Part shown: positions 1 to 39,152 of the stretch, one piece after another
How the letters are laid out: each line of letters begins with the position of its first letter
Position numbering within the stretch: the first letter of the stretch is position 1
From: a phage
Sequence record: PX759567.1
Reading direction: 5' to 3' (one strand)
Length of the DNA stretch: 39,152 nucleotides
Made by a program: the position numbers and the translations under genes
The notes under the pieces: generated by a model
What the model was told of the DNA's origin: nothing
Database searches by the model: none
Seen by the model: the letters and a program-made list of their open reading frames with translations, nothing else

Positions 1-1843
1 CCTTGTGCTGTCACGATTGATTCACTCTAACCTGAAAGATACCGATATGGGTCTTCTGCGTTCCGGTAAGTTGCCGGGGAAACGCTTTGGGTCTCACGCT
101 CTGGAGGCGTGGGGCTATCGCTTGGGCGAGATGAAGGGTGAATACAAGGACGACTTTAAGCGTATGCTTGAAGAGCAGGGTGAAGAATACGTTGACGGAA
201 TGGAGTGGTGGAACTTCAACGAAGAGATGATGGACTATAACGTGCAGGACGTTGTGGTCACTAAGGCTCTCCTTGAGAAGCTACTCTCTGACAAACATTA
301 CTTCCCTCCTGAGATTGACTTTACGGACGTAGGATACACTACGTTCTGGTCAGAATCCCTTGAGGCCGTTGACGTTGAACATCGTGCTGCATGGCTGCTC
401 GCTAAGCAAGAGCGCAATGGGTTCCCGTTTGACACTAAAGCAATCGAAGAGTTGTACGTAGAGTTAGCTACTCGACGCTCTGAGTTGCTCCGTAAATTGA
501 CCGAAACGTTCGGCTCGTGGTATCAGCCTAAAGGTGGCACCGAAATGTTCTGCCATCCGAGGACCGGTAAGCCACTACCTAAATACCCTCGCATTAAGAC
601 ACCTAAAGTTGGTGGTATCTTTAAGAAGCCTAAGAACAAGGCACAGCGAGAGGGCCGTGAGCCTTGCGAACTGGATACCCGCGAGTACGTTGCTGGTGCC
701 CCTTATACTCCAGTAGAGCACGTGGTGTTTAACCCTTCGTCTCGTGACCACATCCAGAAGAAACTCCAAGAGGCTGGATGGGTCCCAACGAAGTACACCG
801 ATAAGGGTGCTCCTGTGGTGGACGATGAGGTACTCGAAGGAGTGCGTGTAGATGACCCTGAGAAGCAAGCTGCCATCGACCTCATTAAAGAGTACCTGAT
901 GATTCAGAAGAGAATCGGACAGTCTGCTGAGGGAGACAAGGCTTGGCTTCGTTACGTTGCTGAGGACGGTAAGATTCATGGTTCTGTTAATCCCAACGGC
1001 GCTGTTACTGGTCGTGCTACTCACGCTTTCCCTAACCTAGCACAGATACCCGGTGTCCGTTCTCCTTACGGGGAGCAATGTCGCGCTGCTTTTGGCGCTG
1101 AGCACCATTTGGATGGGCTAACTGGTAAGCCTTGGGTTCAGGCAGGTATCGACGCATCCGGCCTTGAGTTGCGCTGCTTGGCTCACTTCATGGCTCGATT
1201 TGATAACGGTGAGTACGCTCACGAGATTCTTAATGGCGACATCCACACTAAGAACCAGATAGCTGCTGAATTGCCTACCCGTGATAACGCTAAGACGTTC
1301 ATCTATGGGTTCCTCTATGGTGCTGGTGATGAGAAGATTGGACAGATTGTTGGTGCTGGTAAAGAGCGTGGTAAGGAACTCAAGAAGAAATTCCTTGAGA
1401 ACACCCCTGCGATTGCAGCACTCCGCGAGTCTATCCAACAGACACTTGTCGAGTCCTCTCAGTGGGTAGCTGGTGAGCAACAAGTCAAGTGGAAACGCCG
1501 CTGGATTAAAGGTCTGGATGGTCGTAAGGTACACGTTCGTAGTCCTCACGCTGCCTTGAATACACTACTGCAATCTGCTGGTGCTCTCATCTGCAAACTG
1601 TGGATTATCAAGACCGAAGAGATGCTCGTAGAGAAAGGCTTGAAGCATGGCTGGGATGGGGACTTTGCGTACATGGCATGGGTACACGATGAAATCCAAG
1701 TAGGTTGCCGTACCGAAGAGATTGCTCAGGTTGTTATTGAGACATCACAAGAAGCAATGCGCTGGGTTGGAGACCACTGGAACTTCCGGTGTCTTCTGGA
1801 TACCGAAGGTAAGATGGGCCCTAATTGGGCCGTATGTCACTGA
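1..1843 (+). CDS. 5: DNA polymerase gp5, 3' portion (gene wraps around window boundary)
   Basis: ORF 5..1843 matches T7 gp5 C-terminal 612 aa (ends MGPNWAVCH*); reading frame continues from 38881..39152 (272+1843 nt = 704 codons + stop). Confidence 0.95.
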
Positions 1844-1862
1844 TTCTAAAGGAGAAATTATT

Positions 1863-2165
1863 ATGGCTATCACTAAGAAATTTAAAGTGTCCTTCGACGT
1901 TACCGCTGTAATTACTAGCGAAGGTGAACAAAACCTACAAGACTACGTCATGCGAGTTGCCAAGGCAGTAGCCGCTGGTGAACAAGTTGATGACTTTAAG
2001 AAAGAGTTGCTTGTCCAAGCGTTGACGAATGGTCCTGAGGGCCTCGCTACGTTCCTGATTAAGCATGGACTTCGCTCATTCGTTAAGGATAGCTACAATG
2101 ACCTGAGCGAGTCTGAGCGTAAACTGATTCGACTCTCTCCTGCAACAGTACGGGAGGTGTTCTGA
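1863..2165 (+). CDS. 5.5: gene 5.5 protein (H-NS binding in T7)
   Basis: ATG at 1863 preceded by AAGGAG; translation MAITKKFKVSFDV...ATVREVF; position directly after gene 5. Confidence 0.85.
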   Translation: MAITKKFKVSFDVTAVITSEGEQNLQDYVMRVAKAVAAGEQVDDFKKELLVQALTNGPEGLATFLIKHGLRSFVKDSYNDLSESERKLIRLSPATVREVF

Positions 2166-2374
2166 TGTCTGACTATCTGAAAGTGCTGCAAGCAATCAAA
2201 GGTTGCCCTAAGACTTTCCAGTCCAACTATGTACGGAACAATGCGAGCCTCGTAGCGGAGGCCGCTTCCCGTGGGCACATCTCGTGCCTGACTACTAGTG
2301 GGCGTAACGGTGGCGCTTGGGAAATTACCGCTTCCGGTACTCGCTTTCTTAAACGAATGGGAGGGTGTGTCTAA
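2165..2374 (+). CDS. 5.7: gene 5.7 protein
   Basis: 69-aa ORF, start overlaps 5.5 stop (TGATG); same length as T7 gp5.7. Confidence 0.85.
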   Translation: MSDYLKVLQAIKGCPKTFQSNYVRNNASLVAEAASRGHISCLTTSGRNGGAWEITASGTRFLKRMGGCV

Positions 2375-2532
2375 TGTCTCGTGACCTTGTGACTATTCCG
2401 CGCGATGTGTGGGACGATATGCAGGGCTACATCGACTCTCTGGAACGTGAGAACGATAGCCTTAAGAATCAACTGATGGAAGCTGACGAATACGTGGCTG
2501 AGCTAGAGGAGAAACTTAATGGCACTTCTTGA
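2374..2532 (+). CDS. 5.9: gene 5.9 protein, RecBCD inhibitor
   Basis: 52-aa ORF MSRDLVTIPRDVWDDMQGYIDSLERENDSLKNQLMEADEYVAELEEKLNGTS; below ORF-track cutoff, found by reading. Confidence 0.85.
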   Translation: MSRDLVTIPRDVWDDMQGYIDSLERENDSLKNQLMEADEYVAELEEKLNGTS

Positions 2533-3421
2533 CCTTAAACAATTCTACGAGTTACGTGAAGGCTGTGACGACAAGGGTATCCTCGTTATGGACGGCGACT
2601 GGCTGGTCTTCCAAGCGATGAGTGCTGCTGAGTTTGATGCCTCATGGGAGGAAGAGATTTGGCACCGCTGCTGCGACCACGCTAAGGCCCGTCAGATTCT
2701 GGAGGATTCCATCAAGTCCTACGAGACCCGTAAGAAGGCTTGGGTAGGTGCTCCGATTGTCCTTGCGTTCACCGATAGTGTTAACTGGCGGAAAGAACTG
2801 GTTGACCCGAACTACAAGGCTAACCGCAAGGCCACTAAGAAACCTGTAGGTTACTTTGAGTTCCTTGAGGCGCTCTTTGAGCGTGAAGAGTTCTATTGCA
2901 TCCGTGAGCCTATGCTTGAAGGTGATGACGTTATGGGGGTTATTGCTTCCAATCCGTCTGCATTCGGTGCGCGTAAGGCTGTAATCATCTCGTGCGATAA
3001 GGACTTTAAGACCATCCCTAACTGTGACTTCCTGTGGTGTACCACTGGTAACATCCTAACTCAGACAGAAGAGTCCGCTGATTGGTGGCACCTCTTCCAG
3101 ACAATCAAGGGTGACATTACCGATGGTTACTCTGGGATTGCCGGATGGGGCGATACTGCCGAGGACTTCTTGAATAACCCGTTCATAACCGAGCCTAAAA
3201 CGTCTGTGCTTAAGTCTGGGAAGAACAAAGGCCAAGAGGTTACTAAATGGGTTAAACGCGACCCTGAGCCTCATGAGACGCTTTGGGACTGCATTAAGTC
3301 CATTGGAGCTAAGGCTGGTATGACCGAAGAGGATATTATCAAGCAGGGCCAGATGGCTCGCATCCTGCGGTTCAACGAGTACAACTTTATCGACAAGGAG
3401 ATTTACCTGTGGAGACCGTAG
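2519..3421 (+). CDS. 6: 5'-3' exonuclease gp6
   Basis: 300-aa ORF, essentially identical to T7 gp6 as recalled. Confidence 0.95.
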   Translation: MALLDLKQFYELREGCDDKGILVMDGDWLVFQAMSAAEFDASWEEEIWHRCCDHAKARQILEDSIKSYETRKKAWVGAPIVLAFTDSVNWRKELVDPNYKANRKATKKPVGYFEFLEALFEREEFYCIREPMLEGDDVMGVIASNPSAFGARKAVIISCDKDFKTIPNCDFLWCTTGNILTQTEESADWWHLFQTIKGDITDGYSGIAGWGDTAEDFLNNPFITEPKTSVLKSGKNKGQEVTKWVKRDPEPHETLWDCIKSIGAKAGMTEEDIIKQGQMARILRFNEYNFIDKEIYLWRP

Positions 3422-3522
3422 CGTATATCGGCATTGGTCTTTGTGGTCTCGGAGTGTGCCTCATTTCGTGGGGCCTTTGGGACTTAGCCAGAATAATCAA
3501 GTCGTTACACGACACTAAGTGA
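3409..3522 (+). CDS. 6.3: gene 6.3 small protein
   Basis: GTG-initiated 37-codon ORF overlapping end of gene 6, ...IGIGLCGLGVCLISWGLWDLARIIKSLHDTK. Confidence 0.6.
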   Translation: METVAYIGIGLCGLGVCLISWGLWDLARIIKSLHDTK

Positions 3523-3524
3523 TA

Positions 3525-3590
3525 AACTCAAGGTCCCTAAATTAATACGACTCACTATAGGGAGATAGGGGCCTTTATGATTATTACTTT
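3525..3590 (+). promoter_or_regulatory. RNase III processing site R6.5 (hairpin around phi6.5)
   Basis: ACTCAAGGTC ... GGCCTTTATGATT arms typical of T7 RNase III sites. Confidence 0.6.
3543..3565 (+). promoter_or_regulatory. T7 RNAP promoter phi6.5
   Basis: exact TAATACGACTCACTATAGGGAGA. Confidence 0.9.
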
Positions 3591-3619
3591 AAGATTTAAC
3601 TCTAAGAGGAATCTTTATC

Positions 3620-3874
3620 ATGTTAACACCTATTAACCAATTACTTAAGAACCCTAACGATATTCCAGATGTACCTCGTGCAACCGCTGAGTATCTACAG
3701 GTTCGATTCAACTATGCGTACCTCGAAGCGTCTGGTCATATAGGACTTATGCGTGCTAATGGTTGTAGTGAGGCCCACATCTTGGGTTTCATTCAGGGCC
3801 TACAGTATGCCTCTAACGTCATTGACGAGATTGAGTTACGCAAGGAACAACTAAGAGATGATGGGGAGGATTGA
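3620..3874 (+). CDS. 6.5: gene 6.5 protein
   Basis: 84-aa ORF, position and sequence as T7 gp6.5. Confidence 0.8.
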
Positions 3875-3878
3875 CACT

Positions 3879-4145
3879 ATGTGTTTCTCACCGAAAATTA
3901 AAACTCCGAAGATGGATACCAATCAGATTCGAGCCGTTGAGCCAGCGCCTCTGACCCAAGAAGTGTCAAGCGTGGAGTTCGGTGGGTCTTCTGATGAGAC
4001 GGATACCGAAGGCACCGAAGTGTCTGGACGCAAAGGCCTCAAGGTCGAACGCGATGATTCCGTAGCGAAGTCTAAAGCCAGTGGTACTGGTTCAGCTCGT
4101 ATGAAATCTTCAATCCGTAAGTCCGCATTTGGAGGCAAGAAGTGA
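3879..4145 (+). CDS. 6.7: gene 6.7 virion protein
   Basis: 88 aa from ATG 3879 (MCFSPKIKTPK...). Confidence 0.8.
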   Translation: MCFSPKIKTPKMDTNQIRAVEPAPLTQEVSSVEFGGSSDETDTEGTEVSGRKGLKVERDDSVAKSKASGTGSARMKSSIRKSAFGGKK

Positions 4146-4537
4146 TGTACGAAGTTATCGACTGTGAGAGTCGCTTTCCGGCAACCATTTGGTCAGTCCG
4201 TCAGTTGGGTCTCCCTAAGGGATTCTCTGGGGAAGTGACGTATAGTCTCTACGTAGACGAAGTTATGGATGCCTCTGGTCTTGAAGAGTCCTTTGTGGTT
4301 GACTCTCAGGGTCGAAAGGTTGCGTACTTTGCGTGGAGCGTTGGCGCTGATGCGCATCATAAAGGGGACATTCTGGACCTGAACAGCGTGGTGATTAATC
4401 CCTACGTCGAAGCTCCGGGAATCCAGAAGTTCCTGAGTAAGCACTTCAAGACGCTGGCGAAGCTGAACGATTGTGCTTGGGTGTCCCGTTGCAAACACGA
4501 AGATGGGACTTTGAGAATTTACTTTAAGGAGGTTTAA
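4142..4537 (+). CDS. 7: gene 7 virion/host-range protein
   Basis: 131-aa ORF between 6.7 and 7.3; GTG 4142 or ATG 4145 start. Confidence 0.75.
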   Translation: MMYEVIDCESRFPATIWSVRQLGLPKGFSGEVTYSLYVDEVMDASGLEESFVVDSQGRKVAYFAWSVGADAHHKGDILDLNSVVINPYVEAPGIQKFLSKHFKTLAKLNDCAWVSRCKHEDGTLRIYFKEV

Positions 4538-4539
4538 TC

Positions 4540-4818
4540 ATGGGTAAGGTAGTTAAGAAAGTCAAGAAGGCAGTTAAGAAAGTTGCTAAGGAAGTGACCC
4601 GCCCGGTTAAACAGGTTGCTGGTGCGCTGGCTGGTGGTATTGGTGAAGCACAGGCAGTGGAAGCTCCACAGGCTGCTGCACCGATTGTTGACGTACCTGA
4701 GAAAGAGGTTTCCACTGAGGACGAAGCACAGACCGAAAGCGGACGCAAGAAAGCTCGTGCTGGCGGTAAGAAGTCCTTGAGTGTAGCCCGTAGCTCCGGT
4801 GGCGGCATCAACATTTGA
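4540..4818 (+). CDS. 7.3: gene 7.3 tail protein
   Basis: 92-aa Lys/Ala-rich ORF MGKVVKKVKKAVKK... Confidence 0.8.
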   Translation: MGKVVKKVKKAVKKVAKEVTRPVKQVAGALAGGIGEAQAVEAPQAAAPIVDVPEKEVSTEDEAQTESGRKKARAGGKKSLSVARSSGGGINI

Positions 4819-4832
4819 ACAGGAGGTGACAC

Positions 4833-6443
4833 ATGGCTGAGAAGCGTACAGGTCTAGCCGAGGAAGGCGCAAAGTCGGTCTATGAGAGATTAAAGAACGA
4901 CCGTGCTCCTTATGAGACTCGTGCTCAAAACTGCGCTCAGTACACCATTCCGTCCCTCTTCCCTAAGGATTCCGACAACTCATCCACAGACTACACAACT
5001 CCGTGGCAAGCTGTGGGTGCTCGCGGTCTCAATAACTTGGCCTCTAAGCTCATGCTGGCTCTCTTCCCGATGCAAACGTGGATGAAACTGACCATCTCTG
5101 AGTATGAGGCGAAACAGTTACTGAACGACCCCGATGGACTCGCTAAGGTCGATGAGGGTCTCTCGATGGTAGAGCGTATCATCATGAACTACATTGAGTC
5201 TAACAGTTACCGAGTGACTCTCTTTGAGGCTCTAAAACAGTTAGTCGTAGCTGGTAACGTCCTGCTGTACCTACCGGAACCGGAAGGGTCAAACTACAAT
5301 CCCATGAAGCTGTATCGATTGTCTTCTTATGTGGTCCAACGAGACGCATTCGGCAACGTTCTACAAATGGTGACTCGTGACCAGATAGCTTTCGGTGCTC
5401 TCCCTGAGGATATCCGTAAGGCTGTAGAAGGCAAAGGTGGAGAGAAGAAAGCCGATGAGACAATCGATGTGTACACTCACATCTATCTTGACGAAGACTC
5501 TGGTGAGTATGTCCGATACGAAGAGGTAGAGGGTATGGAAGTACAAGGCTCCGATGGGTCTTACCCTAAAGAGGCTTGCCCATACATCCCGATTCGTATG
5601 GTTCGACTGGACGGAGAATCCTACGGTCGTTCATACATTGAGGAATATTTAGGTGACTTACGGTCCCTTGAGAACCTCCAAGAGGCTATCGTTAAGATGT
5701 CCATGATTAGCTCTAAGGTTATCGGCTTAGTGAATCCTGCTGGTATCACCCAGCCACGCCGACTGACCAAAGCTCAGACCGGCGACTTCGTTACTGGTCG
5801 TCCAGAAGACATCTCGTTCCTCCAACTGGAGAAGCAAGCAGACTTCACTGTGGCTAAAGCCGTAAGTGACGCTATCGAGGCTCGCCTTTCGTTTGCCTTT
5901 ATGTTGAACTCTGCGGTTCAGCGCACAGGTGAACGTGTGACCGCCGAAGAGATTCGGTATGTAGCTTCTGAACTTGAAGATACTTTAGGCGGTGTCTACT
6001 CTATCCTTTCTCAAGAATTACAATTGCCTCTGGTACGAGTGCTCTTGAAGCAACTACAAGCCACGCAACAGATTCCTGAGTTACCTAAGGAAGCCGTAGA
6101 GCCGACCATTAGTACAGGTCTGGAAGCAATCGGTCGTGGTCAAGACCTTGATAAGCTGGAGCGGTGTGTCGCTGCGTGGGCTGCACTGGCTCCTATGCGT
6201 GATGACCCTGACATCAACCTTGCGATGATTAAGCTGCGAATTGCTAACGCTATCGGTATTGACACTTCTGGTATCCTTCTTACCGAAGAACAGAAGCAAC
6301 AGAAGATGGCTCAACAGTCTATGCAAATGGGTATGGATAATGGTGCCGCTGCGCTGGCTCAAGGTATGGCTGCACAGGCTACAGCTTCACCTGAGGCTAT
6401 GGTTGCTGCCGCTGATTCCGTAGGTCTACAGCCGGGCATTTAA
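4833..6443 (+). CDS. 8: head-tail connector (portal) gp8
   Basis: 536-aa ORF, same length as T7 gp8; RBS AGGAGG upstream. Confidence 0.95.
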   Translation: MAEKRTGLAEEGAKSVYERLKNDRAPYETRAQNCAQYTIPSLFPKDSDNSSTDYTTPWQAVGARGLNNLASKLMLALFPMQTWMKLTISEYEAKQLLNDPDGLAKVDEGLSMVERIIMNYIESNSYRVTLFEALKQLVVAGNVLLYLPEPEGSNYNPMKLYRLSSYVVQRDAFGNVLQMVTRDQIAFGALPEDIRKAVEGKGGEKKADETIDVYTHIYLDEDSGEYVRYEEVEGMEVQGSDGSYPKEACPYIPIRMVRLDGESYGRSYIEEYLGDLRSLENLQEAIVKMSMISSKVIGLVNPAGITQPRRLTKAQTGDFVTGRPEDISFLQLEKQADFTVAKAVSDAIEARLSFAFMLNSAVQRTGERVTAEEIRYVASELEDTLGGVYSILSQELQLPLVRVLLKQLQATQQIPELPKEAVEPTISTGLEAIGRGQDLDKLERCVAAWAALAPMRDDPDINLAMIKLRIANAIGIDTSGILLTEEQKQQKMAQQSMQMGMDNGAAALAQGMAAQATASPEAMVAAADSVGLQPGI

Positions 6444-6463
6444 TACGACTCACTATAGGGAGA
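6441..6463 (+). promoter_or_regulatory. T7 RNAP promoter phi9
   Basis: exact consensus 23-mer overlapping gene 8 stop. Confidence 0.9.
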
Positions 6464-6542
6464 CCTCATCTTTGAAATGAGCGACGACAAGAGGTTGGAG
6501 TCCTCGGTCTTCCTGTAGTTCAACTTTAAGGAGACAATAATA

Positions 6543-7463
6543 ATGGCTGAATCTAATGCAGACGTATATGCATCTTTTGGCGTGAACTCCGCTGTGATGT
6601 CTGGTGGTTCCGTTGAGGAACATGAGCAGAACATGCTGGCTCTTGATGTTGCTGCCCGTGATGGCGATGATGCAATCGAGTTAGCGTCCGACGAAGTGGA
6701 AACAGAACGCGACCTGTATGACAACTCTGACCCATTCGGTCAAGAGGATGATGAGGGCCGCATTCAGGTTCGTATTGGCGATGGCTCCGAGCCGACAGAT
6801 GTGGACACTGGAGAAGGCGTTGAGGGCACCGAAGGTTACGAAGAGTTTACCCCGCTGGGTGAGACTCCAGAAGAACTGGTAGCTGCCTCTGAGCAACTTG
6901 GTGAGCACGAAGAGGGCTTCCAAGAGATGATTAATATTGCTGCCGAGCGTGGCATGAGTGTCGAGACCATTGAGGCTATCCAGCGTGAGTACGAGGAGAA
7001 CGAAGAGTTGTCCGCTGAGTCCTACGCTAAGCTGGCTGAAATTGGCTACACGAAGGCTTTCATTGACTCGTATATCCGTGGTCAAGAAGCTCTGGTGGAG
7101 CAGTACGTAAACAGTGTCATTGAGTACGCTGGTGGTCGTGAACGTTTTGACGCACTGTATAATCACCTTGAGACGCACAACCCTGAGGCTGCACAGTCGC
7201 TGGACAATGCGTTGACCAATCGTGACTTAGCGACCGTTAAGGCTATCATCAACTTGGCTGGTGAGTCTCGCGCTAAGGCGTTTGGTCGTAAGCCAACTCG
7301 TAGTGTGACTAATCGTGCTATTCCGGCTAAACCTCAGGCTACCAAGCGTGAAGGCTTTGCGGACCGTAGCGAGATGATTAAAGCTATGAGTGACCCTCGG
7401 TATCGCACAGATGCCAACTATCGTCGTCAAGTCGAACAGAAAGTAATCGATTCGAACTTCTGA
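6543..7463 (+). CDS. 9: capsid assembly (scaffolding) protein gp9
   Basis: 306-aa acidic ORF matching T7 gp9. Confidence 0.95.
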   Translation: MAESNADVYASFGVNSAVMSGGSVEEHEQNMLALDVAARDGDDAIELASDEVETERDLYDNSDPFGQEDDEGRIQVRIGDGSEPTDVDTGEGVEGTEGYEEFTPLGETPEELVAASEQLGEHEEGFQEMINIAAERGMSVETIEAIQREYEENEELSAESYAKLAEIGYTKAFIDSYIRGQEALVEQYVNSVIEYAGGRERFDALYNHLETHNPEAAQSLDNALTNRDLATVKAIINLAGESRAKAFGRKPTRSVTNRAIPAKPQATKREGFADRSEMIKAMSDPRYRTDANYRRQVEQKVIDSNF

Positions 7464-7476
7464 TAGACTCCGAAAT

Positions 7477-7499
7477 TAATACGACTCACTATAGGGAGA
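7477..7499 (+). promoter_or_regulatory. T7 RNAP promoter phi10
   Basis: exact consensus followed by gene 10 leader (GGGAGACCACAACGGTTTCCC, AAGGAG, CATATG). Confidence 0.9.
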
Positions 7500-7561
7500 C
7501 CACAACGGTTTCCCTCTAGAAATCATTCTTTGTTTAACTTTCTTAAGAAGGAGACATACAT

Positions 7562-8599
7562 ATGGCTAACATGACTGGTGGACAGCAAATGGGTACTAAC
7601 CAAGGTAAAGGCGTAAGTACTGGTGGTGCCGATAAACTGGCGCTGTTCTTGAAGGTATTTGGCGGTGAAGTCCTGACTGCATTCGCTCGTACCTCCGTGA
7701 CTACCTCTCGTCACATGGTACGCTCCATCTCCAGCGGTAAATCAGCTCAGTTCCCTGTTCTGGGTCGCACTCAGGCAGCGTATCTGGCTCCGGGTGAGAA
7801 CCTCGACGATAAACGCAAAGACATCAAGCACACCGAAAAGGTAATCACCATTGATGGTCTCCTGACGGCTGACGTTCTGATTTACGATATTGAGGACGCG
7901 ATGAACCACTACGACGTTCGCTCTGAGTATACCTCTCAGTTAGGTGAATCTCTGGCGATGGCTGCTGACGGTGCTGTTCTGGCTGAGATTGCCGGTCTGT
8001 GTAACTTGACGAGCGCCCAGAACGAGAACATTGAGGGCTTAGGTGCTGCTACTGTAATTGAGACCACTCAGGCCAAGACTGCCCTTACCGACCAAGTTGC
8101 TCTTGGTAAGGAGATTATTGCGGCTCTGACTAAAGCTCGTGCGGCTCTGACCAAGAACTATGTTCCGGCTGCTGACCGCGTGTTCTACTGTGACCCAGAT
8201 AGCTACTCTGCGATTCTGGCAGCACTGATGCCGAACGCGGCAAACTACGCTGCGCTGATTGACCCTGAGAAGGGTTCTATCCGCAACGTTATGGGCTTTG
8301 AGGTTGTAGAAGTTCCGCACCTCACTGCTGGTGGCGCTGGCACCGCTCGCGATGGTACTGCTGGTCAGAAGCACGCCTTCCCCGAAGGCGTTGGCGATAA
8401 CAACAAGGTGGATAAAGTCAACGTTATCGGCCTGTTCATGCATCGTTCTGCGGTTGGTACTGTGAAGCTGCGTGACTTGGCTCTGGAACGTGCTCGTCGA
8501 GCTAACTTCCAAGCGGACCAGATTATCGCTAAGTACGCAATGGGCCACGGTGGTCTGCGCCCAGAAGCTGCTGGTGCAGTGGTTTTCAAAGCGGGGTAA
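7562..8599 (+). CDS. 10A: major capsid protein 10A
   Basis: 345-aa ORF MANMTGGQQMGTNQGKG..., same length as T7 gp10A. Confidence 0.97.
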   Translation: MANMTGGQQMGTNQGKGVSTGGADKLALFLKVFGGEVLTAFARTSVTTSRHMVRSISSGKSAQFPVLGRTQAAYLAPGENLDDKRKDIKHTEKVITIDGLLTADVLIYDIEDAMNHYDVRSEYTSQLGESLAMAADGAVLAEIAGLCNLTSAQNENIEGLGAATVIETTQAKTALTDQVALGKEIIAALTKARAALTKNYVPAADRVFYCDPDSYSAILAALMPNAANYAALIDPEKGSIRNVMGFEVVEVPHLTAGGAGTARDGTAGQKHAFPEGVGDNNKVDKVNVIGLFMHRSAVGTVKLRDLALERARRANFQADQIIAKYAMGHGGLRPEAAGAVVFKAG

Positions 8600-8751
8600 T
8601 GCAGGAAGTGACCTCAACGGTCGCTGCTAGTCCCGAAGAGGTAAGCATTACCGCCGAAGAGAGTCTAACGCCAGCACAAAAAGCTGCCCGTACACGCGCT
8701 GCCAACAAAGCCCGAAAGGAAGCTGAATTGGCTGCTGGCACTGACGAGTAA
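7562..8751 (+). CDS. 10B: minor capsid protein 10B via -1 ribosomal frameshift near 8570-8585
   Basis: -1 frame after GGTTTTC stays open: ...QSGVMQEVTSTVAASPEEVSITAEESLTPAQKAARTRAANKARKEAELAAGTDE*, ending 8751. Confidence 0.75.
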
Positions 8752-8757
8752 CTAGCA

Positions 8758-8797
8758 TAACCCCTTGGGGCCTCTAAACGGGTCTTGAGGGGTTTTT
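8758..8797 (+). terminator. T7 RNAP terminator Tphi
   Basis: AACCCCTTGGGGCCTCTAAACGGGTCTTGAGGGG hairpin followed by TTTTT. Confidence 0.85.
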
Positions 8798-8818
8798 GCT
8801 TAAAGGAGGAGGAACTAT

Positions 8819-9409
8819 ATGCGCTCATACGATATGAACGTTGAGACTGCCGCTGAGTTATCCGCTGTGAACGACATTCTGGCATCTATCGGAGAACCTC
8901 CGGTATCAACGCTGGAAGGTGACGCTAATGCGGATGTAGCGAACGCTCGGCGTATTCTCAACAAGATTAACCGACAGATTCAGTCTCGCGGCTGGACGTT
9001 CAACATTGAGGAAGGCATAACGCTACTACCTGATGTTTACTCCAACCTGATTGTATACAGTGACGATTATTTATCCCTAATGGCTACTTCTGGTCAATCC
9101 ATCTACGTGAACCGAGGTGGCTACGTCTATGACCGAACGAGTCAATCAGACCGCTTTGAGTCCGGTATTACCGTGAACATTATTCGTCTCCGAGACTACG
9201 ATGAGATGCCTGAGTGCTTCCGCTACTGGATTGTCACCAAGGCTTCCCGTCAGTTCAACAACCGATTCTTTGGGGCACCGGAAGTAGAGGGTGTACTCCA
9301 AGAAGAGGAAGATGAGGCTCGACGTCTCTGTATGGAGTACGAAGTGGACTACGGTGGGTACAATATGCTGGATGGCGATGCGTTCACTTCTGGTCTACTG
9401 ACTCGCTAA
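8819..9409 (+). CDS. 11: tail tubular protein A gp11
   Basis: 196-aa ORF, same length as T7 gp11. Confidence 0.95.
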
Positions 9410-9429
9410 TAATAAATAAGGAGGCTCTA

Positions 9430-11814
9430 ATGGCGCTCATTAGCCAATCAATCAAGAACTTGAAGGGTGGTATCAGTCAACAGCCTGACATCCTTCGTTA
9501 TCCAGACCAAGGGTCACGCCAAGTTAACGGTTGGTCTTCGGAGACCGAGGGCCTCCAAAAGCGTCCACCTCTGGTTTTCCTTAAGACCCTAGGAGGAAGT
9601 GGTGACTTAGGGCCAGCGCCTTACGTCCACCTGATTAACCGTGATGAGAACGAACAGTATTACGCTGTGTTCACTGGTAGTGGAATCAGAGTGTTCGACC
9701 TTGCTGGTAACGAGAAGCAAGTTAGGTATCCTAACGGTTCCAACTACATCCAGACCGCTCAGCCACGTAACGACCTGCGAATGGTTACTGTAGCAGACTA
9801 TACGTTCATCGTTAACCGAAACGTTGTTGTACAGAAGGACCCACTTCATATCAACTTACCGAATTATAACCCTAAGCAGGACGGATTGATAAACGTCCGT
9901 GGTGGTCAGTATGGTAGGGAACTAATTGTACACATTAACGGTAAAGACGTTGCGAAGTATAAGATCCCAGATGGTAGTAAACCTGAACACGTAAACAATA
10001 CGGATGCCCAATGGTTAGCCGAAGAGTTAGCCAAGCAGATGCGCACTAACTTGTCTGATTGGACTGTAGATGTAGGGCAAGGGTTCATCCATGTTACCGC
10101 ACCTAGTGGTCAACAGATTGACTCCTTCACGACTAAAGATGGCTACGCAGACCAGTTGATTAACCCTGTGACCCACTACGCTCAGTCGTTCTCTAAGCTG
10201 CCACCTAATGCTCCTAACGGCTACATGGTGAAAATCGTAGGGGACGCCTCTAAGTCTGCCGACCAGTATTACGTTCGGTATGACGATGGGCGTAAAGTCT
10301 GGACTGAGACTTTAGGTTGGGACACTGAGTCCCAAGTTCAATGGAACACCATGCCACACGCTCTTGTGCGAGCCTCTGATGGTAATTTCGACTTCAAGTG
10401 GCTTGAGTGGTCTCCTAAGTCTTGTGGTGACGTTGATACTAACCCTTGGCCTTCTTTTGTTGGTTCAAGTATCAACGATGTGTTCTTCTTCCGTAACCGT
10501 TTAGGTTTCCTTAGTGGGGAGAACATCATATTGAGTCGTACAGCAAAATACTTCAACTTCTACCCTGCGTCCATTGCGAACCTTAGTGATGACGACCCTA
10601 TAGACGTAGCTGTGAGTACCAACCGAATAGCAATCCTTAAGTACGCCGTTCCGTTCTCAGAAGGGTTACTCATCTGGTCCGATGAAGCACAATTCGTCCT
10701 GACTGCCTCGGGTACTCTCACATCTAAGTCGGTTGAGTTGAACCTAACGACCCAGTTTGACGTACAGGACCTAGCGAGACCTTATGGGATTGGTCGTAAT
10801 GTCTACTTTGCTAGTCCGAGGTCCAGCTACACGTCCATCCACAGGTACTACGCCGTGCAGGATGTAAGTTCCGTTAAGAACTCTGAGGACATTACATCAC
10901 ACGTTCCTAACTACATCCCTAATGGTGTGTTCAGTATTTGCGGAAGTGGTACGGAAAACTTCTGTTCGGTACTATCTCACGGGGACCCTAGTAAAATCTT
11001 CATGTACAAATTCATGTACCTGAATGAAGAGTTAAGGCAACAGTCGTGGTCTCATTGGGACTTTGGGGAAAACGTACAAGTTCTAGCTTGTCAGAGTATC
11101 AGCTCAGATATGTACGTTATTCTTCGCAATGAGTTCAATACGTTCCTAGCTAGAATCTCTTTCACTAAGAACGCCATTGACTTACAGGGAGAACCCTATC
11201 GTGCCTTTATGGACATGAAGGTTCGCTACACGATTCCTAGTGGAACATACAACGATGACACCTATACTACCTCTATTCACCTGCCAACAATCTATGGTGC
11301 AAACTTCGGTAGGGACGCAATCGCCGTATTGGAGCCTGATGGTAAGATAACCGTATGTGAGCAACCAACTGGTGGATGGAATAGTGACCCTTGGCTGAGA
11401 CTCAACGGTAACTTAGAGGGACGTGAAGTGTTCATTGGGTTCAACATACACTTCGTCTATGAGTTCTCTAAGTTTCTCATCAAGCAAACTGCCGACGATG
11501 GGTCTACCTCCACGGAAGACATTGGTCGTTTACAGTTACGCAGAGCGTGGGTTAACTACGAGGATTCTGGTACGTTCGACATTTATGTTGAGAACCAATC
11601 GTCCAACTGGAAGTACACAATGGCTGGTGCTAGATTAGGCTCTAACACTCTGAGGGCTGGGAGACTGAACTTAGGGACTGGACAATACCGATTCCCTGTA
11701 GTGGGCAACGCTAAGTTCAATACCGTATACATCGTGTCAGATGCGACTACCCCTCTGAACATCATTGGGTGTGGCTGGGAAGGTAACTACTTACGGAGAA
11801 GTTCCGGTATTTAA
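9430..11814 (+). CDS. 12: tail tubular protein B gp12
   Basis: 794-aa ORF, same length as T7 gp12. Confidence 0.95.
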   Translation: MALISQSIKNLKGGISQQPDILRYPDQGSRQVNGWSSETEGLQKRPPLVFLKTLGGSGDLGPAPYVHLINRDENEQYYAVFTGSGIRVFDLAGNEKQVRYPNGSNYIQTAQPRNDLRMVTVADYTFIVNRNVVVQKDPLHINLPNYNPKQDGLINVRGGQYGRELIVHINGKDVAKYKIPDGSKPEHVNNTDAQWLAEELAKQMRTNLSDWTVDVGQGFIHVTAPSGQQIDSFTTKDGYADQLINPVTHYAQSFSKLPPNAPNGYMVKIVGDASKSADQYYVRYDDGRKVWTETLGWDTESQVQWNTMPHALVRASDGNFDFKWLEWSPKSCGDVDTNPWPSFVGSSINDVFFFRNRLGFLSGENIILSRTAKYFNFYPASIANLSDDDPIDVAVSTNRIAILKYAVPFSEGLLIWSDEAQFVLTASGTLTSKSVELNLTTQFDVQDLARPYGIGRNVYFASPRSSYTSIHRYYAVQDVSSVKNSEDITSHVPNYIPNGVFSICGSGTENFCSVLSHGDPSKIFMYKFMYLNEELRQQSWSHWDFGENVQVLACQSISSDMYVILRNEFNTFLARISFTKNAIDLQGEPYRAFMDMKVRYTIPSGTYNDDTYTTSIHLPTIYGANFGRDAIAVLEPDGKITVCEQPTGGWNSDPWLRLNGNLEGREVFIGFNIHFVYEFSKFLIKQTADDGSTSTEDIGRLQLRRAWVNYEDSGTFDIYVENQSSNWKYTMAGARLGSNTLRAGRLNLGTGQYRFPVVGNAKFNTVYIVSDATTPLNIIGCGWEGNYLRRSSGI

Positions 11815-11844
11815 TTAAACGTTCTCCCTGTGGTGGTTCGAAAT

Positions 11845-11867
11845 TAATACGACTCACTATAGGGAGA
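11845..11867 (+). promoter_or_regulatory. T7 RNAP promoter phi13
   Basis: exact consensus 23-mer. Confidence 0.9.
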
Positions 11868-11894
11868 ACAATATGACTACGGGAGGGTTTTCTT

Positions 11895-12311
11895 ATGATG
11901 ACTATAAGACCTACTAAAAGTACAGACTTTGAGGTATTCACTCCGGCTCACCATGACATTCTCGAAGCTAAGGCTGCTGGTATTGAGCCGAGGTTCCCTG
12001 ATGCTTCCGAGTGTGTCACGTTGAGCCTCTATGGGTTCCCTCTAGCTATCGGTGGTAACTGCGAGGGCCGGTGTTGGTTCGTAACGAGCGACCAAGTGTG
12101 GCGACTTAGTGGAAAGGCTAAGCGAGAGTTCCGTAAGTTAATCATGGAGTATCGCGATAAGATGCTTGAGAAGTATGATACTCTTTGGAATTACGTATGG
12201 GTAGGCAATACGTCCCACATTCGTTTCCTCAAGACTATCGGTGCGGTATTCCATGAAGAGTATACACGCGATGGTCAATTTCAACTATTTACAATAACGA
12301 AAGGAGGATAA
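11895..12311 (+). CDS. 13: gene 13 internal virion protein
   Basis: 138-aa ORF as in T7. Confidence 0.9.
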   Translation: MMTIRPTKSTDFEVFTPAHHDILEAKAAGIEPRFPDASECVTLSLYGFPLAIGGNCEGRCWFVTSDQVWRLSGKAKREFRKLIMEYRDKMLEKYDTLWNYVWVGNTSHIRFLKTIGAVFHEEYTRDGQFQLFTITKGG

Positions 12312-12315
12312 CCAT

Positions 12316-12906
12316 ATGTGTTGGATGGCAGCTGTGCCGATTGCCTTGGCAGGCGCTCAGGCTATCAGTGGTCAGAACGCTCAGGCCAAAATGATTGCCG
12401 CTCAGACCGAAGCCGGTCGTCGTCAAGCTATGGAAATAATGAAGCAGACGAACATCCAGAATGCTGACCTATCGCTGCAAGCTCGAAGTAAACTTGAGGA
12501 AGCATCCGCTGAGTTGACCTCACAGAACATGCAGAAGGTACAAGCTCTGGGGTCAATCCGAGCGGCTATCGGAGAGAGTATGCTCGAAGGTGCCTCAATG
12601 GACCGCATTAAGCGAGTCACAGAAGGACAGTTCATTCGGGAAGCCAATATGGTAACTGATAACTATCGCCGCGACTACCAAGCAATCTTCGCACAGCAAC
12701 TTGGTGGCACTCAAAGTGCTGCAAGTCAGATTGACGAAATCTATAAGAGCGAACAGAAACAGAAGAGTAAGCTACAGATGGTTCTGGACCCACTGGTCGC
12801 CATGGGGTCTTCCGCTGCGAGTGCTTATGCATCCGGTGCGTTCGACTCTAAGTCCACAACTAAGGCACCTATTGTTGCCGCTAAAGGAACCAAGACGGGG
12901 AGGTAA
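12316..12906 (+). CDS. 14: internal virion protein B gp14
   Basis: 196-aa ORF as in T7. Confidence 0.9.
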   Translation: MCWMAAVPIALAGAQAISGQNAQAKMIAAQTEAGRRQAMEIMKQTNIQNADLSLQARSKLEEASAELTSQNMQKVQALGSIRAAIGESMLEGASMDRIKRVTEGQFIREANMVTDNYRRDYQAIFAQQLGGTQSAASQIDEIYKSEQKQKSKLQMVLDPLVAMGSSAASAYASGAFDSKSTTKAPIVAAKGTKTGR

Positions 12907-12912
12907 TGAGCT

Positions 12913-15156
12913 ATGAGTAAAATTGAATCTGCCCTTCAAGCGGCACAACCGGGACTCTCTCGGTTACGTGGTGGCGCTGGTGGTATGGGCTATCGTGCAG
13001 CAACCACTCAGGCTGAACAGCCAAGGTCAAGTCTATTGGACACCATTGGTCGGTTCGCTAAGGCTGGTGCTGATACGTATGCCGCTAAGGAACAGAGAGC
13101 ACGAGACCTAGCTGACGAACGTTCTAACGAGATTATCCGTAAGTTGACCCCTGAGCAACGCCGAGAGGCTCTCAACAACGGGACCCTTCTGTATCAGGAT
13201 GACCCATACGCTATGGAAGCACTCCGAGTCAAGACTGGTCGTAACGCAGCGTACCTTGTGGACGATGACGTTATGCAGAAGGTCAAAGAGGGTGTCTTCC
13301 GTACTCGTGAGGAGATGGAACAGTATCGTCATAGTCGTCTTCAAGAGGGCGCTAAGGCATACGCTGAGCAGTTCGGTATTGACCCAGAGGACGTTGATTA
13401 TCAGCGTGGTTTCAACGGGGACATCACCGAGCGTAACATCTCGCTGTATGGTGCACACGATAACTTCTTGAGCCAGCAAGCTCAGAAGGGTGCCATCATG
13501 AACAGCCGAGTGGAACTCAACGGTGTCCTTCAAGACCCTGATATGCTTCGCCGCCCAGACTCTGCTGACTTCTTTGAGAAGTACATCGACAATGGTCTGG
13601 TTACTGGGGCAATCCCATCTGATGCTCAAGCCACGCAGCTTATAAGCCAAGCGTTCAGTGACGCTTCTAGCCGTGCTGGTGGCGCTGACTTCCTGATGCG
13701 AGTCGGGGACAAGAAGGTAACGCTCAACGGGGCCACTACGACTTACCGAGAGTTGATGGGTGAGGAACAGTGGAATGCTCTAATGGTGACAGCACAACGC
13801 TCTCAGTTTGAGAATGACGCTAAGCTGAACGAGCAGTATCGTTTGAAGATTAACTCTGCGCTGAACCAAGAGGACCCGAGGACAGCTTGGGAGATGCTCC
13901 AAGGTATCAAGGCTGAACTCGATAAGGTTCAACCTGATGAGCAGATGACACCACAACGCGAGTGGTTAATCTCAGCACAGGAGCAAGTTCAGAATCAGAT
14001 GAACGCATGGACGAAAGCTCAGGCCAAGGCTCTGGATGACTCCATGAAGTCTATGAACAAACTTGACGTAATCGACAAGCAATTCCAGAAGCGAATCAAC
14101 GGTGAGTGGGTCTCAACGGACTTTAAGGATATGCCAGTCAATGAGAACACTGGTGAGTTCAAGCATAGTGATATGGTTAACTATGCCAATAAGAAGCTCG
14201 CTGAGATTGACAGTATGGACATTCCAGACGGTGCCAAGGATGCTATGAAGTTGAAGTACCTTCAAGCTGACTCTAAGGACGGAGCATTCCGTACAGCAAT
14301 CGGAACTATGGTTACTGATGCTGGTCAAGAGTGGTCTGCCGCTGTGATTAACGGTAAGTTACCAGAACGAACACCAGCTATGGATGCTCTACGCAGAATC
14401 CGCAATGCTGACCCTCAGTTGATTGCTGCGCTATACCCAGACCAAGCTGAGCTATTCCTGACTATGGACATGATGGACAAGCAGGGCATTGACCCTCAGG
14501 TTATTCTTGACGCTGACCGACTGACTGCCAAACGTTCCAAAGAGCAACGCTTCGAGGATGATAAGGCATTCGAGTCTGCACTGAATAGCTCTACGGCTCC
14601 TGAGATTGCCCGTATGCCAGCGTCACTTCGTGAATCTGCGCGTAAGATTTATGACTCCGTTAAGTATCGCTCAGGGAACGAAAGCATGGCTATGGAGCAG
14701 ATGACCAAGTTCCTTCAGGAGTCTACCTACACGTTCACTGGTGATGATGTTGATGGTGATACCGTTGGTGTAATTCCTAAGAACATGATACAGGTTAACT
14801 CTGACCCGAAATCGTGGGAGCAAGGTCGTGACATTCTGGAGGAAGCACGTAAGGGAATCATTGCGAGCAACCCTTGGATAACCAACAAGCAACTGACCAT
14901 GTATTCTCAAGGTGACTCCATTTACCTCATGGACACCACTGGTCAAGTCCGAGTACGTTATGATAAAGAGTTACTCTCGAAGGTCTGGAGTGAGAACCAG
15001 AAGAAACTCGAAGAGAAGGCTCGCGAGAAGGCTCTGGCTGATGTTAACAAGCGAGCACCTATAGTTGCCGCTACGAAGGCCCGTGAAGCTGGAGCTAAAC
15101 GAGTACGAGAGAAACGTAAACAGACTCCGAAGTTCATCTATGGACGTAAGGAGTAA
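12913..15156 (+). CDS. 15: internal virion protein C gp15
   Basis: 747-aa ORF as in T7. Confidence 0.95.
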   Translation: MSKIESALQAAQPGLSRLRGGAGGMGYRAATTQAEQPRSSLLDTIGRFAKAGADTYAAKEQRARDLADERSNEIIRKLTPEQRREALNNGTLLYQDDPYAMEALRVKTGRNAAYLVDDDVMQKVKEGVFRTREEMEQYRHSRLQEGAKAYAEQFGIDPEDVDYQRGFNGDITERNISLYGAHDNFLSQQAQKGAIMNSRVELNGVLQDPDMLRRPDSADFFEKYIDNGLVTGAIPSDAQATQLISQAFSDASSRAGGADFLMRVGDKKVTLNGATTTYRELMGEEQWNALMVTAQRSQFENDAKLNEQYRLKINSALNQEDPRTAWEMLQGIKAELDKVQPDEQMTPQREWLISAQEQVQNQMNAWTKAQAKALDDSMKSMNKLDVIDKQFQKRINGEWVSTDFKDMPVNENTGEFKHSDMVNYANKKLAEIDSMDIPDGAKDAMKLKYLQADSKDGAFRTAIGTMVTDAGQEWSAAVINGKLPERTPAMDALRRIRNADPQLIAALYPDQAELFLTMDMMDKQGIDPQVILDADRLTAKRSKEQRFEDDKAFESALNSSTAPEIARMPASLRESARKIYDSVKYRSGNESMAMEQMTKFLQESTYTFTGDDVDGDTVGVIPKNMIQVNSDPKSWEQGRDILEEARKGIIASNPWITNKQLTMYSQGDSIYLMDTTGQVRVRYDKELLSKVWSENQKKLEEKAREKALADVNKRAPIVAATKAREAGAKRVREKRKQTPKFIYGRKE

Positions 15157-15182
15157 CTAAAGGCTACATAAGGAGGCCCTAA

Positions 15183-18100
15183 ATGGATAAGTACGATAAG
15201 AACGTACCAAGTGAGTATGATGGTCTGTTCCAGAAGGCGGCTGATGCCACAGGGGTCTCTTATGACCTTTTACGTAAAGTCGCTTGGACAGAATCACGAT
15301 TTGTGCCTACAGCAAAATCCAAGACTGGACCATTAGGCATGATGCAATTCACCAAGGAAACCGCTAAGGCCCTCGGTCTGCGAGTTACCGATGGTCCAGA
15401 CGACGACCGACTGAACCCTGAGTTAGCCATCAATGCTGCCGCTAAGCACCTTGCAGGTCTGGTAGGTAAATTCGATGGTGATGAACTCAAAGCTGCCCTT
15501 GCGTATAACCAAGGCGAGGGACGCTTGGGTAATCCTCAACTTGAGGCGTACTCAAAGGGAGACTTCGCGTCCATCTCTGAGGAGGGGCGTAATTACATGC
15601 GTAGCCTTCTGGATGTTGCTAAGTCACCTATGGCTGGACAGTTGGAAACTTTTGGAGGTATCACCCCAAAGGGTAAAGGCATTCCGGCTGAGGTAGGATT
15701 GGCTGGAATTGGTCATAAGCAGAAGGTGACACAGGAACTACCTGAGTCCACAAGTTTTGACGTTAAGGGTATCGAACAGGAGGCTCCGGCGAAACCATTC
15801 GCCAAGGACTTTTGGGAGACCCACGGAGAAACGCTTGACGAATACAACAGTCGTTCAACCTTCTTCGGATTCAAAAATGCTGCCGAAGCTGAACTCTCCA
15901 ACTCAGTCGCTGGGATGGCTTTCCGTGCTGGTCGTCTCGATAATGGTTTTGACGTGTTTAAAGACACCATTACGCCGACTCGCTGGAACTCTCACATCTG
16001 GACTCCAGAAGAGTTAGAGAAGATTAGAACAGAGGTTAAGAACCCTGCGTACATCAACGTGGTAACTGGTGGTTCCCCTGAGAATCTTGATGACCTTATT
16101 AAGCTGGCTAACGAGAACTTTGAGAATGACTCACTCGCTGCCGAAGCTGGTCTAGGTGCAAAACTGAGTGCTGGTATTATTGGCGCTGGCGTGGACCCTC
16201 TTAGCTATGTCCCTATGGTCGGTGTCACTGGTAAGGGCTTTAAGTTAATCAATAAGGCTCTTGTAGTTGGTGCCGAAAGCGCTGCTCTGAACGTTGCATC
16301 CGAAGGTCTCCGTACCTCCGTAGCTGGTGGTGACGCAGACTATGCGGGTGCTGCCTTAGGTGGCTTTGTGTTTGGTGCTGGTATGTCCGCAATCAGTGAC
16401 GCTGTAGCTGCTGGTCTGAAACGTAGTAAACCAGAAGCTGAGTTCGATAATGAGTTCATTGGTCCTATGATGCGAATGGAAGCCCGTGAGACAGCGCGTA
16501 ACGCCAACTCTGCGGACCTCTCTCGTATGAACACTGAGAACATGAAGTTTGAGGGTGAGCATAACGGAGTACCTTATGAGGACCTTCCTACTGAGAAGGG
16601 CGCTGTGGTACTGCACGATGGCTCCGTTCTAAGTGCAAGCAACCCAATCAACCCTAAGACCCTCAAAGAGTTCTCTGAGGTTTACCCTGAGAAGGCTGCG
16701 CGAGGAATCAAACTTGCTGGGTTCACCGAGATTGGCTTGAAGACCTTGGGGTCTGACGATGCTGACATCCGTAGAGTGGCTATCGACCTCGTTCGCTCTC
16801 CTACCGGTATGCAGTCTGGTGCCTCCGGTAAGTTCGGTGCAACAGCTTCTGACATCCATGAGAGACTTCATGGTACTGACCAGCGTACTTACAATGACTT
16901 GTACAAAGCAATGTCTGACGCTATGAAAGACCCTGAGTTCTCTACTGGTGGAGCTAAGATGTCCCGTGAAGAAACTCGCTACACTATCTACCGTAGAGCG
17001 GCACTGGCTATTGAGCGCCCAGAGTTACAGAAGGCACTCACTCCGTCTGAGAGAATCGTTATGGACATCATTAAGCGTCACTTTGACACCAAGCGTGAAC
17101 TCATGGAGAATCCCGCAATCTTCGGTAATACGAAGGCTGTGAGTATCTTCCCTGAGAGTCGTCATAAGGGAACCTACGTTCCCCACGTATACGACCGACA
17201 CGCTAAGGCAATGATGATTCAGCGCTACGGTGCCGAAGGTTTACAGGAAGGTATTGCTCGTTCGTGGATGAACAGCTACGTCTCCAGACCTGAGGTCAAG
17301 GCCAGAGTCGATGAGATGCTTAAGGAAGTACACGGGGTGAAGGAAGTAACTCCAGAGATGGTAGAGAAGTACGCTATGGATAAGGCTTACGGTATCTCCC
17401 ATTCAGACCAGTTCTCCAACAGTTCCATCATCGAAGAGAACATTGAGGGCTTAGTAGGTATTGAGAACAACTCATTCCTTGAGGCACGTAACTTGTTTGA
17501 TTCGGACCTATCAATCACTATGCCGGACGGACAGCAATTCTCAGTGAACGACCTAAGGGACTTCGATATGTTCCGCATCATGCCAGCGTATGACCGCCGT
17601 ATCAATGGTGACATCGCTATCATGGGGTCTACAGGGAAAACAACTAAGGAACTTAAGGATGAGATTTTGGCTCTCAAAGCGAAAGCTGAGGGAGACGGTA
17701 AGAAGACTGGCGAGGTTCACGCTCTAACGGATACCGTTAAGATTCTTACTGGTCGTGCTCGACGTAATCAGGACACTGTGTGGGAAACCTCACTGCGTTC
17801 CATCAATGACCTAGGGTTCTTCGCTAAGAACGCCTACATGGGTGCTCAGAACATTACGGAGATTGCTGGGATGATCGCCACTGGTAACGTTCGTGCTCTC
17901 GGTCACGGTATACCAATTCTGCGCGATACGCTCTACAAGTCTAAACCAGTTTCCGCTAAGGAACTCAAGGAACTCCATGCGTCTCTGTTCGGGAAGGAGG
18001 TGGACCAGTTGATTCGGCCTAAACGTGCTGACATTGTGCAGCGCCTAAGGGAAGCAACTGATACCGGACCTGCTGTGGCGAACATCGTAGGGACCTTGAA

Positions 18101-19139
18101 GTATTCCACACAGGAACTGGCTGCTCGCTCTCCGTGGACTAAGCTGCTGAACGGAACCACTAACTACCTTCTGGATGCTGCGCGTCAAGGTATGCTTGGG
18201 GATGTTATTAGTGCCACCCTAACAGGCAAGACTACCCGCTGGGAGAAAGAAGGCTTCCTTCGTGGTGCCTCCGTAACTCCTGAGCAGATGGCTGGTATCA
18301 AGTCTCTCATCAAGGAACATATGGTACGTGGTGAGGACGGGAAGTTTACCGTTAAGGACAAGCAAGCGTTCTCTATGGACCCACGGGCTATGGACTTATG
18401 GCGACTGGCTGACAAGGTAGCTGATGAGGCAATGCTGCGTCCGCATAAGGTGTCCTTACAGGATTCCCATGCGTTCGGAGCGTTGGGTAAGATGGTAATG
18501 CAGTTTAAGTCTTTCACTATCAAATCCCTTAACTCCAAGTTCCTGCGAACCTTCTACGATGGATACAAGAACAACCGAGCGATTGACGCTGCGCTGAGTA
18601 TTATCACCTCTATGGGTCTCGCTGGTGGTTTCTACGCTATGGCTGCACACGTCAAGGCATATGCTCTGCCTAAGGAGAAACGTAAGGAGTACTTGGAGCG
18701 AGCACTGGACCCAACCATGATTGCACACGCTTCATTGTCTCGTAGTTCTCAATTGGGTGCTCCTTTGGCTATGGCTGACCTAGTTGGTGGTGTCTTAGGG
18801 TTCGAGTCCTCCAAGATGGCTCGCTCTACGATTCTACCTAAGGACACCACGAAGGAACGTGACCCAAACAAACCGTACACCTCGAGAGAGGTAATGGGTG
18901 CTATGGGTTCAAACCTTCTGGAGCAGATGCCTTCCGCTGGCTTTGTGGCTAACGTTGGGGCTACCTTAATGAATGCTGCTGGCGTGGTCAACTCACCTAA
19001 CAAAGCAACCGAGCAGGACTTCATGACTGGCTTAATGAACTCTACCAAGGAGTTAGTACCTAACGACCCTCTTACTCAACAGCTTGTGATTAAGATTTAT
19101 GAGGCCAATGGTGTTAACTTGAGGGAGCGTAGGAAATAA
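15183..19139 (+). CDS. 16: internal virion protein D gp16 with N-terminal lytic transglycosylase domain
   Basis: 1318-aa ORF; N-terminus has SLT-like motifs (TESRF..., MMQFTKETAKALGL, AYNQGEG). Confidence 0.95.
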   Translation: MDKYDKNVPSEYDGLFQKAADATGVSYDLLRKVAWTESRFVPTAKSKTGPLGMMQFTKETAKALGLRVTDGPDDDRLNPELAINAAAKHLAGLVGKFDGDELKAALAYNQGEGRLGNPQLEAYSKGDFASISEEGRNYMRSLLDVAKSPMAGQLETFGGITPKGKGIPAEVGLAGIGHKQKVTQELPESTSFDVKGIEQEAPAKPFAKDFWETHGETLDEYNSRSTFFGFKNAAEAELSNSVAGMAFRAGRLDNGFDVFKDTITPTRWNSHIWTPEELEKIRTEVKNPAYINVVTGGSPENLDDLIKLANENFENDSLAAEAGLGAKLSAGIIGAGVDPLSYVPMVGVTGKGFKLINKALVVGAESAALNVASEGLRTSVAGGDADYAGAALGGFVFGAGMSAISDAVAAGLKRSKPEAEFDNEFIGPMMRMEARETARNANSADLSRMNTENMKFEGEHNGVPYEDLPTEKGAVVLHDGSVLSASNPINPKTLKEFSEVYPEKAARGIKLAGFTEIGLKTLGSDDADIRRVAIDLVRSPTGMQSGASGKFGATASDIHERLHGTDQRTYNDLYKAMSDAMKDPEFSTGGAKMSREETRYTIYRRAALAIERPELQKALTPSERIVMDIIKRHFDTKRELMENPAIFGNTKAVSIFPESRHKGTYVPHVYDRHAKAMMIQRYGAEGLQEGIARSWMNSYVSRPEVKARVDEMLKEVHGVKEVTPEMVEKYAMDKAYGISHSDQFSNSSIIEENIEGLVGIENNSFLEARNLFDSDLSITMPDGQQFSVNDLRDFDMFRIMPAYDRRINGDIAIMGSTGKTTKELKDEILALKAKAEGDGKKTGEVHALTDTVKILTGRARRNQDTVWETSLRSINDLGFFAKNAYMGAQNITEIAGMIATGNVRALGHGIPILRDTLYKSKPVSAKELKELHASLFGKEVDQLIRPKRADIVQRLREATDTGPAVANIVGTLKYSTQELAARSPWTKLLNGTTNYLLDAARQGMLGDVISATLTGKTTRWEKEGFLRGASVTPEQMAGIKSLIKEHMVRGEDGKFTVKDKQAFSMDPRAMDLWRLADKVADEAMLRPHKVSLQDSHAFGALGKMVMQFKSFTIKSLNSKFLRTFYDGYKNNRAIDAALSIITSMGLAGGFYAMAAHVKAYALPKEKRKEYLERALDPTMIAHASLSRSSQLGAPLAMADLVGGVLGFESSKMARSTILPKDTTKERDPNKPYTSREVMGAMGSNLLEQMPSAGFVANVGATLMNAAGVVNSPNKATEQDFMTGLMNSTKELVPNDPLTQQLVIKIYEANGVNLRERRK

Positions 19140-19159
19140 TACGACTCACTATAGGGAGA
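19137..19159 (+). promoter_or_regulatory. T7 RNAP promoter phi17
   Basis: exact consensus overlapping gene 16 stop codon. Confidence 0.9.
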
Positions 19160-19211
19160 GGCGAAATAATCTTCTCCCTGTAGTCTCTTAGATTTACTTT
19201 AAGGAGGTCAA

Positions 19212-20888
19212 ATGACTAACGCAATTAAAACCGTTTTGACTTACCAGTTAGATGGATCCAATCGTGATTTTAATATCCCGTTTGAGTATCTAGCCCGTAA
19301 GTTCGTAGTGGTAACTCTTATTGGTGTAGACCGAAAGGTCCTTACGATTAATACAGACTATCGCTTTGCTACGCGTACTACTATCTCTCTGACAAAGGCT
19401 TGGGGTCCAGCCGATGGCTACACGACCATCGAGTTACGTCGAGTAACCTCCACTACCGACCGATTGGTTGACTTTACGGATGGTTCAATCCTCCGAGCGT
19501 ATGACCTTAACGTAGCTCAGATTCAAACGATGCACGTAGCGGAAGAGGCCCGTGACCTCACTGCTGATACTATCGGTGTCAATAATGATGGTAACTTGGA
19601 TGCGCGTGGTCGTCGCATTGTAAACCTAGCGAACGCCGTGGATGACCGCGATGCTGTTCCGTTTGGTCAACTTAAGACCATGAACCAGAACTCGTGGCAG
19701 GCTCGTAATGAGGCACTACAGTTCCGTAATGAGGCTGAGACTTTCAGAAATCAAGCGGAGGGCTTTAAGAACGAGTCCAGTACCAACGCTACGAACACAA
19801 AGCAGTGGCGCGATGAGACCAAGGGTTTCCGAGACGAAGCCGAGCAGTCCAAGAATACGGCTGGTCAATACGCTACATCTGCTGGGAACTCTGCTACTGC
19901 TGCGCATCAATCTGAGGTAAATGCTGGGAGCTCTGCTACAGCATCTACTAACTCTGCGCATTTGGCAGAACAACACGCAGACCGTGCGGAACGCGAAGCA
20001 GACAAGCTGGGGAATTTTAACGGACTAGCTGGCGCAATTGACAGGGTGGATGGAACCAATGTGTACTGGAAAGGAGGTATCCATGCGAACGGACGCCTTT
20101 ACCTTACCTCAGATGGTTTTGACTGTGGCCAGTATCAACAGTTCTTTGGTGGTGGCACTAATAGTTATTCTGTCATGGAGTGGGGAGATGATAGCGGATG
20201 GCTGATGCATGTTCAACGTAGAGAGTGGACAACAGCGATAGGCAGTAACATCCAGTTAGTAGTAAACGGACAGATCATCACCCAAGGTGGAGCCATGACC
20301 GGTCAGCTAAAATTGCAGAATGGGCATGTTCTTCAATTAGAGTCCGCATCCGACAAGGCTCACTATATTCTATCTAAAGATGGTAACAGGAATAACTGGT
20401 ACATTGGTAGAGGGTCAGATAACAACAATGACTGTACCTTCCACTCCTATGTACATGGTACGACCTTAACACTCAAGCAGGACTATGCAGTAGTTAACAA
20501 ACACTTCCACGTAGGTCAGGCCGTTGTGTCCACTGATGGTAATATTCAAGGTACTAAGTGGGGAGGTAAGTGGCTTGATGTTTACCTAAACGATACTTAC
20601 GTTAAGAAGACAATGGCTTGGACTCAAGTATGGGCTGCTGATAGTGGTAAGTACCTGCCAGGAGGTTCTCAGACTGATACTCTCCCACAGGACTTGCGAT
20701 TCCGCAACATATGGATTAGGACCAGAAACAACTATTGGAACTTCTTCCGAACTGGTCCTGATGGTATCTACTTCCTTTCAGCCGAGGGCGGTTGGCTAAA
20801 ATTCCAGATACACTCTAATGGCAGGGTATTTAAGAACATATCGGATGGAAATGCTCCTCCAACAGCAATAGCCGTAGAGGACGTGTAA
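19212..20888 (+). CDS. 17: tail fibre protein gp17
   Basis: 558-aa ORF; N-terminal and central parts T7-like, C-terminal tip divergent. Confidence 0.95.
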   Translation: MTNAIKTVLTYQLDGSNRDFNIPFEYLARKFVVVTLIGVDRKVLTINTDYRFATRTTISLTKAWGPADGYTTIELRRVTSTTDRLVDFTDGSILRAYDLNVAQIQTMHVAEEARDLTADTIGVNNDGNLDARGRRIVNLANAVDDRDAVPFGQLKTMNQNSWQARNEALQFRNEAETFRNQAEGFKNESSTNATNTKQWRDETKGFRDEAEQSKNTAGQYATSAGNSATAAHQSEVNAGSSATASTNSAHLAEQHADRAEREADKLGNFNGLAGAIDRVDGTNVYWKGGIHANGRLYLTSDGFDCGQYQQFFGGGTNSYSVMEWGDDSGWLMHVQRREWTTAIGSNIQLVVNGQIITQGGAMTGQLKLQNGHVLQLESASDKAHYILSKDGNRNNWYIGRGSDNNNDCTFHSYVHGTTLTLKQDYAVVNKHFHVGQAVVSTDGNIQGTKWGGKWLDVYLNDTYVKKTMAWTQVWAADSGKYLPGGSQTDTLPQDLRFRNIWIRTRNNYWNFFRTGPDGIYFLSAEGGWLKFQIHSNGRVFKNISDGNAPPTAIAVEDV

Positions 20889-20946
20889 TAAGCATCAAAG
20901 GAACTACTTTAAGTCCACGGATGGACTATCACACTAAGGAGGACAC

Positions 20947-21150
20947 ATGTTGTCATTGGATTTTAACAACGAACTAATTAAAGCGGCACCGATTGTAGGT
21001 ACAGGTGTTGCGGATGTTAGTGCAAGACTGTTCTTCGGGCTAAGCCTGAATGAATGGTTCTATGTGGCTGCTATCGCCTACACAGTGGTTCAGATTGGTG
21101 CCAAGGTAGTCGATAAGGTGATTGACTGGAAGAAAGCCAATAAGGAGTGA
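20947..21150 (+). CDS. 17.5: holin gp17.5
   Basis: 67-aa ORF with hydrophobic segment, same length as T7 gp17.5. Confidence 0.9.
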   Translation: MLSLDFNNELIKAAPIVGTGVADVSARLFFGLSLNEWFYVAAIAYTVVQIGAKVVDKVIDWKKANKE

Positions 21151-21155
21151 TATGT

Positions 21156-21425
21156 ATGGAAAAAGATAAGAGCCTCATTACGTTCTTAGAGATGTTGGAT
21201 ACTGCGATGGCTCAGCGTATGCTTGCGGACCTTTCGGACCCTGAGCGCCGCTCTCCACAACTCTATAACGCCATCAATAAACTGTTAGACCGCCATAAGT
21301 TCCAGATTGGTAAGTTGCAGCCGGATGTTCACATCTTGGGTGGCCTTGCTGGTGCTCTTGAGGAGTACAAAGAGAAAGTCGGTGACAACGGTCTTACGGA
21401 TGACGATATTTATACACTACAGTGA
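21156..21425 (+). CDS. 18: terminase small subunit gp18
   Basis: 89 aa from ATG 21156 (MEKDKSLITFLEML...); ORF track begins at upstream GTG 21147. Confidence 0.85.
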   Translation: MEKDKSLITFLEMLDTAMAQRMLADLSDPERRSPQLYNAINKLLDRHKFQIGKLQPDVHILGGLAGALEEYKEKVGDNGLTDDDIYTLQ

Positions 21426-21465
21426 TATGCTCAAGGTCCTACATATTGGGGCCTTTATGGATGTC
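21426..21465 (+). promoter_or_regulatory. RNase III site R18.5
   Basis: CTCAAGGTCC ... GGGGCCTTTATGG motif. Confidence 0.55.
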
Positions 21466-21518
21466 ATTGTCTATACGAGATGCTCCTACGTGAAATCTGA
21501 AAGTTAACGGGAGGCATT

Positions 21519-21962
21519 ATGCTAGAATTTTTGCGTAAACTCGTCCCTTGGGTTCTCGCTGGGATGCTATTCGGATTGGGATGGCACCTTGGGTCAGACT
21601 CAATGGACGCTAAATGGAAACAGGAGGTACAGAATGAGTACGTTAAGAGAGTTGAGGCTACGGCGAGTACTCAAAGAGCAATCAATGAAATATCGGCTAA
21701 GTATCAAGAAGACCTTGCCGCGATGGAAGGGAGCACTGATAGGATTATTTCTGATTTGCGTAGCGACAATAAGCGGTTGCGCGTCAGAGTCAAAACTACC
21801 GGAACCTCCGATGGTCAGTGTGGATTCGAGCCTGATGGTAGAGCCGAACTTGACGACCGAGATGCTAAACGTATTCTCGCAGTGACCCAGAAGGGTGACG
21901 CATGGATTCGTGCGTTACAGGATACTATTCGTGAACTGCAACGTAAGCAGGAAATCAAGTAA
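21519..21962 (+). CDS. 18.5: gp18.5 i-spanin (Rz-like)
   Basis: 147-aa ORF with N-terminal TM segment; position as T7 gene 18.5. Confidence 0.85.
   Translation: MLEFLRKLVPWVLAGMLFGLGWHLGSDSMDAKWKQEVQNEYVKRVEATASTQRAINEISAKYQEDLAAMEGSTDRIISDLRSDNKRLRVRVKTTGTSDGQCGFEPDGRAELDDRDAKRILAVTQKGDAWIRALQDTIRELQRKQEIK
21634..21885 (+). CDS. 18.7: gp18.7 o-spanin lipoprotein (Rz1-like), embedded in 18.5 in another frame
   Basis: 83 aa from ATG 21634; signal and lipobox LICVATISGCAS; Pro-rich. Confidence 0.75.
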   Translation: MSTLRELRLRRVLKEQSMKYRLSIKKTLPRWKGALIGLFLICVATISGCASESKLPEPPMVSVDSSLMVEPNLTTEMLNVFSQ

Positions 21963-21971
21963 GGAGGCAAC

Positions 21972-22454
21972 ATGTCTACTCAAGCCAATCGTAATGCGCT
22001 CGTAGTGGCGCAACTGAAAGGAGACTTCGTGGCGTTCCTGTTCGTCTTATGGAAGGCGTTAAACCTTCCTGTTCCAACTAAGTGTCAGATTGACATGGCT
22101 AAGGTGCTGGCGAATGGAGACAACAAGAAGTTCATCTTACAGGCTTTCCGTGGTATCGGTAAGTCGTTCATCACGTGTGCGTTCGTTGTGTGGTCCTTAT
22201 GGAGAGACCCTCAGTTGAAGATACTTATCGTATCAGCCTCTAAGGAACGTGCAGACGCTAACTCCATCTTTATTAAGAACATCATTGACCTGCTGCCGTT
22301 TCTCAGCGAGTTGAAGCCAAGACCCGGACAGCGTGACTCTGTGATTAGTTTCGACGTAGGTCCAGCTAAGCCTGACCACTCTCCTAGTGTGAAATCGGTA
22401 GGTATCACCGGTCAGTTAACTGGTAGCCGTGCTGACATTATTATTGCGGACGAT
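21972..22454 (+). CDS. 19: terminase large subunit gp19, exon 1
   Basis: N-terminal 161 codons matching T7 gp19 (...[15 protein letters not shown]); frame then hits GAA TAA inside the intron. Confidence 0.9.
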
Positions 22455-23290
22455 GAATAACCATGTCGTCCTTAAACCCATCTAAACAGGGAAACCCGGA
22501 GCCTAACATGGTATACGGCAATCCTGTGCTAAATGAGACAGCCATAAAGAGCCTTATAGGCCCCCTAAGCGTCTCTAAATGCCAAACGACTAAGTAGTAG
22601 GGCCAAGTGGCTCGAAACGGTGGGAGAGCATTTACGGATGCTCTAAGATATAGTCTCGTCTATGGTGAGAAGCCATAGCACCATTTATTACGTAACACAT
22701 AAGGAGTCTAACATGACCACTATGAAGAAAACTCGATATGAAGTAGGTTCAATCCATGAGTCCCCTAAAGGTCCGCTCAAGGTCCTCGAGTACATTCCGG
22801 GATATAAGGACCGCTCAACAGGTAAAAAAGTACATCCTCGCGTAGTAATTCGTATGATGAACACAGGGACTGTGCTCAACGTTCAAACCACGAATATACC
22901 AGATGGTAAGTTTGAGGACTATCGACGTACCACAGTTTACGGCATTGGGTATATAGGGTCTTCCATTAAAATCACCGCTAGAGGGACATTCATCCGGCGT
23001 GTGTATGACCTATGGGCCAACATGCTTAAGCGCGTGGTTCATGAGTATCAGGGAGTATCCGTGGACCCAAGATGGCTCAACTTTACGAATTTCTTGGCGA
23101 CTATTCCGGATGTTAAGGGATATGCTGCGTGGGAGCGTGGTGAGGATGTTCATCTGGATAAAGACCTAGCTGGGAATAAACGATACTCATTGGAGGACTG
23201 TGCGTTCATTCCAGCTAAAGACAACATTCGAGAGTCTTCGTTACGTAGGTGGCGTAAGAAATAACGAGCTTACGTTAAGATAATTATTCG
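22455..23290 (+). mobile_element. group I self-splicing intron (probably IA-type) within gene 19
   Basis: P1: exon GGACGAU (22448-22454) pairs with IGS GUCGUCC (22465-22471), U.G at splice site; ends in G; R/S-like core CGACUA (22587-22592) and AAGAUAUAGUC (22645-22655); P8-like hairpin 22625-22644; ligated exons restore D-D-V-E. Confidence 0.85.
22713..23264 (+). CDS. intron-encoded protein, family not recognised (putative homing endonuclease)
   Basis: 183 aa from ATG 22713 with AAGGAG 6 nt upstream (ORF track starts at 22662); lies 3' of the P7 strand; no canonical HNH, GIY-YIG or LAGLIDADG motif seen. Confidence 0.7.
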   Translation: MTTMKKTRYEVGSIHESPKGPLKVLEYIPGYKDRSTGKKVHPRVVIRMMNTGTVLNVQTTNIPDGKFEDYRRTTVYGIGYIGSSIKITARGTFIRRVYDLWANMLKRVVHEYQGVSVDPRWLNFTNFLATIPDVKGYAAWERGEDVHLDKDLAGNKRYSLEDCAFIPAKDNIRESSLRRWRKK

Positions 23291-24568
23291 GTGGAAATTC
23301 CATCTAACAGTGCAACTATGGGTGCCCGTGAGAAGTTATGGACTCTTGTTCAGGAGTTCGCTGCGTTACTTAAGCCGCTGCCTTCCTCTCGTGTTATCTA
23401 CCTTGGAACACCTCAGACCGAGATGACTCTCTATAAGGAACTTGAGGATAACCGTGGGTATACCACTATTATCTGGCCTGCTCTGTACCCAAGGACACAC
23501 GAAGAGAACCTCTATTACTCACAGCGTCTTGCTCCTATGCTACGTGCTGAGTACGATGAGAACCCTGAGGCACTCGCTGGGACTCCAACAGACCCTGTGC
23601 GCTTTGACCGTGATGACCTGCGTGAGCGTGAGTTGGAATACGGTAAGGCTGGCTTCACACTACAGTTCATGCTTAACCCGAACCTGAGTGATGCTGAGAA
23701 GTACCCTCTGAGGCTCCGTGACGCTATCGTAGCGGCCTTAGACTTAGAGAAGGCCCCAATGCATTACCAGTGGCTTCCGAACCGTCAGAACATCATTGAG
23801 GACCTTCCTAACGTTGGCCTTAAGGGTGATGACCTTCATACTTATCATGATTGCTCCAACAACTCAGGTCAGTACCAACAGAAGATTCTGGTCATTGACC
23901 CTAGTGGTCGCGGTAAGGACGAAACAGGTTACGCTGTGCTGTACACTCTGAACGGCTACATCTACCTAATGGAAGCTGGAGGTTTCCGTGATGGTTACTC
24001 CGATAAGACCCTTGAGTTGCTCGCTAAGAAAGCGAAGCAATGGGGAGTCCAGACGGTTGTCTACGAGAGTAACTTCGGTGACGGTATGTTTGGTAAGGTG
24101 TTCAGTCCTATCCTTCTTAAACACCACAACTGTGCAATGGAAGAGATTCGTGCTCGTGGTATGAAGGAGATGCGTATTTGTGATACCCTTGAGCCAGTCA
24201 TGCAGACTCACCGCCTTGTCATTCGTGATGAGGTCATTAGGGCCGACTACCAGTCCGCTCGTGACGTAGACGGTAAGCATGACGTTAAGTACTCACTGTT
24301 CTACCAGATGACCCGTATCACTCGCGAGAAAGGTGCTCTGGCTCATGATGACCGATTGGATGCCCTTGCGTTAGGCATTGAGTATCTCCGTGAGTCCATG
24401 CAGTTGGATTCCGTTAAGGTCGAAGGTGAAGTAATTGCTGACTTCCTTGAGGAACACATGATGCGCCCTACAGTGTCTGCTACCCACATCATTGAGATGT
24501 CTGTAGGAGGAGTTGATGTGTACTCTGAGGACGATGAGGGTTACGGTACGTCTTTCATTGAGTGGTAA
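23291..24568 (+). CDS. 19: terminase large subunit gp19, exon 2
   Basis: translation (V)[22 protein letters not shown]...SFIEW continues the T7 gp19 sequence; the GTG at 23291 is codon V, not a start. Confidence 0.9.
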
Positions 24569-24605
24569 TTTATGAGGCCAAGGAAGGCCACTTTAAGGAG
24601 GTAAT

Positions 24606-25067
24606 ATGATAAACAAGAAGAAGTATGTTGTCGATAAGGAGACTGGTTGCTGGAACTTTAAGGGATGCAAGACTAAGACAGGCTATGGTCGTCTCCGTGT
24701 AAATGGAGTCCATTGGATGGCTCACAGGTATTCCCTGAGTTGTCATCTAGGTAGACCGATAGCTGATGGAATGGTTGTGATGCACCTTTGTGATAACCCG
24801 TCATGTGTTAACCCTGAGCACCTTAAGGAAGGGACTCAGAAGGAGAATATGGATGACTGTAAGGCCAAAGGTAGGATGTACAGACCGGGGGCCACAGGCA
24901 AACCAAAGACCAGTACGGCGAAGGTTATCTATCACGATGACTGGCGTAAAGACCAAGTTATCCGCTACCATGTACGCTGGAAATGGAAGCCGTCTCGTAT
25001 TGCTGAGAAGATGAGACTATCTATAACGTGGGTTAAGAGGGTCTTAGAGGAGTACGTAAGTCATTGA
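24606..25067 (+). CDS. free-standing HNH homing endonuclease (HNH_3-like)
   Basis: 153-aa ORF, strong RBS TAAGGAGG; motifs GCWNF..TGYGRL..AHRYS..HLCDNPSCVNPEHL..EN; no counterpart at this locus in T7. Confidence 0.85.
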   Translation: MINKKKYVVDKETGCWNFKGCKTKTGYGRLRVNGVHWMAHRYSLSCHLGRPIADGMVVMHLCDNPSCVNPEHLKEGTQKENMDDCKAKGRMYRPGATGKPKTSTAKVIYHDDWRKDQVIRYHVRWKWKPSRIAEKMRLSITWVKRVLEEYVSH

Positions 25068-25119
25068 TATTTGAAAATAGTGAAACAGGTCTAAATGTAT
25101 GTTTTTAAAGGCTGGAATC

Positions 25120-25142
25120 TAATTCGACTCACTATAGGGGAG
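25120..25142 (+). promoter_or_regulatory. T7 RNAP promoter phiOR
   Basis: TAATTCGACTCACTATAGGGGAG, two mismatches to consensus. Confidence 0.75.
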
Positions 25143-25245
25143 AGCCTACCTAAAGATAACTATAAGACTTACTATCAGACTTAAAGTGTCCTATAAGGTA
25201 GGTTGTTATTATTGTTAATACAACCAACATAAAGGGAGGAGACTC

Positions 25246-25395
25246 ATGTTCCGCTTATTGTTGACCTTGTTGCGGCATAGAGTCACCTACCGATTTCTTG
25301 TGGTACTTTGTGCTGCCCTTGGGTACGCATCTCTTACTGGAGACCTCAGTTCACTGGAGTCTACCGTTTGCTCTATACTCACTTGTAGCGATTAA
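25246..25395 (+). CDS. 19.5: gene 19.5 protein
   Basis: 49-aa ORF MFRLLLTLLRHRVTYRFLVVLCAALGYASLTGDLSSLESTVCSILTCSD. Confidence 0.8.
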   Translation: MFRLLLTLLRHRVTYRFLVVLCAALGYASLTGDLSSLESTVCSILTCSD

Positions 25396-25635
25396 GGTCT
25401 TCCTGACCGACTGATGGCTCACCGAGGGATTCAGCGGTATGATTGCATCACACCACTTCATCCCTATAGAGTCAAGTCCTAAGGTATACCCTATAAAGAG
25501 CCTCTAATGGTCTATCCTAAGGTCTATACCTAAAGATAGGCCATCCTATCAGTGTCACCTAAAGAGGGTCTAAGAGAGGGCCTAAGGAGTTCCTAGAGGG
25601 TCCTTTAAAATATACCATAAAAATCTGAGTGACTA

Positions 25636-25800
25636 TCTCACAGTGTACGGACCCAAAGTTCCCCCATAGGGGGTACCTAAAGCCCAGCCAATCACCTAAA
25701 GTCAACCTTCGGTTGACCTTGAGGGTTCCCTAGGGGTTGGGATGACCCTTGGGTTTACCTTTGAGTGTTGCCTTGGGTGTAACCTTGAGTGTCTCTCTGT
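25636..25800. repeat. terminal repeat region / concatemer junction (single copy in this permuted representation)
   Basis: TCTCACAGTGTACGGACC... matches the T7 left-end sequence as recalled; TR extent (about 160 bp) inferred from T7. Confidence 0.5.
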
Positions 25801-25819
25801 GTCCCTATCTGTTACAGTC

Positions 25820-25975
25820 TCCTAAAGTATCCTCCTAAAGTCACCTCCTAAAGTCATTCCTACCGTCTACAACCTAAAGCCTACACCTAAAGACGCCATC
25901 AAGTCAATGCCTATCTTAAAGTTAAAACATAAAGACCATACCTAAAGACACTACATAAAGACCATACCTAAAGAT
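25820..25975. repeat. array of short CCTAAAG-type repeats flanking the terminal repeat
   Basis: repeated CCTAAAG / ACCTAAAGAC units at irregular spacing, as at T7 genome ends. Confidence 0.6.
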
Positions 25976-26022
25976 GCCTTGTTGTTAGCCATAAAGAGAT
26001 AACCTTTAATCATTGTCTTTAT

Positions 26023-26045
26023 TAATACGACTCACTATAAGGAGA
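26023..26045 (+). promoter_or_regulatory. T7 RNAP promoter phiOL
   Basis: TAATACGACTCACTATAAGGAGA. Confidence 0.8.
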
Positions 26046-26097
26046 GACTACTTAAAGAGGCCTTAAAGATGGATTAATTTAAAGATTTATTAAAAAA

Positions 26098-26140
26098 GAG
26101 TATTGACTTAAAGTCTAACCTATAGGATACTTACAGCCAT
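26098..26140 (+). promoter_or_regulatory. host RNAP early promoter A1
   Basis: TTGACT (-35) ... TAGGATACT (-10), spacing about 17. Confidence 0.8.
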
Positions 26141-26224
26141 TGAGAGGGACACGGCGAATAACCATCCCAATCGATACCGGGGTCAACCGGATAAGTAGAC
26201 AGCCTGATAAGTCGTATGAAAAAC

Positions 26225-26270
26225 AGGTATTGACAACACGAAGTAACATGAAGTAAGATACACAGCGCTA
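26225..26270 (+). promoter_or_regulatory. host RNAP early promoter A2
   Basis: TTGACA ... TAAGATAC. Confidence 0.75.
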
Positions 26271-26349
26271 GGTAACACTAGCAGCGTCAACCACTGATAC
26301 GGTGTCTTCTAGGTGACTTAAGCGCACCACGGCACATAAAGTGAAACAA

Positions 26350-26392
26350 AACGGTTGACAACATGAAGTAAACACGGTACGATGTACCACGA
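26350..26392 (+). promoter_or_regulatory. host RNAP early promoter A3
   Basis: TTGACA ... TACGATGTACC. Confidence 0.75.
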
Positions 26393-26479
26393 AATGACGG
26401 AACAGTGAGTCACCACACTGAAAGGTGATGCGGTCTAACGAAACCTGACCAAAGACGCTCTTTAACAATCTGGTAAACG

Positions 26480-26545
26480 GCTCTTGAGTGTACACACGTA
26501 GCGGATAACTCAAGGGTATCGCAAGGTGCCCTTTATGATATCCAC
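26480..26545 (+). promoter_or_regulatory. RNase III site R0.3
   Basis: CTCTTGAGTG ... ACTCAAGGGTATCGCAAGGTGCCCTTTATGAT. Confidence 0.55.
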
Positions 26546-26570
26546 TAACAACACTATGAGGTAACACACA

Positions 26571-26933
26571 ATGGCTATGTCTAACATGACTTATAACAAC
26601 GTTTTCGACCACGCTTACGAAATGCTGAAAGAAAACATCCGTTATGATGACATCCGTGACGCTGATGACCTGCACGATGCAGTACACATGGCAGCCGATA
26701 GCGCCGTTCCGCACTATTACAGCGACATTTTCAGCGTAATGGCAAGCGAGGGCATTGATCTTGAGTTTGAGGACTCTGGTCTTATGCCGGACACCAAGGA
26801 CGTAATCCGTATCCTACAAGCGCGTATCTATGAGCAATTAACGATTGACCTCTGGGAAGACGCTGAGGACTTGCTGAACGAGTATCTTGAGGAAGTCGAG
26901 GAAGATGAAGACTACGAAGAGGATGAAGAGTAA
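26571..26933 (+). CDS. ocr: Ocr, DNA-mimic anti-restriction protein gp0.3
   Basis: 120-aa highly acidic [25 protein letters not shown]...EEDEE. Confidence 0.95.
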
Positions 26934-27088
26934 TGGCTAACAACACCACGCAATACGGTCTGACCGCTCAAACTGTACTGTTTTATAGTGACATGGTGCG
27001 CTGTGGCTTTGATTGGTCGCTCGCAATGTCACACCTTAAGGAACTGTACGAAAACAACAAGGCAATAGCCTTGGAGTCTGCTGAGTGA
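26933..27088 (+). CDS. 0.4: gene 0.4 protein (FtsZ inhibitor in T7)
   Basis: 51-aa [54 protein letters not shown]. Confidence 0.8.
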   Translation: MANNTTQYGLTAQTVLFYSDMVRCGFDWSLAMSHLKELYENNKAIALESAE

Positions 27089-27130
27089 TAAACTCAAGGT
27101 CGCTCCTTGTGAGTGGCCTTTATGATTATC
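27088..27130 (+). promoter_or_regulatory. RNase III site R0.5
   Basis: ACTCAAGGTC ... GGCCTTTATGATT. Confidence 0.55.
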
Positions 27131-27148
27131 ACTTTACTTACGGGAGTA

Positions 27149-27283
27149 ATGTATATGCTTACTATCGGTCTACTCACCGCTCTGGGTCTAGCTGTAGGCG
27201 CATCCTTTGGGAAGTCTTTGGGTGTAGCTGTAGGCTCTTACTTGGTCGCTTGTATCATTACGGGAGCACTGCGCAAATGCTGA
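27149..27283 (+). CDS. 0.5: gene 0.5 small membrane protein
   Basis: 44-aa hydrophobic ORF MYMLTIGLLTALGLAVGASFGK... Confidence 0.6.
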   Translation: MYMLTIGLLTALGLAVGASFGKSLGVAVGSYLVACIITGALRKC

Positions 27284-27414
27284 AATATTACGTTATGCCT
27301 ATCCACACCAATAACGGTGCTACAGTTTGCACACCTGATGGCTTCGCAATGAAACAACGAATCGAACGCCTTAAGCGTGAACTGCGCACCAATCGCAAGC
27401 TCAACAATATCTAA
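27277..27414 (+). CDS. 0.6: gene 0.6 protein
   Basis: 45-aa ORF MLKYYVMPIHTNNGATVCTPDGFAMKQRIERLKRELRTNRKLNNI; start ambiguous (27277 or 27295). Confidence 0.6.
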   Translation: MLKYYVMPIHTNNGATVCTPDGFAMKQRIERLKRELRTNRKLNNI

Positions 27415-27432
27415 TCACATTAACACGGGAGA

Positions 27433-28521
27433 ATGCACAAAGTGAACGCTATCGACATCATGAACACTATCGACGCAATCAAAGCACTGCCAATCTGTGA
27501 ACTTGATAAGCGTCAAGGTATGCTCATTGATTTGCTGGTTGAGATGGTCAACAGCGAAACGTGTGACGGTGAGATCACCAAGCTGGACAAGCCGCTTGAA
27601 TTCCAAGACTGGTGGACTACCTTAAAGTGCTTGACTGCGGACGCTGGATTTATGATGCTCGGTAATGGTCACTTCTCAGCTGCTTATAGCCACCCGCTGC
27701 TGCCTAACAGGGTGATTAAGGTGGGCTTTAAGAAAGAGGATTCAGGCGCTGCATATACCGCATTCTGCCGCATGTATCAGGGTCGTGCTGGTATCCCTAA
27801 CGTCTACGATGTACAGCGTCACGCTGGATGCTATACGGTGGTACTGGATGCACTGAATGATTGCGAGCGTTTCAACAATGATGAACATTATAAATACGCT
27901 GAGATTGCAAGCGACATCATTGACTACAAGTCCGATGAGCACAACGAGTTAACTGGATGGGATGGGGAGTTCGTCGAGACTTGCAAGCTAATCCGCAAGT
28001 TCTTTGAGGGCATCGCTTCGTTCGACATGCACAGTGGGAACATCATGTTCAGTGACGATGGTACGCCATTCATTACCGACCCTGTATCGTTCTCACAGAA
28101 GAAAGACGGTGGTGCATTCAGCATGGACCTTGAGGAACTCATCAAAGAAGTCGAGGAGGTCGCACACCAGAAAGCAATAGACCGCGCTAAGGCACGTAAA
28201 GCACGCCACGTGGGGCGCTTAGAGGCTCGCAAAGTGCAACGCCGCAACCGTAAGGCACGTAAAGCACACAAAGCTAAGCGTGAAAGAATGCTTGCTGCGT
28301 GGCGCATGGCTGAGCGTCAAGAACGACGTAACCATGAGGTAGCTGTGGATGTACTAGGAAGAACCAATAACGCTATGCTATGGGTTAACATGTTCGCTGG
28401 GGACTTTAAGGCGCTTGAAGAACGAATAGCGGCCAACTGGTTAGAGGCTGACCGCATGGCTATCGTTAATGGTATGCCGCTAAACATTGATAAGAAACTT
28501 GACGCAATGCTAATGGGCTGA
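27433..28521 (+). CDS. 0.7: Ser/Thr protein kinase and host transcription shutoff gp0.7
   Basis: 362-aa ORF matching T7 gp0.7 (…[32 protein letters not shown]…). Confidence 0.95.
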
Positions 28522-28575
28522 TAGTCTTATCTTACAGGTCATCTGCGGGTGGCCTGAATAGATACGATTTCTGAC
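28522..28575 (+). promoter_or_regulatory. RNase III site R1 region upstream of gene 1
   Basis: CTTACAGGTC ... GGCCTGAATAG hairpin. Confidence 0.45.
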
Positions 28576-28590
28576 CGAAAGAGGTATAAA

Positions 28591-31242
28591 ATGAGCACGA
28601 TTAACATCGCTAAGAACGATTTCTCTGACATCGAACTGGCTGCTATCCCGTTCAACACTCTGGCTGACCACTATGGTGAGCGCCTAGCTCGCGAGCAGTT
28701 GGCCCTTGAGCATGAGTCTTACGAAATGGGAGAAGCACGTTTCCGCAAGATGTTTGAGCGTCAACTCAAGGCCGGTGAGGTTGCAGACAATGCGGCTGCT
28801 AAACCTCTCATTACTACCCTACTCCCTAAGATGATTGCACGCATCAACGACTGGTTTGAGGAAGTGAAAGCTAAGCGAGGTAAGCGCCCGACAGCCTTCC
28901 AGTTCCTGCAAGAAATCAAGCCGGAAGCTGTAGCGTACATCACCATTAAGACCACTCTGGCTTGCCTAACCAGTGCAGACAATACAACCGTTCAGGCTGT
29001 AGCAAGTGCAATCGGTCGAGCCATTGAGGACGAGGCGCGCTTTGGTCGAATCCGCGACCTTGAAGCTAAGCACTTCAAGAAAAACGTTGAGGAACAACTC
29101 AACAAGCGCGTAGGGCACGTCTACAAGAAAGCATTAATGCAGGTTGTAGAAGCGGACATGCTCTCTAAGGGTCTACTGGGAGGTGAGGCGTGGTCTTCGT
29201 GGCATAAGGAAGACTCCATTCACGTTGGTGTGCGCTGCATTGAGATGCTCATTGAGTCAACCGGAATGGTTAGCTTGCATCGTCAAAACTCTGGTGTAGT
29301 TGGTCAAGACTCTGAGACTATCGAACTGACACCGGAATACGCTGAGGCTATCGCAACCCGTGCAGGTGCTCTGGCTGGCATCTCTCCGATGTTCCAACCT
29401 TGTGTAGTTCCTCCTAAGCCTTGGACTGGTATTACTGGTGGTGGCTATTGGGCTAACGGTCGCCGTCCTCTGGCACTGGTACGCACTCACAGTAAGAAAG
29501 CACTGATGCGCTACGAAGATGTTTACATGCCTGAGGTATACAAGGCGATTAACATTGCGCAAAACACCGCATGGAAAATCAACAAGAAAGTCCTAGCGGT
29601 AGCCAATGTAATCACCAAGTGGAAGCACTGCCCCGTAGAGGACATCCCAGCGATTGAGCGTGAAGAACTCCCGATGAAACCGGAAGACATCGACACGAAT
29701 CCTGAGGCGCTGACCGCTTGGAAACGTGCCGCTGCCGCTGTGTACCGTAAAGACAAGGCCCGTAAGTCTCGCCGCATTAGTCTGGAGTTCATGCTTGAGC
29801 AAGCCAACAAGTTTGCTAACCATAAAGCAATCTGGTTCCCTTACAACATGGACTGGCGTGGTCGTGTATACGCTGTGTCAATGTTCAATCCGCAAGGTAA
29901 CGACATGACCAAAGGTCTGCTGACACTGGCTAAAGGTAAACCAATCGGCAAAGAAGGATTCTACTGGCTGAAAATCCACGGGGCAAACTGCGCGGGAGTT
30001 GATAAGGTTCCATTCCCTGAGCGCATCAAGTTCATTGAGGACAACCACGATAACATCATGGCTTGCGCTAAGTCCCCACTGGAGAACACTTGGTGGGCTG
30101 AGCAAGATTCTCCGTTCTGCTTCCTTGCGTTCTGCTTTGAGTACGCTGGAGTGCAGCACCACGGATTAAGTTACAACTGCTCTCTTCCTCTGGCGTTCGA
30201 TGGGTCTTGCTCTGGTATTCAGCACTTCTCCGCAATGCTCCTTGATGAGATAGGCGGTCGTGCGGTTAACCTGCTGCCTAGTTCAACAGTTCAGGACATC
30301 TACGGGATTGTCGCTAAGAAAGTAAATGTGATTCTGCAAGAAGATGTAATCAACGGGACCGACAACGAAGTAGTTACCGTGACCGATGAGAACACTGGCG
30401 AAATCTCTGAGAAAGTCAAGCTGGGCACTAAGGCATTGGCTGGTCAGTGGTTGGCTTACGGTGTTACTCGTAGCGTGACTAAGCGTTCAGTCATGACGCT
30501 GGCTTACGGGTCCAAAGAGTTCGGCTTCCGTCAACAAGTGCTGGAAGATACCATTCAGCCAGCTATTGATTCAGGCAAGGGTCTGATGTTTACTCAGCCG
30601 AATCAGGCCGCTGGATACATGGCGAAACTGATTTGGGAAGCTGTGAGTGTGACGGTGGTAGCCGCTGTGGAAGCTATGAACTGGCTTAAGTCTGCTGCTA
30701 AGCTGCTTGCTGCTGAGGTCAAAGATAAGAAGACTGGAGAGATTCTACGCAAGCGTTGCGCTGTACATTGGGTTACTCCTGATGGGTTCCCTGTGTGGCA
30801 GGAATACAAGAAGCCAATCCAGACTCGCTTGAACCTGATGTTCCTCGGTCAGTTCCGCTTACAGCCGACCATTAACACCAACAAAGATAGCGAGATTGAC
30901 GCGCACAAGCAGGAGTCCGGTATTGCTCCTAACTTTGTGCACAGCCAAGACGGTAGCCACCTGCGTAAGACTGTAGTGTGGGCACACGAGAAGTACGGAA
31001 TCGAATCGTTTGCATTGATTCACGACTCCTTCGGGACCATTCCCGCTGACGCTGCCAACCTGTTCAAAGCTGTACGTGAAACTATGGTTGACACATATGA
31101 GTCTTGTGATGTACTGGCTGACTTCTACGACCAGTTCGCTGACCAGTTGCATGAGTCTCAATTGGACAAAATGCCAGCACTTCCTGCTAAAGGTAACTTG
31201 AATCTCCAAGACATCCTTAAGTCAGACTTCGCGTTCGCGTAA
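28591..31242 (+). CDS. 1: T7-type single-subunit DNA-directed RNA polymerase
   Basis: 883-aa ORF near-identical to T7 RNAP (MSTINIAKNDFSDIELAAIPFNTLADHYGERLAREQ...). Confidence 0.98.
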   Translation: MSTINIAKNDFSDIELAAIPFNTLADHYGERLAREQLALEHESYEMGEARFRKMFERQLKAGEVADNAAAKPLITTLLPKMIARINDWFEEVKAKRGKRPTAFQFLQEIKPEAVAYITIKTTLACLTSADNTTVQAVASAIGRAIEDEARFGRIRDLEAKHFKKNVEEQLNKRVGHVYKKALMQVVEADMLSKGLLGGEAWSSWHKEDSIHVGVRCIEMLIESTGMVSLHRQNSGVVGQDSETIELTPEYAEAIATRAGALAGISPMFQPCVVPPKPWTGITGGGYWANGRRPLALVRTHSKKALMRYEDVYMPEVYKAINIAQNTAWKINKKVLAVANVITKWKHCPVEDIPAIEREELPMKPEDIDTNPEALTAWKRAAAAVYRKDKARKSRRISLEFMLEQANKFANHKAIWFPYNMDWRGRVYAVSMFNPQGNDMTKGLLTLAKGKPIGKEGFYWLKIHGANCAGVDKVPFPERIKFIEDNHDNIMACAKSPLENTWWAEQDSPFCFLAFCFEYAGVQHHGLSYNCSLPLAFDGSCSGIQHFSAMLLDEIGGRAVNLLPSSTVQDIYGIVAKKVNVILQEDVINGTDNEVVTVTDENTGEISEKVKLGTKALAGQWLAYGVTRSVTKRSVMTLAYGSKEFGFRQQVLEDTIQPAIDSGKGLMFTQPNQAAGYMAKLIWEAVSVTVVAAVEAMNWLKSAAKLLAAEVKDKKTGEILRKRCAVHWVTPDGFPVWQEYKKPIQTRLNLMFLGQFRLQPTINTNKDSEIDAHKQESGIAPNFVHSQDGSHLRKTVVWAHEKYGIESFALIHDSFGTIPADAANLFKAVRETMVDTYESCDVLADFYDQFADQLHESQLDKMPALPAKGNLNLQDILKSDFAFA

Positions 31243-31250
31243 CGTCAAAT

Positions 31251-31273
31251 TAATACGACTCACTATAGAGGGG
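31251..31273 (+). promoter_or_regulatory. T7 RNAP promoter phi1.1A
   Basis: TAATACGACTCACTATAGAGGGG. Confidence 0.85.
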
Positions 31274-31315
31274 ACAAACTCAAGGTCATTCGCAAGAGTG
31301 GCCTTTATGATTGAC
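31272..31315 (+). promoter_or_regulatory. RNase III site R1.1
   Basis: ACTCAAGGTC ... GGCCTTTATGATT. Confidence 0.55.
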
Positions 31316-31326
31316 CTTCTTCCGGT

Positions 31327-31349
31327 TAATACGACTCACTATAGGGAGA
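31327..31349 (+). promoter_or_regulatory. T7 RNAP promoter phi1.1B
   Basis: exact consensus. Confidence 0.9.
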
Positions 31350-31428
31350 ACCTTAAGGTTTAACTTTAAGACCATTAAGTGTTAATTAGAGATTTAAATT
31401 AAAGAATTACTAATAGAGGACTTTAAGT
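31350..31428 (+). other. AT-rich primary origin of replication region downstream of phi1.1A/B
   Basis: AT-rich stretch after paired promoters, as in T7; functional assignment by homology. Confidence 0.5.
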
Positions 31429-31557
31429 ATGCGTAACTTCGAAAAGATGACCAAACGTTCTAACCGTAACGCTCATGACTTCGAGGCAACTAAGGGTCGC
31501 AAGTTGAATAAGACTAAGCGTGACCGTTCTCATAAACGTAGCTGGGAGGGTCAGTAA
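31429..31557 (+). CDS. 1.1: gene 1.1 protein
   Basis: 42-aa basic ORF MRNFEKMTKRSNRNAHDFEATKGRKLNKTKRDRSHKRSWEGQ. Confidence 0.8.
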   Translation: MRNFEKMTKRSNRNAHDFEATKGRKLNKTKRDRSHKRSWEGQ

Positions 31558-31558
31558 G

Positions 31559-31831
31559 ATGGGACGTTTATATAGCGGCAATCTGGCAGCATACAAAGAT
31601 GCTATCAAGCGCCTCAGAGAAGACCATGCCGTCGATGTGGTCACTGAGACTTATCGACGTGAAGACTACGCACAGCGCCGATGGGTAGCTGGTGAGACTC
31701 TTCGAGTGGTCTTGCGGAATGGCGTAGAGTTAACATCTAATAAGTTCGAGCACGATGATGAAGATGTACGCTGTAACGCACAGACCGAATGGTTACGCAA
31801 GGTGCATAGTGATTTGAAGCACTGGAAGTAA
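31559..31831 (+). CDS. 1.2: gp1.2, host dGTPase (Dgt) inhibitor
   Basis: 90 aa from ATG 31559 (MGRLYSGNLAAYKDAIKRL...). Confidence 0.85.
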   Translation: MGRLYSGNLAAYKDAIKRLREDHAVDVVTETYRREDYAQRRWVAGETLRVVLRNGVELTSNKFEHDDEDVRCNAQTEWLRKVHSDLKHWK

Positions 31832-31851
31832 TACGACTCAGTATAGGGACA
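31829..31851 (+). promoter_or_regulatory. T7 RNAP promoter phi1.3
   Basis: TAATACGACTCAGTATAGGGACA. Confidence 0.85.
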
Positions 31852-31890
31852 ATGCTTAAGGTCGCTCATTGAGTGGCCTTAGTCATTTAA
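31850..31890 (+). promoter_or_regulatory. RNase III site R1.3
   Basis: GCTTAAGGTCGCTCATTGAGTGGCCTTAGTCATT. Confidence 0.5.
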
Positions 31891-31909
31891 CCAATAGGAG
31901 ATAAACATT

Positions 31910-32932
31910 ATGATGAACATTAAGACCAGTCCGTTTAAAGCCGTGTCCTTTGTTGAATCCGCTGTGAAGAAGGCGTTAGACAATGCTGGATACCTAATTG
32001 TCGATTGTAAATATGATGGTGTACGTGGTAACATCTGCGTAGACAATACCGCCAACAGTTGCTGGCTCTCTCGTGTATCTAAAACGATTCCGGCACTGGA
32101 GCACCTAAACGGGTTCGATGTTCGCTGGAAGCGTCTACTGAACGATGACCGTTGCTTCTACAAAGATGGCTTTATGCTCGATGGGGAACTCATGGTCAAG
32201 GGAGTAGACTTTAACACTGGGTCCGGCCTACTGCGTACCAAATGGACTGACACCAAGAACCAAGAGTTCCACGAAGAGTTATTCGTTGAACCAGTCCGTA
32301 AGAAAGATAGAGTTCCCTTTAAGCTACACACTGGACACCTCCACGTCAAACTATACGCTATCCTTCCGCTGCACATCGTTGAGTCTGGAGAAGATTGTGA
32401 CGTTATGACGTTGCTCATGCAGGAACACGTTAAGAACATGCTGCCTCTGCTACAGGAATACTTCCCTGAAATTGAATGGCAAGCGGCTGAGTCTTACGAG
32501 GTCTACGACATGGTGGAACTTCAACAACTGTACGAGAAGAAGCGTGAAGAAGGGCATGAGGGTCTCATTGTGAAAGACCCGATGTGCATCTATAAGCGCG
32601 GTAAGAAGTCCGGCTGGTTCAAAATGAAGCCAGAGAACGAGGCTGACGGTATCATTCAAGGTGTAAACTGGGGAACAGAAGGACTTGCTAACGAAGGTAA
32701 AGTTATCGGCTTTAGTGTGTTGCTAGAAAGTGGATGCGTAGTCAATGCCAATAACATCTCACGGGAACTGATGGATGAATTTACAGCTAACGTTAAAGAA
32801 CATGGCGAGGACTACTACAACGGCTGGGCTTGTCAAATTAGCTTCATGGAAGAGACACCCAATGGAAACCTCAGACACCCTTCCTTCACCTGCTTCCGTG
32901 GCACCGAAGATAATCCTCAAGAGAAAATGTAA
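31910..32932 (+). CDS. 1.3: ATP-dependent DNA ligase gp1.3
   Basis: 340-aa ORF; KYDGVRG adenylation motif; T7-like but about 19 aa shorter. Confidence 0.95.
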   Translation: MMNIKTSPFKAVSFVESAVKKALDNAGYLIVDCKYDGVRGNICVDNTANSCWLSRVSKTIPALEHLNGFDVRWKRLLNDDRCFYKDGFMLDGELMVKGVDFNTGSGLLRTKWTDTKNQEFHEELFVEPVRKKDRVPFKLHTGHLHVKLYAILPLHIVESGEDCDVMTLLMQEHVKNMLPLLQEYFPEIEWQAAESYEVYDMVELQQLYEKKREEGHEGLIVKDPMCIYKRGKKSGWFKMKPENEADGIIQGVNWGTEGLANEGKVIGFSVLLESGCVVNANNISRELMDEFTANVKEHGEDYYNGWACQISFMEETPNGNLRHPSFTCFRGTEDNPQEKM

Positions 32933-32939
32933 CCACACT

Positions 32940-32970
32940 GGCTCACCTTAGGGTGGGCCTTTCTGCGTTT
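32940..32970 (+). terminator. early terminator TE
   Basis: GGCTCACC-TTAG-GGTGGGCC hairpin followed by TTTCTGCGTTT. Confidence 0.8.
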
Positions 32971-32992
32971 AATACGACTCACTAAAGGAGGT
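32970..32992 (+). promoter_or_regulatory. T7 RNAP promoter phi1.5
   Basis: TAATACGACTCACTAAAGGAGGT. Confidence 0.8.
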
Positions 32993-32999
32993 ACACATC

Positions 33000-33092
33000 A
33001 TGATGTACTTAATGCCATTACTCATTGTCATCATAGGATGCCTTGCGCTCCACTGTAGCGATGATGATGATATGCCAGATGGTCACGCTTAA
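33000..33092 (+). CDS. 1.5: gene 1.5 small protein
   Basis: 30-aa ORF MMYLMPLLIVIIGCLALHCSDDDDMPDGHA downstream of phi1.5. Confidence 0.5.
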   Translation: MMYLMPLLIVIIGCLALHCSDDDDMPDGHA

Positions 33093-33112
33093 TACGACTC
33101 ACTAAAGGAGAC
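33090..33112 (+). promoter_or_regulatory. T7 RNAP promoter phi1.6
   Basis: TAATACGACTCACTAAAGGAGAC. Confidence 0.8.
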
Positions 33113-33117
33113 ACTAT

Positions 33118-33378
33118 ATGTTTCGACTTCATTACAACAAAAGTCTTGAGAATTTCACGGTTCGCCGTGCTGATCGTTCAATCGTATGTGCGAGCGAGCG
33201 CCGAGCTAAGTTACCTCTTATTGGTAACACAGTTCCTTTGGCACCGAGCGTCCACATCATTATCACCCGTGGTGACTTTGAGAAAGCAATAGACAAGAAA
33301 CGTCCGGTTCTTAGTGTGGCAGTGACCCGCTTCCCGTTCGTCCGTCTGTTACTCAAGAGAATCAAGGAGGTGTTCTGA
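33118..33378 (+). CDS. 1.6: gene 1.6 protein
   Basis: 86-aa ORF at T7 gene 1.6 position. Confidence 0.8.
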
Positions 33379-33608
33379 TGAGCAAAGACATGGTAAACCA
33401 ACCTGCGCATTATACTTCTGGTGGTATTGAGTGCCTTGACGCTATCAGGGCTTCGATGACAGAGGAGGCATTTAAGGGCTTCCTGAAAGGTAACGTACTT
33501 AAGTATATGTGGCGCTACGAGAAGAAATTTAATCCAACTGAGGACTTAAAGAAAGCTAAGTGGTATTTGAAGCGTCTGGAGGAAGTAAATGAAAAGGATA
33601 AATCCTAA
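33378..33608 (+). CDS. 1.7: short gene 1.7 homologue (C-terminal-domain-only form of T7 gp1.7 nucleotide kinase)
   Basis: 76-aa ORF overlapping 1.6 stop; PAHYTSGGIECLDAIRASMTEEAFKGFLKGNVLKYMWRY aligns with the C-terminal part of T7 gp1.7 as recalled. Confidence 0.7.
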   Translation: MSKDMVNQPAHYTSGGIECLDAIRASMTEEAFKGFLKGNVLKYMWRYEKKFNPTEDLKKAKWYLKRLEEVNEKDKS

Positions 33609-34009
33609 AACAGGAGAACCTTTCAAACGTGGTGATGTGAGAGAAGACTGATACGTGTTCTCCACATACCAAAAGTCCATTATCAAATCTGACGGGTATT
33701 TCAAGGAATGCTGGCTTAGGCCAGACCGTTTAGAAGCTCAGAAAGTAGCATCCTCTAAGTGCGGAGTAATCTGGCAGAGAAAGAAGAGGGCTGAAGCGAA
33801 GCAATGGGTAGATGCCTTTAAGGTTGAGAAAGGGTGTGCTATGTGCGGGTACAATGCCCATCCTGCTGCTCTGGACTTTGACCACATTGATAGAAGTACA
33901 AAGGCGTTTGAAGTGAGTCAATTCCTTGGAATAAAGTCAGATGAAGACATTAAGCTAGAGATAGCGAAGTGTCGCGTTATGTGTGCAAACTGTCATAGGA
34001 TAAAATCAT

Positions 34010-34376
<367 letters not shown>

Positions 34377-34379
<3 letters not shown>

Positions 34380-34399
34380 TACGACTCACTATTAGGGAA
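34377..34399 (+). promoter_or_regulatory. T7 RNAP promoter phi2.5
   Basis: TAATACGACTCACTATTAGGGAA. Confidence 0.85.
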
Positions 34400-34444
34400 G
34401 ACTCCCTTTGAGAAACCAAACGAAACCTAAAGGAGATTAACATT

Positions 34445-35143
34445 ATGGCTAAGAAGATTTTCACCTCTGCACTGGGTACTGCCGAACCTTACGCTTACAT
34501 TTCTAAGCCGGACTACGGTAACGAAGAGCGTGGCTTTGGGAACCCTCGTGGTGTATACAAAGTTGACCTGACTATTCCCAACAAAGACCCGCGCTGCCAA
34601 CGTATGGTCGATGAAATCGTGAAGTGTCACGAAGAGGCTTATGCTGCTGCCGTTGAGGAATATGAAGCGAACCCGCCTGCTGTAGCTCGTGGTAAGAAAC
34701 CACTGAAACCGTATGAAGGTGACATGCCGTTCTTCGATAACGGTGACGGCACGACTACCTTTAAATTCAAATGCTACGCGTCTTTCCAAGACAAGAAAAC
34801 CAAAGAGACCAAGCACATCAATCTGGTTGTGGTTGACTCCAAAGGTAAGAAGATGGAAGACGTTCCGATTATCGGCGGTGGCTCTAAACTGAAAGTCAAA
34901 TACTCTCTGGTTCCGTACAAGTGGAACACTGCTGTAGGTGCGAGCGTTAAGCTGCAACTGGAATCCGTAATGCTGGTCGAACTGGCTACATTTGGTGGCG
35001 GTGAAGACGATTGGGCCGATGAAGTCGAAGAGAACGGCTATGTTGCCTCTGGTTCTGCCAAAGCGAGCAAACCACGCGACGAAGAAAGCTGGGACGAAGA
35101 CGATGAAGGGTCCGAAGAAGCAGACGAAGACGGAGACTTCTAA
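34445..35143 (+). CDS. 2.5: single-stranded DNA-binding protein gp2.5
   Basis: 232-aa ORF with acidic C-terminal tail ...EEADEDGDF, as T7 gp2.5. Confidence 0.95.
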   Translation: MAKKIFTSALGTAEPYAYISKPDYGNEERGFGNPRGVYKVDLTIPNKDPRCQRMVDEIVKCHEEAYAAAVEEYEANPPAVARGKKPLKPYEGDMPFFDNGDGTTTFKFKCYASFQDKKTKETKHINLVVVDSKGKKMEDVPIIGGGSKLKVKYSLVPYKWNTAVGASVKLQLESVMLVELATFGGGEDDWADEVEENGYVASGSAKASKPRDEESWDEDDEGSEEADEDGDF

Positions 35144-35599
35144 GTGGCTGGCGCATACGCTGCGCGTGGTATCCGAAAGGTCGGGACATTCCGTTCCGGC
35201 CTAGAAGATAAGGTCTCTAAGCAGCTAGAGGGTAAGGGCATTAAGTTCGACTATGAACTGTGGAAAATCCCTTACGTTGTCCCTGCGAGCAACCATGTGT
35301 ATACTCCAGACTTCCTGCTGCCTAACGGAATCTTTATTGAAACCAAAGGTTTATGGGAGAGTGACGACCGAAAGAAACACTTATTGATTCGCGAACAGTT
35401 TCCTGAACTGGACATCCGACTGGTGTTCTCAAGCTCACGCACCAAGCTGTACAAAGGGTCCCCGACCAGTTACGGTGAGTGGTGTGAGAAGCATGGTATC
35501 CTGTTTGCTGACAAATTAATTCCTGTAGAATGGCTCAAAGAACCCAAAAAGGAGGTGCCATTTGACAAGCTGAAACAATCGAAGGGAGGAAAGAAATAA
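35144..35599 (+). CDS. 3: endonuclease I (Holliday junction resolvase) gp3
   Basis: 151-aa ORF, GTG start, matches T7 gp3 (…HLLIREQFPELDIRLVFSSSRTKLYKGSPTSYGEWCEKHG…). Confidence 0.95.
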   Translation: MAGAYAARGIRKVGTFRSGLEDKVSKQLEGKGIKFDYELWKIPYVVPASNHVYTPDFLLPNGIFIETKGLWESDDRKKHLLIREQFPELDIRLVFSSSRTKLYKGSPTSYGEWCEKHGILFADKLIPVEWLKEPKKEVPFDKLKQSKGGKK

Positions 35600-36054
35600 T
35601 GGCTCGTGTACAGTTTAAACAACGTGAATCTACTGACGCAATCTTTGTCCACTGCTCGGCTACCAAGCCAAGTCAGAATGTAGGTGTCCGTGAGATTCGC
35701 CAGTGGCATAAAGAGCAAGGTTGGCTTGATGTTGGGTATCACTTTATCATCAAGCGCGATGGCACTGTAGAGGAAGGCCGAGATGAGATGGCTGTAGGCT
35801 CTCACGCTAAGGGCTACAATCACAACTCTATTGGTGTCTGCCTTGTAGGTGGTATTGATGATAAGGGTAAGTTCGACGCTAACTTTACGCCAGCCCAAAT
35901 GCAATCCCTCCGCTCACTGCTTGTCACACTTCTGGCTAAGTACGAAGGCGCTGTGCTTCGCGCACATCACGATGTGGCCCCTAAGGCTTGCCCTTCGTTC
36001 GACCTTAAGCGTTGGTGGGAAACTAACGAACTGGTCACTTCTGACCGTGGATAA
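35599..36054 (+). CDS. 3.5: lysozyme (N-acetylmuramoyl-L-alanine amidase, RNAP inhibitor) gp3.5
   Basis: 151-aa ORF matching T7 lysozyme. Confidence 0.95.
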   Translation: MARVQFKQRESTDAIFVHCSATKPSQNVGVREIRQWHKEQGWLDVGYHFIIKRDGTVEEGRDEMAVGSHAKGYNHNSIGVCLVGGIDDKGKFDANFTPAQMQSLRSLLVTLLAKYEGAVLRAHHDVAPKACPSFDLKRWWETNELVTSDRG

Positions 36055-36055
36055 T

Positions 36056-36078
36056 TAATTGAACTCACTAAAGGGAGA
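36056..36078 (+). promoter_or_regulatory. T7 RNAP promoter phi3.8
   Basis: TAATTGAACTCACTAAAGGGAGA. Confidence 0.8.
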
Positions 36079-36110
36079 CCACAACGGTTTCCCTTTGTTC
36101 GCATTGTTGA

Positions 36111-37826
<1,716 letters not shown>

Positions 37827-37844
37827 CAGGATTCTTGATGATTT

Positions 37845-37867
37845 TAATACGACTCACTAAAGGAGAC
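37845..37867 (+). promoter_or_regulatory. T7 RNAP promoter phi4.3
   Basis: TAATACGACTCACTAAAGGAGAC. Confidence 0.85.
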
Positions 37868-37872
37868 ACACC

Positions 37873-38085
37873 ATGTTCAAACTGATTAAGAAATTAGGCC
37901 AACTGCTGGTTCGTATGTATAACGTGGAAGCAAAGCGTCTGAACGATGAGGCTCGTAAAGAGGCCACACAATCACGCGCTCTGGCTATTCGCTCCAACGA
38001 ACTGGCTGATAGTGCATCCACTAAAGTTACAGAAGCTGCTCGTGTAGCAAACCAAGCTCAACAGCTTTCCAAATTCTTTGAGTAA
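37873..38085 (+). CDS. 4.3: gene 4.3 protein
   Basis: 70-aa ORF at T7 gene 4.3 position. Confidence 0.8.
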   Translation: MFKLIKKLGQLLVRMYNVEAKRLNDEARKEATQSRALAIRSNELADSASTKVTEAARVANQAQQLSKFFE

Positions 38086-38104
38086 TCGAACAGGAGAAAC
38101 CATT

Positions 38105-38374
38105 ATGTCTAACGTAGCTGAAACTATCCGTCTATCCGATACCGCTGACCAGTGGAACCGTCGAGTCCACATCAACGTTCGCAACGGTAAGGCGACTATG
38201 GTTTACCGCTGGAAGGACTCTAAGTCCTCTAAGAATCACACTCATCGTATGACGTTGACAGATGAGCAAGCACTGCGTCTGGTCAATGCGCTTACCAAAG
38301 CTGCCGTGACAGCAATTCATGAAGCTGGTCGCGTCAATGAAGCTATTGCTATCCTCGACAAGATTGATAGCTAA
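38105..38374 (+). CDS. 4.5: gene 4.5 protein
   Basis: 89 aa from ATG 38105. Confidence 0.8.
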   Translation: MSNVAETIRLSDTADQWNRRVHINVRNGKATMVYRWKDSKSSKNHTHRMTLTDEQALRLVNALTKAAVTAIHEAGRVNEAIAILDKIDS

Positions 38375-38375
38375 G

Positions 38376-38420
38376 AGTGGTATACTCAAGGTCACCCAAG
38401 TGGTGGCCTTCATGAATACT
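38376..38420 (+). promoter_or_regulatory. RNase III site R4.7
   Basis: ACTCAAGGTC ... GGCCTTCATGAAT. Confidence 0.5.
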
Positions 38421-38441
38421 ATTCGACTCACTATAGGAGAT
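38419..38441 (+). promoter_or_regulatory. T7 RNAP promoter phi4.7
   Basis: CTATTCGACTCACTATAGGAGAT. Confidence 0.7.
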
Positions 38442-38447
38442 ATTACC

Positions 38448-38861
38448 ATGCGTGACCCTAAAGTTATCCAAGCAGAAATCGCTAAGCTGGAAGGTGAACT
38501 AGCCGATGTACTGGCCCATGAGTCCATGACGCGTTCGGCTGTCCACATCTTGAAGAACTTAGGGTGGACTTGGACTCGTAAAGGTGGCTGGAAGAAACCT
38601 GAACCTAAGATGGACTTTAAGACGTTCGATAAGGACTCAATGACCCACATAAAGGCTGGTGATTGGGTTAAGGTTGACACTGGAACAACTGGAGGATATG
38701 GCTACGTGAGGAACGTAAGCGGTAACATTGCACGAGTCTCGTTTGTAGAACGCGTAACTTTCGCTGGTGCTGTGGTCCAAGAGTCGTCCAGAATGTACAC
38801 TACTAACTACCTGAAAGTTGTATCGCATACCGAAATCGTTCGTGCTCTGACAGGTAAGTAA
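38448..38861 (+). CDS. 4.7: gene 4.7 protein
   Basis: 137 aa from ATG 38448. Confidence 0.8.
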   Translation: MRDPKVIQAEIAKLEGELADVLAHESMTRSAVHILKNLGWTWTRKGGWKKPEPKMDFKTFDKDSMTHIKAGDWVKVDTGTTGGYGYVRNVSGNIARVSFVERVTFAGAVVQESSRMYTTNYLKVVSHTEIVRALTGK

Positions 38862-38880
38862 TCAAATAGGAGAAATCAAT

Positions 38881-39152
38881 ATGATCGTTTCTGACATCGA
38901 AGCTAACGCCCTCTTAGAGAGCGTCACTAAGTTCCACTGCGGGGTTATCTACGACTACTCCACCGCTGAGTACGTAAGCTACCGTCCGGGTGACTTCGGT
39001 GCGTATCTGGATGCGCTGGAAGCCGAGGTTGCACGAGGCGGTCTTATTGTGTTCCACAACGGTCACAAGTATGACGTTCCTGCATTGACCAAACTGGCAA
39101 AGTTGCAATTGAACCGAGAGTTCCACCTTCCTCGTGAGAACTGTATAGACAC
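38881..39152 (+). CDS. 5: DNA polymerase gp5, 5' portion (continues at window position 1)
   Basis: MIVSDIEANALLESVTKFHCGVIYDYSTAEYVSYRPGDFGAYLDALEAEVARGGLIVFHNGHKYDVPALTKLAKLQLNREFHLPRENCID; last 2 nt plus window nt 1 form codon ACC (T). Confidence 0.95.
   Translation, partial: MIVSDIEANALLESVTKFHCGVIYDYSTAEYVSYRPGDFGAYLDALEAEVARGGLIVFHNGHKYDVPALTKLAKLQLNREFHLPRENCID

What the first reader, a model, noticed from the sequence alone, without database searches (positions are those of the whole stretch)
33378..33608. Gene 1.7 reduced to a 76-aa C-terminal-domain-only form
As recalled, T7 gp1.7 is a 196-aa nucleotide kinase lacking classical nucleotide-binding motifs. Here the ORF at the same position, overlapping the gene 1.6 stop, is only 76 aa and aligns with the C-terminal part of gp1.7 (HY...IE..D.I..SMT.E.FKG...GN.LKY..R). 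The missing N-terminal region coincides with the locus where the HNH gene sits downstream. This raises the question of whether the short form is a functional kinase core, an ancestral form, or a remnant of endonuclease-mediated rearrangement.
Basis: partly seen in the sequence, partly recalled or inferred. Interest (0 to 1): 0.45.

Follow-up and report, generated by a model that had tools for sequence, protein, structure and literature searches.

The report
Stand-alone DUF3310 gene replacing T7 gene 1.7
The 76-residue gene is real and intact, but it is a foreign, domain-only version of the T7 nucleotide-kinase gene that arrived together with a now-broken homing-endonuclease gene, not a shrunken T7 gene; the arrangement has been annotated since the plague phage phiA1122 record of 2003.

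Summary
ORF 33378-33608 (76 aa) starts on the gene 1.6 stop (TGATG). It is a full-length DUF3310 domain (Pfam E=3e-25) and is 40% identical to residues 122-193 of T7 gp1.7.

The "reduced" interpretation is not supported. DNA homology to T7 (96.6%) ends at the ATG and resumes only inside gene 1.8. A 656-bp cassette (short DUF3310 gene plus HNH gene) therefore replaces all of T7 gene 1.7. The protein is far closer to domain-only DUF3310 proteins of other phages (62-77%) than to T7 or T3-type gp1.7 (40-43%). The same HNH family also follows long T3-type gene 1.7, so the HNH gene does not explain the missing N-terminus.

The short gene is under strong purifying selection (18 synonymous vs 5 nonsynonymous changes; dN/dS about 0.04). 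It survives in relatives that have deleted the HNH gene. Here the HNH gene carries a premature TGA.

Domain-only DUF3310 genes are common and often sit next to nucleotide-metabolism genes. Kinase activity of the core alone is plausible but untested.

The arrangement is already annotated in phiA1122 (95% identical protein). Interest is low to moderate.

The parts
32970..32988 (+). T7-type class II promoter (phi1.5 equivalent), TAATACGACTCACTAAAGG
   Evidence: Exact pattern match; 14 matches in the window against 0.01 expected by chance. Homologous to T7 7761-7781.
33090..33108 (+). T7-type class II promoter (phi1.6 equivalent). It drives genes 1.6, 1.7, HNH, 1.8 and 2; the next promoter is at 34377.
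33118..33378 (+). Gene 1.6 (86 aa), 96.6% nucleotide identity to T7. Its TGA overlaps the ATG of the short gene 1.7.
   Evidence: PHROG 1777 E=1.5e-41.
33364..33371 (+). Shine-Dalgarno sequence AAGGAGGT, 6 nt before the ATG of the 76-aa ORF.
   Evidence: Read directly from the sequence.
33378..33608 (+). Short gene 1.7: a 76-aa stand-alone DUF3310 protein (domain at residues 6-65).
   Evidence: Pfam E=3.3e-25; BLASTP to T7 gp1.7 residues 122-193, E=2e-11; 95% identical to phiA1122 protein 1.7; dN/dS 0.04.
33381..34036 (+). Replacement cassette (656 bp) with no nucleotide homology to T7. It occupies the place of T7 8169-8769 (gene 1.7 and the first codons of gene 1.8).
   Evidence: blastn of window against T7; about 97% identical to phiA1122.
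33589..33651 (+). 5' fragment of the HNH endonuclease gene: ATG at 33589, premature in-frame TGA at 33649-33651 (codon 21; GGA in phiA1122).
   Evidence: Alignment with phiA1122.
33655..34044 (+). Remainder of the HNH endonuclease reading frame (129 aa if restarted at GTG 33655). It contains the HNH motif.
   Evidence: PHROG 3106 HNH endonuclease E=4e-42; Pfam HNH 19.2 bits, below the 21.4 cut-off; 10 nonsynonymous vs 1 synonymous difference from phiA1122.
33595..33604 (+). Left copy of the direct repeat AGGATAAATC flanking the HNH body.
   Evidence: Phage Bas102 carries exactly the deletion between this repeat and the one at 33997-34007.
33997..34007 (+). Right copy of the direct repeat (AGGATAAAATC).
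34010..34183 (+). Gene 1.8 (57 aa). Its first codons overlap the HNH 3' end; T7 homology resumes at 34037.
   Evidence: PHROG 1312 E=6e-20.

Best explanation
The 76-aa ORF is an intact, expressed, stand-alone DUF3310 protein that fills the gene 1.7 slot of this T7-like phage.

Expression (inferred from sequence signals): it is transcribed by the phage RNA polymerase from the phi1.5 and phi1.6 promoters. Translation is coupled to gene 1.6 through the TGATG overlap and a strong Shine-Dalgarno sequence.

Origin: it did not arise by shortening the T7 gene. A two-gene cassette (domain-only DUF3310 gene plus a free-standing HNH endonuclease gene) replaced the whole T7-type gene 1.7 between the conserved 1.6 and 1.8 flanks. 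The replacement itself is shown. The route is inferred: most likely gene conversion accompanying endonuclease homing, or ordinary flank recombination, in an ancestor shared with Yersinia phage phiA1122.

Fate of the two genes: the endonuclease gene is now decaying. It has a nonsense codon here and has been deleted in related phages. The DUF3310 gene stays under strong purifying selection, so it is the part that benefits the phage.

Function (inferred, not shown): the DUF3310 core is the only part conserved among all gene 1.7 proteins, and it keeps every universally conserved polar residue. It is therefore most likely the functional unit of the P-loop-less dTMP/dGMP kinase described for T7 gp1.7, probably acting as a homo-oligomer. 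The variable N-terminal regions would be accessory.
For: Replacement rather than truncation:
- T7 homology is 96.6% up to window 33380, absent from 33381 to 34036, and 86-87% from 34037 onward.
- No trace of the T7 N-terminal 120 residues exists anywhere in the window.
- Identity is 40% to T7 and 41-43% to T3-type C-terminal domains, against 62% to KP34 gp35 and 72-77% to domain-only proteins P0011, P0016, P0066, P0101 and P0117. T7 and T3-type domains are 68-69% identical to each other.

The cassette behaves as a unit:
- KP34 (Drulisvirus, a different subfamily) has a 72-aa DUF3310 gene (gp35) followed directly by the same HNH family (gp36, 54% identical), in a different neighbourhood between endonuclease VII and the RNA polymerase gene.

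The HNH gene is independent of protein length:
- It follows 158-161-aa gp1.7 in 536_P3 and Klebsiella phage 6996, and survives as a remnant in Citrobacter phage SH1.

Selection:
- Short gene 1.7, window vs ESh6: 18 synonymous and 5 nonsynonymous differences, dN/dS 0.04. Window vs vB_Yep_9: 33 synonymous and 6 nonsynonymous.
- HNH gene, window vs phiA1122: 1 synonymous and 10 nonsynonymous differences, plus a TGA at codon 21.

HNH loss with retention of gene 1.7:
- Bas102 has 1.7 fused in-frame to the last 11 HNH codons, with the junction at the AGGATAAA(A)TC repeats. ESh6 and vB_Yep_9 have a deletion spanning 33594-34075.

Domain-only forms are normal:
- Most of the best 120 database homologues are 71-131 aa.
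- In 80 IMG/VR loci the ORFs run from 70 to 249 aa, and 17 have 10 or fewer residues before the matched region.
- Drulisvirus VLCpiA1e has a 149-aa form with the same C-terminal domain as KP34's 72-aa form.

Link to nucleotide metabolism:
- Flanking genes of close relatives include ribonucleotide reductase (12 of 131 neighbours), MazG, ThyX and dCMP deaminase.
- P0016 and P0011 lie next to DUF1599, ThyX and NrdD genes.

Conserved residues:
- H11, Y12, E18, E30, G34, K42, Y43, R46, K50, D56, K59, A60 and Y63 are invariant across the short form, T7, T3-type and lactococcal SaV.
Against: - Kinase activity has been shown only for T7 gp1.7 (full length and an internally initiated shorter form; this is from my recollection of the Tran et al. 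papers, which could not be read here). Nobody has mapped the active site to DUF3310.
- Other DUF3310 proteins are known as cytotoxic or host-interacting factors rather than enzymes: SaV and mycobacteriophage gp47/gp54.
- The RNR-adjacent loci are probably related to one another, so they are not 12 independent observations.
- Homing by this HNH enzyme is inferred from its distribution, not demonstrated.
Confidence: 0.6

Rival explanations
1. In-situ truncation: the 76-aa gene is the T7 gene 1.7 that lost its 5' two-thirds, possibly through an endonuclease-mediated rearrangement, leaving the C-terminal domain.
For: The genomic position and start-codon overlap are the same as in T7. The protein aligns only with gp1.7 residues 122-193. 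The total length between the flanks is similar (656 vs 601 bp).
Against: There is no nucleotide homology to T7 gene 1.7 at all. Protein identity is 40%, against 86-97% DNA identity in the flanks. The protein is closer to KP34 and to metagenomic domain-only proteins (62-77%). The HNH gene lies 3' of the domain, not where the N-terminus is missing. The same HNH family coexists with long gp1.7 proteins.
Confidence: 0.03
2. DUF3310 is not the catalytic part of the kinase. It is an oligomerisation or host-targeting module, so the domain-only protein has another role (for example host takeover or toxicity, as for lactococcal SaV), and the database label 'nucleotide kinase' is over-propagated.
For: The label in RefSeq and PHROGs derives only from T7 gp1.7. 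SaV (DUF3310) is toxic and is the determinant of AbiV sensitivity. Mycobacteriophage DUF3310 proteins are strongly cytotoxic. T7 gp1.7 is sensed by Avs5. The fold is a simple helical unit without a recognisable nucleotide-binding site.
Against: The N-terminal regions of T7, T3-type and Drulisvirus proteins are unrelated to each other and absent in many phages, whereas the gene slot and the DUF3310 domain are conserved. The invariant residues are mostly charged or aromatic, as expected for a ligand site. The genes recur next to RNR, ThyX, MazG and dCMP deaminase genes. Toxicity on over-expression is also expected for a dNMP kinase that unbalances nucleotide pools.
Confidence: 0.3
3. Passenger or pseudogene: the short ORF has no function of its own and persists only as flanking sequence dragged in by, or giving cleavage immunity to, the HNH endonuclease.
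For: It travels with the HNH gene in two virus subfamilies.
Against: dN/dS is about 0.04, with saturated synonymous divergence. The ORF is intact in every relative examined, including those that deleted the HNH gene. Nineteen columns are invariant across 61 homologues. It keeps a strong Shine-Dalgarno sequence and a coupled start.
Confidence: 0.04

Closest known systems
Yersinia phage phiA1122 protein 1.7 (AAP20506 / NP_848270) with downstream phiA1122p09 HNH
   Same: Same 76-aa length, 72/76 identical residues, same position between genes 1.6 and 1.8, same downstream HNH gene. The cassette is about 97% identical at the DNA level.
   Different: Four amino-acid differences (S2G, K61Q, V70A, S76P). 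In this window the HNH gene has a TGA at codon 21 and ends five codons earlier. The rest of the window genome is not phiA1122-like (about 92% to E. coli phage LNA7).
T7 gp1.7 nucleotide kinase (NP_041967, 196 aa)
   Same: Same gene slot and same start-on-stop overlap. It shares the DUF3310 domain, and all 13 universally conserved residues are retained.
   Different: The short form lacks the 120-residue Cys-rich N-terminal region. Identity in the shared domain is only 40%, and there is no DNA homology. It is not an ortholog by descent but a replacement.
Klebsiella phage KP34 gp35 (72 aa, DUF3310) + gp36 (HNH)
   Same: The same two-gene pair in the same order. DUF3310 is 62% identical and HNH 54% identical. 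gp35 is also domain-only.
   Different: The pair lies between endonuclease VII and the RNA polymerase gene in a Drulisvirus genome. A close relative, VLCpiA1e, has a 149-aa version with an extra N-terminal module.
Lactococcal phage SaV (sk1 ORF26, 128 aa)
   Same: It carries a distant DUF3310 domain with the HY...E...LKY..R..KK motif (32% over 41 aa, E=0.005; RefSeq label). It is an early gene product.
   Different: The domain is N-terminal and is followed by an acidic tail. SaV is known as a toxic protein and as the determinant of AbiV sensitivity, not as a kinase.

Membership tests
DUF3310 (Pfam PF11753) | Score above the Pfam gathering threshold with full-length domain coverage | tested here: met
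   88.3 bits against a cut-off of 24; residues 6-65 match profile positions 1-60 of 60.
DUF3310 (Pfam PF11753) | Conserved motif residues shared with distant members (H-Y, E, G, K-Y, R, K, D, K-A, Y) | tested here: met
   13 invariant positions across the short form, T7, T3-type and SaV; 19 invariant positions among 61 closer homologues.
T7 gp1.7-type nucleotide kinase (as an ortholog) | Descent from the same gene: nucleotide continuity or high identity comparable to the flanking genes | tested here: not met
   No blastn homology between 33381 and 34036, while the flanks are 86-97% identical. Protein identity is 40%.
T7 gp1.7-type nucleotide kinase | N-terminal region of about 120 residues preceding DUF3310 | tested here: not met
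   Absent. An in-frame stop lies 21 codons upstream, and there is no tblastn hit anywhere in the window.
T7 gp1.7-type nucleotide kinase | Position between genes 1.6 and 1.8 in the class II region, with the start overlapping the 1.6 stop | tested here: met
T7 gp1.7-type nucleotide kinase | Metal-independent phosphorylation of dTMP and dGMP; large homo-oligomer | not testable with these tools
   This needs biochemistry. The activity is cited for T7 only (PMC7693777; PMC11897194).
Free-standing HNH homing endonuclease cassette | HNH nuclease domain | tested here: met
   PHROG 3106 E=4e-42. Pfam HNH is sub-threshold at 19.2 vs 21.4 bits.
Free-standing HNH homing endonuclease cassette | Sporadic presence or absence among otherwise near-identical genomes at one fixed site | tested here: met
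   Only 10 of 193 matching T7-like records cover at least 80% of the 1.5-to-2.5 query region, which includes the cassette. Bas102, ESh6 and vB_Yep_9 carry the same gene 1.7 allele without the HNH gene. The same HNH family sits after DUF3310 genes in Teetrevirus and Drulisvirus.
Free-standing HNH homing endonuclease cassette | Intact endonuclease ORF | tested here: not met
   TGA at codon 21 (33649-33651) where phiA1122 has GGA. A GTG restart is possible but unproven.
Free-standing HNH homing endonuclease cassette | Cleavage of the endonuclease-free allele and co-conversion of flanking markers | not testable with these tools
   This requires mixed-infection or in vitro cleavage assays.

The most novel reading that the evidence does not exclude
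Allele turnover at the gene 1.7 slot may be driven by host immunity that senses DUF3310 proteins. T7 gp1.7 activates the Avs5 NADase (PMC11897194), and lactococcal SaV, also DUF3310, is the determinant of AbiV sensitivity. Swapping in a 40%-identical, N-terminus-less DUF3310 allele could keep the nucleotide-kinase function while escaping recognition. The HNH endonuclease would act as the vehicle that spreads the escape allele.
Probability: 0.1. Interest if true: 0.6.

Novelty: already known. Interest (0 to 1): 0.25.

Why it matters
The gene is not a discovery. The same 76-aa 'protein 1.7' and its HNH neighbour are annotated in the 2003 GenBank record of phiA1122, and RefSeq already labels the protein 'nucleotide kinase'.

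What the analysis adds is a clear evolutionary reading:
- It is a xenologous cassette replacement, not a truncation.
- The endonuclease gene is decaying, while the small DUF3310 gene is strongly conserved.

There is also a practical point. The 76-residue protein contains essentially nothing but the domain shared by all gp1.7-like proteins. That makes it a convenient minimal construct for two open tasks. One is finding out whether DUF3310 alone is the unusual P-loop-less, metal-independent dTMP/dGMP kinase. The other is obtaining a first structure, since no PDB relative turned up by sequence or fold search. It could also serve to test which part of gp1.7 is sensed by Avs5.

Tried and rejected
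- Search for a hidden N-terminal part. tblastn of T7 gp1.7 residues 1-120 against all six frames of the window found nothing (best E=0.79). Translation of the upstream frame showed an in-frame stop and no start codon. Frameshift and exon ideas were rejected.
- NCBIfam has no model for this protein or for T7 gp1.7.
- Primary biochemical papers (Tran et al. 2008, 2010, 2012, 2014) and the phiA1122 genome paper are not held in the library. Statements about kinase properties therefore rest on secondary citations and on my memory.
- Test of whether the HNH family or ThyX accompanies DUF3310 in general. A phmmer screen of 80 IMG/VR loci found no HNH of this family and only one ThyX. The HNH pairing is specific to some Autographiviridae, and ThyX adjacency is occasional. 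The broader Pfam census was more informative.
- Sigma-70 promoter and terminator scan of the locus: nothing above chance.

Full report
**Observation**

The window is a circularly permuted T7-like (Teseptimavirus) genome. It carries 14 T7-type promoters and the canonical class II gene order: RNA polymerase, ligase, 1.5, 1.6, [76-aa ORF], HNH, 1.8, 2, 2.5, 3, 3.5.

The ORF at 33378-33608 encodes 76 residues. Its ATG shares one base with the gene 1.6 stop (TGATG), and the Shine-Dalgarno sequence AAGGAGGT sits 6 nt upstream. This is the same junction as T7 1.6/1.7.

The homology is well above chance:
- The ORF matches Pfam DUF3310 over the entire 60-position profile (E=3.3e-25, 88 bits against a cut-off of 24).
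- It aligns with T7 gp1.7 residues 122-193 at 40% identity (E=2e-11).
- DUF3310 is the only Pfam domain in T7 gp1.7, at residues 122-184.

The descriptive part of the finding is therefore correct. An in-frame stop lies 21 codons upstream with no start codon between. That space is gene 1.6. The T7 N-terminal 120 residues have no counterpart anywhere in the window.

**Anatomy of the locus: replacement, not reduction**

blastn against T7 shows three segments:
- 96.6% identity up to window 33380 (T7 8168, the gene 1.7 ATG).
- No homology from 33381 to 34036.
- 86-87% identity from 34037 (T7 8770, about codon 8 of gene 1.8) onward.

A 656-bp segment holding the short DUF3310 gene and an HNH gene thus sits where T7 has 601 bp holding gene 1.7. 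The similar length gives the impression that the HNH gene took the place of the missing part. In fact the HNH gene lies 3' of the domain, while the missing part is 5'.

The identity values point to a different DUF3310 lineage:
- 40-43% to the T7 and T3-type C-terminal domains, which are 68-69% identical to each other.
- 62% to Klebsiella phage KP34 gp35.
- 72-77% to domain-only proteins from metagenomes, Enterobacter phages and a Xenorhabdus genome.

The gene is therefore a xenologous replacement allele.

The same arrangement, about 97% identical in the cassette, is present in Yersinia phage phiA1122 and its relatives. The 2003 GenBank record already calls the ORF 'protein 1.7, similar to listeria phage 2389 protein'. 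RefSeq calls it 'nucleotide kinase' and calls the neighbour 'HNH endonuclease'.

**The HNH gene**

The close HNH subfamily (42% identity or more) is found in Autographiviridae. In each of the five genomes I examined, it lies directly behind a DUF3310 gene:
- In the phiA1122 group, behind the short form.
- In Drulisvirus KP34 and VLCpiA1e, between endonuclease VII and the RNA polymerase gene. There it follows a 72-aa or a 149-aa DUF3310 protein with identical C-terminal domains.
- In Teetrevirus 536_P3 and Klebsiella phage 6996, behind long 158-161-aa T3-type gp1.7, with a degenerate remnant in Citrobacter phage SH1.

HNH presence is therefore independent of whether the DUF3310 protein has an N-terminal extension. 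The distribution does fit a free-standing homing endonuclease that targets the 3' flank of DUF3310 genes.

The element is decaying. In this window codon 21 is TGA where phiA1122 has GGA, and the rest differs from phiA1122 by 10 nonsynonymous changes against 1 synonymous. Phage Bas102 has the same gene 1.7 allele (96% nucleotide identity) fused in-frame to the last 11 HNH codons. The junction lies at a 10/11-nt direct repeat, AGGATAAATC at 33595-33604 and AGGATAAAATC at 33997-34007. ESh6 and vB_Yep_9 lack window 33594-34075, a span that includes gp1.8 residues conserved between T7 and the phiA1122 type. That makes these also secondary deletions.

**Is the short gene functional?**

Yes, by every sequence criterion available:
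- Against ESh6 it shows 18 synonymous and 5 nonsynonymous differences (dN/dS 0.04). Against vB_Yep_9 it shows 33 and 6.
- The ORF is intact in every relative examined, with or without the HNH gene.
- Nineteen positions are invariant in 61 homologues at 63-93% identity.

Domain-only architecture is common:
- 2,637 of 50,697 phage records encode a DUF3310 homologue.
- Most of the best 120 database hits are 71-131 aa.
- In 80 IMG/VR loci the ORFs range continuously from 70 to 249 aa, and 17 have 10 or fewer residues before the matched region.

N-terminal regions are unrelated between T7 (Cys-rich), the T3-type and VLCpiA1e, and none matches a Pfam family. DUF3310 is the constant core, and the N-terminal parts are interchangeable accessories.

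**Likely mechanism**

Thirteen residues are invariant from the short form through T7, the T3-type and the distant lactococcal SaV: H11, Y12, E18, E30, G34, K42, Y43, R46, K50, D56, K59, A60 and Y63. This is a largely charged and aromatic set, typical of a ligand-binding site.

Close relatives of the short form sit in DNA-metabolism modules. Of 131 immediate neighbours, 12 are ribonucleotide reductase; others are MazG, ThyX, dCMP deaminase, endonuclease I, and primase or polymerase genes. Two examples lie beside DUF1599, ThyX and NrdD genes. The RNR-adjacent loci are probably related to one another, so they are not 12 independent observations.

T7 gp1.7 is reported to phosphorylate dTMP and dGMP without divalent cations and without resembling other kinases (PMC7693777; PMC11897194). 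The best-supported reading is that the 76-aa protein is the autonomous core of this kinase, probably as an oligomer. I hold this at roughly 0.55-0.6.

The main rival (about 0.3) is that DUF3310 is an oligomerisation or host-targeting module and the 'nucleotide kinase' label is over-propagated. In its favour:
- SaV is toxic and determines AbiV sensitivity.
- Mycobacteriophage DUF3310 proteins are strongly cytotoxic.
- T7 gp1.7 activates Avs5.

**Comparison with the known, and novelty**

The feature is essentially phiA1122 gp1.7 plus p09 in a new, mosaic Teseptimavirus background. The window is only about 92% identical to its nearest record overall. It is a member of DUF3310. It is not an ortholog of T7 gene 1.7, because both the descent test and the N-terminal-region test fail. 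It may well work like T7 gp1.7.

Nothing here is categorically new. The details I found annotated in none of the database records examined are the nonsense-mutated HNH gene in this genome and the contrast between strong constraint on the DUF3310 gene and decay of the endonuclease gene. The open question is whether DUF3310 alone is the kinase. That question belongs to the whole family, and this protein is a convenient minimal substrate for answering it.

**Verdict**

- Observation: confirmed.
- Interpretation: partly supported. The homology and the absence of a long form are right. 'Reduced', 'remnant' and the link to the HNH gene are not.
- Novelty: already known.
- Interest: 0.25.

Noticed in passing
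window 33589-34044: The HNH endonuclease gene downstream of the short gene 1.7 is interrupted by an in-frame TGA at codon 21 (33649-33651; GGA in phiA1122). It differs from phiA1122 by 10 nonsynonymous changes against 1 synonymous, so it is probably a decaying homing-endonuclease gene. A GTG at 33655 could still give a 129-aa product containing the HNH motif.
   Followed up: yes
window 33595-33604 and 33997-34007; L093 (Escherichia phage Bas102) about 1223-1235: Direct repeats AGGATAAATC and AGGATAAAATC flank the HNH body. Bas102 carries exactly the deletion between them, which fuses gene 1.7 in-frame to the last 11 HNH codons and gives an 87-aa 'nucleotide kinase'.
   Followed up: yes
window 32932-32990: T7 gene 1.4 (T7 7608-7763) has no counterpart. 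Homology jumps from T7 7593 to T7 7761 at window 32970-32971. The ligase is 340 aa here against 359 aa in T7.
   Followed up: partly
window 33118-33378: gp1.6 matches Pfam BC10 ('bladder cancer-related protein BC10') at E=3.6e-23. This is an odd family assignment for a small T7 early protein of unknown function.
   Followed up: no
L096 (MT350293.1, 'Enterococcus phage EFA-2'): A record labelled as an Enterococcus faecalis phage is a T7-like Studiervirinae genome carrying the same 1.6 / short 1.7 / HNH / 2 / 2.5 region at about 93% identity. The host label looks doubtful.
   Followed up: no
whole window; The genome is a mosaic. Genes 1.5-1.6 are 96.6% identical to T7 and the 1.7-HNH cassette is about 97% identical to phiA1122. 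The ligase and genes 1.8-2.5 are only 86-88% identical to T7, and the best whole-region match is about 92% (E. coli phage LNA7).
   Followed up: partly
L005 (Klebsiella phage VLCpiA1e) 1005-1454 vs L004 (KP34) 1236-1454: Two Drulisvirus phages encode DUF3310 proteins with identical C-terminal domains, but one is 149 aa and the other 72 aa. This is a natural presence/absence of an N-terminal module, parallel to the T7 vs phiA1122 difference.
   Followed up: partly
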